Source: Octopus sinensis (lineage: Eukaryota). From it: a stretch of DNA of 64,000 nt. The notes under the pieces were generated by a model that worked only from the letters and a program-made list of their open reading frames with translations, did no database searches and was not told the DNA's origin. Of this stretch, positions 1 through 64,000 are shown in pieces. The translations under genes and the position numbers were made by a program. How positions within the stretch are numbered: position 1 is the first letter of the stretch; each line of letters begins with the position of its first letter. Location of the stretch: positions 4,650,001 to 4,714,000 of the forward strand of contig NC_043012.1 in the NCBI RefSeq assembly GCF_006345805.1, read 5' to 3'.

Positions 1-836
1 AGGTGTACATGTATGTTGGTGTATTTATATTTATTGGTGTTATGTATAGACTAGCCTTCTAAGAGTGTAGACATGAATCTGTAGGTACGCGTACGTATGT
101 GTATATACGTGAATGTATGTAGATGTATGTATGTATGAATATAACGCGTGGCGTGCGCGTATGCGTATGAGTGTACGAATGAGTGAGTGTACGTGCTAAA
201 GAGTGTGCGTGAGTGAGTGATGAGTAATTGTCTTCCAGTAGACGGATAAATGGTTGGCTGTCATAGCCAAGATGTTGTGACCAAGCGGCCAAAGATAACA
301 AAAGTAAAAACGAAGATAATAAAATTAAAATTAGGGAATGCGTCTGTATTTGTATATGTATATATATATATGTGTGTATGTGTAGGTATGCATGGGTACA
401 CATTATGTATATATATGTGTATATATATATATATGGTGTATGTATGTATATGTGTATATGTATGTGTATGTATGTATTATATATGTGTATGTATGTGTAT
501 GTGTGGGTGTATATATATGTGTGTATGTGTATTATGTGTATATAGGGACTAGGTGCTGTGTGTGCATGTGTGTGTATGGATTTGTGTGTGTATGCGTGTA
601 TGTGAGTATATGTGTGTGTATGTGTATATATATATTTTCCTGTGTGTGTATATGTATGTGTGGTCGTGTGTGTGTGTATATATACATGTGTGTATACGTG
701 TATGCAAGTGAGTGTGTGTATGTATACATATATGTGTGTATGTGTAGATATGTATATGTATGTGTGAGTGTATATATTGTGTGTATGTGTAGAGGTTAAG
801 TGAGAATCTCCTTTTTACCTAAAACTCTATTCCCCC

Positions 837-873
<37 letters not shown>

Positions 874-944
874 TATTATTTTTTTATTTTTATTTTTATT
901 TTTATTTTTTTATATTTTTTTATTTTCTATTTTTATTTTTTATG

Positions 945-975
<31 letters not shown>

Positions 976-1000
976 ATTTTTTTTTTTTTTATTATTCTCC
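1..1000. repeat. Mosaic (TG)n/(TA)n/(TTTTA)n microsatellite
   Basis: Directly visible low-complexity tracts; the overlapping ORFs are repeat translations. Confidence 0.95.
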
Positions 1001-1138
1001 TATCTAATTAAACACTGACTCCTTGACCACTCCCCCAAGTATGATTTTTTGCGCTATGCCTACCCCCAAAAAGTCCCCCGCCAACACCCCTTTAAACCTG
1101 CCTAAATGTATAAATGCCCATTACAATTCTTGTTAACT

Positions 1139-1188
1139 AGCTTCCTGAAGATTCTCTTGAATGAAACAGTTCTAGTCCTGTAGAAGCT
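1139..1188 (+). ncRNA. Type I hammerhead ribozyme motif (canonical core)
   Basis: AGCTTC CTGAAGA TTC TCTT GAA T GAAA CAG TTCTAGTC CTG TA GAAGCT: 6-bp stem I, CUGANGA core, 3-bp stem II, GAAA, 3-bp stem III, GUA cleavage triplet. Confidence 0.75.
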
Positions 1189-1219
1189 CCTTCTATATAA
1201 TAATATATATATAATATAT

Positions 1220-1256
<37 letters not shown>

Positions 1257-1556
1257 CGTATTTCTGGTTTTTTTAAACTGCATTGAAATTGCCTTTAAAA
1301 GTAAAAATATCACAAACATCTGAACTAACCTAAAGTTTGTTTGTCTCTTATCACTAACTAGCGCTGCTGCTGCTACTATTACTACAACAACGACAAGAAC
1401 AACAATAACAGCTGCTACTACTGCTACTGTTGTCCTAAATATACGTATGTATGTATGTATGTATGTATGTATGTATGTATGTATGTATGTATGTATGTAT
1501 GTATGTGTGTGTATGTATGTATTAATCTTCCTTGCTCCTTCTCGTTTCTTTTTCCT

Positions 1557-1753
1557 TTAAGCAGTCATGACAGTGAAAGCTGATGAGGACATCTTATCTA
1601 AACTGGAACGCAAGTTTTCCACGCTCATATTTGAATAATTTTTTCGCATTTCTATAAAATTATTTGCTTTTATTCGTCTCCTAACACGATGGGCATATAA
1701 CAACAAGCCAGACGACACTAAAAATCTGTAGTGAGACTTCTTTATCAATGTAC
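1557..1753 (-). CDS. Candidate terminal coding exon, product unknown
   Basis: Non-repetitive island; acceptor gggtcttttcag| then an open frame (G)TLIKKSHYRFLVSSGLLLY...SSSAFTVMTA* ending in TAA. No homology recognised. Confidence 0.3.
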
Positions 1754-2114
1754 CTGAAAAGACCCAAATTCATGGGTCGGAACATATATTGCACATAATG
1801 AAAGTCTAATAAGAAATCCATTTCCTACTATATATTTATACGTATGTATGTATGTAAGTATGTATGTATGTATATATGTATGTATGCATGCATTTATGTA
1901 TGTGTATGTATGTATATAGGTATCTAGGAAATTAATTGATACAGTTATAATATTTAGAGAAAGATTTTTTCAAAAAGTTAAGATTAAGAAAGAACATTTT
2001 AGAGAGTAGAATGGTACTAACCTTTAGGAAGGAATTTCACAGATTGTGTGTAGGCATTAATAAATGTGCAACCAATTTCAGTTCTCAACGTTATCAAGCA
2101 CGTGTTATGGTTAC

Positions 2115-2149
<35 letters not shown>

Positions 2150-2192
2150 CATACAAATGTGTGTATGTATATATATCTATGTAAGTATGTTG

Positions 2193-2249
<57 letters not shown>

Positions 2250-2299
2250 TATATGTATGTATGTAATATATTTATGTAAGTATGCACATGTATGTTATA

Positions 2300-2345
<46 letters not shown>

Positions 2346-2373
2346 GTTCGCATGTGTATGTGTTTTTGTATTA

Positions 2374-2760
2374 CAGAGTGCGGCATAGATAGTTACTCAT
2401 TATTCATTTTATCATAAAATGAAATCTTTTAGGTTTACGTTAATGAAAATTTAGGGGGTTGATAGTTTTATTTACTGATAATATTTTATATATATATATT
2501 TACAATTCAAAGTGGTTACCATTTGCTTTCACCATAACCCTTAATTCTTTGTACCGGCCCTTTTCAATGCTGCAATTCGTTAACGTTTTCGTTTATCTGC
2601 CATGTCTAATTATGGATAAACAATAAAACAAAATAATGTTTGAACGTATTATACGACATTTGCAACTATTTTTGTAAATAAGACTGTTGCAATATGTGTT
2701 TGAATAAGGGGTAAACTATGGCGTTTAAATAATGGGTAGGTGTGTATACAGCGCACTTGG
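2374..2760 (-). mobile_element. Internally deleted Tc1/mariner-type element
   Basis: Starts ta|CAGAGTGCG; imperfect inverted ends (ttactcattattc / gaataaggggtaa). Minus strand retains an N-terminal remnant MADKRKR.RIAALKRAG and a C-terminal remnant VKANGNHFEL*. Confidence 0.55.
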
Positions 2761-2935
2761 TATATCATTAAATACATGTGTGTGTGTGTATGTGTGTGTG
2801 TGTGTGTGTGTGAGTGCATTTAAATCTCGTCCCTGCATTTTTGCCTTCTTTTTATGTTCATTGCCTATTTATTCCCATGCTGGCCACTTGATAGTATCGA
2901 TATTATCCTTATTTATAAATTTTCATATATATATA

Positions 2936-3237
2936 TCACCGTGACCGACCAGACTATCAAATGTTGCTACACATCGCTGGTCACAATGCGCTTCGCATTG
3001 TTTTAGCTTTCAAATGACGCCACCCCGCTGACTAAGCGAGCAGGCCAACAGAAGAAAGAGTGAGAGAAAGTTGCGGTGAAAGAGTACAGCAGAGATCGCC
3101 ACCCCACCCTGCCGGAACCTCGTGAAGCTTTAGGTGTTTTCGCTCAATAAACACTCACAACGCCCAGTCTGGGAATCGAAACCGGGATCCTACGACCGCG
3201 AGTCCGCTGCCCTAACCACTGGGCCATTGCGCCTCCA
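2936..3237 (-). mobile_element. tRNA-derived SINE (family C)
   Basis: Minus-strand head tggaggcgcaatggcccagtggttagg...ggtttcgattcc (A/B boxes); a near-identical copy lies at 43768-44072 on the + strand. Confidence 0.9.
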
Positions 3238-3245
3238 CACACACA

Positions 3246-3277
<32 letters not shown>

Positions 3278-3904
3278 TACACACACACACATACACACAC
3301 ACACACACAACACACATATATATATATTAATAATAATAATATGACAACAAAAGAATGAATGAGACCTTGGTATTATGTAAAATAGAGGAATTTATCTATA
3401 AATATAATATGTGATAATTAGTTGGTTGTCATAATAAAACTCAGAGTTTCGGATACCGGGGCTGCATACGTCCATACACACACTATCTATCTTTGAGTGT
3501 GTGTGGGAAGTGTATTGAAATATACTGTACGTCATATAAAACTTAATACGAGAGAGAGTATGGATAGCTATGTTCATGGCTGTCGTGAATAGCCCTGCGT
3601 CAGGTGAGAGAGGCTCTCTATTGTTATGATAAACATGCACTCAAATAGGCACACATACACACACATATGCATATATATATATATATACATATTTATACAC
3701 ACACACATATATAATACATATATGTATATATGTATGCATGTACGTACGTACGTACATACATACATACATACATACATACATACATACATACATACATACA
3801 TACACACATACATACATACATACATACATACATTTCAATATTTAAGAAATGAGGAATTATGTACATTATTTACATTATTAATATTTGACGGATATTATTA
3901 TTAG

Positions 3905-4092
3905 GGTCACTACCTGGAATCGAACTCTGAATCTTGTGGTTAGTAGCCCGCGCCCTTAACCACTACGCCATATGCCCGTTCGATTCCAGGCAGTGACCTT
4001 AATAATAATAAGAATAACATTAAAAAATAAATAGCTTAGGAATGAGAACCCAGGTTCAAAATTTCCCCAAGACACCTGACGAAGCCTGGAGG
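3905..4092. mobile_element. tRNA-like Pol III head in fold-back arrangement, followed by a 5' half hammerhead
   Basis: Minus strand 3977-3905 has A box TGGCGTAGTGG and B box GTTCGATTCC; a 21-bp inverted copy follows at 3978-3998; CTGACGA A GCCTGG lies at 4076. Confidence 0.55.
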
Positions 4093-4178
4093 TCTTCCAA
4101 TACGTCTCTAATTTAATGCATATGTTAGGCATAACCACATATACAATCATGCATTCATGCGAACAGTACAGAGGCAAA

Positions 4179-4215
<37 letters not shown>

Positions 4216-4575
4216 ACACACAACACACACACGCATACACACACACCACACACACACACACACGCACACACAAACACACACATACGGACACACACAAACG
4301 CTTGCACACACATGCACCACACACACACACCAGACAAACGCACATACGCACATACACACACACACCACACACGCATGCCACACACACACTTACACATAAC
4401 ACCAAACACATACATCACACACACACACGCCCCTCCCACGCCCCTCACGCCCCACGCCCCTCACGCCCCACGCCCCTCACGCCCCACGCCCCTCCCCCAC
4501 GTCCCCTCACACACAGAAGCGCTCACGCACGCACACCCAGTCAGGTACTCACTTTCACGCTCCTATATAAAAGTA

Positions 4576-5465
4576 CCAGGAAGTATCCAAAAGCGACCTA
4601 AAATTTTCTATTTGGGACAAGTCCGTTGTAGTTCAGGCTTCCGCCGCTAGAAGCCACTTGATGCGTTCCTCAGGCATCAGTCTACAGACCGGTGTCGTCC
4701 TGTAGGGTCGTACTGCCACTTGGCGCGTCTTTAGTGTGCAGTGCTTTTACTTTGTTCGTCGATTTTTGCGATGGCTGAAACGAAGGAACAGCGTGCTTCC
4801 CTTGAATTCTGTTTTCTGCTGGAGAAAACGGCGACAGAAACAGTTCTTACGCTTTATATAGCTTACAAGGACGCTGCCATGAGCAAAGCACAAGTTTACG
4901 AGTGGTTTTACACTTTCGAAACGATTACTTTTCGTTTGAAGACTAACCTCGTTCAAGGCAACCGTCGACCTCCCGCACGAATGAAATCATGAAAATTCAT
5001 TAACTGATTTTGGAAGACCGTCACCGAAGAACTGACGAACTAGTTGATAAGACTGGTGTGTCCTGGAGCTCCTGCCAAAAGAATTTTGAGCGAGGAATTG
5101 CGAATGAAAACAGTTACAGCAAAATCTGTGGCTCGCTTGCTCAAGGAAGATAAAAAAAACAGTCACGACTGAATGCGTGACGTGAACTGAAAGAACAGTT
5201 GGGAGTTGATCTGGAGTTTTTTTCGAAGGTTATCATTGGTGAGAAAAGCTGGTGCTATACGGTAATTGCAAATATGGAAGACGTGAAGAAAAAAATCGAT
5301 AGAGGCAAGACTTCCAGGACTACTTGGAAGAGTGGAAAATGTGTCTGAACCGATGCATTGTTTCCAATGGAGAATTCTTTCAAGGCGATAAATGTGTGAA
5401 CATGTAAAACTAAGTGGATAAGATAATATTGTGAAAAATTCCGGTTCCTTTTGAGTAACTCCTCG
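4576..5465 (+). mobile_element. Decayed, internally deleted mariner transposon
   Basis: MAETKEQRASLEFCFLLEKTATET...VYEWF (mariner HTH), IIGEKSWCY (TGDETW-like), C-terminal RCIVSNGEFFQGDK; TA-flanked imperfect TIRs. Confidence 0.85.
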
Positions 5466-5488
5466 TATACACATGTAGATATATTATA

Positions 5489-5553
<65 letters not shown>

Positions 5554-5591
5554 TAAAAAATGGAGTTAACGCAGGTTTAAACAGTATTTTT

Positions 5592-5678
5592 ACTTTCTAC
5601 ATATGTTTCAAAAATTCCACTGATACTTATTCAAAAGAATAAAAGGTATAAACAATGCAATCTTCTCTTCGGGAAAGT
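5592..5678 (-). ncRNA. Hammerhead ribozyme motif in inverted pLTR
   Basis: Reverse complement of the 7011-7097 motif. Confidence 0.75.
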
Positions 5679-7010
5679 GAAAAAACGAAACTTGTCAATA
5701 CGACATTTTAGCAATATCATAAACCGTTGACCAATCTTAAGTACATTAGCAAATTTAGTAATCATCCTGGAGCAATTACTAAGAATTTAGTTAAGAATAT
5801 TTCATTTAGATTATCTAAATTATCTGCTAATGTTGATATTTTTCTAATAATACGCTGAATTCTATAACTCTGCCTTAATCAAAGCAGGTTATACGGAAAA
5901 ATTTTCTACATTGATTCTGCTCAGTCTAATTGTAAATTCAATAATGTAATAAGATTTCTAGTCTTTAAAAATTTGTAAAAGAATTATTGATAACAACATA
6001 ACTTACGCACCGATACAAAGCGAATGAAGGCAGATAACCCTTATTTATTCCCCTATTACCGATCTAAAAGTAAATATAACACCTTCAAAAGTAATTACGC
6101 TATGAATACTAGTAAAAATATTTGGTTAATAATTCCTTACGGGAGACAAATTAAATCTAATCTCCCACTGCTGTTTCGTCAAGCTATGCTAGGAATTTTC
6201 CAAATAATTCTAGATATTACTCTATAATTAATTCACATAAGGTTAGGATAGGTTTTTCAAACACAAAAAATCTCTTGCAAATTATATCTTCTCATAATAA
6301 CAACTGTTAAATATTAATACATTTACTAATACTAACATTAATTTAGCTACTACCATCCAACCCTCTAGAAATATTAATAACAAGGTTATTGTATCTGAAG
6401 TCAATCCAATAGAATTAAATTTATGTCAAGTAACTCTAAGATTAAAATTCTATATACCAGTGTATAATCAGTACTCGTATACTAAGTACGATTTTACATT
6501 GGAAGCACATCGTTGAGAGTTATCTAGAGAATTTCTATCCATTACTCAACATTTAGGGATAGAAATAAACGGAATAGTACCGGTCTCAGCAAACTGATTT
6601 GGATTTAAAAGACCACAATGAACAATTCATTTAGAATGGTTGATCCTCTCAATTTCGATACCATATGACAAAGGCAAGAAATTCTGTCTTCTCTGCAATT
6701 CTGAGCTATTTTTCATTATTTTTTCTAAAAATACTCTAGTAAACACGGTTATAGAACGAGCATACAGATGTAAGCATTGGCAGAAACATACTTTTAGTGC
6801 ATATAAGTAGTCTCTATCATTATATATAGTTTAGACTTTAATTTCCTTTATATTTAACATTCACTATTAATATCCCTACTCTTTCTGTTAGCTACTTATG
6901 ACGTTATATCAATAAACGTTTTTTTAAACAATATTAATAGCGTTCTGTCTATCGCTATACGAATCCATCATTTTTTGCTAAAATGTCGTATTGACAAGTT
7001 TCGTTTTTTC

Positions 7011-7097
7011 ACTTTCCCGAAGAGAAGATTGCATTGTTTATACCTTTTATTCTTTTGAATAAGTATCAGTGGAATTTTTGAAACATATGTAGAAAGT
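7011..7097 (+). ncRNA. Hammerhead ribozyme motif in 3' pLTR (U4C core, long loop II)
   Basis: ACTTTC CCGAAGA GAAGATT...AATTTTT GAAA CATATG TA GAAAGT: 6-bp stem I and palindromic stem III. Confidence 0.8.
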
Positions 7098-7307
7098 AAA
7101 ATACTTGTTTAAACCTGCGTTAACTCCATTTTTTATTCATATTATTCAAATTCAACGTAAACAAGAAGTTTCAACCTTTATAACAAGGAGTTACAACATC
7201 TTTACTTGTGAGATTTTTGCTGCCCTGGTAACTATTCATTCATTTATCCGTGTTAATTGTTAACAAGGTAAAATACACTCATCTATTTATATATATTATT
7301 ATATATA

Positions 7308-7343
<36 letters not shown>

Positions 7344-7947
7344 AAATGAATATTACATTTCTAATCTCTCAGAGCGATTTATACAGTAGCAGCACGATAA
7401 GTGATGGTATGTTGCCAACTTAATGAGGCATTCCCAAGAAAGGGAAGATGCTATTTAGCCCTAGGAAACACCAAAACCAAACATTCATATAAAACTCTGC
7501 CTTATTGATACCAGTCTGGATGTTTAAACCTCTCTTTTTTCTTCTTTTGATACACACACACAAACACACATTTTATAAATATGTATATATATATATATAG
7601 CTTTATAACTATTAGCGTGTATGCTCTATATATGTGTGTATTACTATACACACATCTTTCGCGGATGTATTTCGACGAAAGTTGTAACTCCGCGCAATAA
7701 AATTGCACAATTTATGTCATTTGTTCTGCCCGAATTATCCAGATAATCCCTTGTTTCTGATGCTGACATGTAATGCAATGAACCAGTTATTACTGGTCGT
7801 AAAGGTCCGGCAATGAATTACATACTGCTATTCATCAAATGCGATATTGTATTAGATATAAAAGAATATTTTGAATGTACGTGCTTGTGTAAGTGCATGT
7901 CTCAATGTGCATGTATGTGTGTGTGTGTGTTAGGTTTGAATTCTTAC

Positions 7948-7998
7948 CTGCAGTGATGTCAGTTGAAAATGGAACAGAGACATTCCTTACCGCTTCTC
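7948..7998 (-). CDS. Candidate 51-nt internal exon (EAVRNVSVPFSTDITA)
   Basis: Strong donor CAG|gtaaga, weak acceptor ataag|; phase 1-1, which is compatible with the 1753-1557 exon. Confidence 0.2.
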
Positions 7999-8035
7999 CT
8001 TATCATAAAGACAACAGAGACGGTAAACATTCCAA

Positions 8036-8114
<79 letters not shown>

Positions 8115-8265
8115 ATAGCTGTAGTAATAAACTAATAACAAATGGTGAAATGTTTTTCTCTTAGCCTTCATCACGATTTTCAGTGAAATTCTTTGAAAAT
8201 AATTAAGATATTAACGAAGTGGTAAGTTAGTGTTTGCAGTACAAATTATTATTATTATCATTACA

Positions 8266-8362
<97 letters not shown>

Positions 8363-8430
8363 TATTATTATTATTATTATTATTATTATCATTATTATTA
8401 TTATTAATGTTGTTGTTGTTGCTGCTGTTA
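8036..8430. repeat. (CTA)n and (ATT)n trinucleotide microsatellites
   Basis: Directly visible. Confidence 0.95.
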
Positions 8431-9065
8431 TCAACTCCTCTTATCAAATTGTCACACATTCTTTTATTTTAGCAGTTCGTTTAGCATTCGGCACATCTAA
8501 TTGCATCACACGACGGTATAGTTTAATTTTATGATAATTAGTTTGTAGCGGCGATAAAAGGCTGAACCGACGAAGATGAAGAAGAACAACAACAACGAAA
8601 ACAAAGAAAATGAACGAAAATAAGTAAAACTGGAAAGATCTAAAAAAAAAAAAAATGGAATAAATAAATGCACGAACAGAAGAATAAATAGAAAGACAAA
8701 TATATGAGAAAATTATTCTTTTCATTTTCAATCGTGATTTTTCAGTTGTTGTTCCATGTCTATGAAGTCAAATGTCAGTTGTCATCAAATGGTGACCTGT
8801 GCTGCGTAATATTTTTTGTCGAAAATTATTTGAGTGTCTTTTGCAATGAAAGAAACGTCACGGAAGTTGGCCAAGGTGTGTCTGAGTCTAAAAGCTATGA
8901 ATAAAATATTTGATGAAACTCTGTGGGTAAGATGGCGAGCAGGCTAAATCATTTGTTCCTACGCACGTATTACCATTGTGGTTATTTAGAAGTCTCCATT
9001 GCATGATTCAAGAGTAATTGCATGCTTAATTACAACTGATCATTAGGGAAGACTTTATAATATTA

Positions 9066-9449
9066 CTAGCAGTATCGCCCGGCGTTGCTCGGGTTTGTAA
9101 GGGAAATAACTATATAAGCATTTTTAGAGATGTATAGTATAATAGCCATCTCAATATGGCTAACCACAAAGGGGGGGTGTTACTGTAGCTTTTTACGTTC
9201 TGAGATTTAATAATACATTTTTAGAGAGTTACTTCCCTTATATAATAGCTAAAAAATGCATTAAAAATGGGAAAAATGATGGTAATTTTTTTTTAATCGT
9301 AGACTCATCGTAGACGCGCGCTAATACCCAGAAGGGCTCGATATGAATCACGACTATAAGATACCCGCTTTTGGTTACACTGTAACGCAAAATGTGGGAG
9401 TAGTTAGGAATCTAAGACAGACACACAACTTCACTTTTATATATAAAGA
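9066..9449 (-). mobile_element. Non-autonomous Helitron
   Basis: Minus strand begins a|TCTTTATATATAAAAG and ends CCCGAGCAACGCCGGG (hairpin)...CTAG|t, inserted between A and T. Confidence 0.8.
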
Positions 9450-9584
9450 TATTACAGAGATCTAATACTTCTTGTATAACAGAATGGATTAAAGTAATCC
9501 ACGACGAACTGATGCGGTTAAGCATGATAAAGTGCTACATGATGCTACCATGCAGAGTTCCAAACAACCACAGTGATTAATGCT

Positions 9585-10045
9585 TAGCGGCATTTCATCC
9601 GTCTTTAGTTATCAATTCAAATTCTGCTGAGGTCATCCTTTCGGAGTCGATACAATAAGTACCAGTTGAGCACTGGGGTCAATGTAATCGATTTGCTCCC
9701 TCCTTGTTCCTAAAATTTGAAAACAGTATATGTTTTCCGGCTCTTTACGTTCTGAGTTCAAATCCCGCTGAGGTCAACTTTGCCATTCATCCTTTCGGGG
9801 TCGATATAATAAGTAAAAGTTGAACACCGGGGGCAATGCGATCGATTTAAACCCTCCCTAGTAATTGATGGCCTTGTACTAAAAATTTGAAACCAGTATA
9901 TTTTTCTGGCTTTTTACGTTCTGAGTTCAAATCCTGCTGAGTTTGACTTTGTCTTTCCCCACTTCGCGGTCGATAAAATAAAATACCAGTCAAGTACTGA
10001 GGTTTTTGTAATCGATTCGTCCTCTTCGCTCATAATTACTAGTCT
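9585..10045 (+). mobile_element. SINE family A, three tandem degenerate body units
   Basis: Repeated ttacgttctgagttcaaat...cctttcggggtcgat..aagtaccag motif. Confidence 0.8.
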
Positions 10046-10800
10046 TGAACCCTGTAATGGCTCAGCGTCCCGTTCAGGGAGAATATTGAGATCTTGGTCA
10101 CTTATACGTCATGGTAACCGAGTAGCTGACCTTATGAGTCCTGGAGGTGGGGTCAAGTAAAGCATAACATCCACGGATAATATGAATCACTGAGGGCATA
10201 AGGAGTGAGACCATAGATAGAGGTAGCCTGGAGGAACAAATTCCAAAGCATTATTTGGTCTTTGTAAATTGCCGTGTGAAGGTTCCTTTGCCGGAGGTCT
10301 GTACAAACAGGAAGCCCGTCGCCACTGAGAATAGTTTGAGAATAGTAATTGTTGACACTCCTTGTTTCAATGGTTGAAGCAAGACCTTTTAATTCAGAAT
10401 TCACAGATAGGCGCAGACATGGCTCTGTGGTAAAGAAACTCGTTTTGAAAACCCTAGTGGTTTCGGGCTCATTCTCACTGCACGGTACCTTGGCAGAAGG
10501 GGAGACATCCTAAAAATAGCTGGAGGCGGTATGCTGAGGCAGAGAAGAATAGATAGGGACCAAACTGGATAGAAGTAGGAAATACAGCAGGGAATTGAAA
10601 ACGGCTAAAAAAAAGTCTATAGGAAGCGAAGGACTTAAGTAAGCAGTAATCCTTCATATCGCGCACAGCCGGGTTGTTTTTCTGTTTGTTAATGAAGGGC
10701 AGTATATTAGAAAATATATTCCTAGATTCTTCTAACAAGACGAGGATCCGCTTAGGATCTTTGTGGTGATGGGTTTGCTCCATCAGAGCTGAACTGAGAC

Positions 10801-10832
10801 CAAACAACAACAACATCAACAACAACAACAGC

Positions 10833-10866
<34 letters not shown>

Positions 10867-11005
10867 CAGCAGCAGCAGCAGCAGCAGCAACAACAACAAA
10901 AACAACAACAACAACAACAACATTATCCTCTTCCTCGTCGTCGTCGTTGTCGTCGTCATCATCATCATCAACAATAACAACAACAACAAAAATGTCAACA
11001 AAAGA

Positions 11006-11043
<38 letters not shown>

Positions 11044-11150
11044 GCGGCAATGACAACATCAATAATAATAGCAGCAGTGACAAGACGACATAAGCAACAG
11101 CAATAAGAGCAACGACAACAGCAACAACAACAATCATAACAAAACAACAA
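10801..11150. repeat. (CAA/CAG/CGT/CAT)n trinucleotide mosaic
   Basis: Directly visible. Confidence 0.95.
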
Positions 11151-11159
11151 CATCCCTTG

Positions 11160-11621
11160 ATATACTTTTACCTTGTTCTAGTCATTAGACTGCGGCCATG
11201 CTGGGGCACCCCCTTGAACAATCTTTGGAGAAATGAATCACCTGCAGAGTCTTGTTTTTTGAGCATGGTACTCATTCTATCGGTCTTTTTTGCTGAACCG
11301 CTAAGTTATAGGGACGTGAACACAAAGACACCAAAGATACCGAAGACATAGATACACACACAGACACACACACACAAGCACAGAAACACACAAACACACA
11401 CAAATACACACACACAAGTACACAAATACACATACACACAAGCATACATAAACACACACACATAAACACACAGAGAGGCACACATAAACACATACACATA
11501 CAAGTACACATAAACACACAAACACACATACATACACACAAATGCACACACAAGCACACACAAACACACATAAACTCACACAAAGAAGCACACATAAACA
11601 CACACATACACACGCACATAA

Positions 11622-11653
<32 letters not shown>

Positions 11654-11800
11654 GACAGCTTTATTTCAGTTTCCACCAACCAAATCCACTCACAAGGCTT
11701 TGGTCATCATGAAACTATAGTAGAAGGTGTCACTCACTTAGTTTGAACCCGGAACCATGTGGTTGGGGAGCAAATTTCTTACCTCACAGCCACGCCTGCA
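11160..11800 (-). mobile_element. SINE family B with internal (CA)n tract
   Basis: Head (ggcgtggctgtgaggtaag...ggttccgggttca) at about 11800-11655 and tail at about 11340-11160 match other family B copies. Confidence 0.75.
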
Positions 11801-11918
11801 CCTCTGCTCTATTCACCCAACGAATTATGATTTAAAGTATATTTTAATTTTATAAGTCTACACGTGTGGAGCATCTTCAGAAAGAGAAGAATATTGTGAA
11901 GTTATTGTTCCTCCTCTA

Positions 11919-12486
11919 AGGCGGCGAACTGGCAGAAACGATAACGTTCCGGATGAAATGCTTAACTGTATTTCGTCTGCCACTACGTTCTGAGTTCAAA
12001 TTCCGCCGAGGTCGAATTTGCCTTTCATCCTTTCGGGGTCAATTAAATAAGTATCAGTTACGCACTATGGTCGATATAATCTGTCCTTGTTTGTCCTCTC
12101 TGTATTTAGCCCCTTGTGGGTAGTAAAGAAATAGGTATTCCGGCTGTCTTTACGTTCTGAGTTCAAATTTCGCCATGGTCTACTTTGCCTTTCATTCTTT
12201 CGGGGTCGATAAATTAAGTACCAGTTACGCACTGGGGTCGATGTAATCGACTTAATCCGTTTGTTTGTCCTTGTTTGTCCTCTCTGTTTTTAGCCCCTTG
12301 TGGGTAGTAAAGAAATAGGTATTTCGTTTGTCCTTACGTACTGAGTTCAAATTCCGCCCAGGTTGACTTTGTCTTTCATCCTTTTTGTATTGATTAATTA
12401 TATATAACCAGTTGCATACTGGGGTCGATCTAATCGACTGGCCCCCTCCCCAAACATTTTGGACCTTGTGCCTAGAGTAGAAAAGA
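11919..12486 (+). mobile_element. SINE family A with three tandem body units and 20-bp flanking direct repeat
   Basis: Head aggcggcgaactggcagaaacg; AAGAATATTGTGAAGTTATT occurs at both 11887-11906 and 12483-12502. Confidence 0.9.
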
Positions 12487-12777
12487 ATATTGTGAAGTTA
12501 TTTTCGAAAAAAAACTAACTAAAAATCCTAGGTATTTTCTGGTTGTAAGAACATTCTGAAGAGACGAGACACTTCTAACCACACTGCTATGTCTATATTC
12601 CATTTCAGGGATGACTGTGAGGTTGCGGGGCTAGCTTTACAACTAAGTGGTGGTTTGGTGCCGAGGTCAATCCTACTGCGTAGCAATTTGGACAAGAAAG
12701 CACTTCCTACTGTAACATGGGGTTGACTAATACTTTGCATGCAGAAAAATGGTAGATAGAAAAAAAAAAAGGTTCTA

Positions 12778-12862
12778 GGTCAGGTGCCCGACGAGTAATT
12801 ACCCAACGGTCAATCGCCCGAAGAACAACTGCCCGGCGGACAAATGCCTGACGGAAAACTAT
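12778..12862. repeat. Degenerate 15-bp tandem repeat (about 5.5 units)
   Basis: ggtcaggtgcccgac / gagtaattacccaac / ggtcaatcgcccgaa / gaacaactgcccggc / ggacaaatgcctgac. Confidence 0.7.
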
Positions 12863-12863
12863 C

Positions 12864-12967
12864 TTCTTGGCTATAGCGGTACGTATTCTAAAATTGGAAC
12901 GATATAGAGATTAGCACGGCCCCTCCGCAAGGATGACACGCAAATTCCTGAAGCGTTCCATATTTTT
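12864..12967 (+). pseudogene. U6: U6 snRNA pseudogene
   Basis: CTAAAATTGGAACGATATAGAGATTAGCACGGCCCCTCCGCAAGGATGACACGCAAATTCCTGAAGCGTTCCATATTTTT matches the conserved U6 sequence; the ACAGAGA box is mutated and the 5' stem-loop is degenerate. Confidence 0.92.
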
Positions 12968-12970
12968 CTA

Positions 12971-13420
12971 GTAGGCGTAGGAGTTTCTGTGTGGTAAGTA
13001 TCTTGCTTACGAACCATATGGTTCCGGGTTCAGTCCCACTGCGTAACTCCATGGGCAAGTGTTTTCTTCTACTATATCCTCGGGCTGACGAAAGCCTTGT
13101 GAGTAGAGGTAGATGGAAACTGAAAGAAGCACATCGTATATATGTATATATATATATATATATTATATATATATATTATTATATATATATATATATGTAT
13201 GTATGTATGTATGATATATTGTGTGTCTGTGTTGTCCCCCCAACATCGCTTGACAACGATGCTGGGTGTTTACGTCCCCGTAACTTAGTGGTTCGATAGA
13301 ATAAGTACTAGACTTACAAAGAATAAGTCCTGGAGTCGATTTACTCGACTAAAGACGATGCCCCAGCATGGCATCAGTCAAATGACTAAAACAACTAAAA
13401 GAGTAAAGAGTAAAGAGTAA
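12971..13420 (+). mobile_element. SINE family B (head, internal TA tract, tail with (AAGAGTA)n)
   Basis: ggcgtaggag...ggttccgggttcagtcccactgcg head; similar copies at 17310-17710, 18110-18540, 50190-50545, 56410-56570, 56960-57120 and 60345-60465. Confidence 0.9.
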
Positions 13421-13439
13421 AATCTGCAAACACGAATAC

Positions 13440-14275
13440 AAATAATAATTCTAAAACTACATTGTGGTATATAATCCCATTTGGGAAGAAGATAATTTCC
13501 AGCCTCCCTAAATTGTTCTACGGCGAAAGGAAACTAGGATTTTCTAATCGCCGTAACGTGGCACAAATGATAGCCGCTCATAACACAAGTAAATTCCGTA
13601 CCTCCTAGGAAGAGCTTCGTTATCAGAATACAAATAATAGAGTAACAGTAAATAACAATAGTATTAACATAGATGATGATACCATAATTGAAGGCACTAA
13701 GCCGGAGATGATTGGTAGCAATAGGACTGACAATCAAAGCGAAGCAACCCTAACAATCTCCCTCACAAGCATTGAAAAGGAAGGCCGGACTACTTGAAAG
13801 AGCAGTACTGAAACTATCGTCAATAGGGCCAATAGAAATAATATGGAAATCAGGACAAAAGTTTTAGAACAGATCCCTAGAGAAGTAAACGACGTAATAA
13901 GTAATAGAAATAGACAAATTACTTTGTGCAACTGGACAAGAAATAAATTCTGTCCGGTAAATTCTAAATGTAAACTCAGGAACGTTGTCTACAGATGTAA
14001 AGTAACATCTTTATTCCACATGCCTCTTTCCTTCTTTTTTCCTCTCTCCACCATGCATTTACCATTCCTTCAGTGTTCTGCTTTATTATAATTAAAAATG
14101 GCTCTGACGAAAGTACCATTAATGTCTCAGAACGTTCAATTTTTCTCAACTGATCAATAGTTCGATTGAGTAAAGCTGCCAGTAACGTACCCAAAATGAT
14201 TACTGGAAACAGCTGTAAGCCAACTGTTACTGTAATAAAGGAAAAATAGGTATTGATCATTATTTATACCTTGCT
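13440..14275 (+). mobile_element. Penelope-like fragment with downstream pLTR
   Basis: IIPFGKKII...LGFSNRRNVAQMIAAHN and LCNWTRNKFCPVNSKCKLRNVVYRCKV (Cys-rich linker preceding GIY-YIG); a hammerhead follows. Confidence 0.75.
14099..14222 (+). ncRNA. Hammerhead motif with about 95-nt stem/loop II insert
   Basis: TGGCT CTGACGA ... TACTG GAAA CAGCTG TA AGCCA: 5-bp stem I, canonical core, palindromic stem III. Confidence 0.7.
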
Positions 14276-14371
14276 TGTCTTATGTATATATATATATATA
14301 TATGACCTCGTGTGTACCGTTGGCATTTTTTTCCCTCTGTCTTCCTTTCTCTGGATCTTTCCTTCTCCTAT

Positions 14372-14406
14372 GTTTCCGACGAAGAGCTCCGCTCGAAACG
14401 TTAAAC
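14372..14406 (+). ncRNA. Minimal hammerhead motif in a 200-bp non-coding repeat (14305-14500)
   Basis: GTTT CCGACGA A GAGC TCC GCTC GAAA CG TT AAAC. Confidence 0.75.
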
Positions 14407-15799
14407 CCTCCTTCTTTCCTCCTTCCTGAGCGTCCAATAATGCTATATTTGTTCCACGTCCTCGCGTTGTGTGTTTTTTGTGCTTTCTTGTTTGGATTAA
14501 CTATATATATATATAATATATATATATATATATAGATATATATATATATAATATATATATATACATATATATAATTATGGTGTGTGTGTGTGTGTGTGTT
14601 GTGTGTGTGTATGTGTGTGCGTGTATATGTCTCTGTTTTGTGTTCATTCCTTCACCACCGCTTGAAAAACCGGCGTTGGTGTGTTTACACCCCCGTAACG
14701 TAGCTGTTCAGCAAATGAAGCCGATAGGCTAAGTAGTAGGCTTTAAAAAAAATAATCTCTGGGACTGATTTGTTCGACTAAAAGCCTTCAAGGTGGCACC
14801 TCAACATGGTCGCAGTCAAATGACTGAAACAAGTAAAAGATAAACGACATGTGTGTGTGTGTGTGTCTGTGACTCTGTGTGTGTGTCTGTAACATATATT
14901 TGCAACTGAATGTCACTAGTCATGTTTTGTGGTCCCGCTTTATCAAGCGACGATGATATCCAACTGCTGATTTCTATTTATAACATATCTTCATTATCTA
15001 AAAGGCTGGTCTACGAAAAAAATCACATCCTCCTACCTAATAAACAGACAATAGTTCTGATTTGAAATGAAAATTAAGAAATAAATGAATATATTTGTGA
15101 TAAGGTCATAAACATAATCATGAAGAAACGGATGTAAAAAGGAGCATATAATGAATAACTAACAGGTACTCTTAGTTATCAGAAGTGCGGGGCTTGAAAG
15201 AATGATGACGTAAGAGAAGCCATTTTAAGGAATAGGTATGGTGAAAGTGTTCTATATTTATGACAGAGAAACGTGACACAGAAGGAAAGGTAAGTTTGGT
15301 GAATTTCTGGGCAATGGGGACTGGAGAAAATACCTTTAGGTTTGATAAAGATTAGTTGTATTCTGTAGGGACCCATTAATTAAAGGATGTTCATTGTCGC
15401 ATAATTAGAAGTGAATAGGGATTAGGTTAAATGCAGCCATACAGAACTAGTGAACGATTAGACGCGTTTATGCGTTCATATATATGTATATATGCACGCA
15501 AATACATATATACTTACATATGCTTAGACTCACGCAAACACACACGCGAGAACATTTGCATTACACACACACATGTACATACGCATACATCTGACTTTAT
15601 AAATGTATGTATGTATGTATGTATGTATGTATGTATTGTATGTATGTATGTATGTATGTATGTATGTATGTATGTACGTATGTGTGTATGTATGTATAGC
15701 TAATCCAAACATGAAAACACCAAGAGAAAACACAACAACGCGCGGACGTGGAACAAATATAGTATTATTGGACGCTCAGGAAGGAAGGGAAGAAGGAGG

Positions 15800-15834
15800 G
15801 TTTTACGTTTCGAGCGGAGCGCTTCGTCAGAAAC
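15800..15834 (-). ncRNA. Minimal hammerhead motif (canonical core), same repeat family (15700-15850)
   Basis: Minus strand: GTTT CTGACGA A GCGC TCC GCTC GAAA CG TA AAAC. Confidence 0.75.
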
Positions 15835-16270
15835 ATAGGAAAAGGAAATATATATATAGATGCGCAATGGCACACGTATATTTCATATGTAATATATATA
15901 TTATATATATATATATAATATATATATATATAGATCTATATATATATTATATATAATATATATATATTTATTTATATAAATATTATATATGTATATATGT
16001 AAGTACATATGTATAATATATATGTATATATATATTATACTATACGGTTGTTCCTATATATATATATATACATATATATATATAATTTTTAAATATATAC
16101 ATATATGTATATTATGTATATATATATATATATATATAATATATATAATATATATATATACATAGTATATAGTATATGTATATATATAACTATATTAGAA
16201 AATTTAGAATGCATACATAACACACTGCAAACATATATATATATATTATATATATATACTATTATATATT

Positions 16271-16301
<31 letters not shown>

Positions 16302-16400
16302 TAATCCAAAACAAGAAACAAAAACAAAAAAACACAACAACGCAAGGACGTGGAACAAATATAGTATTATTGGACGCTCAGGAAAGAAGGGAAGAAGGAG

Positions 16401-16435
16401 GTTTAACATTTCGAGTGGAGCTCTTCGTCGGAAAC
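16401..16435 (-). ncRNA. Minimal hammerhead motif, same family (16300-16520)
   Basis: Minus strand: GTTT CCGACGA A GAGC TCC ACTC GAAA TG TT AAAC. Confidence 0.65.
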
Positions 16436-16522
16436 ATAGGAGAAGAAAGATCCCGAGAAGGGAAGACAGAGAAAAAAAATCGCCAGTGGTACAGACGAGG
16501 TCACATACTGAAGGCCATAGTG

Positions 16523-16558
<36 letters not shown>

Positions 16559-16681
16559 TATATACACTATACTGCGTATACAAGAGAAAGAATACACAAC
16601 CAGAATAGTGTAGAGAATGGAATAATGCATTTATACAATGGCGCGCGTGAAGTAGATAAATAAATAGACAGATAGACAGAC

Positions 16682-16735
<54 letters not shown>

Positions 16736-16770
16736 GTAGATAGATGGAGAGAGAGAGAGAGAGAGAGAAG

Positions 16771-16819
<49 letters not shown>

Positions 16820-17119
16820 AGAATGATGTGTGGGAGGTAGAGACATTTGTAGTAGAATTCGATGAGCCTTATTTATCAAGATTCAGAAATTATATCGGAG
16901 CTTAGTGTGCCAGAGGATTCGCTCTTAGGAAACATTTCAAGTATTTTAGCTTAAGGATATGATAAACTTCGTTCCGGATGCGACGTATAAAAGAACAATG
17001 TAGGCGTAACCCGAAAACAAATTTCGGTTATGTATACAACACGTATATTTTAAGATAATACACGTACTTTTATACATATGGACACAGATCCGTTTACATA
17101 ACACGCAAACACGCAAACA

Positions 17120-17155
<36 letters not shown>

Positions 17156-18003
17156 TATGTACATATAATACTGCTCTGTTCTCTTCTCTCACACAGTTTC
17201 TCTTTCTCTCTCACTCTCCTTCAATGTACATATATATATATAATATATATATATATTATATATATAGAAGAAACAGCTTTATACACACACACACACACAC
17301 ACACATATTCTTTTATTCTTTTTATTGTTTCAATCATGTGACTGCAGCCATGCTGGAGTACCGCCTTTAGTCGAACAAATCGACCCATGAACTTATTTTT
17401 CGTAATTTGGAACCTGTTCTATCGGTCTCTTACGCGGAACTGCTAAATTACGGGGACGTAAATACATCGACATCGTTTTTCAAATGATGGTGGAGGGACA
17501 AACACAGACACATACAAATATATATACAAACGTATATATATATATATATATATACACGACAGGCTTCCTTCAGTTTCCGTCTACTAAATCCACTCACAAC
17601 GTTTTGGTTGGCCCGAGGCTACAGGAGAAGACACCTGCCCAAGGTGCCACGCAGTGAGACTGAACCTGGAACCATGTGGTTGGGAAGCAAGCTGCTTACT
17701 ACACAGCCACATACACACACATATATATATATATTATAAAAATATGCTATAGGACACACCGTAAAATAAAATGAAATAAATTTTAAGGTGGTACCAGTCA
17801 CCACGTTCTCTGACATTATATCTATCGATCTATCTATCAATCTATCTATCTATCAAGCTTTCTAATCATGCATACATACATGCATACATACACGTATACA
17901 TACATATATACAAACATATATACTTATACACACACACACATATATATTATATATATACACATACATACATACAATACATACACATATACATACATATATA
18001 TAT

Positions 18004-18045
<42 letters not shown>

Positions 18046-18109
18046 TAATATATATATAATATATATATATATATTATATATATATATATATACACACATA
18101 TATATATAA

Positions 18110-18344
18110 CTTTTATTCTTTTATTTGTTTCACTTCTTTGACAGTTGCCATGCTGAAGCACCACCTATACTCGAGAAAATCGACCCTAGGACTTATTCTT
18201 CGTAAGCATAGAACTTATTCTATCGGTTCTCTTGCCGAACCGCAAAGTTACGGGGACGTAAACACACCAGCATCGGTTGTCAAGCGATGTTGGGGGGACA
18301 AACACAGACACACAAACATATACATACATACATACCTCTCTCTC

Positions 18345-18379
<35 letters not shown>

Positions 18380-18540
18380 ACGGGTTTCTTTCAGTTTCCG
18401 GCTACCAAATCCACTCATAAGGCTTTGGTCGGCCCGAGGCTATAGTAGAAGACACTTGCCCAAGGTGTCACGCAGTGGGACTGAACCCGGAACCATATGG
18501 TTGGTAAGCAAGCTACTTACCACACAGTCACTCCTGCGCC
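18110..18540 (-). mobile_element. SINE family B, near full length
   Basis: Matches the 12971-13420 copy in reverse orientation. Confidence 0.9.
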
Positions 18541-18645
18541 ATATATATATGGTCAATTCAAATAAACAAACAATTAAAAAACAAAGAAGAAAAAGCGAAA
18601 CGAATATATTATTATGATGCTCGGTCTGTGAAGGGAGAGAGTTGT

Positions 18646-18680
18646 AGTTAACATTTCGAACATTGCTCTTCGTCGGAAAC
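18646..18680 (-). ncRNA. Minimal hammerhead motif, diverged member of the same family
   Basis: Minus strand: GTTT CCGACGA A GAGC AAT GTTC GAAA TG TT AACT. Confidence 0.6.
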
Positions 18681-18794
18681 AGGAAAGTCCAAATTCTACG
18701 CCATAGACATGACACTAAAGCCTGCAAGATCCTGTTATTATCTGGAAATATCTGAAGAAGCAGTGATATCAATAGGCTTTATCTATGAAGAGAT

Positions 18795-19130
18795 TAAGGC
18801 AGTAGAAGACTGAAATCAGTGCAGACAGCCTTCGAATATCGCATAGTGTCTCTCAGACAGTAGCTACTAAACAACAGCGTCAGAAATAAATATATGAACC
18901 TGGTGTTTAAAGAGAATATAATTGCATCCTACGTGTCAGCAGTGAGCTCCTCATGAAGAACTCTCTTCCTGATGATCTACCGTGGAATCCCAAAACAGAT
19001 GGGGATGTGAAACACTCAACGTACACAAAAAAAATCTATGTATGGCTATGTTGTCCGAAGACTTGAAGATGACAGAAGTATAGACATGATGCGCAGCTTC
19101 GCTTGGACTCGTGAACGTTACATCGCATCA
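18795..19130. repeat. Unclassified 300-bp dispersed repeat, second copy at 20765-21070
   Basis: Shared taaggcagtagaagactgaaat...cagcgtcagaaataaatatatgaacc...tatggctatgttgtccgaagacttgaagatg. Confidence 0.8.
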
Positions 19131-19154
19131 CACTTCGAAGGCTATGCATTTTCT

Positions 19155-19573
19155 TATTTCTTTATTGGCCACAAGGAGCTAAACATAGAGGGTATTAAAA
19201 AGGACATACAAACGGATTAAGTCGATTAGATCGACCCCAGTGGGTAAATGGTTCTTAATTTTATCGACCCCGAAAGGATGAAAGGCAAAGTAGACTTCGG
19301 CGGAATTTGGACTCAGAACGTAACGGCAGACGAAATACCTATTTCTTTACTGCCCACAAGGGGCTAAACACAGAGAGGACAAACAAGGACAGACAAACGG
19401 ATTAAGTCGATTATATCGACCCCAGTGCGTAACTGGTACTTAATTTTATCGACCCCGAAAGGGTGAAAGGCAAAGTCGACTTCGGCGAATTTGAACTCAG
19501 AACGTAACGGCAGACAAAATACCGCTAGGCATTTCGCCCGGCATGCTAACGTTTCTGCCAGCTCACCGCCTTA
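19155..19573 (-). mobile_element. SINE family A, two body units, with target-site duplication
   Basis: aaggYtatgcattttct flanks both ends (about 19138 and 19576). Confidence 0.9.
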
Positions 19574-19779
19574 AAAGGTTATGCATTTTCTATCCAAGAA
19601 CAGGAGATTGAAATAAAGTACCGATTAAGTAAATGAGGTAGCAAAATCCGAAACTATATATTATGTCACATTTCTGTGGAAGATATCACGCATGTAATCA
19701 GTAGCTGCCCCAGAAGATTATCAACGCACTTCCTCCTTATGTGACACGACGTTGTCGCTAAAACAATATACAGTATACA

Positions 19780-20176
19780 AAGGCAGAGCTGGCAGAAACG
19801 TTAGCACGCCGGGCGAAATGCTTAGCGGTATTTCGTCTGCCGTTACGTTCTGAGTTCAAATTTCGCCGAGGTCGACTTTGCCTTTCATCATTTCGAGGTC
19901 GATTAAATAAGTACCAGTTACGCACTGGGGTCGATGTAATCGACTGAATCCGTTTGTCTGTCCTTGTTTGTCCTCTCTGTGTTTGGCCCCTTGTGGATAG
20001 TAAAGAAATAAGTATTTCGTCTGTCGCTACGTTTTGAGTTAAAATTCCTCCGAGGTCAACTTTGCCTTTCATCCTTTCGGGGTCGATAAATTAAGTACTA
20101 GTTCCATACTGGGGTCGATATAATCGACTGGCCTCCCCCTCCCCCAAAATTTAGAGCCTTGTACCTAGAGTAGAAA
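19780..20176 (+). mobile_element. SINE family A, two body units
   Basis: Head aggcagagctggcagaaacgttagcacgccgggcg; tail cctagagtagaaa. Confidence 0.9.
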
Positions 20177-21289
20177 CGACTATACAATGGGAAAGAAAAG
20201 GGCTGTCCTGGAATAGCTATGAGGACACCACTGATATTAAACAACAGCACATTTAATACTGGCGGAACATTCTCTTCAAAGCTTCTATCACATGTTAGCA
20301 TAACAGGCTGGGTATATATCATCATAGAGGTCAGCTGTTCTGCTCATGTGAATATCTTCTCGAAAATCAAAGAGAAAGGTGAAAACTGAACAACTGCTTC
20401 TAAACCTCCATTTTCTAAACCCGAATTATAAATTCACATTAATACCAATAATAATCGGTGCTCGTTGTTATGAAAGTAGATGCCTAATGACAATTTGTAA
20501 AAGCTTAGGTTTTCAGAGAAACTAATGCATACATTATAAATACAATCCTTAAGTGGAACATTAAAAACATGAAAGATTTTTCTTAAGTTCAAAATATGAC
20601 ACAGTTTTCGTTGTTTACCAAAGGCGGTGCTCCAGTAAAAGAAAAGAAAAAGAATAAAAATACATACACACACATACATATATACATACATATGTCCGTA
20701 GATATCTATATACATGCATGCATACATACATATACAAGTAAAAGTATCTACATTCATACACAGTAAGGCAGTAGAAGACTGAAATATAGTCTCTCTCAGG
20801 AGTAGCTACTAAACGACAGCGTCAGAAATAAATATATGAACCGCGTGCTAAAAGAGAATATAACAATATCCTACGTTTCAGCAGTGAGCTCCTCAGGAAA
20901 AACTCTCTTCGTGAGTCGAAGAAGATGGGGATGTGAAACACTCAACATACGCAAAAAAAATCAATGTATGGCTATGTTGTCCGAAGACTTGAAGATGCCA
21001 TGTTGCGCAGTCTCTTGATATGTGTCGACATGTTGTGCAACCTCTCTTGGACTCGCGACCGTTACATCACATATATATGTATATTTGTTAACGTTTGCGT
21101 TCGTCTGTGTGAGTACGAGCGTGTATACACACGCATACGTATTTCATGAATATTTTTATATATATCAATGTACATGGAATAGTAGAGACATACATACATA
21201 AATACATACACATACACACGCGCACACACATAGACATAAACACACGTACACATAGACACAATCACACACATATTTATACTCATGTTTAT

Positions 21290-21590
21290 GTTTGTTCCTT
21301 CTCGAGCTATGCCTCGCTCATAAGGGCCGGTTTCCCGGTTTCCTTGGCGTATAGGTTCCCCACCTGGACGGGACGCCGATCCGTCGCAGGTGAGCAGCAA
21401 GATGCAGGAGGAAAGAGTGAGAGAAAGTTGTGGCAAAAGAGTCAGCAGAATTTCACTATTACCTTCTGCCGGAGCCGCGTGGAGCTTAGGTGTTTCGCTC
21501 ATAAACACACACATCGCCGGTTTGGGATTCGAACCCACGATCCCTCGACCGTGAGTCTGCTGCTGTAACCAGTAGGCCATGTGCCTCCAC
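21290..21590 (-). mobile_element. tRNA-derived SINE (family C variant, different tail)
   Basis: Minus-strand head tggaggcacatggcctactggttacag...ggttcgaatccc. Confidence 0.85.
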
Positions 21591-21628
21591 CATGTATATG
21601 TACATATGAATAAATATGTTCGTATATA

Positions 21629-22403
21629 TGAGGTGTTTTGAGACCTTCTTTTTCAGGAGAACCAGTTATAACTGTCCTAGATTATTTTAAGTTTAGTCTA
21701 TCAGGACTATACATCCAATAATCTGACCTACCAACTTTTGTTATTCGAGATTGAAAGAGACGGCTAATCAGCTGTGACACATTGTTGTCACAGCTGATTA
21801 GTTTGCTGAATACAGTCGGGACGTGAAGAAAATTTGGAAGCTAGCGATGCAATAAAGTTTTGTATTAAACTGGACAAAAACACTATAAAATATTATGAAA
21901 TGCTCCGGCCTGCTTACGTATGAGCCGAGCGTCTGTTTTTCACAGGTACAAGTGTCAGGCAATGTGAATCCACTGGGTAGCTTGTGATGATCAAAGGTAT
22001 CATCTACATCTAATGGATTCCCTCTGGCCAGGCAGTCTACAAAATACTTTGTGGAGGCTTTGAAGCTGTTCAGGAAGAGATTTCGTCGCAAAAAGACCTG
22101 AGCATCTGAACCAGAACAGTGAATCGGTTGGCAGTTCCATCCTACTTGAGAAAGATGGGCACCAAAACTGTCACTCACCCTTCCTACTGTTCAGACCTTG
22201 CCCCTTATCACTTTTGTTTGTCCCCCCAAAATAAGGAGAAGATGAAGGCGGTTGTGACAAATATCCTGGACACCTTTACTTTGAAAAACTTCCATGGGCC
22301 CTTCACAAAATGGATGGAGTAAGTGCATTAAATTCAGAGGATCCTAGGTTTCATAAATGTCTCTCTTAAAATAACATCAAAACTTTCTGGAATGCACCTT
22401 GCA
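21629..22403 (+). mobile_element. Decayed mariner transposon
   Basis: AIKFCIKLDKNT (HTH) and HPSYCSDLAPYHFCL (YSPDLAP motif) remnants; gaggtg...cacct ends. Confidence 0.8.
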
Positions 22404-23818
22404 TATGTATGTACGTACGTTATGTATGTATGTATGTATGTATGTTTGTATGTATGTATGTATGTATGTATGAATGTATGTATGTATGTTTGTATGTATG
22501 CATGCATGTATGTATGTATGTATGAATGTATGTATGTATGTATGTATGTATGTATGTATGTATGTATGTATGTATCTATGTGTGTGTATGTATGTATGTA
22601 TGTTATTATACAGTATATTTCAAGATTTCATGCCAATAGAGAAAGAACCGGTTTCTACCCCAGATCCAAGGTTCCTTCACAGGAATTTTAACGTCAACTA
22701 CAGGGTATTTTTGTTTCTATGTATGTATGTATGTATGTATGTATGTATGTATGTATGTATATATGTATGTATGCTTGTGTATGTATGTATGTATGTATAT
22801 ATGTATGTATGCTTGTGTATGTATGTATGTATGTATATATGTATGTATGCTTGTGTATGTATGTATGTATGTATATATGTAAGTATGTATGTATATATGT
22901 ATGTAATTATGTATATATGTATATATGTACGTATGTATATATGTATGCATGTATGTATATATGTATGTAATTATGTATATATGTATGTACGTGTGCTTGT
23001 GTATGTATGCATACATGTATATATATATATGTATGTAAGTATGTATATATGTAAGTATGCATATATGTATGTATGAATGTGCAGATTTGTATGTTTTTGT
23101 ATGTTTCTAGACATGCTCATATATATTTAAATGATAAATTTCTTGAACGTTTTACAGATTTTTACAGTTCCAGTGATGGATTGGATCTGTAGTCTTCGAA
23201 TTAGCTTTCTCTTTTCTCGTTTCGAGAAGCTTAATTCTTCAAGATTGGTATTTTTGCAGTGTGTTACATATCTCAGAGCCCCAGTTATTACAGGTATAAA
23301 CCTGTAATCTGGATAAAGTAATCTGGATAAAGATTGTAATCTGGATAAAGTAACTGCAAATTTCTCAATAGTTCATCATAGGTGTTCTCTTTTTCACTGA
23401 TCTTCAGCTGGACAGCTAATTTCCACAACTGTGCACAGTTTCTCTACTCTATCCCAAATCATTATATCAGGTCTGTCGTGCTTACATTTTACTGTGGTCT
23501 TCACTGGTACAATCCACCAGTTTTTCTTACTATTATGAGTGGCTATGGCTTATATATATATATATAGGAGTGGCTATGACTTACACACAAACACACATAT
23601 ATATATATAATAAATTATATTTATATAGTAAAGTTTATTTGCCAACATAACGTGGCAGTCCTTGCTAGGACTATGTTACTACTTTTTAACCCCAGGAAAA
23701 CATCTTTTCCTGGTGGATCTGTGTCCGAGTCATATTCTAAGCGATGGGGCTCACTTTTAGCCGTTGGCTGTACCAGCAGGCCAATGGTTTCTGGGTTATT
23801 TCCCATCCTCGGTACTGG

Positions 23819-23912
<94 letters not shown>

Positions 23913-24079
23913 ATATGTATGTAAGTTTGTAAGTTTGTATATGTGTGGATAAATAGCTATGTACATAAATGCATTTGTCTGTCTGTTTGTGTGTCTGTCT
24001 ATGTCTGTTATGTGTGATTATTTCAATATCTTCGGTGCTCATGTTACCGCATTTATATATATATAGAGAGAGAGAGAGA

Positions 24080-24147
<68 letters not shown>

Positions 24148-24463
24148 AAAGAAAAGAAATGGAGTAACAATTGACAATGAATTTTCTGAAAATATTAAAC
24201 CACGGTTTTACCATTTAAATTACAAACTACTCTAAACCTTATATCTAGGCCTATACATAGTGACGTAATACACAAAGAAGTGCCTACGATACATTTATCG
24301 CTTAGACGGTTGCATAACCCCTAATTCATAATTTATATACATATATATATGTGTGTGTGTATTGCATCTTTCTCATCTCTCTTTCTCTCTCTCTCTCTCT
24401 CTCCTCTTCTCTCCTATATATATATCTATATATATATATTATATATATTATATATATATATAC

Positions 24464-24727
24464 TGTTGTGTCTGGGGAGGGTCATTCTCTTTTTAGTACC
24501 TTATTATTTAACACCTCACCGGTAAAATTTCCACTTATTTCTTATTTTTATTCTCCTAAAATTTTCGTTGCGTCTTGCAACCTTTTCAATAGTCTTGATT
24601 CTTGAAAAGGTTGCAAGACGCAACGAAAATTTTAGGAGAATAAAAATAAGAAATAAGTGGAAATTTTACCGGTGAGTGTGTTAAATAATAAGGTACTAAA
24701 AGAGAATGACTCTCCCCAGACACAACA
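24464..24727. repeat. Near-perfect palindrome with about 126-bp arms carrying hammerhead-like motifs at its centre
   Basis: Arms 24464-24589 and 24602-24727. Minus strand 24592-24556 reads CTA TTGAAAA G GTTGC AAGAC GCAAC GAAA AT TT TAG. Related copies at 38982-39229 and 39978-40100. Confidence 0.85.
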
Positions 24728-24838
24728 AAATATTCTTCAACACACGAACTCATATAAAGAATCTTGCAAACCAAATCTCAAAACGAAATATATATATATA
24801 TGTATGTATATACATGTATATATATTCCCTCTCTCCGC

Positions 24839-24879
<41 letters not shown>

Positions 24880-24890
24880 AAACTATATAC

Positions 24891-24947
<57 letters not shown>

Positions 24948-25174
24948 TATGTAAATTGGTTTCGAAGTTTAAAATTTTGGCACAAGGCCGGCAAGTTCTG
25001 GCGAGTGGGTAAGGCGATTCCTTCCGTCTCAGCACTCAACCGCTACTTCTTTCGCCATCCCCGAAAGTATGGAGGGCAAAATCGATCTCGACGGAATTTG
25101 AACTAAATGCCGCTAAACGTTTGGTCTGGGGCTGTAACAGTTCTGCCAGCTTATACATACATACATACTTACAA

Positions 25175-25214
<40 letters not shown>

Positions 25215-25216
<2 letters not shown>

Positions 25217-25596
25217 TGGCACCCAGTCGGTTACAACGACGAGGGTTGCAGATGATCCAATCAACGGAACAGCCTGCTCGTGAAATTAAGGTGTAGGGTT
25301 CTGACAATTCCACAGACACGTGTACCCTTAACTTAGTTCTCGAGGGAAATTCAGCGTGACACAGAGTGTGACAAGGCTGGCCCTTTGAAATACAGGTACA
25401 ACAGAAACAGGAAGAAAGAGTAAGAAAGAGTTGTGGTGAAAGAGTACAGCAGGGTTTGCCACCACCCCAGCCGGAGCCACGTGGAACTTTAGGTATTTTT
25501 GTTCAATAAACAATCTCAACGGTATGTCTGGGAATTGAAACCGCGATCCTACAATCGCGAATCCGCTGCCCTAAGTAATGGGCCATTGCGCCTCTA
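25215..25596 (-). mobile_element. tRNA-derived SINE (family C, long tail)
   Basis: Head gaggcgcaatggccc; the tail is shared with 39660-39900, 52280-52530 and 58075-58335. Confidence 0.85.
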
Positions 25597-25608
25597 CATA
25601 TGTGTGTC

Positions 25609-25639
<31 letters not shown>

Positions 25640-25737
25640 CTCTGTGTGTGTGTGTGTGTGAGTGTGCGTGTGTGTGTATGTAAACATATATATGTTATTT
25701 AGATATATATGTTATAAATATATATATATATATATAT

Positions 25738-26264
25738 ATAAGTGGAGAATCCAAAAACGAAGGCCCTTGCGGCTCACATACACAAAACCGGAGTGGCAAA
25801 TATACGAATTCAGTCACTTACCGTTAATAGCGAACATATGTTTCTGGATCGTAAAGTAGAAATCAGTTTGAATTCCGTCATCGGCCCTTTATTTCATAAG
25901 TTTAATAAATGCCACTAGCCCTCACTTTCTGACCCAGCGACATCAGATAGTGGGGGGAGAGAGCAGATGTTAAAACTAAGTGGCGACTGGGAACGTAAAT
26001 TTTCCATCCAAAATTCTGCCATGCGCGCTTTCTGGGTAATCGTAATGGAATGAGGAATCCACATGGTAATTCAATAAAGCATTTAGTAGCATTTAGTAAA
26101 GCTATCGAATATAGCGCCGATGACGGAATTCAAACTGATTTCTACGTTTGCGATCCAGAAACATATGTTCGCTATTAACGGTAAGTGACTGAATTCGTAT
26201 ATTTGCCACTCCCGTTTTGTGTATGTGAGCCGTAAGGGCCTTCGTTTTTGGATTCTCCACTTAT
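25738..26264. repeat. Inverted repeat with about 148-bp arms and a 230-bp spacer (pLTR-like)
   Basis: Arms 25738-25885 and 26116-26264; both translate to the same peptide in the ORF track. Confidence 0.9.
26111..26175 (+). ncRNA. Hammerhead motif (U4C core); inverted copy at 25827-25890
   Basis: ATAGCG CCGATGA C GGA...TCC A GAAA CATATG TT CGCTAT: 6-bp stem I and palindromic stem III. Confidence 0.75.
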
Positions 26265-26476
26265 AGAAATTGGAAAAACGGTCTTTGACTGCCATTTCTA
26301 ATTCCTTCGGTATGAGGTGAAACAGCCTGCTGTTAACCTTCTTATTTTTTCTTTACTATATACTGAACCTTACAAAGGTCCTGACAATTAATTTGTCGTA
26401 TTTACATACCGAAATTTACCGGTAAATAATTGTGTTTACATGATAAACCACAGGAAATTTATTTACCATTTTATTG

Positions 26477-26524
<48 letters not shown>

Positions 26525-26635
26525 AAGATCAGTGAAAAAAGAACATATTTTATATATATATATTTAGATATGTGAATATATATATATATGTGCGTGTATG
26601 TATGTATATATATATCAATATGTATATTATATATA

Positions 26636-26713
<78 letters not shown>

Positions 26714-26760
26714 ATATTATATATATATATTATATATATATATACCCAATAATATATTAT

Positions 26761-26830
<70 letters not shown>

Positions 26831-27284
26831 ACAAGCACATATGAATACCACACACACCACACATACACACACAGATCGAATATGCATATTGTAATGGAAT
26901 ACGTACTCATATCGTTTGATAAATGTAATTCCAGTTTCGCTTTATCCCACTTTCCTTGTAGTTTTTTGGCTGTACCATTGTTGTTGTAGTTGCTGTCGTC
27001 GGGTAATACACTCCTGCTTGTTAGTAAATGATTATATTAGGTTTCAGTACACAGATATATGTATAGACAGATATGCATATATATATATAAATATATATAT
27101 GTATATATATATATTTAAATAGGTATATATACGACATATCTCGTTCCTTTCTCTATTTCACTCTCTCCCTCTGTCTGTCTGTCTAGTTTATTTGTCAGTC
27201 AGTCTGCAGTCTGTCGTGTGTCTCTTCGCTGTCTGTCTGTCTGTCACTCTGTCTGTCTGTCTGTCAGATAATCTGTTGACTGTT

Positions 27285-27423
27285 CATCTTCTTCGTCTTC
27301 TCACTTCCACCTCATTGTCTTCTTCTTCTCTTCTTCTCCTTCTTCCTTCTTTCTTCTTTTCTCTTCTTCTTTTCTTCTTTCTTCTTTCTCGTTTCTTCTT
27401 CTTTTCTTCGTTCTTCTTCTTCC

Positions 27424-27466
<43 letters not shown>

Positions 27467-27530
27467 TCTTCTTCTTCTTCTTCTTCTTCTTCTTCTTCTT
27501 CTTCTTTTCTTCTTCTTCTCTATCTTCTTC
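27285..27530. repeat. (CTT)n polypyrimidine microsatellite
   Basis: Directly visible; a similar (GAA)n tract lies at 57785-58070. Confidence 0.95.
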
Positions 27531-27784
27531 GTCAGCTCCCCCCTTTTTACAGCTACACGCAAAATACATTTCTGCATTTATTCTCCATGTGAACCCTAAG
27601 GGAAAAAAACGACACCCCGCGACAAACATATGCACAGACAATCCTCCCCTATGTGCGCGTGAGGGCGTGTATATATATATATACATATGTATAAAGGCTT
27701 ATATACATATATATTGTATATGTATGTATGTGCGTATGTATGTATGTATGTATGTATGTATCTATCTGTCTGTCTATTTTCCTG

Positions 27785-27976
<192 letters not shown>

Positions 27977-28000
27977 ACTGCCATTCTCAATATATGTAGA

Positions 28001-28620
28001 CAGAGTATTCGGGCTAAATGTGACAATTAGCATAAGAGGAAAAAAATCAATATCCCATTAAGAAAAAAGTATTTTAATATAATTAAAAAAAATATCAACA
28101 GTTTACTCTAAGTAGCTGCTCATAGCTTGCACCTCGGCCTCAAGACTGTTGTGAAACCTGGTGCATGCCTTCCTCAATGTGATTCCTGGAAGATCTTCGA
28201 ACACCTTTTTGATCCTGGCACCAGCACGTCCTTGGTGTTGCAGGTAGAGCGGTTGATGCACCCCACTCATAGAAATCCATGGGGTTACAATCAAGGGAAC
28301 TAGGAGGCCAGAAATTGGGGCTGGTTGAGTCATAGAAATTCTCTAGCAGCCACTTCTGACTCTTTCCAGTGACATGGAAAACTGCAGCCGGACTCTTTCA
28401 CTATACATATGATCTTCAATTAGGAAAACCTCTCTAGCCAGGGTTTGACCACACTCACTAGCAGCTTCAAATAACCTAAGGCTCTGTTCAAAGATATGGG
28501 ACGGCATGGCATCACTGTCATAGGAGATAAATATTGAGAGCAACACAGTTTAGTTGAACTTGGGATTCATGTTGTCCATGTCTGATCTTACAGTCTTCAC
28601 AGTGTCCACATAAAACATTG
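28001..28620 (-). mobile_element. Tc1/mariner superfamily transposase remnant
   Basis: Minus strand encodes PNFWPPSSLDCNPMDFY (WPxxSPDxNP motif) and RKACTRFHNSLEAEVQAMSSYLE*. Confidence 0.75.
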
Positions 28621-28694
28621 ATTAGCAGTTATGATGTAGGCATTTTGTTACCCAGTGCGTAATCATCATAATACGGGTAATACTTTTTCAGTAC

Positions 28695-28843
28695 CTAGAT
28701 AGCTTCCGGCCCTTCATGTCAGACAGCTTTTTCTTGTTTTCATCTTTAATCGTTATGCACTCCAACGTCGCTGATTGTTCGCCAGTGAATGAAACAGTTC
28801 CAGAAATAAGGAGCCAAAAATCGTCGAATTTAGTCTGAGCATC
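28695..28843 (-). CDS. Candidate internal exon (DAQTKFDDFWLLISGTVSF...GRKLS)
   Basis: Non-repetitive open frame bounded by cag| and |gtactg; weak splice signals and no recognised homology. Confidence 0.15.
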
Positions 28844-29045
28844 CTGTGTATATATCTTTGTGTGAAACAGGATGGCCATGGATGAAACACTTGTTTTAAT
28901 CATAGGCCTACTTGATATGAGCTAACTTGGGGATTAAATAACAGCAAGATATTCCAGTCATTATAAAAACCTTCCTAACTCATCTCCTACAACCTATGAC
29001 CAATTATGAACAATATCGTTGTTACAGAGACATATTTACAATATG

Positions 29046-29099
<54 letters not shown>

Positions 29100-29119
29100 C
29101 ACTATTGCTACTACTACTG

Positions 29120-29151
<32 letters not shown>

Positions 29152-29279
29152 ACCACCGCGATCATAAGCAATGCTAGGGGCCTTTACTATCGCCTGCAGT
29201 CAAATCTCAACTTCTAACACTGGCTCGCACCTATGTTAGAAAAAATGTCTCGGATCTTTACGTTCTGAGTTCATCTCTC

Positions 29280-29520
29280 TTAATCCTTTTTGCCCCTTGT
29301 GGAGCATCGGGCCTCAACAGTTGTTTTCCACTTTTTGCAGTCATTGGCGTGTTTCTTGGCTGCTTCCCATGTCAGGCCAGTGGTCCTGAGTTCATCCAAA
29401 ACGCTCCGCTTCCGTGTATGCTTCGGACGTCCTCGCTCCCATTTCCGTTGCGGATTCCAGTCAATGGATCGGACACACACTGCGGAAAGAACCCTCAAAT
29501 GTTCTCTGTTCATAGCCAAC
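29280..29520 (-). mobile_element. RTE-clade LINE 3' end inserted into a family A SINE
   Basis: WNPQRKWERGRPKHTRKRSV...TWEAAKKHANDCKKWK C-terminus; SINE halves on either side (ttacgttctgagttca before, aagtacggggtcgat after). Confidence 0.8.
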
Positions 29521-29689
29521 TGAAATCAACTTATCTATCTTCTTCCCGGGGCGATAACATAAAGAACAAGTCAAGTACGGGGTCGATATAATTGGTTCCA
29601 GCCTATAATTCATTTTCGTCTGCCGATGAAAATTTGACTGAAGGGGAACGTGTCTTTCTTCAATTCTTTTAGCCTTGTCCACCTCACAA

Positions 29690-31720
29690 CCTCTTTTGCC
29701 GTAACAACTGGACAGAGAAACACCGCCGTCTCTGCCTTGTTAATAGTGAGTGGTGAATTGATTATCGCGATGGATTCGGTCAATAGTCGGATTCATCCCA
29801 GCAGTGTGTCTTGTTAGCCCCTCGGTAGTACCGGTTCCGAAAGTCCTCCAAAATAAACTGGCTAGTTCATCCTGGTCGGCGCCTAGAGTTTCCCCGGGAA
29901 TGTCATCATTCTTATCCACAACTATTAATAGATTTCTATACATTGCTACTGTAGAACTTCCCCCGATCGTATTACCCGACTTGTAGAGGGCAGCGAGCAC
30001 CTGACGACATTCCAAATGCCAGGTTGTTTTTTTTTTATCCAGGATTGTAGCTCTGTTAAAGGGATAAGGTTCAGAAAGGCATCTTACAAACAGAGACCAC
30101 AACCGGTTCATCATCCAGGAAAATCTGTGAGTGACACAGCCGCAGCGTGTATCTGTGCATTAGCAGCCACGCCGTGTCACACCTGACATCCAGAGGGTGC
30201 TTGTAAGAGATGGATCGCTTCACCTGTGGAACGCATCCCTTCCACAGGAACGTGGGAAAATATACGCTCTAATTTCGCCAAACGTGGATTGGGCCAAGGT
30301 ACAACGGTCAGGCGATGTGATTATTCGCCACCTCTGATCGACTTTTCTGAGATAATTTCCTCTCGAGCCATTTCTGAGTGACACCAGCCATCCTGCTTGC
30401 AACCTCATCCCACTAATTGTCCACCCGATGGTCTGAACCAAACCAAACACTGAACAATTTCACCGGTCCATCTGTCCATCTGTTCGTTGGCATAGACCTA
30501 CCTTTCCAGTTGGCGAGCCTCAAGCTTATCGACTTGTTCAGGTTTGTCTTAGCCGCTGCCCCTTCGGATTCCTTTAAAATGGATTCGACTACCATGATGT
30601 CATCCGACACAGACCTCTCGCACACCAGTTTGAAAGAAATGCCTCTCAAGAGTTCTAGCTTTCTCAGCAAATGCTTGAGCGCCAGGACGCATAGAAGGGA
30701 CGAAAGAGGATACATCTGATAGAGATATGAAACGGTTTCGAGATATTGGTCATTTACTATTACCACCTAGTAAATTCCAGTGTGTGCTGCTGCGATCCAG
30801 CCACTGAAGCCGGTTGCATTTGGGACTGTTGCCAAATAGCAGTGGTTGACTCTGTCGAAGGCTTTTGACTGATCGACATTGATCAGAGCCCCACCGATGC
30901 CAGATCTCCTACTCATTCCCTCTATGATGTCCCGCATAAGATGGAGGCTTTGTAGATTGATATATTAGGGATCGCACAAGTTTGAGCTTCTTCGACCAAA
31001 CCATCTACAAGCACCAACCTCTTTACTAAAACTTGACCTAAATTTGAAACTCTGAATCTAACAGGGTTACGGGCTGGAAATTCTCTATAGAATTCTCGGT
31101 ATTGGCGTCCTTTCTCAGCAAACTCAACACAACTTTACCCACAGATCTGGGAATTCTCGTGTTTTGCTGCCAGTTGTGACAGACTTTTTCCAAGAGGTTA
31201 CTAAAAGAACTCTGGCATATAACCATGAAACTGATAGACAAAACCACCCGAACCGAGCAATTTGTTCCTTACGCAACCACACAATACTTCTCGTATCTCA
31301 GTTGCTGTTATTGGCCTTTCACAGGACCTAGCATCTTACTCTGAGAGTCTCGTTAGGACGACGAGGTAGGTACTAATTCTCTGTGACCTATTGCTTTCTC
31401 TGAAAACATGCGTAAATTGCTGCTGGGAGGCTGCACACATTTGCTAGGAACCGAGCAGTACGCGCCTATTCTGATCTACCAAGAACTGAATTGCGGCTTT
31501 GTTGCTACGTCGTGTCTCTACCACCCGAGCCTGTCGAACGGCTTTCGTTCCTTCTTATTTTAGCACACATACTCTATTCCTAACAACGCAGCCTTCGCGT
31601 TTCGCATTGAAGAAATAGTCGAGGGTCATTTTTGCCGCGCGCACATTGGTCGCGATGCCATTTCTAATTGCCTCTTCTAGTTTACTAACTAGATCTTTAA
31701 TCTATTTCTCTTTATCACTT
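29690..31720 (-). mobile_element. Decayed L1/Tx1-like LINE ORF2
   Basis: LLRKD...IENFQPVTLLDSEFQI, GALINVDQSKAFDRVNH, LSSLLCVLALKHLLRKL and AKTNLNKSISL RT remnants with many stops. Confidence 0.8.
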
Positions 31721-31771
31721 GTTCTTTTCTAAATGTTAAATGCTATTTAATTGCTCTCTTCTGGGTTCTCC

Positions 31772-31834
<63 letters not shown>

Positions 31835-31836
31835 TA

Positions 31837-32135
31837 TATATTTGGCAACTAAATGTGGCGATCTCATAGAGGACGATGCTACTGTTGTTTTTAGTCCCAG
31901 GAAGACATCTTCACACTGTGCCCGATTAGTGTTTGCGAGGGGAGGTCATCGCTCCCATCTCTAGCCTTACGTGATACACACAGACCCTAGTTTCTGGGTA
32001 GTTACCCGTCTTCAGTGTGTGATAATCACCAGCTAGTGATAAAAACTCATTCCACTCGCAAAATACTGTCTGCTTTTTCTAGCGACAAACTGCCGCTGAC
32101 CTCTATAGGGCCGCCAAATTTAGTTGGCAAATATA
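31837..32135. mobile_element. Small element with about 24-bp terminal inverted repeats (MITE-like)
   Basis: tatatttggcaactaaatgtggcg ... cgccaaatttagttggcaaatata. Confidence 0.55.
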
Positions 32136-32214
32136 TTTTACGATACCGTACTGTTCCTGTTTACCACTCGCTCAGAGATTTGATATAGCTAATAATAATA
32201 ATAATAGTAGTAGC

Positions 32215-33386
32215 CCTGATGCAGTACCAGGAAGTGGCTCTCATGCCTTTTGATTTTAACTGATTGAAAGTATTATCGTGTGCATTGTTTTGTCTTGGTA
32301 TAAATGATGGGCTACAGCAAATATTCTGCTCAGTACCACAGATTTGCTTGTCAGTTGTTTGACCTTAACCAGTTCAGTATGTCCCTTGGTGGCTGATGAT
32401 ATGTGCATTTCTGATCAAGAACAGAAGTAGTCGGGGAGCATGGAATTCTTCAGAGTTTGGATAATTCACCTTTGGAAACAAGAGTGTTTCGTTCAATATC
32501 CTTAAACAACCTTTATTCGGGGACCATTTGAGTTGGATGGCCTACTCTACCTGAAGAAAATTCTAACTGGGCCCGACCTGCAAGGTCATGCGCTGTTAAA
32601 CTTGATATGACATCACCATGTCACGTACATATGATTGTGATACATGTGCCTGTTGTACCCTTATCAGACGAGTACTCATGATGGGTATACAGGGCTTCGT
32701 ATATTTTACCCCAGTATCACTGCTCTCTCACTCAATAATAATAATAATGAAGATATAATAATAATAATAATATAATAATAATAATAATACTGATGCAGTA
32801 CCAGGCAGTGGCTCTCATGGCTTCTGATCTTAACTGATTGGAATGTTATCATGTACATTGTTTTGTCTTGGTATAAAGATGGGCTACAGCAAATATTCTG
32901 CTCAATACCACAGATTGCTTGTCAGTTGTTTGACCTTACCAGTTGAGCATGTCCCTTCGTGGCTGACAATATGTGCATCTCTGATCACGAGCAGAAGTAG
33001 TGGGGGAGCATCATAGCCATGTGTTGAGAGGGATTCTTTGGGGTTTGAATAGTTCACCTCTGGAACATGGGTGGTTCTTTCAACATCCTTAAACAACCCT
33101 TATTCAGGGACCGTTTGAGCGGGATGGGCTACTCAATCTGAAGAAAATTCTAACTGGGCCCCACCTGCAAGGTCATGTGCTGTTTTTCTTGATATGAGAT
33201 CACCATGTCGCGCACATATGGTTGTGATGCATGTGCCTGGTGTACCTTTATCAGACGGGTAGTCATGATGGGTATATTGGGCTTCGTATATTTTACCCCA
33301 GTGTCACTTTGATGGCATGCACTGCTCTCTCACTCAATATTAATAATAATGATGATAATATAATAATAATAAATAATAATATGATA

Positions 33387-33446
<60 letters not shown>

Positions 33447-33451
33447 TAATA

Positions 33452-33484
<33 letters not shown>

Positions 33485-34389
33485 GAAGAAGAAGAAGAAG
33501 AAGAATCGTTTCTACTAAAGGCACATGGCTTGAAATTTTGAGGGGAGTGGCCTAGTCGATTACATCGATCCCAGTGTTCAACCTCTGTATATTTGAACTC
33601 GGGAAGTAAAACCGGAAGAAATGCCACTAAGCATTTTGTCCGGAACGGTTACGGTTTTTCTTCTTCTTCTTTCAAATTCCGCAGAGGCCGACTTTCCCTT
33701 TCATCCTTTCGGGATCGATAAATTAAGTAACAGGTAATTGGCTAGTCTGCTCCCACCAAATATTTCAGGCCTTGTCCTACAGCAGAAACGATTATTATTA
33801 TTATTATTATTGTTGTTGTTGTTGTTGTTGTTGTTGAGTGAGAGAGCAGTGCATGACATCAAAGAGACACTGGAGTGAAATATACGAAGCCCAATATACC
33901 CATCATGACTAGCCGTCTGATAAGGGTACACCAGGCACATGTATCACAACCATATGTGCGCGACATGGTGATCTCATATCAAGATAAACAGCACATGTCC
34001 TTGCAGGTGGAGCCCAGTTAGAATTTTCTTCTGGTCGAGTAGCCTATCCCATTCAAATGATCCCTGAACAAGGGTTGTTTAAGGATGTTGAACGAGACAC
34101 CCATGTTTCTAAGGTGAATTATTCAAACTCCAAAGAATTCCCTTCAACACATGACTATGATGCTCCCCCACTACTCCTGCACGTGATGAGAGATGCACAT
34201 ATCGTCAGCCACTAAGGGACATTTCCAACTGGTTATGGTCAAACAACTGACGAGCAAATCTGTGGTATTGAGCAGAATATTTGCTGTAGCCCATCTTTTA
34301 TACCAAGACAAAACAATGTACATGATAACACTTCCAATCAGTTAAGATCAGAAGCCATGAGAGCCATTGCCTGAGACTGCATCAGGGCA
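32215..34389. mobile_element. Three copies of a 530-550 bp repeat embedded in (TAA)n (32215-32733, 32789-33335, inverted 33835-34389)
   Basis: ctgatgcagtaccaggcagtggctctcatg...cactgctctctcactc, each bounded by TAA arrays. Confidence 0.85.
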
Positions 34390-34392
34390 TCT

Positions 34393-34970
34393 TATTATTA
34401 TTATTATTATTATTCTGTTTGACTTTTGCTTTATGTTTGTACAAGTTGGTTCCAAGTCTCACCCAGGGACCTCGAGAGACAACAGGTTGGAAGTTCACGT
34501 TGTTGTTATGCCTAGTGTGCCATATATTTGGGTTTTTTTTTGGTGTTGTACTAGTGAATGTCTAACAAATAAATAAAAAAAAAGTTTGTTTTAAACCTTG
34601 AGATTACATAGAGAGTATTTTGCATAGGATATGAGCAGTTCCCATGAGCACTATCTTTTGAATTTCTGCCATTTTGGGGTTTCCTGGTATCTGAGTTAGG
34701 TAGCAATCAGCCCCTTTCGCTATCATTCCCATGGCACCTATGACAACAGGTATTGTTTTAGTCTTCAGGTTCCACATTTTGCTGATTTCTATTTCAAGAT
34801 CTTTATATTTGCTCAGTTCTTGGTAGGTCTTGACAGATACGTTTATATCGATTGGGACAGTCATATCAATGAGGAGGCATGTTCTTTGTCTGAAGTCTTT
34901 CAATATGATGTCTGGCCTGTTTGCATCTATCTTTCTGTCAGTTTGAATGGTGAAGTTCCAGAAGAGTGAG
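34393..34970 (-). mobile_element. R4/Dong-like non-LTR retrotransposon 3' end (restriction-like endonuclease domain)
   Basis: WNFTIQTDRKIDANRPDIIL...LLIDMTVP...KYKDL...IPVVIGAMG (PD..D..K RLE motif), 3' UTR and (TAA)n on both sides. Confidence 0.88.
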
Positions 34971-35904
34971 ATTATTATTATCATTATTAGTATTATTATT
35001 ATTATTATATTATTATTATTATTATTATTATTATTAGTAGTAGTAGTAGTAGTAGTAGTAATAGTAGTAGTAGTAGTAGTAGTAGCAGCAGTAATTGCAG
35101 TTGTAACAGTAGTACAAGTGTTGCGATTGTTTTCATTATTGAAGTTGTTGTAGTCGGTCATTTGAACACAAACACCAAACAGTATTTAGGGATTGGATCG
35201 TGTGTTGACACGTGATCCCTGCGGCAGGGATTAATACAAAGAGAAAAAAAAAAAGTAATAAAAAGGAAATAGCTGAAATACGTTAAAGAAAGCCTGCAAT
35301 ATGATGACTATGTAAAAAGTAAAAAGGAGAAAAAAACAATAAAAAACATGGTTAATATCAAACCTCCACACAATCATTCGTGCTGCTAGAAGTAACAGCT
35401 AAATTTCCCTCGAACCACAAATTTACTGTTGCTTATATTTCTTGGTCATGGTGCAATCCAGAACGTAACAAGAAAATAAACAGAAGTAAATTTAAGGGAG
35501 AGGGGTAACCGATCACATCGGGTCTAGTAGTTCAGTGGTACTACATTTTAAGGACCACGTAGGGAGGAAAGACGAAGTTGATCTCCGTGAGGTTTGAAAT
35601 CAGAACGCAATAAATACCGCAATGTATTTAGGTAAAGAAAATATGAGCTCCACTAATTAGCTATTATCAATGCACATCACAACACTTCAGACGAAAATAA
35701 TTTTCACACGCCGCGCGCGCACACACACACGTACACACACAAACAACCACACGCATACACGCACATACACACACACATACACGCACAAACACACACACAC
35801 GCACACACGCACAAGCGCACACACATACAAACAGACACGCGCACATACACACGCACGCGCACACATACATACACGCGCTCAAACACACAGGCGCGCGCAC
35901 ATTC

Positions 35905-36190
35905 ATTCGGGGTCGATAAATTAAGTACCAGTTACGCACTGGGGGTCGATATAATCGATTTAATCCGTTTGTCTGTCCTTGTTTGTCCCTTTTGTGTTTA
36001 GCCCCTTGTGGGTAGTAAAGAAATAGGTATTTCGTCTGTCTTATGTTCTGAGTTCAAATTCCACCGAGGTAGACTTTCCCTTTCATCCTTTCGGGGTAGA
36101 TAAATTAAGTATCAGTTCCACACTGCTGTCGATCTAATCGACTGGCTCCTCCCCTAAAATTTCGGGCCTTGTGCCTAGAGTAGAAAAGAA
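35905..36190 (+). mobile_element. SINE family A, 5'-truncated
   Basis: Body and tail match other copies. Confidence 0.85.
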
Positions 36191-38252
36191 TATTTCTCAA
36201 AACCGGATATTTGCTCAGTTTTTACTTGAAAATTATTTTTTTGTAAATGTAATCTGAACCTTCATACCTTCCCAAAAGAAGGCAAAAATTACATTTTAAA
36301 TGTTACACAGGGAAGTTTTCACTTGTATGAATTGAGGCTTTGAATTTGTAGCAACCTTGATTTTAATTCCTGTTAACTATTTTATTCTTTAATTACACAG
36401 CTCTCAACTCAACATATAAATTTACATCTCCTCCAACCAGCCTTCCCACCAGCAAGTTTGAAGAGTTTCAGCGATTCTTTCAACTGCCATAGTAGTTTTT
36501 CTACGACTCTCTTAATATTGCTGTTTATCTGTTTTTAAATATTCCTGATTATAACATTTGGATCTTCGAAGCTATCATCTGTCAATTTCTGTGTTAATTT
36601 TGCCACAAGGTCGGACAAGAGGGACAATAGTCAAACTATTATTTTGGTATTAATCGAAAAAAGTATATAAAAGAAATCACTAAATATGTGGTAAATTTTT
36701 TCTCCATGGTTCCCCAATATGTATATTTTCATTAATCAAGAGATTACTGAAAATGGAAATTCATCAAAACATTTTCCATTATCAATGCATTAGACATTTA
36801 CCATTATTTCCATTGATAAAATATTTGAACTTAATCTTTTTGTTGGTAATTTTATAAGTCGAAATTCTGATCACAAAATTTTTCTAACACTTATATCCTT
36901 GGCAAACATCTCTTCCACCTTGCTAAAAAAAACCTGAATATATTTTCTCAGATATTACTTAAACCTTTGTAATATCATAATTAGGCTATCCACTACAACG
37001 CTAGCTTAACTTATGGCTGCTTTATAATCAGCGGGTTTACGCTGTTGATTAGGGAAGGATGTCGCGTACGTCATCTCTTAGGAGCAGTAAGAAAATCTGG
37101 AACAGATTGTCAAGAGACATTTCCCATATATCAACAAGATTTAAAGATGTATATACTTTCTTATTTAGTCTACAATGAGACTTTGTAGTATTTACATTAA
37201 CTGAGATAATTCAAATATGCCCTACGTTGTGCAAACGACTTCGAATCTTGCAAAATCAAAAATTCTTCCTAGCCAGGATTTTTTCATAAAAAAAAACGAA
37301 CAAAAAAAAAGCAATTCCTCCTCTTTTGGATCCTTTGATCACCGTACTTCTTAAAGAATAGAGGACAAAGCTGACAAAGTTGAAAGACCTGGAGAGAGAG
37401 AAAGACTCCGTTAGGGCTCAAAAGAGAAAATGCTCAAGATTCGTCCTATGTCATGACGGTGTTTCCTACGACTCCGTCAGTAAAGGGGGTTCAAAACAAA
37501 ACTAAGCCATACTTCCCTCGTGGGACCAATCCTAAGCCTGTGTAGATCTGTGTCATTGTAATTCGCATGAACGTGTAATGAAATGCTTTAGAAAACGAGA
37601 AATTCTCTGTGCAGCCGCTTGACCTACTAGAAATAACAGCCCAAATCCCTCGTCAGGCCGATTTTATAAAGAGAGGAAAGAAACATATAGGAATCAAAAC
37701 TGCATTGGAGTTAAACTACAACAATCACAACAGGAACAATAGCAGCAGCAACATTAGTAGCAACTACAACAACAATAGCAGCAACATGAATATTTGGTAG
37801 TAACCATTTTCGGTTGACCCCGATTGACTACTCTTCCTCTCTCTCTCTCTCTCTCCCTCGCGCTTCCTACTTGTTTCATTATGTATGGAAACCTATACAA
37901 CCATATCAAGCGCACATAATAATGATAATGATGACGATAGTAACAATAACAACAACAACAATAACGATAGCATCAACAACAGCAACAATTGCAACAACAA
38001 CAGCCTAATCTATTTGACACTTGTTCCCATTTCTCAATACATCCACCAACCCTACCACAAAATCTACGTGCCAATGTTATCAACAGAACACTGACTCTTT
38101 GTAACATGTATTTTGCCCTAATGTGACCACCACGCATAACATACTCGCTGTATGAAAGCTCGTATGAAAGTGTTCCCTGACCTGATAAGAGGTGTGAGTG
38201 TGAAATAATTCAAATGTTGAGTACTTACTTTTCTTGCAAAAAAGAATATATT

Positions 38253-38720
38253 TCAATTCAATTCAATTGAATTCAATTCGGTTTTTATTTCTCAAAAAGC
38301 AAAAGCAAGGCCATGTAGGGAGACAGGGAGTTATGTACAGGGAGGGTGTTCATGCAAAGAGTTCAGGCCATTTCTGGTCAAGAGAGACTTTGAACAGAGC
38401 GGTCGTCGGTATCTTCACTATCTCGTCCGGCAGCTTATTCCACGGATCCGCATCCCGGACGGAGAAAGCCCCTCTCCTTCGATTGAGATGAAATCGTCGT
38501 AGATAGAGTTCTTCGGAGTGACCCTGCAGCCTACGCTCCGGAGCAGGAGTGAAGAACAGCTCTTTCGAGAGGTTACATTTTCCGCTTATGATGTTATGAG
38601 CGAGAATGAGATCACCAAGGCGTCGTCGTTTTTCGAGAGAATAAAGGTTGAGCGTCTTCAGCCTTTCTTTATAAGACCAAGAACCATGCGGGTAGCCAGC
38701 TTCTGGACTCTATATAAATG
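38253..38720 (-). mobile_element. CR1/L2-type LINE 3' end
   Basis: Minus strand YKERLKTLNLYSLEKRRRLGDLILAHNII...RGAFSVRDADPWNKLP, followed by an (ATTGA)n tail. Confidence 0.85.
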
Positions 38721-38876
38721 TGTTGTTACCCTTGGTCACAAAATTGCCTACGAGAAGGGCTGCATATTTCCCCCACCACATTTATCGTCTCTCAGTCCTT
38801 CACATTTGCAATTTCACTCCTTATAGAACATAAGCCGTTGACGACTTTTCTTCACTGCTCTTGACACTGAGTTATA

Positions 38877-39394
38877 CAGAGTGTTCAAAATGTCTCACAG
38901 CATTGAATTTTTTTCATCCTGTTTTTCATCAAAACATGTGTAGAAGATTCTTTATGTGAGTTTGTGGGTTGAAGCATATTCTGTTGTTTCTGGGGAGAGT
39001 CATTCTCTTTTAGTGCCTTATAATTTAACACACTCACCGGTAACTTTCCACTTATTTCTTTTTTATATTTATTTTTTCTTTATATCTTTTTTCTTTTTTA
39101 ATTTTTTAAATTTTTTAATAAAAGATAAAAGAAAATAAAAAATATAAAAGAACTAAGTGAAAATTTTACCGGTGAGTGTGTTAAATTATAAGGCACCAAA
39201 GGAAAATGACTCTCCCCAGACACAACAGAATGTGTAGAATAGTCAACTTATATATTGAAAAGGAAGGACGACACATAAAGTTTATTAAAGTCTTGTATTA
39301 AAGTCTAATATATTCTTTTGTAGTCTTATACCATCTTATAAATATTTATTTTGCAATAAAATACTTATTGCAGAGAGACTTTTCGAACACCCTG
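38877..39394. mobile_element. Tc1-like MITE with nested inverted-repeat element (38982-39229)
   Basis: ta|CAGAGTGTTCAAAATGTCTC ... GAGACTTTTCGAACACCCTG; the nested arms match the 24464 palindrome family. Confidence 0.7.
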
Positions 39395-39627
39395 TGTTTT
39401 TTTGCTTCCTATAATAAGTCCTGTTGGTTTTGAATTGTTATCAACGCTTCAGTATCTTAGATTCTTCTATAAATAGCGGCAGTGAGACTACGCAAAGCCG
39501 TCTGGTAAGATATGGCCCATATTAGTCTTGTCTCAATCCTTTAATCTGTCTAGTATGAGATGCCATATCACTGAAGGCTACATAATGCACTGCAAAATAA
39601 TAATAGACCCTCCAGATAAGAAACAGT

Positions 39628-39659
<32 letters not shown>

Positions 39660-40139
39660 TGTGGAACTCTGTCGGTTACGACGACGAGGGTCCCAGCTGA
39701 TATGATCAACGGAACAGCTTGCTCGTGAAATTAACGTGTAAGTGGCTGAGCACTCCACAGACACGTGTACCCTTAACGTAGTTCTCGGGGGAGATTCAGC
39801 GTGACACAGAGAGTGACAAGGCCGGCCCTTTGAAATACAGGTAAAACAGAAATAGGAAGAAAGATTGAGAGAAAGTTGTGGTGAAAGTGTAGCGCAGGGT
39901 GTCTGTATGTATACACACACACACATACACATACACACTCACACACACACATGTATCTATAGCTATATATATATATATTGTTTTGTCTGGGGAGAGTCAT
40001 TCTCTTTTAGTGCCTTATTATTTAACACACTTACCGGTAAAGTTTCCACTCATTTAATTTTTCCTAAAATTTTCGTTGTGTCTTGCAACCATTTCAATAG
40101 TTGTTGACTCTGTTCGTTACCCGTACATATATATATATA

Positions 40140-40556
40140 AGTTTAATGTAAAAAATAACACTGAAGCAAAGTAACACCAAATATATATATATGTATTTGT
40201 TGTATTTCGGAATGGTCATTTTGCCAGTTTAGCCAATAAAAACACACGCACTATATATTTGGTGTTACTTTGCTTCAGTGTTATTTATTTTTTACATTAA
40301 ACTTAATCTTATTTCGGCCAGAGTTCTTTCGATCGCAACATTATGTGTCTAGTATGAGATACTATACCACTGAGGGCTACATTATGTGTGCACAGTTTGT
40401 AACAGGCCCTGCGCTTCTTTTGCTGGGCTCAAATCTCATTTGTAAACCCGTGAAAATAAATAACACTGAAGCAAAGTAACATCAAATATATAGTGCGTGT
40501 GTTTTTATTGGCCTAATTGGCAAAATGACCATTCCGAAATACAACAATATCTGTTT
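40140..40556. repeat. Complex inverted repeat of a 100-bp unit
   Basis: 40198-40292 is inverted at 40453-40556; a partial copy lies at 40150-40187. Confidence 0.8.
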
Positions 40557-40744
40557 CAACACACGATTTCACATAAAAAAATCTTGCACAACAAATATAT
40601 ATTTATATATGTACTGGCAGTATATTGGATATATGTTATCCTATGGTGGGTTGCACTCAGAACTCCTATCTCAATTTATATATATGTATATATATATATA
40701 TGTATATACGTTCTGTACATCAAACCCAAGAGTTTTATCTGTTA

Positions 40745-41290
40745 ATTTGGATCATTGTCTCCGTATATTCCCGTTAATTTGGTCCTCGATAAAGCTTTCG
40801 GAATGTAAGTTCAAATCTTTCGAGCGCTATTGTTTTCTATATAGAGATTCTCTCGATTTCATGTTAGCTCCCCATGTTTATGTATGTATGTATAAAGCTT
40901 CCATGGTGGATGAAAGAGTCAGCAAATTCAGGCAACTTACTCTTAACGGAGTTTTTAGTGGGGTTGCAAACAACATCACGTGGAGATTGGTACATCACAA
41001 CTGCTTTGTTTTCTTTTTCAAGTTGATGGTCAAGCCAAAATCATCACAAGCTGAGTCAAATACAGATACAAGGGATTGCAAGCCCGTTTCAGCGTCACTG
41101 ACCAGATCGCAATCGTCAGAATATAAGGGTTCCCTAATGAGTGGAGTAAAGACTTTTGGTTTGAATTTGGATCGCGCTGGATGGCGAACAAAAGTGTGGA
41201 GTGAGGTGAAAGCTTTTGAGGAGGCCAGGATGATACATGTAAGTCTGAAGTGAGATGTAAAGAAGAATGTTGCAATCGGAAAGGTGAACC
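40745..41290 (-). mobile_element. RTE-like LINE reverse transcriptase fragment
   Basis: Minus strand IREPLYSDDCDLVSDAETGLQSLVSVFDSACDDFGLTINLKK (YADD region). Confidence 0.8.
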
Positions 41291-41292
41291 CC

Positions 41293-41660
41293 AGTGACCT
41301 TTATGTGTGCACAGTTTGTAACAGGCCCTTCGCTTCTTTTGCTGGGCTCAAATCTCATTTGCAGATCCATGAAAAATGAACCTCCACCAACTCCTGTGTC
41401 TATATATCTGTGCACACCTTTCAATGCCCTGTATGCCATAAGGTCTACAAATCTAACAGAGGCCTCAAGAGACATTTTAAGATCCACAAATATCAGAACT
41501 TAACTGCAGCTCTTGGTGCTCCAAATCAGATATGCGATCTATGTGGGTGTCTTTTCAATACATTGCCTGGTTCAAAAAGCCACATCAGACGCCATGATGG
41601 ATCTGAAGTATAAGAACAAGAGTTGGTCACACTCTGCATAAGGAGTAGACAGCCACCATG
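41293..41660 (+). mobile_element. Probable LINE 3' end encoding three C2H2 zinc fingers
   Basis: One frame with a single TGA: CTVCNRPFASFAGLKSHLQIH, CPVCHKVYKSNRGLKRHFKIH, CDLCGCLFNTLPGSKSHIRRH*, then a short UTR and (TGTA)n. Partial copy at 40345-40441. Confidence 0.7.
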
Positions 41661-42326
41661 TATATATGCATGTATATATGCATATATGTATGCATGTATG
41701 TATGTATGTATGTATGTATGTATGCATATATTTATGTATGTATGTATGTATGTATGTATGTATGCATGCATGCATGCATGTATGTATGTATGTATGTATG
41801 TATGTATGTATGTATTTATGTATGTATGCATGTATATATGCGCACACCCAAACACATAATTCTAACTCTTACTGCTCTCATTTTTCTTTGCTTTCTACTT
41901 CGTATTCAATCTCCCGCGACCACCTTTCTTTTTCTCTTTTCTCCTCTCCCTCCTCCTTTTCTCTTTCTCTTTTCCTTTTAATTTCTTCTCCTCAGACTTC
42001 CTCCCCATCCCCCTCACTATGTCTAACATCCGCACTTTCTGTCAACTCCCGGCCTTTTCCATTCTTCTTAAATCATTCCCATCTCTTCCTCGCTCTTAAC
42101 ATTTTTTTCTCTTCCCTCTTTTCCACCACCTTTCTTTTCTTTTATCTTTCTTTTTCTCTTATGGAGAATGCTATGTTCGAAATATCAAAGACTCTATGTC
42201 TTTCCTTTTAAAGCGCGAAACTAATAAAATCTTTGTGAAAGCTTGTCCCATGTGATCTTCCCCGCTTTTGTCACAGTTTGTGCAGAAACTGTAACGTGGA
42301 TTATGCCAAATTCCTTCAAATCTCAC

Positions 42327-42400
42327 CACGTCTTTAAGACACAATATTTGCAAAGTGGGATAGCCCCCAGCAGAATACATCCTGCTCAGTGGGTGCTCTC
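42327..42400 (-). CDS. Candidate 74-nt internal exon (EHPLSRMYSAGGYPTLQILCLKDV)
   Basis: T-rich acceptor ...ttgttgtttaaccctag| and donor GTG|gtgaga; no recognised homology. Confidence 0.2.
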
Positions 42401-43286
42401 CTAGGGTTAAACAACAATACTATCCATAGCAATAGAAATAACAAAAAGAAAACACAACAAAAAAGCCTTTGTCACTCAAGACATTTTTTCATCAAGTTTC
42501 ACAAACTATACGCATTCTATTATTCAGGTTTTATCGTTGTTAACACCGTGTTTCATATTTGCAAAGCGTGAATAAAAGTTCTGGAGGTATATATTCAAGA
42601 TCATGTAGCTTCTATGTAGGGCATCACAAACAAGAGCACTGGGTGTGCTATATACTCTGCCATACAGCATAATTGTAAGACACACACAGACATGTGTGCG
42701 CACTGACACACAAACACACATACATACGCACACACGCACACATACATACGCACACGGTCACAGACACACACAAACATATGCACACACACACGCACAGATA
42801 CATACGCACGCACACGGACACAAACACAGACACACACATACGCACACACACACACACAGACACACACACATACGTACAGCACAGACACAGACCCACAAAA
42901 ACACGCACACGCGGACTCAGACACATACGCACGCACACAGACACACACACACAGATACGTACATACAAGGACACAGAAATAGACACACACACTTGCGCAC
43001 ATAGACAGAGACACACACGCACGAGCACACGCGGACACAGACACACACACATACGCACACACACAGACACACACACACGCACACACACACGGACACACAC
43101 ACGAACACAGACACACACACATGCGCCCACACGCAGACACACACACGTATGCACATACACATACGCACACACACTCGGACACAGACACAGATACACATAC
43201 ATACGCACACACACATACGCACACATACATACGCACACGCACGGACACAGACACACATACACACACACACACCACACACACACACA

Positions 43287-43318
<32 letters not shown>

Positions 43319-43329
43319 AACACACACAC

Positions 43330-43361
<32 letters not shown>

Positions 43362-43767
43362 CATACACACACACACATATATATATAAATTTAAGCGACA
43401 ATATATATATTCAATTAATCCGTTAATATTCACATAAAAAGGTCCTTAATGCATATTTCTACAAAACTTACAGTGTATAGAATACGATACAAGATGTGTC
43501 ATGTATCCTGTGATACAACACGTGTTTTTTACAACAATTTGTTGTGATATTAGAATGTTCTTATTGTTAAATAAAACTTCATCAAACTATTTCTCTGTCA
43601 TATATATATATATATATGAGAGGTATTGGTATTTAGAAGACCCAAAGAGGGGCAGGTAACACTAAGTAAATGCTATGGATAGACCATAGTTAAACTCTTG
43701 GTTCGATAGTGATACGAGTGAGGAGTCTAATGTGGGTGTTGTATTAGCATGCATATATATATATATA

Positions 43768-44065
43768 TGGAGGCGCAATGGCCTAGTGGTCAGGGCAGCG
43801 GACTCGCGGTCGCAGGATCGCGCTTTCGATTCCCAGACCGGGCGTTGTGTGTGTTTATTGAGCGAAAACACCTAAAAGCTCCACGAAGCTCCGGCAGGGG
43901 GTGGTGATCCCTGCTGTACTCTTTCACCACTCTTTCTCCCACTCTTTCTTCTGTTGGCCTGCTCGCTTAGCCAGCGGGGTGGCGTCATTTGAAGGCTAAA
44001 ACAATGCGAACGCATTGTGACCAGCGATGTGTAACAACATCTGATGGTCTAGTCGGTCGCGTGAT

Positions 44066-44072
<7 letters not shown>
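43768..44072 (+). mobile_element. tRNA-derived SINE (family C), full length, in (TA)n
   Basis: tggaggcgcaatggcctagtggtcagggcagcgg...ttcgattcccagaccggg head; matches 2936-3237. Confidence 0.9.
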
Positions 44073-44124
<52 letters not shown>

Positions 44125-44195
44125 ACAAAATGCGATAACAAGCCAAGACTGTGATGAGTTTTCAGGACATTTATAAGGAAAAAGGTATGGATATA

Positions 44196-44243
44196 GTCTT
44201 ACACTTGTTTCTGGTATATTATGGATGCTCCTTCATCAGAGAC
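44196..44243 (-). ncRNA. Hammerhead motif in the left arm of inverted repeat 44122-44471
   Basis: Minus strand: GTCT CTGATGA A GG...CC A GAAA CAAGTG TA AGAC. Confidence 0.7.
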
Positions 44244-44369
44244 GATGTGAGATGGTTAAATCGAGGTAAATATTTGAGTTCGAAATAAGAAATTATTATG
44301 GAAAAGGAATCTATAATAATTTCTTTATTTCGAACTCGAATATTCATCTCGATTTAACCATCTCACATC

Positions 44370-44411
44370 GTCTCTGATGAAGGGATAATATACCAGAAAC
44401 AAGTGTAAGAC
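44370..44411 (+). ncRNA. Hammerhead motif (canonical CUGAUGA) in the right arm
   Basis: GTCT CTGATGA A GGGATAATATACC A GAAA CAAGTG TA AGAC. Confidence 0.75.
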
Positions 44412-44668
44412 AATATCTATACCTTTTCCTGAAAACTCCTCACGGTCTTGGCTTTGTTCTCTTTTTGTCTGCCTAATATATATATATATATGTGCGAAAC
44501 AATTGTACCAAATTACCGGAGTCATTCTTGTTGCTTATTTTGAATATATATATATTATATATTATATATATATAATATATATATATATAAATTATATACA
44601 TATGATAGATCGTTAGCCACTACACACATTTTTTTCTCTCCTTGTTTCTCTCCATGTTTTCTGTGTCC

Positions 44669-44704
44669 CTTTCTGTAGAAGAGCGTAGGCTCGAAACGTA
44701 AAAG
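44669..44704 (+). ncRNA. Minimal hammerhead motif with compensatory stem I change (core A6U)
   Basis: CTTT CTGTAGA A GAGC GTAG GCTC GAAA CG TA AAAG, inside a (TA)n-flanked 190-bp unit. Confidence 0.65.
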
Positions 44705-44795
44705 ACTTTTTCTATTCCTGAGCGTTATATTAATACATCAGTTTGTTTCGTACACCACCTGTCTTCGTCTCTTGTTTTTTTTCGTAAACTCTCCC

Positions 44796-44849
<54 letters not shown>

Positions 44850-44869
44850 TAGTATTTAAGTTTGTGGTC

Positions 44870-45760
44870 CTCAAATTTAACTTTGCTTTCAAACCAAAAT
44901 GTTGGCTTATTACCCGGTGAAATCAAAGATCGGTTTTGGTATGCAAACGGCTGCCTAACAAGATCAACACCGATATTAGGGGAGGTGCGTGAATTTCCCT
45001 AAAACATACCACTAATGATGTTATCTTATGGTTTGAAATCAACAGCAGCAGTAGCAACAAATGTAGAGAACAGGTCTCCCAATTCGTCATTGTGGAATTT
45101 TTATCCCTCTATAACGTGGGATTTGTTATATAAACCGTTCAGTTTCGCCAGGTGTTTTAGCGAAATTAGCGATGAGAGCATAAACATCATGATGCTCGCC
45201 AGGAAAACCCAATTATTCGATAAGGTTTTGATCTGTGCTAAACAAACTGACCCAAAAGTCTCTTTCGTTGTGACTTTGGGAGCATTTGAAAGAGCTATGT
45301 ATGTGACCTCATAGGTTTCTTTTTTTATTCTAAATATGCTTATTAAGAAATTCCTCTCAACTAGCATTGGGCTATATAGGGCCAATGCCTTGGCGTCATT
45401 AAGAGGGCTAATAGCCGAAGACTCGATAGGCTCATGAAAAACTTCATGCACGCCCTTAATTCTCTTGAGCTCAGAGTTACAATAGAAACTATTCTGAAAG
45501 TTGTTAATTTCCTGGATGTGACATAAAACCTAGATGCTGCTACTTATAAACCCTTTCGGAAACCAAACGAGAGGGATGACATATATCAGTATAGCTTTCT
45601 ACCACCGAGGAATAGTTTTGAAAAAAAAAAAACTGGTAGAAGAGGTTAGCAAAAGAATCGTCAAATAAGAACTTTGATGCCGCGGCCCCGTACTACAAAG
45701 AAGAACTGGTTACCAGTGACTTCAAAAGAACGATTAGTTCTATACTCAGCCCTACTAGTT
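44870..45760 (+). mobile_element. Penelope-like reverse transcriptase fragment
   Basis: FYPSITWDLL...IMMLARKTQLF...FVVTLGAF, GLYR, VVNFLDVT.NL..TYKPFRKPN motifs with frameshifts. Confidence 0.8.
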
Positions 45761-46519
45761 ATAGTATTTCTTGTAGATGTTATCTATGTCCCGAAGTTTG
45801 AAGCTGAAAAAGGAATATCCTTCAACTTCAGCATTCATCAACTTGTAACCTTGATCAAATCTCTACACTGATGGAGGAGTCTTCGATTCCCGTCTGTTCG
45901 TACACACTGCTGTACATGTACTTAGCAGTGTTTTCATCATTTCGTTAGTTTGCACAGTGAATGGGAATGTCTTGCTGAGGGGGTCTAAGAAGACTCAAAC
46001 ATGTCCAGAGTTATCTCCCGCAGTTCCGGAATTATAAAACTAATATTAGACAATGACCTAATGCAGTATTTTTCTCATGGCATAAATATATTTACTTACA
46101 TTGTTGACGCTCAATATTTTAAATATGAACGCTAAATTAACCTTACAGTTGATGTGCGGCTTCAGAAAATTTCCGAACGAGTAAATCTATTTCATAGACA
46201 ATCCAGAAGTGAACAACCCGTAAATACCTAGAACTAGACTTTTCAATGTCTTCTTTTCTTATTTGAGTATGTAGAGGGGATTTAAGGTAGAAACATACTG
46301 GAATTCAATTTTAAGGTGGTTTGGTTGCTATTTGACCCAAGCCAGTAAATATTTTACATTCAATAAATGCTTATTATTCAGCAAAGGATTAATTATTTTA
46401 AGTAGCTTGCACTACAGTCTAAGACATTGCTCCGAACTTTACGTTTATGGCCGGTAGCGCTTCTTATTTTATTTATCTGAATATCTGTTTAGTGTTTGGT
46501 TCCATATATATTTATATAT

Positions 46520-46597
<78 letters not shown>

Positions 46598-46638
46598 TTG
46601 TGTGTGTGTGGGCGCGCAAATACAAACACACATGAATG

Positions 46639-46669
<31 letters not shown>

Positions 46670-46972
46670 ACATATCGCAAATGGACATACGTACGCCTTA
46701 CATACCTCAACGAAAAATGCAATCACTAATTAGAGACTAATAATTAATAACTATGACGAATGACCATGTGAGTTCAAATGAAGAGAAAAAGTGAAACCAT
46801 AATAAATCCATATAAAGAACACAAATGCCATCACACACACACACACACAGACACAGACAGACAGACACACACACAGTCCTAACTATTTTCTGCTTTGGCT
46901 GTAAAGCATGCCCCGGTATTAAACTCTTCCATTAGACTAATCAAAATATAACGTGTAAAGTTCATATATACG

Positions 46973-47014
<42 letters not shown>

Positions 47015-47018
<4 letters not shown>

Positions 47019-47290
47019 GGCACATGGTTTAGTGGTTAGAGTGCTGCACTCACGAATGCGAGATCGTAGGTTCGATTCCCAGACCGGGGGCTTTGCGTTG
47101 TGTTCTTGAGCAAAGCACTTCATTTCACGTTGCTCTGCGATCACTTCGTCATCTGACATGTGGCACCCAGTTGCACCTGTACAGGTAATGTCAATTTGAT
47201 GGAGAGAGCGAGCTGATGCCTACACAAACATTTGATCACTATAAACAGATTATCTGTGTGGTTGTTTGGCAAGAAATTCAATTCTTTATT
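47015..47290 (+). mobile_element. tRNA-derived SINE
   Basis: gaaggcacatggtttagtggttagagtg...ggttcgattccc head followed by gtgttcttgagcaaagcactt. Confidence 0.8.
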
Positions 47291-47605
47291 AGCCACTAGG
47301 GTCCGACACAGAGGGACAATACAGAACCGAGAAGGTGGGGGTCATACATAGAATCCTGGAGACAGTTTTAAAAATGGTAAACAGCTAGAAATTGCAAGTG
47401 TAAACATATATTAAAGAACAGTGGTACCCAAAAGGGGGAGTATTCTGGGTTGGTCGTGGAAACCCCACAAGCTACAAGACAACCTTACCGCTAGGGCAGA
47501 ATCCTAAAAGTTTAAGCCCAAATTAGGCCAATTGGTTCAAACCGTTCGTACAACTTTTACCCAATTTTTGTACGTCCAAATCCAGTGACCTGAAGTCGTT
47601 GAGAA

Positions 47606-47830
47606 TGCGGCGAGCTGGCAGAATCGATAACACGCTAGGCGAAATGCTTAGCGGTATTTCGTCTGCCGCTACGTTCTGAGTTCAAATTCCGCCATGGTCT
47701 ACTTAGCCGTTCATCCTTTCGGGGTCGATTAAATAAGTACCAGTTGCGCACTGGGGTCGATGTAATCGACTTAATCCGTTTGTTTGTCCCCTCTATGTTT
47801 AGCCTCTTGTGGGCAATAAGGAAATAAGAA
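47606..47830 (+). mobile_element. SINE family A, single unit
   Basis: gcggcgagctggcagaatcg head and body. Confidence 0.85.
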
Positions 47831-48678
47831 AGCGTCCTTGATTTCAAAACTATCCCAGGCCACGCATATTTAAGCAGCCTAACTTGAGCCAAACCAAAAA
47901 AAGTTATGCACTATTTACTTTTTGGGCTGCGGGGAGGATGAGAGGCTTTTTTCTCACTTTACTGGGTGGCTGTGGGAATTTTCACGACCTGGTTTTTGTA
48001 TAGACTTCCCGTTATTGTTCTTTGGAGCTTACCCACCGCATTAGAGCGTTTTTTTTCTAGACATTGAAGGTTGCGTTAGATACACTGAGTACTTGTACGT
48101 GAGGTGGAGCGTTAGGTGGAGTGCACAGAAAATCTTTTAGTGTGATGTTGGTATTTTCATGTATGTATTTCATTAGGGCTTCGTTGTTTATGTCGATTGC
48201 AGTGAGATTTATTATTGTTTTCGACGGTGGTTTTTGTATGGTGTATGGTGCTGGCAGTGGTATTGGTAGGGTTGGTAATGTGGGTGTTTTAGTTGGTGGT
48301 CGTGTGTCTGTGTTGTGGGGAAGTACTAGGATGGTATCCTTTTTGTGTTTTTTCCTCCCTGCCCACTCATTGTTGCTTCTGTGGCGGTTTCTGGGTCAGA
48401 CTCGGAAAGGGGTAGAACAAGTAGTTTGTTGTTTGTCGAAATGGTTTCTCCCCTTCGTGCTGCTGATGTCGGTCCTGTAATGTTCTTAGTGATGCTTTTT
48501 CGGGTATCCTCGGTTACTGATGCAGATGGCATCCTTTCCAGCGTGGATGGTGCTGCTGCTATTCCTACTGTTGCTGCTTCTGTGGTGATATTCGTTACCC
48601 TCCTTGTAAGTGTTGATGTTTTCACTGCACTCTATGCAGTCGCTGCTGCTTTGGCTGCTGCTCTAACTGCTGTTGTGG

Positions 48679-48778
48679 NNNNNNNNNNNNNNNNNNNNNN
48701 NNNNNNNNNNNNNNNNNNNNNNNNNNNNNNNNNNNNNNNNNNNNNNNNNNNNNNNNNNNNNNNNNNNNNNNNNNNNNN
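48679..48778. other. Assembly gap (100 N)
   Basis: Run of N. Confidence 1.
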
Positions 48779-48884
48779 AAAAATAAAAAAAGAGGAAGAA
48801 TAACGAAATGGTTATCGCTGGAGGTGTTTTCGCCTGAACTCAGATCGGAAATAAACAGCAACAACAACTGCAATAAGGAAAATA

Positions 48885-48915
<31 letters not shown>

Positions 48916-49627
48916 TGACAAAGACGACGACGACGACGACTGAAACGTGTGAAGGCTTTTCGTGATCCCTTGACATGCTAGAAGTAGCAGCCAAATCTTT
49001 TTCAAATCGTATATTCTATCGCCTTAACAGGAAAGAATAGAAGGTAGTCCGAGGATATATTATCTGCAAACGATGGATTAGTCACCGCCGGAAAACCTGT
49101 GATCGAATGTCTGCTTCTTTAGGGTTCACTGACGATAAAATGCTGCAGCGACACCAACAGGAGAACCGATGTGATGAGTTAACCGGACCTACGAAAAATA
49201 GCACCCGAGACCGGCTAAAAATAGGACTCAAATTTTCCTTAATTCTTTGCATACCAAGTTAAAAAGAAACACTATAAAGTAAGTTCCATTTACATATGCA
49301 ACACAAACCTTAAAAATGTGACCTGGGTAGGGTGTGCTGAGTTTACGTTCCGCAACGGGTGAGGTACGCGACAATACCCGCTTGTTTGCGTTTGCTGTAG
49401 TCGAAGGTGTCTTAAGTTTCCGGAATTGGGGCGGCGTATTTAGCTATGGTACAATAACGGCCAAAAGCTATATCAAGGCGTTGCTTTAAAAAGAATTTTC
49501 GTAGGCTTGGCTGAATCGTTGCGAGGTTCTGTGTTGCATAGATTCTAGTGAACAATGTATCACTGAATGAGACATTACACAAGTGTCTTCCGCAATAGCT
49601 AAGGTTTCAACAGGACACGATAGAGAG

Positions 49628-49680
<53 letters not shown>

Positions 49681-49719
49681 GTTAGGTGTGGTGAACAGAT
49701 ATTTAATATTGAGAAAAAA

Positions 49720-49884
49720 GGTCGCCCGAATTTTGGAAAAAAACCTTTTTTATTTCTTTATTATTAGCGCTTTCGTTCGTTTCTCGAACCTGTCAAATGG
49801 ATCCATTTGACAGGTTCGACAAACGAACGAAAGCGCTAATAATAATGAAGAAATATAAATAGATTTTTCCAAAATTCTGGCGAC
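49720..49884. repeat. Spacerless palindrome centred on GGATCC with a hammerhead-like motif on each strand
   Basis: Plus strand 49807-49838 reads TTGACAG GTTCG ACAAA CGAAC GAAA GCGC TA, mirrored on the minus strand. Confidence 0.75.
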
Positions 49885-51063
49885 TTTCTCTCTCTCTCTC
49901 TCTCTCTCTTATGTACATGCATATATAGGTGCAGGACGGTGCAAATAACATGAAATACGTAAACGGCAAGAAATGAAAAATGGAAAACAGGGCAAGTAAA
50001 CACAGGGAAGGACCCTTCATCAGTTGTGTATCTACATCTCAATTTGAGCATTCAACGACAATATGAAACTTCAAAGATAGCTGCTCCAATAAATTCTAAA
50101 ATAAAATTTATACATATATATATACTCGTAAACACACACACACACACGCATGCACACACATACACACATGTATGTTTGTGCGTGTGTCTGTGTTTGTCCC
50201 CCCACCGTCGCTTGACGACCGATGTTGGTGTGCTTATGTCCCCGTAACTTAGTGGTTCAGCAAAAGAGACCGACAGAATAAGTACTTGGCTTACAAAGAA
50301 CAAGTCCTGGGGGCGATCTGTTTGACTAAAGGCGGTGTTCCAGCATGGCCACAATCAAATGACTGTAACAAGTAAAAGAATAAAAGAATATATATATATG
50401 TAGGACGGGCTTCTTTCAATTTCCGTCTACCAAACCCACTCACAAGGCTTTGGTCGACCCGAGGCTATAGTAGAAGATAGTGGCCCAAGGTGCTACGCAG
50501 TGGCACTGGAACTATGTGGTTGATAAGCAAGCTTCCTTATCCACATGTGTATGTATCTATGTGTGGGATATGTGTTCGTATTTACCGGCGTAAATCACCA
50601 TAAATTCTACACGGTGTTTGTTGTTGAAAAAGAAAACCCCAGATTTTGCTGTACTAACATTGCTCTTAAAAGGGAAGAGCGTGCACCTCTAACCCTCAGA
50701 CTATACATCCTAGATTTTACCTTTTCTTCTGCCTAGCGCACATCCACAACATTACAGAAAGAAACTGTATCGTAAAGACTGGTTTCTTATGGAGGGCCAG
50801 AATTAATTTCACACCCTAACAACAACGACAACAACAACAACAGCAACAGCAACAACACAGACGTCTGTATAAAGTTCAGGTGATACCATAATCATGTACT
50901 GCTACCACATTCTGTAACGTCGCTCTATTTATGGAAAGGTCACATGACAGACTGGTAGAAAAATCACTTACCAGAAAACCCCAAATCAACTACATACACT
51001 TCTGTTGTTAGAAGATTACTGATGATATGAAAATCCCCCACCTCCACCTGTGTTCACTCTCTA

Positions 51064-52183
51064 GGTCCCGTACGTGAAATCTTTTTCCCACGAGACTTCC
51101 GGACCCCTGTATTGAACTCGTTTGCATGCAGCCAATCAGAGCTCACCTTGAACTTGTACACAAACAACTAAGCAGAGGCAGCCATGCGGATAACGAAGGA
51201 TCAGATCCGTTCAGCTCTCAGATTATGCCTAGACGCAAAGACCAACATTTTATTCGTGAAAGTGTTTAAAAAGAACCAATCTTTTGGTAAAACACTCTCA
51301 ACCAAGTAAACTCGAGATGAAGAACGGTGTTGTAAGTCGACCGATCGCCAAGTTATGCCTGATTTTAGAAGGAGACAAGTTATTAGATAGATTTACATCT
51401 GTACCTATTATTGGATTTTGTTAGGGCCCCTTATGGTAAAGATGTGGATGGGGAAAATGTGGGTTGAGGGTGATGTGCTAGCAACCCTCTCCCCTTACTG
51501 TTTTACAAAGTAAACAACAACGCAAATAACTACGAAGAGGCAGCCATGGTTGAAATAAGAACAAGAACATGCATTATTTCTTTCTTTATTGCCCACAAGG
51601 GGCTAAATATAGAGGGGACAAACAAGGATAGACAAAGGGAATAAATCGATTACATCGACCCCAGTGCGTAACTGGTACTTATTTAATCGACTCCGAAAGG
51701 ATGAAAGGCAAAGTCGACCTCGGCGAAATTTGAACTCAGAACGTAGCAGTTGACGAAATAACTATTTCTTTACTACCCACAAGGGGCTAAACACAGAGGA
51801 GACAAGCAAGGACAGACAAACGGATTAAGTCGATTATATCGACCCCAATGCGTAACTGGTACTTAATTTATCGACCCCGAAAGGATGAAAGGCAAAGTCG
51901 ACCTCGGTGGAATTTAAACTCAGAACGTAGTGGCGGACGAAATACCGCTAAGCATTTCGCCCGGCGTGCTAACGATTCTGCCAGCTCGCCGCCTAACAAC
52001 AAACATTATTAAAAGAGAAAAGACGCATGGTCATTCGTTATCCAAGTGACCTTATCTTATCCTCCATCACTTATGCGATCATAAATTTGTTTGATAGTTG
52101 AGCCCTGATTGGTTGTATGGAAATGAGTTCATAACTGGGTTCCGGAACTCTAGTGGGAAAAAAATTTCGCGTCCCGTACTGAC
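51064..52183. mobile_element. Old non-autonomous element with about 85-bp degenerate TIRs and a nested family A SINE (51575-51995)
   Basis: ggtc...gaaatcttttccccacgagacttccggacc...ccaatcagagctca is inverted at 52098-52183. Confidence 0.65.
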
Positions 52184-52527
52184 CACCTTTCTCAGCCCTT
52201 CCTCTCCATAACCTGGCGCTCTGCATGTTGTTCGCAGCACATGTTTTCCTTGCAACTGCAGACTCAAACTTGGTGAAGTCACATGGTTTATTGGTTAGGG
52301 GATTCGGCTAACGATCGTAAAGTCATGAGTTCGATTCCCGTTGGCGCGTTGTGTCCTTGATCAAGACACTTTATTTCACGTTGCTCCAGACCACTCAGCT
52401 GGCAACAATGAGTTGTACCCGTAATTCAAAGGGCCAGCCTTGTCACACCGTGTGACACGCTGAATCTCCCTGAGAATTACATTAAAGGGTACGCGTATAT
52501 GTGGAGTGTTCTCCGCAGATACGTGTA

Positions 52528-52762
52528 CCTATTTCTTTAATACCCACAAGGGGCTAAACACAGAGGGGACAAACAAGGACAGACAAACGGATTAAGTCGA
52601 TTACATCGACCCCGGTGCGTAACTGGTACTTAATTTATCGACCCCGAAAGGATAAAAGGCAAAGTCGACCTCGGCGGAATTTGAACTCAAAACGTAACGG
52701 CAGACGAAATACGGCTACACATTTCGCCCGGCGTGCTAACGTTTCTGCCAGCTTGCCGCCTT
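52528..52762 (-). mobile_element. SINE family A nested in a family C-type SINE (52280-52800)
   Basis: Family A body and head interrupt the gtgtacc|cttaa.gtaattct tail. Confidence 0.8.
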
Positions 52763-53177
52763 GACTCCATGTACCCTTAATGTAATTCTGAGGGAGATTT
52801 ATCAGTAATCTTCGAACAACAGAGGTGTATGTAGTGGATCTGGGGTGTCCTGGTAAGTGATTTCCTACCAGTCTGTCAAGTGACCTTTCAATAAATGGAG
52901 CGCCGTTAGAGAATGTGGAAGCAGTACATGTCTGAGATTTCCTTATTAGTGTTCTAAGAATTATTACATTTCTAGACGTTTCCAATAATACCTGGTTGAG
53001 TAATGGAAAAACAAATAACCTGAATTTCTGTAAGATAAGTTAATACACGAAATTCTATGCTAAGGGAAGGTCTGAATTAAAAAGTAAAAGCGATATTTTG
53101 ATGAAAAGATTAATTTCGATTCACGTTACAAAATGACATGATTGAAAACAGAGTTGTTCCCAATCACTATTAAAAGC

Positions 53178-53229
<52 letters not shown>

Positions 53230-53552
53230 TATATACACACAGGCATATACATACGTCCATAAACTCACACACATCCTGATAGCTACGAAATATGACATAT
53301 TTTTTATGACGTGAAAGAATTGCCGGAAACAGTTGTCATATTTTTTATAAATATTTGTCGAACCCTTTTAACGAGAAATACCAAGATTAATTCTCGTGTA
53401 CTTTTCAGTTCATATATATCTTATTACCGAGTATGATTAATATATACATATACATACAACACGCACACGACACAAACACAATATCTTTGTGCGTGTGTGT
53501 ATATATATATATATTATAATATATTATATATATATCTATATATATATATATA

Positions 53553-54350
53553 TAATAGAAATATTAAAATAACTAAGTCTCTCTAAAAGAGAACAGCGGC
53601 AGCGTTCCCGAAAATAATAGTTATCGCCATACTAATATGGCATTCTTATAAAATAAGAAAAAAGCTGTCCGCTTATTAGCTCCATGAGGCCATCGCTTAA
53701 GTTAGCTATTTGATACACAAACTGTATCCATATACCTTCGAACAAGGAGGTCAGTCGCCACACTACTTTGACCGCAGCTACAGACGCGTTTCGGGTATTG
53801 CCCCTTTTCAATGCAGCTGCCGGTCAAGTAGTGTGGAGCGACTGACCCTCCTTGTTCGAGGTTATAATGGATACAGTTTGTGTATCAAATAGCTAACTTA
53901 AGCTGATGGCCTCATGGAGCTAATAAGCGGACAGCTTTTTCTTCTTTTATAAGAATGCAATATTAGTATGGCGATAACTATTATTTTCCGGGAACGCTGC
54001 CGCTGTTCTCTTTTAGAGAAGACTTAGTTATTTTAATATTCTATTATTGAAAACAAGTGGATGTATTCCACCGAAACTAGGTACATAAAACCATCGACAG
54101 AGATTGTCGGAAGCGACACCTACTGGCTGGCTACGCTCATGGAAAAGGGGCAATACCCCCGAAACGCGTCTGTAGCTGCCGGTCAAGTAGTGTGGAGCGA
54201 CTGAAGCTCCCTTGTTCGAAGTTATATGGATACAGTTTTGTGTATCAAATAGCTAACTTAAGGCGATGGCCTCATGGAGCTAATAAGCGGAACAGCTTTT
54301 TTCTTATTTTTATAAGAATGCCATATTAGTATGGCGATAACTATTATTTT
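53553..54350. mobile_element. Retrozyme/pLTR-like array: one inverted plus about 1.5 direct copies of a 360-bp unit
   Basis: cggtcaagtagtgtggagcgactga occurs at 53821 and 54180; 53553-53820 is the inverted copy; (TA)n flanks; no meaningful ORF. Confidence 0.85.
53774..53820 (-). ncRNA. Hammerhead motif, U3-A8 core variant, 9-bp stem I
   Basis: Minus strand: GCAGCTGCA TTGAAAA GGG GCAATA CCC GAAA CGCG TC TGTAGCTGC; degenerate direct copy at about 54129-54179. Confidence 0.85.
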
Positions 54351-55343
54351 ATATATATATATTTATATATATATTATTTGCGTTTTTTCTTTTATCACTA
54401 GCAGGGTATTATAGCTGTTTCCTCGTCTATTATCTCTACTGGGCTAAAAGTAATTAATGCTCAAATTCTTTGATTAAAAGAAAGAAATTAAAATTCTATG
54501 GCTTGTTCATGGATGGAAGAACAGTGCCAATGAACTTTTCAGGGCTTTCAATGCTGTCAGGAGGGACGGACGGACGGAGAGACGATATTGCACTCAGATT
54601 CGTGACTTGGATTCGATTCTTGCAGCAGGCATCGCTAACGGCACTCTATGGCAAAACCATGGTGCTAAACCGAGTACGTTTACCATCGATGAACAGAAAC
54701 ATCAAAATGAATTACGTTATTTTTTTTCGCTAGGATTTAAGCATAAACGTGAAAATCACTTATTGGAGGTTTTCGATTATTCTAAGTGCATCGCAGCTCG
54801 GACAATGTAATCAAATCCAATTCCAAATTGAATCGAATCCTTTTTAACTCTCTTAAAGTATTCTAGTCTACCTTTGACCCGTCGGATCTCCAATAGATCA
54901 AGGTATCCGAAAAAACTGCGTACCTCAGGAACCCGTGGCCCGATTTACGCGAAACTTGTTTTATTCTGTTTGTATTCGCATTTCAATGATGCCTTACTTT
55001 CAGTGTATTTTCCCATTATGTGCTGGTTTGGCTATTTATAAAGGTACACGAAAGAGCCGCGTATCTCAGGTACCGATTTATGTGAAACTTATCTTATTCC
55101 GTTTGTGGGATCGAACCGGAAAACAAACGAATTTCTTTCAAGCACAGTGGTGTAAATTAATATTAAATTCGAATATACATATCCCATATATATACTCTTT
55201 TACTCTTTTACTTGTTTCAGTCATTTGACTGCGACCTTGCTGGAGCACCGCCTTTAGTCGAGCAAATCGACCCCGGGACTTATTCTTTGTAAGCCCAGTA
55301 CTTATTCTATTGGTCTCTTTTGCGAATCAGCAAGTGTACAATT

Positions 55344-55619
55344 AAACACAAGAGAAAACTACCTTTAGCAGGTAATTTTTTTACACGCTAGAAGAAGCAG
55401 TCAAAACGACCCAAACAACATTTTAGAGTAATTTTCGAAGGGAATGAAAAAAACTTTTACCTTGTTATTTTTTTTGCCTTGTTATTATTTTAACAAGGTA
55501 AAAGTTTTTATTTTTCACTTCCTTCGAAAATTGCTCTTAAATGTGGTTTGGGTTGTTTTGATTGCTTCTTCTAGCGTGTAAAAAAATTACCTGTTAAAGG
55601 TAGTTTTCTCTTGTGTTTA
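55344..55619. repeat. Imperfect palindrome with about 125-bp arms
   Basis: taaacacaagagaaaactaccttta...ccttgtta / taacaaggta...gttttctcttgtgttta. Confidence 0.85.
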
Positions 55620-55620
55620 C

Positions 55621-55673
<53 letters not shown>

Positions 55674-55727
55674 TGTGTATCAGTGTATATACATGTGTAT
55701 ATATATGTGTGTGCATATATATGCATG

Positions 55728-55758
<31 letters not shown>

Positions 55759-56058
55759 TATATATATACATACATATTGTCACGTTTCAAGTGTTTACCT
55801 AGAAAATGAATACAAATAGAGGGCAAGAAGGAGATTATGTTAATCACCCTTGTCAGTTTTTATTTGTTTATCCCCAGTCTGGTTATTGAGATAAATAGAA
55901 CGGTGCTGAATTGGATTCAGCATCATAAGTACGTATCACCTGCTTTCACCTGTGGGCAAAACTCTGGCTTATATTCCACGCATCTGTTTCTGCGTTCATT
56001 TTCTTTGTTTTCCGCGATATGAATAGCAAATCTGTTTGTTATGTATATTTGCAATGTA

Positions 56059-56345
56059 CGAAGGTGAGCAAAAAAGTAATACCATTTTGTTTAGAACAGG
56101 TTTAATTACCGACACAGGAACATGTATCATACATCAAAATGGTGCTGGTCCCCTGTGGATCACATCCCTACTTCTCAACATTGTCATCGTTTCTCTCAAT
56201 AGCAATGTTCCACGTTCGAATGAGAGCCTGTATCTCTGTCTCGTATAAATTTCTGTTGACTGTTCATTGAGCCACTTCTTTATTACAGTTTTCACTTCCT
56301 AGTCACTGGACTATCACCTCCTCGTCCCCATGAAAGAGGGTTCGA
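56059..56345 (-). mobile_element. Mariner 3' end fragment
   Basis: Minus strand EEVKTVIKKWLNEQS...IQALIRTWNIAIERNDDNVEK*; terminal ta|cgaaggtg. Confidence 0.7.
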
Positions 56346-56368
56346 GAGGACAAACTCACACACACACA

Positions 56369-56409
<41 letters not shown>

Positions 56410-56572
56410 TATGTAGCTGTGGAGTAAGAAGCATGTTCCCCAACCACATGGTTTCGGGATCAGTACCACTGCGTGGCACCTTGGGCAAGTGTCTTCTAGT
56501 ATAGCCTCTGGCAGATCAAAGCGTTGTGAGTGGATTTGGTAGACGGAAACCGAAAGAAATCCGTCGTGTATG

Positions 56573-56612
<40 letters not shown>

Positions 56613-57130
56613 CCTGTCTCCTGTCAAAGCTCGTTTTTCCAGCGTTCACCACTTCATCTCATTATGGCCACAGTCAAAATGGCTGAAAGAAGTAAAAGAA
56701 CATATACATATATACCTACATACATACATACATACATACATACATACATACATACATACATACATACATACATACATACATACATCATACATACATACAT
56801 ACATACATACATACATACATACATACATACATACATACATACATACATACATACATACATACATACATACATACATACATCATACATACATACATACATA
56901 CATACATACATACATACATACATACATACATACATACATACATACATACATACATACTATATGGACTTCTTTCAGTTTCTATCTACCAAATACACTTACA
57001 AGCTTTCGGTCGGCCCGAGGCTATAGCAGAAGACGCTTGCTCAAGGTGCCACGCAGTGGGACTGAACCCGAAACCATGTGGCTGGGAAGCAAACTTCTTA
57101 CCAAACGGCCACGCCGGCACCTGTGTATGT

Positions 57131-57167
<37 letters not shown>

Positions 57168-57645
57168 TTTTTTTATATATAATACATATATATACATATA
57201 TATATATATATTTGAGCTTTTATATGTGTCTGTCCGTGCCTTTGTTTGTGTATATGAATTATATATGAGTGTTTGTACATATATTCGTCGGTCTCTTCTG
57301 TATGTAGCCATGGTCATGTGAGTCTGTGTGTGTGTGTGTACATGCGCGTGTGCGTTTTCGTGTATGAATATGTATGTATATATGTATGTATGTAAATACG
57401 TATGTATGTAAATACGTATGTATGTGTGCTAGTGTATCTATGACGCAAACACGCGCGCACACACTCACATTCATACGCGTGTTAATCATTCTAACTTGAG
57501 TGGGACTTCAGGTTTCGTTTTAACGTCTGGATCAGCCAGTTCTCTATATTCTCATACAATGATTAATAATATCAAATGTTCCATTAATATGTATAGGCAT
57601 AGTAACATTTCTATTAGGATTTACGCACATATATGAATATATACG

Positions 57646-57690
<45 letters not shown>

Positions 57691-58074
57691 ATGAATATAT
57701 ATAGAGAGATACATACACACCACCATGTACACAAATCGTACATATATAACATATGTATGTGAATATATATATATATATATATAGGAGAAGAAGAAGAAGA
57801 AGAAGAAGAAGAAGAAAAAGAAGAAGAAAAAGAAGAAGAAAGAAGAAGAAGAAGAAGAAGAAGAAAAAGAAGAAGAAGAAGAAGAAGAAGAAAAGAAGAA
57901 GAAAAAGAAGAAGAAGAAGAAGAAGAAGAAGAAGAAGAAGAAAAAAGAAGAAAAAGAAGAAGAAGAAGAAGAAGAAGAAGAAGAAAAAGAAGAAGAAAAG
58001 AAGAAGAAGAAGAAGAAGAAGAAGAAGAAGAAGAAGAAGAAGAAGAAGAAGAAGACGAAGAAAAAGAAGAACTC

Positions 58075-58335
58075 CTTCAGTTACGACTACGAGAGTTACG
58101 ATGACGTGCAAGTGGCTGAGCACTCCACAGACACGCGTACCCTGACGTAGTTCCCTGGGAGAATCAGCGTGACACAGAGTGTGACAAGGCTGGCCCTTTG
58201 ATATACAGGTACTACTCATTTTTGTCAGATGAATGGACTGGAGCAACGTGAAATAAAGTGTCTTGCTCAAGGACACAACGAGTAGCTGGGAATCGAACTC
58301 ACGACCTTACGATCGTCAGCCGAATACCCTAACCA
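58075..58335 (-). mobile_element. tRNA-derived SINE ending in a (CTT)n tract
   Basis: Minus-strand head gaaggcgcgttgcttagtggttaggg...gagttcgattccc. Confidence 0.85.
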
Positions 58336-61300
58336 CTAAGCAACGCGCCTTCACAGATTTATAGCAGGTCTACAGATCCATAGCAGGATTGAATAGTCAT
58401 CGAAGAGGTCATAGATGGAATGTCAGAAATGCCATTGACAATGCAGAAGCTCGGGGAGACGGCGATCGTCAGTATGTGTGAATGTATGTGTGAGTGTAGG
58501 ATTTCTGTGCATACGCTGCTCTTGCGATGACTTAACCGACAAAGACATCCTATAAGCGGGTAGTATCAAAAATAAGGAAGTTACGTTTTTGATCTACCCG
58601 GATGATCTTTCTGTATGAGGTGCAATAAGCTTGCATAAAATCTACCTTACTCACACCTCCTAAGCGTGTAAGAAATACCCAGAAACCGGATATTACCCGG
58701 TGTCATTTCGATCGACGACAAATTCCTTGTAACCTTTATTTTTTTATGGCGCTCGTAAATGTTGGCGATTTCCCTTGAAATATATGTTTTCAAAGGCGGG
58801 TAGGCATCGACAGCTAGCTAGCCATATTACTCCGGACTGATGATGAGCAATGAATAAAGGGTTTTCTAAGGCGGGTAGGCATCGACAGCTAGGGCTAAAT
58901 AACAGTAGCATTCTTCTCTTTTATGGGACTCTCAGATTAAGTTGACAACATACTATCACAGAAGACACTTTATTTCACGTTGCTTCAGTTTACTCTGCTG
59001 TTGATATGAGTTGCGATATCACTGGTGCCAAGCTGTATCGACATTTGCCTTTCCTTCGGATAACATCACTGGCATGGAGAGTGGAGGCTGATATGCATAG
59101 GCAACTGCTTGTCGGATTTGTGCCTTGGAGGGGAACTTTCAGTTTGCAATTCCATGGTCATTCATGACCGAAGGCATTCTATACCGATCACCCCTTTATT
59201 TCTTCACCATTACACGTGCTTCTTTTGCTAATTGGAGTTACAGAATATTACATGTTAGAAGAACATTTAAGAAATTTCCTTTTAGAACTTATTCAAACAA
59301 AGAATCAAATATTATTATAGAATTAGGTTATTATAGCATTATTTGATTCTCTGTCTGAAGAATTTATTATAGGAAATTTCTTACAAGTTTATCCATGTAC
59401 AAATTTGGATTTTTAACCAGAAAATGAAACATGTGCATTGGTGGAATAAATAACAAACCCCACATTTTACAGCTTCTAGTTTTGATAAAGATATACATAT
59501 ATGTGTGTGTGTATGTGTGTATGTAAGGGCGTGTGTGTTTGTGTTTATGTATGTGTGCGTGTGTGTGTGTTTATGCAAACGTACGCATGTATGTGCGTGT
59601 GTGTATGTATATATGTCTGTGTATAAACATATAGTAGAATAAGAAATAGGAAGTCCTTCGTATAGAATTATATATTTGAAAAACGAACAGAAACGACTTT
59701 TCTGATAATTTATCCACTTTAATAATTAGATGTCTATATGTTTAAACATCTAATTATTAAAGTGGGAAAATGATCAGAAACGCCATTTCTATTCAATTTC
59801 CAAATAAGCATATATATATATATATACATATATATATGTATGTGTGTGTGTGTGTGTATGTATATGTATATGTATATGTATACATGCCTGGTTAATGAGT
59901 TGGATGTGATGCTGAAGAAGGAACAATTACCCCTAAAAAGTGCATATACACCCATTACCTATCTTCCATCGCATTGTCTACGATGACGTTTTCGTTTGCG
60001 AAACTTATTGTCTTGTGTCGAATCGCTAAGTTACGGAGATGTAAACACGCCAACACTAGTTGTGAAGCGGTGAGGGAGGGCAAACATAGACGCACGCACA
60101 CACACACACACACACACATACACACACACACACACATTGTTTATTGAACACGACCTATCTGTCTGTCTATCTATCTATATATCTATCTATCTATCTAGTT
60201 AGCTAGCTAGCTATAGATACCTACATGCATACATGCATACATACATAGGTGCATCCATCCATCCATCCATCCATCCATCCACCCATCCATCCATCCATCC
60301 ATCCATACATGCATACATACATTCATACAAACATGTATATATCCGACGGGCTTTTCTCAGTTTCCGCCAACCAAATTCACTCACCAAGCTTTGGCAGGCA
60401 CGAAGCTATAGTAGAAGATACTTGCCAAAGGTGCCATGAAATGTGACTGAACCCAGAACCATATGAACTCAAGCTTTGAACTCCTTAGGATTTGAACTCA
60501 GAATGGAAAGCGTCGGAAGATATGCATCAAAGCTTTTTCTGAAGACTACTAAATCCTCTTCCATCCACAGCCATGAATTTGTCTCTACATTTTCTCAAAC
60601 CCTGAAGAATAAAAGGCAAAGCTGACCTCTGCCGGATTTGAACTCAGAATGTATAGAACCGGAAAACGAATTCCGGTTAACGAACGAAATTTGTTGGAGA
60701 CTCATACGATTGCCAGTTCGCCGCTGATGTAAAAACACTGACGGTGTTGTCACGGTTGGAATGCTCGATCAGGTTTGAATTGTGGTCTGAAGAGAAGGGA
60801 AGAAGAAGAAGAGGAGGGGGAGGTGGTGGTAGAGGAGGGGTGGTGGTGGTAGAGGAGGAGGAGGAGGAGAACAACGACAATTACAACATCAACGACAACA
60901 TGACCTGATGGGTGTTGTGCGGATCTGTCGAATGAATGAAGGAGACAAGTGAAAATGAAGTGTAAATTACAGGTGAGTTATATAGTCACACACGTTAATT
61001 AGAGTAATTAAAAGTGTTTAACAGTGACTGATGACCTGTACATTTATTACTACCACTACTACTACTACCACAATCACCACCACCACAACCACTAGCAGCA
61101 GCATCACCACTACCACCACCACCACTATCACCACCACCACCATAACCACCACCACCACCACCATCATCATCATCGACACTACTACGCAACTACCAACACC
61201 AACATAACAAAAACCACTACACACACACACATTGATATATGTACATATATATACATACATATACATATATAATATACATATATATACATATATATACATA

Positions 61301-61381
61301 AATATGTATACATTTATATACATATATATGTATATACATATATATATATATGCATTATATGTTATATATATATATAATATA

Positions 61382-61425
<44 letters not shown>

Positions 61426-62480
61426 CATATATATATATACACATTAATATATACATATATGCAAAGATATACATAGACACACACATATACATATGTATGC
61501 ATGTATATATTTACATTGTGAAACTATGAAAAGTGAAACAACATAAAATTGAAACTATTTATAACTTACTCCGTCGAAGGTTTCACTTTTATTCTTCGAG
61601 CTTTGAGACGTAATACGGACCCAGCGCCAATGTTGCATTGTTTTAATATAAAAAAAATTAGATTTTGACACTCCTAGGGTCTCATAGTATTGCCATGTAA
61701 AATTTGATTTGATTTGGTCGTGCCGTTTGAGAATGTATTGGGAACAGAGAGAGATACAAAAGGTTTTATATATATATATTTTAGATATAAAAACAAACAT
61801 TAATGTGTCTTATTAATCAGTGTATCTATCATGCAATTCGAGTTTCACGCCCTCAGCAATCTCGAGGCAAGAAACCAAAAGTTTTCCCCAGAGGATCGCA
61901 GCTGCATGAAACTCAAGTTGCTAAATAAACATTCAATTTCAAAAAATGATATACTCTACAATATGTATCGAGCACTTCGCTATAATTCTTTCCACACAAT
62001 TGTTCAATAATAGTGTATACATACATATACATATATAATTCCTAGATCGGGTGGTGCGTTGTGTTCTTGAGCAAACCACTTCATTACACGCGGCTCTGCG
62101 ATCACTTCGGCACCTGAAGTATGGTACACGGTGCATCGGTCCAGACAAAACTAATGCTGATGTGTTTACATCAGCAAGTTCTGGGGTCGATACATTCAAC
62201 TAAAAACTCGTCAAGGCCGTGCTCCAGCATGTCCGCAGTCTAATGACTGAAACCGATGGAACAAAAAATACAAGAATATATATATGTATATATATGTATA
62301 TATATGTATATTTATGTATATATATATATATATATATAATATCTATATATATATATTATATAATATATATATATATATAATATGTATATATATATGTATA
62401 CATATATATATATGTAACATATATATATATATATATATTATATATATTATACATACATACATACATACATACTACATACA

Positions 62481-62513
<33 letters not shown>

Positions 62514-62572
62514 TTATACATATATACATATATATATACATACTACATACTACATACATACATCACATATAT

Positions 62573-62625
<53 letters not shown>

Positions 62626-63151
62626 TTCTACTCGTGTGGAATAAAATCTTAGTTATATATATATATATATATATATGTAGGTCCCGGGTTGATTCGGGGT
62701 TAACCACAGTAAATAAGGTACTCAATACATAGCAGAGTAAAATTAATTTATATATTTTAGATATAAAAACAAACATTAATGTGTCTTATATATATATATA
62801 TATATACATATATACATATATACATATATATACATATATATACATATATATACATATATATACATATATATACAAGTATGTGCACATATCCACCTATATA
62901 TGCATGCATGCATACATACATACAGACACACAGACAGACAGACAGCCTTACGTAGATAAGTAAACAGGCACAAATAAAAAGGTGACAAAAAGGTAAGAAG
63001 ATAGATCGATCGCTAAATCGATCGATAGACAGACAGACAGACAGATAGATTGCTTCACAGAGGGTGGGAAAATAAGTGAAGCTTTCAGTGTGATGAGAAA
63101 ACAATATTCAAGCAAAGAAAACGAAATAATACAAAGGATAATTAAACGAAG

Positions 63152-63240
<89 letters not shown>

Positions 63241-63874
63241 TGATCGTCTTCTTTTCCTCTTCCCCTTTTTTTCCTCTTTTCTTCTTTTTTCATTTTTCTT
63301 TTCCTTTGTTCCTTTTCCCTTTTTTCCTTTTTTGTTTTCCTTTTTTTGTTCTTTTTTCCCTTTTACGGTCCCTTTTGATCGAAAACCTACGCAACCCTTT
63401 TTTTTTTTTTTCATCCCCCAAAAGAAAAGCTCTACCTTGTAACTTGTCCCATCTGTGTGCAGCCCTGTGTGGCCAATAAAGAAACTTATCTGTACTGTCT
63501 TTGATCCCTAGGAACCCTCAGGCTTGTTACCAGTTTCCGTGCCATAAAGGTACAAGTTTCAAGTCCAGTTTTAAAGTCAGTTTAAGGTCAGTTTAAGGCC
63601 AGTAACTTTTGAAGGGAGAAAACAAGTCGTGTATATCAACTACATTAACTCGACTGGTACTTTATTTTATGGACTCCGAGGGAATGAAAGGCAAATTTAA
63701 AACTCGGCGAGATTTGAACTAAGAACATAAAGTGCCAGAAGAAATACTGCTTAACATATTGTTCGACGCGCTAGCGATTGTGCCTACTCGCCTTACACAC
63801 ACACGCACAAAAAAAAAAAACGTACACACGCATATATATTTATACACACACACACATACACGCATACATATATA

Positions 63875-64000
63875 CAATAATCCCTCGCCATATCGCAGTT
63901 CACCTATCGCGGTTTATCATTTAAGCTTACATCAATTCCTCCATGGTGTTGGTTTGCATTTGTAATATAATAAATATATACAAATTATAAAAATAAAATA
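63875..64000. mobile_element. Possible pogo/Tigger-like terminal inverted repeat
   Basis: ta|CAATAATCCCTCGCCATATCGC resembles pogo-type ends; the partner end is not in the window. Confidence 0.35.

Follow-up and report, generated by a model that had tools for sequence, protein, structure and literature searches.

The window, by which we mean the whole stretch of 64,000 nucleotides that was analysed (G000:C16:4650001-4714000, within the 2.72-Gb genome of Octopus sinensis), holds three fold-back palindromes, which an earlier note had placed near 24595, 49801 and 53820. Self-comparison of the window located them at 24458-24733, 49711-49894 and 53552-54047, with arms that are 94%, 86% and 90% identical, respectively, and each contains a hammerhead-like core. 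About seven further palindromes were found in the same comparison. The three palindromes are head-to-head insertions of the 3' ends of Penelope-like elements (PLEs). Their parts, together with further copies in the window, are given below, where family positions take the hammerhead core's first base as position 0 (negative values being 5' of it), N is the inner 3' end, carried by the tailless arm, and T is the outer 3' end, carried by the tailed arm.

24464-24602, minus strand: tailless (N) arm of family 1, a PLE 3' end that extends from the inner start site as far as -13 and has its core at 24589-24559.
24590-24601, minus strand: unpaired 12-nt loop, native sequence 5' of the core, present in the tailless arm only.
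24602-24785, plus strand: tailed (T) arm of family 1; its first part is the core (24602-24632), followed by the N site at 24727 and a tail of 58 nt at 24728-24785.
38944-39234, no single strand: counterexample, family 1 pair of one tailed and one tailless arm with arm starts at +36 and +34 (3' of the core); palindrome at 38975-39234.
39973-40119, minus strand: non-inverted copy of family 1, with its 5' end at -21, within the family 1 hot spot.
40138-40547, no single strand: counterexample, inverted insertion of a young PLE with a tailless minus arm and a tailed plus arm.
44104-44491, no single strand: counterexample, family 4 pair with C3-G8 cores at 44374 (plus) and 44239 (minus).
49680-49801, minus strand: tailed arm of family 2; core at 49796-49765.
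49802-49890, plus strand: tailless arm of family 2; core at 49807-49838.
53552-53817, minus strand: tailed arm of family 3 (a 362-nt tandem hammerhead repeat), unit positions -6 to 268; core at 53811-53783.
53812-54350, plus strand: tailless arm of family 3, 540 nt long, starting at the predicted cleavage site (+30) and extending to +208 of the following unit; a second core lies at 54140-54170.

The palindrome near 24595 has the core in both arms and its joint at 24601/24602; the arms start at -13 and at 0, the latter being the first T of TTGAAAA. In the family 1 consensus, the region of the loop holds the short palindrome AGTCAAGACT (-11..-2), and both outer ends of the 24464-24785 insertion sit in (TA)n. 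The palindrome near 49801 also has the core in both arms, which start 2-5 nt 5' of it, and a tail on the minus arm only. At 53812-53817, a tailed arm ending at -6 meets a tailless arm beginning exactly at the predicted cleavage site (+30); the 6-nt overlap of the arms consists of the two stem I strands, and one core lies in the loop. The earlier statement that the stem I strands themselves start the arms at 53774-53820 is therefore correct for this locus. That the inversion falls beside stem I holds for these three joints of the window, but not for the pairs at 38944-39234, 44104-44491 and 40138-40547. In the family 4 pair at 44104-44491, the axis lies about 75 nt 5' of the core (CTGATGA).

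In the young PLE insertion at 40138-40547, about 130 nt of unrelated sequence separate the arms. Family 4 was viewed by eye only and showed a tail on neither arm of the 44104-44491 pair; the tail of this family (44104-44491; L353, L367, L369, L370) apparently measures about 170 nt, which is unusually long for a PLE, and opens with a short TA run. More and older palindromes lie at 55343-55619, where a degenerate hammerhead is possible, 59196-59453 and 59673-59806, and longer inverted repeats with spacers of 170-410 nt at 19220-20129, 32766-34414 and 25737-26265. A U6 snRNA copy at 12867-12967 (Rfam, 77.6 bits) is probably a retrocopy, and the end of an open frame at 34604-35185 (minus strand) resembles, by what we take to be its motif, the restriction-like endonuclease terminus of a non-LTR retrotransposon. 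Outside the window, L109 holds at 7923-8139 a palindrome of an endonuclease-like coding fragment (CxxC/CCDLC) with an axis that lacks a hammerhead.

All three palindromes carry type I hammerhead-like cores with U3-A8 covariation, a G10.1-C11.1 helix II, a palindromic helix III and a short helix I. The available part of PMC4209133 gives the same U3-A8 covariation, G10.1-C11.1 pair, palindromic helix III and short helix I for the minimal type I hammerheads of PLEs, which the cores match; it also mentions dual motifs on opposite strands, 100-700 bp apart. Family 1 differs from the minimal hammerheads of that source in a helix I of only 3 bp and in U17. None of the hammerhead-like cores gave an Rfam match at gathering score. 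In both family 1 and family 2, a self-complementary word adjoins stem I.

Family 1, with 1717 exact anchor matches in the genome, is the 3' end of a coding element. Its long copies (L098, L437 and others) carry a reverse transcriptase (RT) thumb, a CX4CXXC linker and a GIY-YIG motif; the coding part lies on the same strand and is followed by an untranslated stretch of 440-750 nt, the hammerhead and the ends. An ORF combining RT with GIY-YIG at the C terminus, located 5' of the hammerhead in the same orientation, makes family 1 an EN+ PLE, and the inverted 5'-truncated copy, one-sided tail and target duplication expected of an EN+ PLE are also present. The CX2-5CXXC linker before the endonuclease, as defined for Neptune in the part of PMC8557442 consulted, suggests membership of that clade; as the Pfam scores lie under the curated cut-offs (GIY-YIG, E = 0.0011; RVT_1, E = 0.0022), this Neptune-like label rests on motifs and not on a tree. 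Among 20 long family 1 loci in which a direct pLTR-ORF-pLTR partial tandem was looked for, no 5' pLTR running into the ORF was found.

A young PLE relative of family 1, about 70% identical in protein, has its own hammerhead, a homologous 58-nt tail, 1777 exact anchor matches and open frames of more than 1000 aa. The copy in L456 (G000:C29:2281500-2291400; ORF at 3710-6842) has an open frame of 1044 aa with DKSG and YVDD, and that in L457 reaches 1120 aa. No relative of the PLE protein with a solved structure was found at a useful E-value. In L456, the N-terminal part is asparagine-rich, like the N-rich inserts of rotifer PLEs, and the hammerhead has the variant CTGATGC.

The tandem repeat of family 3 is non-coding and has a 362-nt unit with a single type I hammerhead; it is represented by 43 distinct units of 354-362 nt and 1109 exact anchor matches. 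By this layout it is a non-LTR retrozyme, whose tandem non-coding units measure 150-450 nt and each contain a type I hammerhead. It is like the animal non-LTR retrozymes (PMC7229834; bioRxiv 10.64898/2026.07.22.740005) in its 362-nt tandem non-coding unit with one type I hammerhead each and unlike them in that its insertions are inverted and have two fixed ends; PMC7229834 does not use the word 'inverted'. In the family 2 loci, no PLE-like frame of at least 220 aa was found, only the insertion footprint, which is the same as in the other families, and the hammerhead.

Because such palindromes were nearly absent from 20 random 10-kb stretches, in which the five families looked for did not occur at all, breakpoints were mapped from family anchors. 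For family 1, the first 100 of the 1717 matches gave 98 contexts and 89 insertions, namely 43 pairs and 46 non-paired copies; the anchors lie near the 3' end and so impose no selection on the 5' extent. Copies duplicated in L202 and L204 were combined, L208 entered the non-paired class, and the 42-pair tests leave out L178. Among these first 100 matches, 30 of 77 pair-arm ends fell in 0..-25 (8.2-fold, scan-corrected p = 0.001), as did 15 of 31 ends of non-paired copies (7.6-fold). At least one arm ended there in 24 of 42 pairs, and both arms did so in six. The cleavage site showed no excess of family 1 ends (2/108 against 4.9 expected).

For family 2, all 78 matches were used, giving 25 pairs and 47 non-paired copies; the duplicate L374 was removed from the tests of end position, loop and palindrome, and L328 from the palindrome and cleavage-joint test. 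The interval 0..-12 contained 18 of 42 pair-arm ends against 3.9 expected, and the hot spot was about 7-fold within 0-25 nt 5' of the core. Here it was specific to inversions: 18 of 32 pair arms reaching position 0 ended in 0..-12, compared with 1 of 40 non-paired copies (Fisher p = 1.6e-7), a class that includes long copies whose partner may sit beyond the 330 nt searched. A subfamily effect does not account for this contrast, which persists within the larger subfamily. Ends within 3 nt of the predicted cleavage site, which is AT-rich, were also in excess (9/57 against 3.2 expected, p = 0.005), possibly as a footprint of cleavage.

The first 100 of the 1109 family 3 matches yielded 40 pairs, 12 non-paired copies and 92 arms, after one distant segment in L296 had been dropped. 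In this sample there was no excess at -25..0 (5/92, ratio 0.91), nor a significant one at the cleavage site (three ends, p = 0.11). The hot spot of family 3 lay instead 59-83 nt 3' of the core start (26 ends, 4.9-fold, scan p = 0.003), a position that coincides with the 3' foot of a predicted hairpin containing the ribozyme. For the young PLE, 24 of the first 30 loci were usable, the other six having aligned to TA repeat; only 1 of 20 pair-arm ends fell in 0..-25, and four fell at -52/-53. The mapping across genomic copies thus revealed hot spots that differ by family, and the claim that the inversion point lies at or near stem I is partly confirmed: joints cluster just 5' of the hammerhead core in two of the four families mapped (1 and 2) and not in family 3 or the young PLE.

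Three other accounts of the hot spots were tried and rejected. A fixed distance of 125-150 nt 5' of the inner start site fits families 1 and 3 and fails in family 2 (ratio 0.88, p = 0.67). Ends are not drawn to just any short palindrome, as no excess was seen outside the hot spots (9 against 8.7 and 4 against 5.2 expected). A splice acceptor is contradicted by copies that jump upstream from -9/-11 and re-enter at different places. Such family 1 copies, which jump from about -9/-11 (from 0 in L162) to varied upstream positions, were seen in L439 (6540-6550), L444 (5570-5580), L448 (3750-3760) and L162; they suggest that the reverse transcriptase stops and restarts at the hot spot. As the family 1 stop occurs in non-paired and jumping copies as well, it points either to pausing beside the core or to an RNA whose 5' end lies there.

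The arms of a pair differ at their 3' ends. Exactly one arm was tailed in 42 of 43 family 1 pairs, in 20 of 25 family 2 pairs and in 35 of 40 family 3 pairs, the anchor of family 3 lying in the tail so that tailless pairs are under-sampled there; the same was true of 9/10 short and 8/8 long pairs of the young PLE. The five remaining family 2 pairs and the 44104-44491 pair are exceptions. The tail measures 58 nt in family 1 and the young PLE and about 30-60 nt overall, and non-inverted copies end at the same two 3' sites, N and T, as the paired arms do.

This asymmetry bears on the proposed snap-back of reverse transcription from an end that the ribozyme defines. A folded-back strand copies only what it holds, so the arm that extends further 5' must also hold the tail. 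In family 1 the tailless arm extended further 5' in 26 of 42 pairs and the tailed arm in 7 (sign test p = 0.001), and the tailless arm was also the longer one in 11 of 20 family 2 pairs and 7 of 9 young PLE pairs; among the long young PLE pairs it reached further by 1.7-2.8 kb in 5 of 8. With one tailed arm per pair and the tailless arm further 5', as in these 26 family 1 pairs, neither arm can be a copy of the other. Likewise, in the palindromes at 24595 and 53800 each arm contains sequence absent from the other, and in L141, L158, L137, L149, L291, L492 and L505 the partner is a tail-only stub with no overlap to fold onto. Pure snap-back is therefore not supported, since a strand that copies itself cannot gain a tail. 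In family 3, 25 of 37 pairs are compatible with one arm copying the other.

Target duplications of at least 10 nt flank the whole unit in 32 of 42 family 1 pairs, compared with 18% in shuffled flanks; many of them lie in TA repeats and several in unique sequence. At the joints, the arms overlapped by at least 5 nt in 19 of 37 family 3 pairs (17% simulated) and by at least 3 nt in 16 of 42 family 1 pairs (20% simulated), and 10 of 42 family 1 joints contained short inserts. Leaving out pairs with gaps of more than 60 nt or extra segments, the arm reaches of family 3 look independent (median difference 278 against 260 permuted): 11 of 33 pairs differ by more than one unit, and the hot spot at 59-83 occurs in eight long and eight short arms. 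The loops of family 2 are short (median 18 against 45 permuted, p = 0.002), and ties within 5 nt are frequent in family 1 (9/42 against 3.5 expected, p = 0.004). In L008 and L017, the 10-12 nt that precede the core recur at the joint as repeated short templated copies, as by stuttering or iterative joining.

The arms of one pair are closer to each other than different loci are (divergence 7.7% against 10.4%), and polymorphic cells were concordant between arms in 115 of 148 cases against 86.5 expected. By these comparisons both arms evidently derive from the same RNA sequence; the shared alleles rule out two different or unrelated RNAs, and they leave fold-back compatible with the sequences. 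Repeated copying of one palindromic master was also rejected, as only one junction recurred among 42 (L172/L177).

Taken together, we consider it rather probable that each palindrome is a single PLE 3'-end insertion in which both cut target strands primed and the two cDNA 3' ends were joined head-to-head by microhomology. A staggered cut would leave two target 3' ends, each of which would prime reverse transcription on the same RNA sequence, one at its inner and the other at its outer start site; the cDNAs would then meet head-to-head with their 3' ends and be joined where a few bases are complementary. In families 1 and 2, the reverse transcriptase may stop or pause just 5' of an uncleaved minimal hammerhead, and the short self-complementary word beside stem I may favour joining; the stop could be caused by an RNA 5' end, by a pause after the ribozyme fold or by annealing of the palindrome. 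In D. virilis, the start of Penelope is located 46 nt and a 75-nt intron ahead of helix I (PMC2377424, PMC4209133). Ribozyme cleavage likely sets only a minority of the ends. The process would resemble LINE-1 twin priming, in which the RNA is primed from both target strands and microhomology serves to join the cDNAs. The parts of the RNA covered by L1 inversions are not known to overlap; in contrast, the two arms here are duplicates of one 3' end, with their starts at two fixed sites.

Two-ended priming fits the in vitro behaviour of a PLE of the green anole, PAc (Poseidon; PMC11167929). As reported in the part of that study consulted, PAc cleaves and extends both strands and starts at two internal sites that delimit the tail; it is predicted to dimerise and uses mainly uncleaved RNA. 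The octopus families share with it the AT-rich targets and a hammerhead about 100-200 nt 5' of the starts, and probably also the two internal starts and the cutting and extension of both strands. In the same part of the study we saw no link to inverted insertions, and the tails here measure about 30-60 nt.

Several observations count against two-ended priming, namely the short loops of family 2, the excess of ties in family 1, the inversion-specific hot spot of family 2 and the 25 of 37 family 3 pairs compatible with self-copying. Given these, we assign a minority share of the probability to a hybrid course in which both nicks prime, one cDNA copies itself after folding back at a short palindrome or stem, and the product is completed by annealing to the short cDNA of the other nick. 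The final structure would be the same, and such a course agrees with what family 2 shows, short loops and a hot spot specific to inversions, as well as with the shared alleles and the bias to a longer tailless arm. It also fits the symmetric joints on consensus palindromes (6 of 12 symmetric pairs in family 1 and 7 of 11 in family 2), an overlap that is partly an effect of end calling. However, it cannot produce the tail-only partners, and the loops that it requires would measure 1.7-2.8 kb in the young PLE and exceed one repeat unit in 11 of 33 family 3 pairs.

The published reading of head-to-head palindromes is self-priming (PMC3846280, PMC8557442), proposed in the former on antisense RNA. 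Combined with trimming of one tail by the endonuclease (self-priming on an antisense template after Arkhipova 2013; tail origin after Craig 2021, both as far as the parts consulted go), it would let either arm lose its tail and would account for the shared alleles. We hold this combination to be improbable, as non-inverted copies end at the same two sites, these sites correspond to starts of reverse transcription on sense RNA in vitro (PMC11167929), and the tail-only partners are left unexplained.

Reverse transcription to a ribozyme-defined end followed by snap-back through stem I, as the earlier note had inferred, is less probable still. Stem I complementarity does explain the joint at 53812-53817, where the cleavage site stands against stem I, and the family 2 excess at the predicted cleavage site agrees with it. 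Outside the window, however, this geometry was found in only 1 of 42 family 1, 2 of 25 family 2 and 0 of 40 other family 3 pairs, that is in 3 of 107. The ribozyme-defined end is not supported either: cleavage would place the new 5' end on the 3' side of the core (+30 to +32), and the hot spots of families 1 and 2 lie 5' of an uncleaved core, away from the predicted cleavage site. At 24595 and 53800 neither arm lies wholly within the other, Naiad PLEs that lack canonical hammerheads form the same inversions according to the part of PMC8557442 consulted, and the tail asymmetry contradicts snap-back as a general rule. As an explanation of inverted pLTRs, the proposal is partly supported, in that the insertions are of the inverted pLTR type with microhomology joints and two families have a hot spot just 5' of the core; it is not general, given family 3, the young PLE and the Naiad PLEs.

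Fold-back artefacts of reads or assembly are the least probable reading of all, given the target duplications, the fixed unequal outer ends, the 7.7% divergence between arms and three runs, taken from two studies (one of which may be the source of the assembly), whose contigs of 91-94 nt cross paralogous junctions of the same type at about 90% identity, even though the assembly has homopolymer indels between the arms and exact contig matches cross the 24602 joint by only 3-5 letters, with none bridging 31 letters on both sides.

Much of the layout is known already. Inverted pLTRs of EN+ PLEs with a one-sided tail and a target site duplication, such as Pen2a_Av, are described in PMC3846280 and in the legend of Figure 2 of PMC8557442, and the octopus insertions share with them the head-to-head 5'-truncated inverted copy, the tail at one end, a duplication of about 10-13 nt, (TA)n targets and a palindromic or overlapping junction; the inverted copy, the one-sided tail and the duplication are thus published. 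These papers propose self-priming or resolution by the endonuclease and, in the parts consulted, contain neither a breakpoint map against the hammerhead nor a count of tailed arms. PMC8557442 states the formation of tandem and inverted PLE structures and the role of the hammerhead as open questions, and in the parts of the open-access literature consulted we found no paper that maps PLE inversion joints against the hammerhead or proposes twin priming for them. As the layout is known and the ribozyme-adjacent hot spot is family-specific, we regard the result as a refined mechanism and not as a new system.

Therefore, we conclude that the earlier note made a real and partly general observation on a known structure, that snap-back at the cleavage site fails as a rule, and that two-ended priming with microhomology joining is the best reading, which we adopt with some confidence. 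The counts yield predictions for the PAc assay at the bench: one tailed and one tailless cDNA per event, a need for both nicks, and joints that shift with RNA features and not with cleavage. The young Neptune-like PLE of L456 is a candidate enzyme for such in vitro work. More tentatively, and with the odds against it, the PLE hammerhead may serve as a meeting point and not as a cutter, in that templates paired via the palindromic helix III, or a protein-bound fold, would stop the two reverse transcriptases of a dimer so that the cDNAs join there. Such a role, if true, would explain both the inverted pLTRs and the conservation of weak minimal hammerheads.

What the first reader, a model, noticed from the sequence alone, without database searches (positions are those of the whole stretch)
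53553..54350. 360-bp tandem unit delimited by hammerheads: candidate retrozyme producing a circular RNA
Seen: unit period of about 360 bp (53821 to 54180), a hammerhead at the unit junction (best copy on the minus strand at 53774-53820: 9-bp stem I, U3-A8 core, CGCG stem III, GUC site), a second hammerhead-like motif inside the unit at about 54047-54085 (TTGAAAA..GTGG/CCAC..GAAA CTAG), no coding capacity and (TA)n flanks. Established: non-LTR retrozymes are tandem repeats of a few hundred bp with minimal hammerheads that yield monomeric linear and circular RNAs. Inference: this is such a family, here combined with a Penelope-type 5' inversion.
Basis: partly seen in the sequence, partly recalled or inferred. 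Interest (0 to 1): 0.8.

Follow-up and report, generated by a model that had tools for sequence, protein, structure and literature searches.

The report
Penelope-driven ribozyme repeat with LINE parasite
This is one short copy of a 362-base, protein-free repeat family with a predicted self-cutting (hammerhead) RNA; its insertion ends show that it is likely spread by Penelope-type transposon enzymes, and other copies carry a second transposon inserted at one exact spot inside the repeat.

Summary
The repeat and its junction hammerhead are real. The window holds one 0.8-kb insertion between (TA)n tracts: a 265-bp inverted arm and a 1.5-unit forward arm of a 362-bp unit. The genome has 1,697 exact matches to the hammerhead pattern (control 0), in several subfamilies, with arrays up to 22 units. 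The hammerhead (U3-A8 core, palindromic loop 3, dimer type) covaries across subfamilies. The second, in-unit hammerhead is not supported. This copy has one hammerhead per strand, so it cannot release a monomer. New: inverted insertions end at two fixed sites 63 nt apart, one at each end (39 of 42, 26 of 28, 11 of 16). That is the Penelope 'tail' signature and points to Penelope enzymes as the mobiliser, a question the papers read leave open. Also new: a young 5.36-kb LINE sits at one position of the unit (36 of 40 top 3' ends, 17-bp duplication); the window's site is empty. Cleavage, circular RNA and the autonomous partner were not shown.

The parts
53500..53551 (.). (TA)n tract, left target flank
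53552..53817 (-). Inverted arm, unit positions 327-362 then 1-238; outer end is the long end (position 238, with tail)
53552..53613 (-). About 63-nt tail between the two fixed 3' ends (unit 176-238), at this end only
53777..53817 (-). Type I hammerhead HHR1: 6-bp stem I, U3-A8 core, stem II (one C short here), CGCG palindrome; predicted cut between 53783 and 53782
53812..53817 (.). Inversion junction: 6-nt overlap between the 5' strand of stem I and the first bases after the cut site; the forward arm starts at the predicted cut site
53812..54170 (+). One full unit (359 bp here, 362 bp in the family)
54047..54083 (+).
54109..54125 (+). Empty 17-bp target site (unit 301-317), duplicated where the site-specific LINE sits in other copies
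54135..54176 (+). Junction hammerhead HHR1 with U4->G and one lost stem-I base (mutation or assembly error); predicted cut between 54170 and 54171
54171..54350 (+). Partial second unit (1-178); outer end is the short, tail-less end
54351..54379 (.). (TA)n tract, right target flank

Best explanation
The feature is a short copy of a non-coding 362-bp tandem repeat family with a conserved hammerhead fold, likely a non-LTR retrozyme that is likely copied into (TA)n tracts by the enzyme of an autonomous Penelope-like element (PLE). Steps. (1, inferred) Multi-unit arrays are transcribed. (2, predicted) Two HHR1 copies pair through the loop-3 palindrome and cut at GUC, freeing a 362-nt monomer whose ends are held together by a long rod. 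(3, inferred, about 0.6) The monomer is ligated to a circle. (4, inferred from the ends) A PLE protein nicks both strands of (TA)n and starts reverse transcription at two fixed sites, unit 175 and 238, one from each target end. (5, inferred) The two cDNAs run for partial or several units and join by microhomology, giving an inverted element with one tailed and one tail-less end. Shown: the architecture, the paired ends, the target, the covariation, the variant sharing. The window copy is an end product and cannot release a monomer. Separately (shown at DNA level), a young APE-type LINE inserts at unit 301-317, just upstream of HHR1.
For: Paired ends: one short (170-180) and one long (232-240) outer end in 39 of 42 inverted loci chosen only for a long end, 26 of 28 in the best-hit set, 11 of 16 in subfamily B; 256 exact long-end/(AT) junctions, control 0. 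PMC11167929 ties the PLE tail to two RT start sites, nicking of both strands and AT-rich targets and calls the tail unique to PLEs; PMC8557442 describes tandem/inverted copies with a tail often at one end only. HHR1: 96.1% of cells paired, 19 double changes, 0 of 500 shuffles as high; loop 3 palindromic in 203 of 213 motifs with three different palindromes, U3-A8 core in 210 of 213. Circular monomer -121.9 kcal/mol against -84.1 +/- 5.8 (z -6.5; subfamily B z -6.8); 9 of 77 consensus pairs compensatory. Eight variants private to one locus are in every copy there, five of them in both arms, as expected if one monomer was the template. The short-end arm is the longer arm in 34 of 65 loci, so it is not a fold-back copy of the other arm. 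The genome holds many PLEs with RT plus GIY-YIG, some with open frames near 780 aa, U3-A8 hammerheads and (TA)n ends.
Against: No autonomous PLE sharing sequence with the unit was found: 38 GIY-YIG loci, 30 loci of a second PLE lineage, 30 of a third; 3' regions of four PLE copies scored no better than shuffles. The tail is 63 nt, longer than the 30-40 bp in print. No spike of 5' ends at the cut site in the unbiased set: 2 observed, 2.05 expected within positions 359-5; only a step (10 against 4.1 at 1-18, 0 against 3.9 at 345-362; windows chosen after looking, 7 tested). 18 private variants are in only some copies of a locus (13 in three long arrays, 5 in short ones). Rfam finds no hammerhead. 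The covariation control ignores relatedness, and the structure came from the same alignment. In PMC11167929 hammerhead cleavage was not needed for PLE insertion in vitro, and in the 2026 preprint 8 of 9 tested retrozyme dimers did not cleave. That a U3-A8 core cleaves is recalled, not read here.
Confidence: 0.82

Rival explanations
1. Same PLE-driven family, but the template is a linear multimer, or a cut linear monomer re-entered by template jumps; no circle is involved and the hammerhead may cut rarely.
For: No RNA evidence here. Hammerhead cleavage was dispensable for PLE insertion in vitro. No sharp 5'-end spike at the cut site. Five private variants in only some copies of short loci. This rival shares the PLE step with the best explanation and differs in steps 2-3.
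Against: Eight private variants in all copies of a locus need a one-unit bottleneck; the conserved rod closes across the cut site; tested animal retrozymes of this size are largely circular (PMC7229834).
Confidence: 0.3
2. The copies are 5'-truncated pLTR remnants of an autonomous PLE not yet found, not an independent non-autonomous family.
For: PLE-type ends and inversions; hammerheads lie in pLTRs (PMC4209133). Only three PLE lineages were sampled out of thousands of candidates.
Against: Arms pass from unit to unit with no ORF, up to 22 units. PLE ORF remnants near 8 of 104 unit loci screened lie beyond a (TA)n end, on the other strand or are the wrong part of the ORF. At least three subfamilies keep the 362-bp period and the whole-unit fold.
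Confidence: 0.08
3. A satellite spread by DNA-level processes, with a relic hammerhead.
For: Long arrays show blocks of partly shared variants, as local unequal exchange gives (L031).
Against: Hundreds of dispersed short insertions with fixed 3' ends, variable 5' ends, inversions and one target type; compensatory changes in the RNA fold.
Confidence: 0.04
4. The repeat is mobilised by a LINE, possibly the one that inserts into it (SINE-like partnership).
For: The LINE is young (copies 97-99.6% alike), has open ORFs and is physically tied to the unit. PMC7229834 names LINEs as possible mobilisers.
Against: The unit shares no 3' tail with this LINE; the LINE's own insertions have a 17-bp duplication at unit 301-317, unlike the unit's two-site, inverted (TA)n insertions; LINE lineages and host haplotypes are reassorted.
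Confidence: 0.04

Closest known systems
Non-LTR retrozymes of animals (mussel 350-390 bp, axolotl 330/350 bp, coral; PMC7229834; bioRxiv 10.64898/2026.07.22.740005)
   Same: Non-coding tandem unit of about 360 bp, one type I hammerhead per unit with a short palindromic helix III that needs a dimer, strongly folded predicted circle, dispersed dimers to multimers.
   Different: U3-A8 core. Fixed paired ends, inversions and (TA)n target: the word 'inverted' is absent from PMC7229834, 'tail' and 'junction' from the preprint, which argues PLE origin from co-occurrence and pLTR homology. No RNA or cleavage data here.
EN+ Penelope-like elements (Penelope/Poseidon, Neptune, Naiad; PMC11167929, PMC8557442, PMC4209133)
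   Same: Partial tandems, inverted 5'-truncated arm, tail at one end, AT-rich or (TA)n target, type I hammerhead with palindromic loop; the U3-A8 variant is described in schistosome PLE hammerheads.
   Different: No ORF; tail 63 nt, not 30-40; near-strict one-long-one-short pairing, whereas the anole PLE in vitro showed no strand difference in start site.
Non-autonomous PLE derivatives such as MRC1 of Chlamydomonas (passage in PMC8557442)
   Same: ORF-less, head-to-tail insertions with pLTR-like repeats.
   Different: Those resemble their autonomous partner at the 3' end and belong to a clade without canonical hammerheads; here no partner sequence was found and a hammerhead is conserved.
Target-specific Tx1-clade LINEs (Tx1L in Tx1D, Keno in U2, Tx1-Mar in Mariner, satellite-targeting families; passages in PMC4494074)
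   Same: For the nested LINE: ORF1 with zinc knuckle, ORF2 with AP endonuclease, RT and zinc domain; one fixed site in a multicopy repeat; LINE-LINE tandems at the site.
   Different: The target is a hammerhead retrozyme, 45 nt upstream of the cut site; nearly all copies seen are full length. The clade was not tested by a tree; whether a listed 'satellite' target is a retrozyme was not checked.

Membership tests
Non-LTR retrozyme | Tandem unit of a few hundred bp, dimers to multimers | tested here: met
   362 bp, arrays to 22 units; window copy 1.5 units
Non-LTR retrozyme | Type I hammerhead in each unit | tested here: met
   U3-A8 variant; not found by Rfam; plus-strand window copy mutated
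Non-LTR retrozyme | No protein coding | tested here: met
Non-LTR retrozyme | Highly self-paired predicted circular monomer | tested here: met
   z -6.5 and -6.8
Non-LTR retrozyme | Self-cleavage at the hammerhead | not testable with these tools
   only an indirect, weak 5'-end signal
Non-LTR retrozyme | Monomeric linear and circular RNA in cells | not testable with these tools
   no run on record as RNA; contigs only
Autonomous EN+ PLE | ORF with RT and GIY-YIG between pLTRs | tested here: not met
   no PLE ORF in the window or continuous with any unit arm
PLE-mobilised element | Two fixed 3' ends (tail), often at one end only | tested here: met
PLE-mobilised element | Partial tandem and inverted 5'-truncated arrangement | tested here: met
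   42 of 52, 28 of 40, 16 of 30 loci inverted
PLE-mobilised element | AT-rich or microsatellite target | tested here: met
   the 52-locus set was chosen for (AT)n at one end, its other end is the free test
PLE-mobilised element | Sequence shared with the pLTR of an autonomous partner | tested here: inconclusive
   none in 98 loci of three lineages; survey incomplete
Target-specific Tx1-type LINE (nested element, not in the window) | ORF1 zinc knuckle; ORF2 AP endonuclease, RT, zinc domain | tested here: met
Target-specific Tx1-type LINE (nested element, not in the window) | One insertion site with target duplication | tested here: met
   36 of 40 3' ends; 9 of 10 further 5' ends
Target-specific Tx1-type LINE (nested element, not in the window) | RT falls in the Tx1 clade | not tested
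   no named reference among hits; the label rests on architecture and recall

The most novel reading that the evidence does not exclude
A three-tier parasite chain: a PLE enzyme copies a circular 362-nt ribozyme RNA from two fixed start sites at once, one per target strand, and a LINE has evolved to insert just upstream of that ribozyme, riding the retrozyme's transcription while the flanking hammerheads cut out a LINE RNA with target-matching ends, which would explain why almost every LINE copy is full length.
Probability: 0.35. Interest if true: 0.82.

Novelty: new variant of a known kind. Interest (0 to 1): 0.62.

Why it matters
Which enzyme moves animal retrozymes is left open in PMC7229834 (LINEs or PLEs) and is argued only from co-occurrence and pLTR likeness in a 2026 preprint. 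Here the insertion ends carry the PLE two-start-site signature, with a near-strict one-long-one-short rule that any PLE mechanism must explain, and a 362-nt RNA gives a small substrate for the existing in vitro PLE assay. A LINE that targets one site in a ribozyme repeat was not found in my searches; it would be a new kind of safe-haven target and a testable case of one element borrowing another's ribozyme. The retrozyme by itself is a new member of a known kind.

Tried and rejected
RNA evidence: no RNA holder listed (20 of 23 rows hold most words, none on record as RNA). Four of these runs, all contigs, were laid on 53400-54500: they read the family letters where the window copy differs and say nothing on expression, ends or circles.

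Rfam: only microsatellite noise.

Second hammerhead: rejected; no excess of 5' ends at its would-be cut site, 2 against 1.5 expected.

Partner search: three PLE lineages, no shared sequence. The matches were separate retrozyme insertions beside PLE copies; one of them revealed subfamily B.

Fold-back model (second arm copied from the first): rejected, the short-end arm is longer in 34 of 65 loci.

Idea that host sequence travels with the LINE: a downstream variant was in 8 of 25 LINE-adjacent units and 0 of 149 LINE-free units, but it belongs to a host haplotype that my exact-match pattern had excluded, and LINE variants reassort against it; dropped.

One search used a pattern one base too long (12 matches), corrected. 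The 16-nt LINE-end pattern is unspecific (92 matches, control 30); 35 of 92 continue into the target, the other 57 are not shown to be this LINE.

LINE naming: no informative names. Earlier findings: none. A paper recalled on small PLE hammerhead variants that cleave as dimers was not held; two searches for U3-A8 activity data gave none.

Full report
1. What is in the window. Self-alignment and comparison with a natural family copy give one insertion at 53552-54350 between (TA)n tracts. With position 1 as the first base after the hammerhead's GUC, the minus-strand arm (53817 down to 53552) covers unit 327-362 and 1-238, and the plus-strand arm (53812-54350) covers 1-362 and 1-178. The arms overlap by 6 nt in hammerhead stem I. 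No other copy and no PLE ORF match lies in the window. The copy differs from the family mostly by single-base indels, about four times the family rate, which suggests a poor consensus rather than age. The genome is 2.72 Gb; its repeats looked to me like those of an octopus, which is recall and was not tested.

2. The family. The unit search gave 1,276 candidates, 40 scored. The unit is 362 bp; one array has 22 units. A hammerhead pattern has 1,697 exact matches, reversed control 0. There are several subfamilies; B is about 83% alike to A and has the same period, and others lie between. The longest stop-free stretch is 55-62 codons.

3. The junction hammerhead (HHR1). Type I, 6-bp stem I continued by a longer helix after an internal loop, U3-A8 core, 4-bp stem II, 2-bp helix III with a palindrome. 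In 21 aligned copies 96.1% of cells pair and 19 cells show double changes, above all 500 shuffles. The number of pairs with double changes (4) was not above shuffles (117 of 500), the control ignores relatedness, and the structure came from this alignment. Among 213 motifs in held loci, loop 3 is CGCG 155, CATG 45 and CTAG 3 times; the other 10 are single-base variants; the core varies almost only at position 7, the free position. PMC4209133 describes this dimer design and the U3-A8 variant in PLEs. Rfam did not detect it. In the window the plus-strand copy has U4->G and each strand has one hammerhead, so this locus cannot free a monomer; multi-unit arrays elsewhere could.

4. The second motif. 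It lacks stem I, its core letters pair in a hairpin, and its GAAA is not conserved (25 of 25 B copies GUAA; 7 of 15 units without GAAA), while the small hairpin in it is kept in 15 of 15. It may be a relic; it is better read as structure beside the long end.

5. Whole-unit fold. As a circle the monomer folds at z -6.5 (A) and -6.8 (B) against 60 shuffles; the reverse strand folds less well (-104 and -101 kcal/mol, no shuffle control). A rod pairs the sequence before the cut site with the sequence after it. The consensus of 15 units has 77 pairs, 9 with compensatory changes.

6. Insertion ends. I took the first 56 of 256 listed long-end junctions and dropped 4 already held, leaving 52. Of these, 42 are inverted; in 39 the other end is the short end (170-180), 1 has two long ends, 2 end elsewhere. 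In the best-hit set (50 loci, 10 overlapping ones dropped, window included; not chosen for ends) 26 of 28 inverted loci pair long with short, none pairs like with like, and 11 of 12 single arms end at one of the two sites. Subfamily B: 11 of 16, with 2 long-long and 3 other; its query ended at the long site, so one end was preselected. Independent choice of ends could give at most half mixed pairs. PMC11167929 shows that a purified PLE protein nicks and extends both strands of AT-rich DNA, starts at two adjacent internal sites that bound the genomic tail, and calls this unique to PLEs. PMC8557442 describes tandem and inverted copies, a 30-40-bp tail often at one end, and (TA)n bias. I infer PLE mobilisation. 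The inner 5' ends are variable (median arm 250 bp) and cluster near palindromes at unit 44-49 (14 observed in 37-54, 4.6 expected) and 79-84 (6, 1.9), which suggests joining by microhomology (windows chosen after looking).

7. Template. Eight substitutions private to one of 89 loci occur in every copy at that locus, five in both arms, for example 5 of 5 copies in L008 and in L029 (two loci of other subfamilies and one LINE locus left out). A one-unit bottleneck followed by multimer synthesis explains this; a circle is the simplest form, template jumping or conversion are alternatives. Against: 18 private variants are partial, and 132 variants are in single copies. Evidence for cutting in cells is weak: 6 of 39 other best-hit loci have an arm starting within 4 nt of the cut site (a set biased to full units), but the unbiased set shows only a step, no spike.

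8. Partner. The genome is rich in PLEs (5,029, 14,783 and 4,434 first-look candidates). One lineage has open RT plus GIY-YIG frames and a hammerhead with the same core and loop-3 palindrome as subfamily B, about 65 nt before a (TA)n end. None of 98 loci shares unit sequence as its own pLTR, and four 3' regions scored at shuffle level. The partner is unknown.

9. A LINE that targets the unit (not in the window). Three of the 52 loci held a 5.36-kb LINE: ORF1 frame 512 aa with a zinc knuckle, ORF2 frame 1,140 aa with endonuclease, RT and zinc domain, copies 97-99.6% alike. A search with its last 181 bp gave 113 candidates, 40 scored. Of these 40, 36 run into unit position 301-302 (29 of 30 fetched; 7 more; two of the 36 continue into a further LINE after the duplication), 1 has the site at its 5' end only, 2 are off target and 1 was not examined. 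The query's last two bases overlapped the junction, but matches lacking them sit at the same site. Nine of 10 further 5' ends follow unit position 317; the tenth is deleted. The duplication is 17 bp. A 69-bp truncated copy with a shorter duplication and reassortment of LINE variants against host haplotypes indicate independent insertions. 28 of 30 copies extend at least 1.67 kb, one is truncated and one is cut by an assembly gap. In one locus five successive sites are all filled, which I cannot explain. Tx1-clade LINEs are known to target small-RNA genes, transposons and satellites (PMC4494074); the clade of this one is untested. That it uses the retrozyme's transcript and hammerheads is inference.

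10. Literature seen. bioRxiv 10.64898/2026.07.22.740005: parts 1-3 of 5 and a term search. PMC4209133: parts 1-2 of 4. PMC11167929: parts 1-2 of 4. PMC7229834: passages and parts 3-4 of 6. PMC8557442 and PMC4494074: passages only. No supplements were read; the PLE file of PMC8557442, the preprint's tables and Repbase may already hold this family, its partner or the LINE. Searches for prior reports; none listed a paper on PLE tails in retrozymes or on a LINE in a retrozyme, but the library lacks most subscription papers.

11. Verdict. A real, likely retrozyme family; this copy is an inert end product. It works like a non-autonomous PLE. All sequence-level tests for a non-LTR retrozyme are met; the RNA-level tests could not be run. 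Paired PLE ends and the nested site-specific LINE make it a new variant. Interest 0.62.

Noticed in passing
L193:3148-8510, L192:2344-7692, L194-L223, L254-L273: Young APE-type LINE inserted at unit 301-317 with a 17-bp duplication; nearly all copies full length; LINE-LINE tandems at the site (L197, L205).
   Followed up: yes
L254-L257 (G000:C3:72500871-72529901): One inverted retrozyme insertion with long and short ends in which five successive target sites each hold a full LINE (29 kb); these LINEs are no closer to each other than to distant copies. Local saturation or copying of a LINE-bearing unit, unresolved.
   Followed up: partly
L081-L087, L141:2661-5670: Young autonomous PLE lineage with two overlapping frames (about 480 and 780 aa), a U3-A8 hammerhead about 65 nt before the (TA)n end and an apparent tail of about 35 nt.
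   Followed up: partly
L084, L088, L054: Second PLE family with a C3-G8 hammerhead and a GTAC palindrome in its 3' region; several more PLE families with their own hammerhead-like 3' ends (L040, L046, L069).
   Followed up: partly
L224-L253: Very abundant young PLE lineage with a Cys-rich linker before the nuclease (14,783 candidates; 87 of 150 scored matches identical over 100 aa) and a long pyrimidine-rich 3' region.
   Followed up: partly
L031:1159-9299: 22-unit array with blocks of partly shared variants, a sign of later local amplification.
   Followed up: partly
G000:C1:28192959-28195161: Hammerhead pattern matches spaced about 724 bp apart: an array in which every second unit seems to carry a changed hammerhead.
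   Followed up: no
window 19155-19523, 51581-51944, 52526-52761: Dispersed repeat in partial tandems of 184-185 bp, a common short interspersed family of this genome; not examined for ribozymes beyond the Rfam scan of 50000-58000.
   Followed up: no
window 55343-55619: Inverted repeat with 109-nt arms 93% complementary and a 59-nt spacer, probably a miniature DNA transposon.
   Followed up: no
window 29740-30766, 34604-35185, 38350-38709: Frames that read like decayed LINE-type coding remnants; 30431-30478 matches the nested LINE weakly (48 bp, 85%).
   Followed up: no
window, near 48680-48780: Run of 100 N (assembly gap).
   Followed up: no
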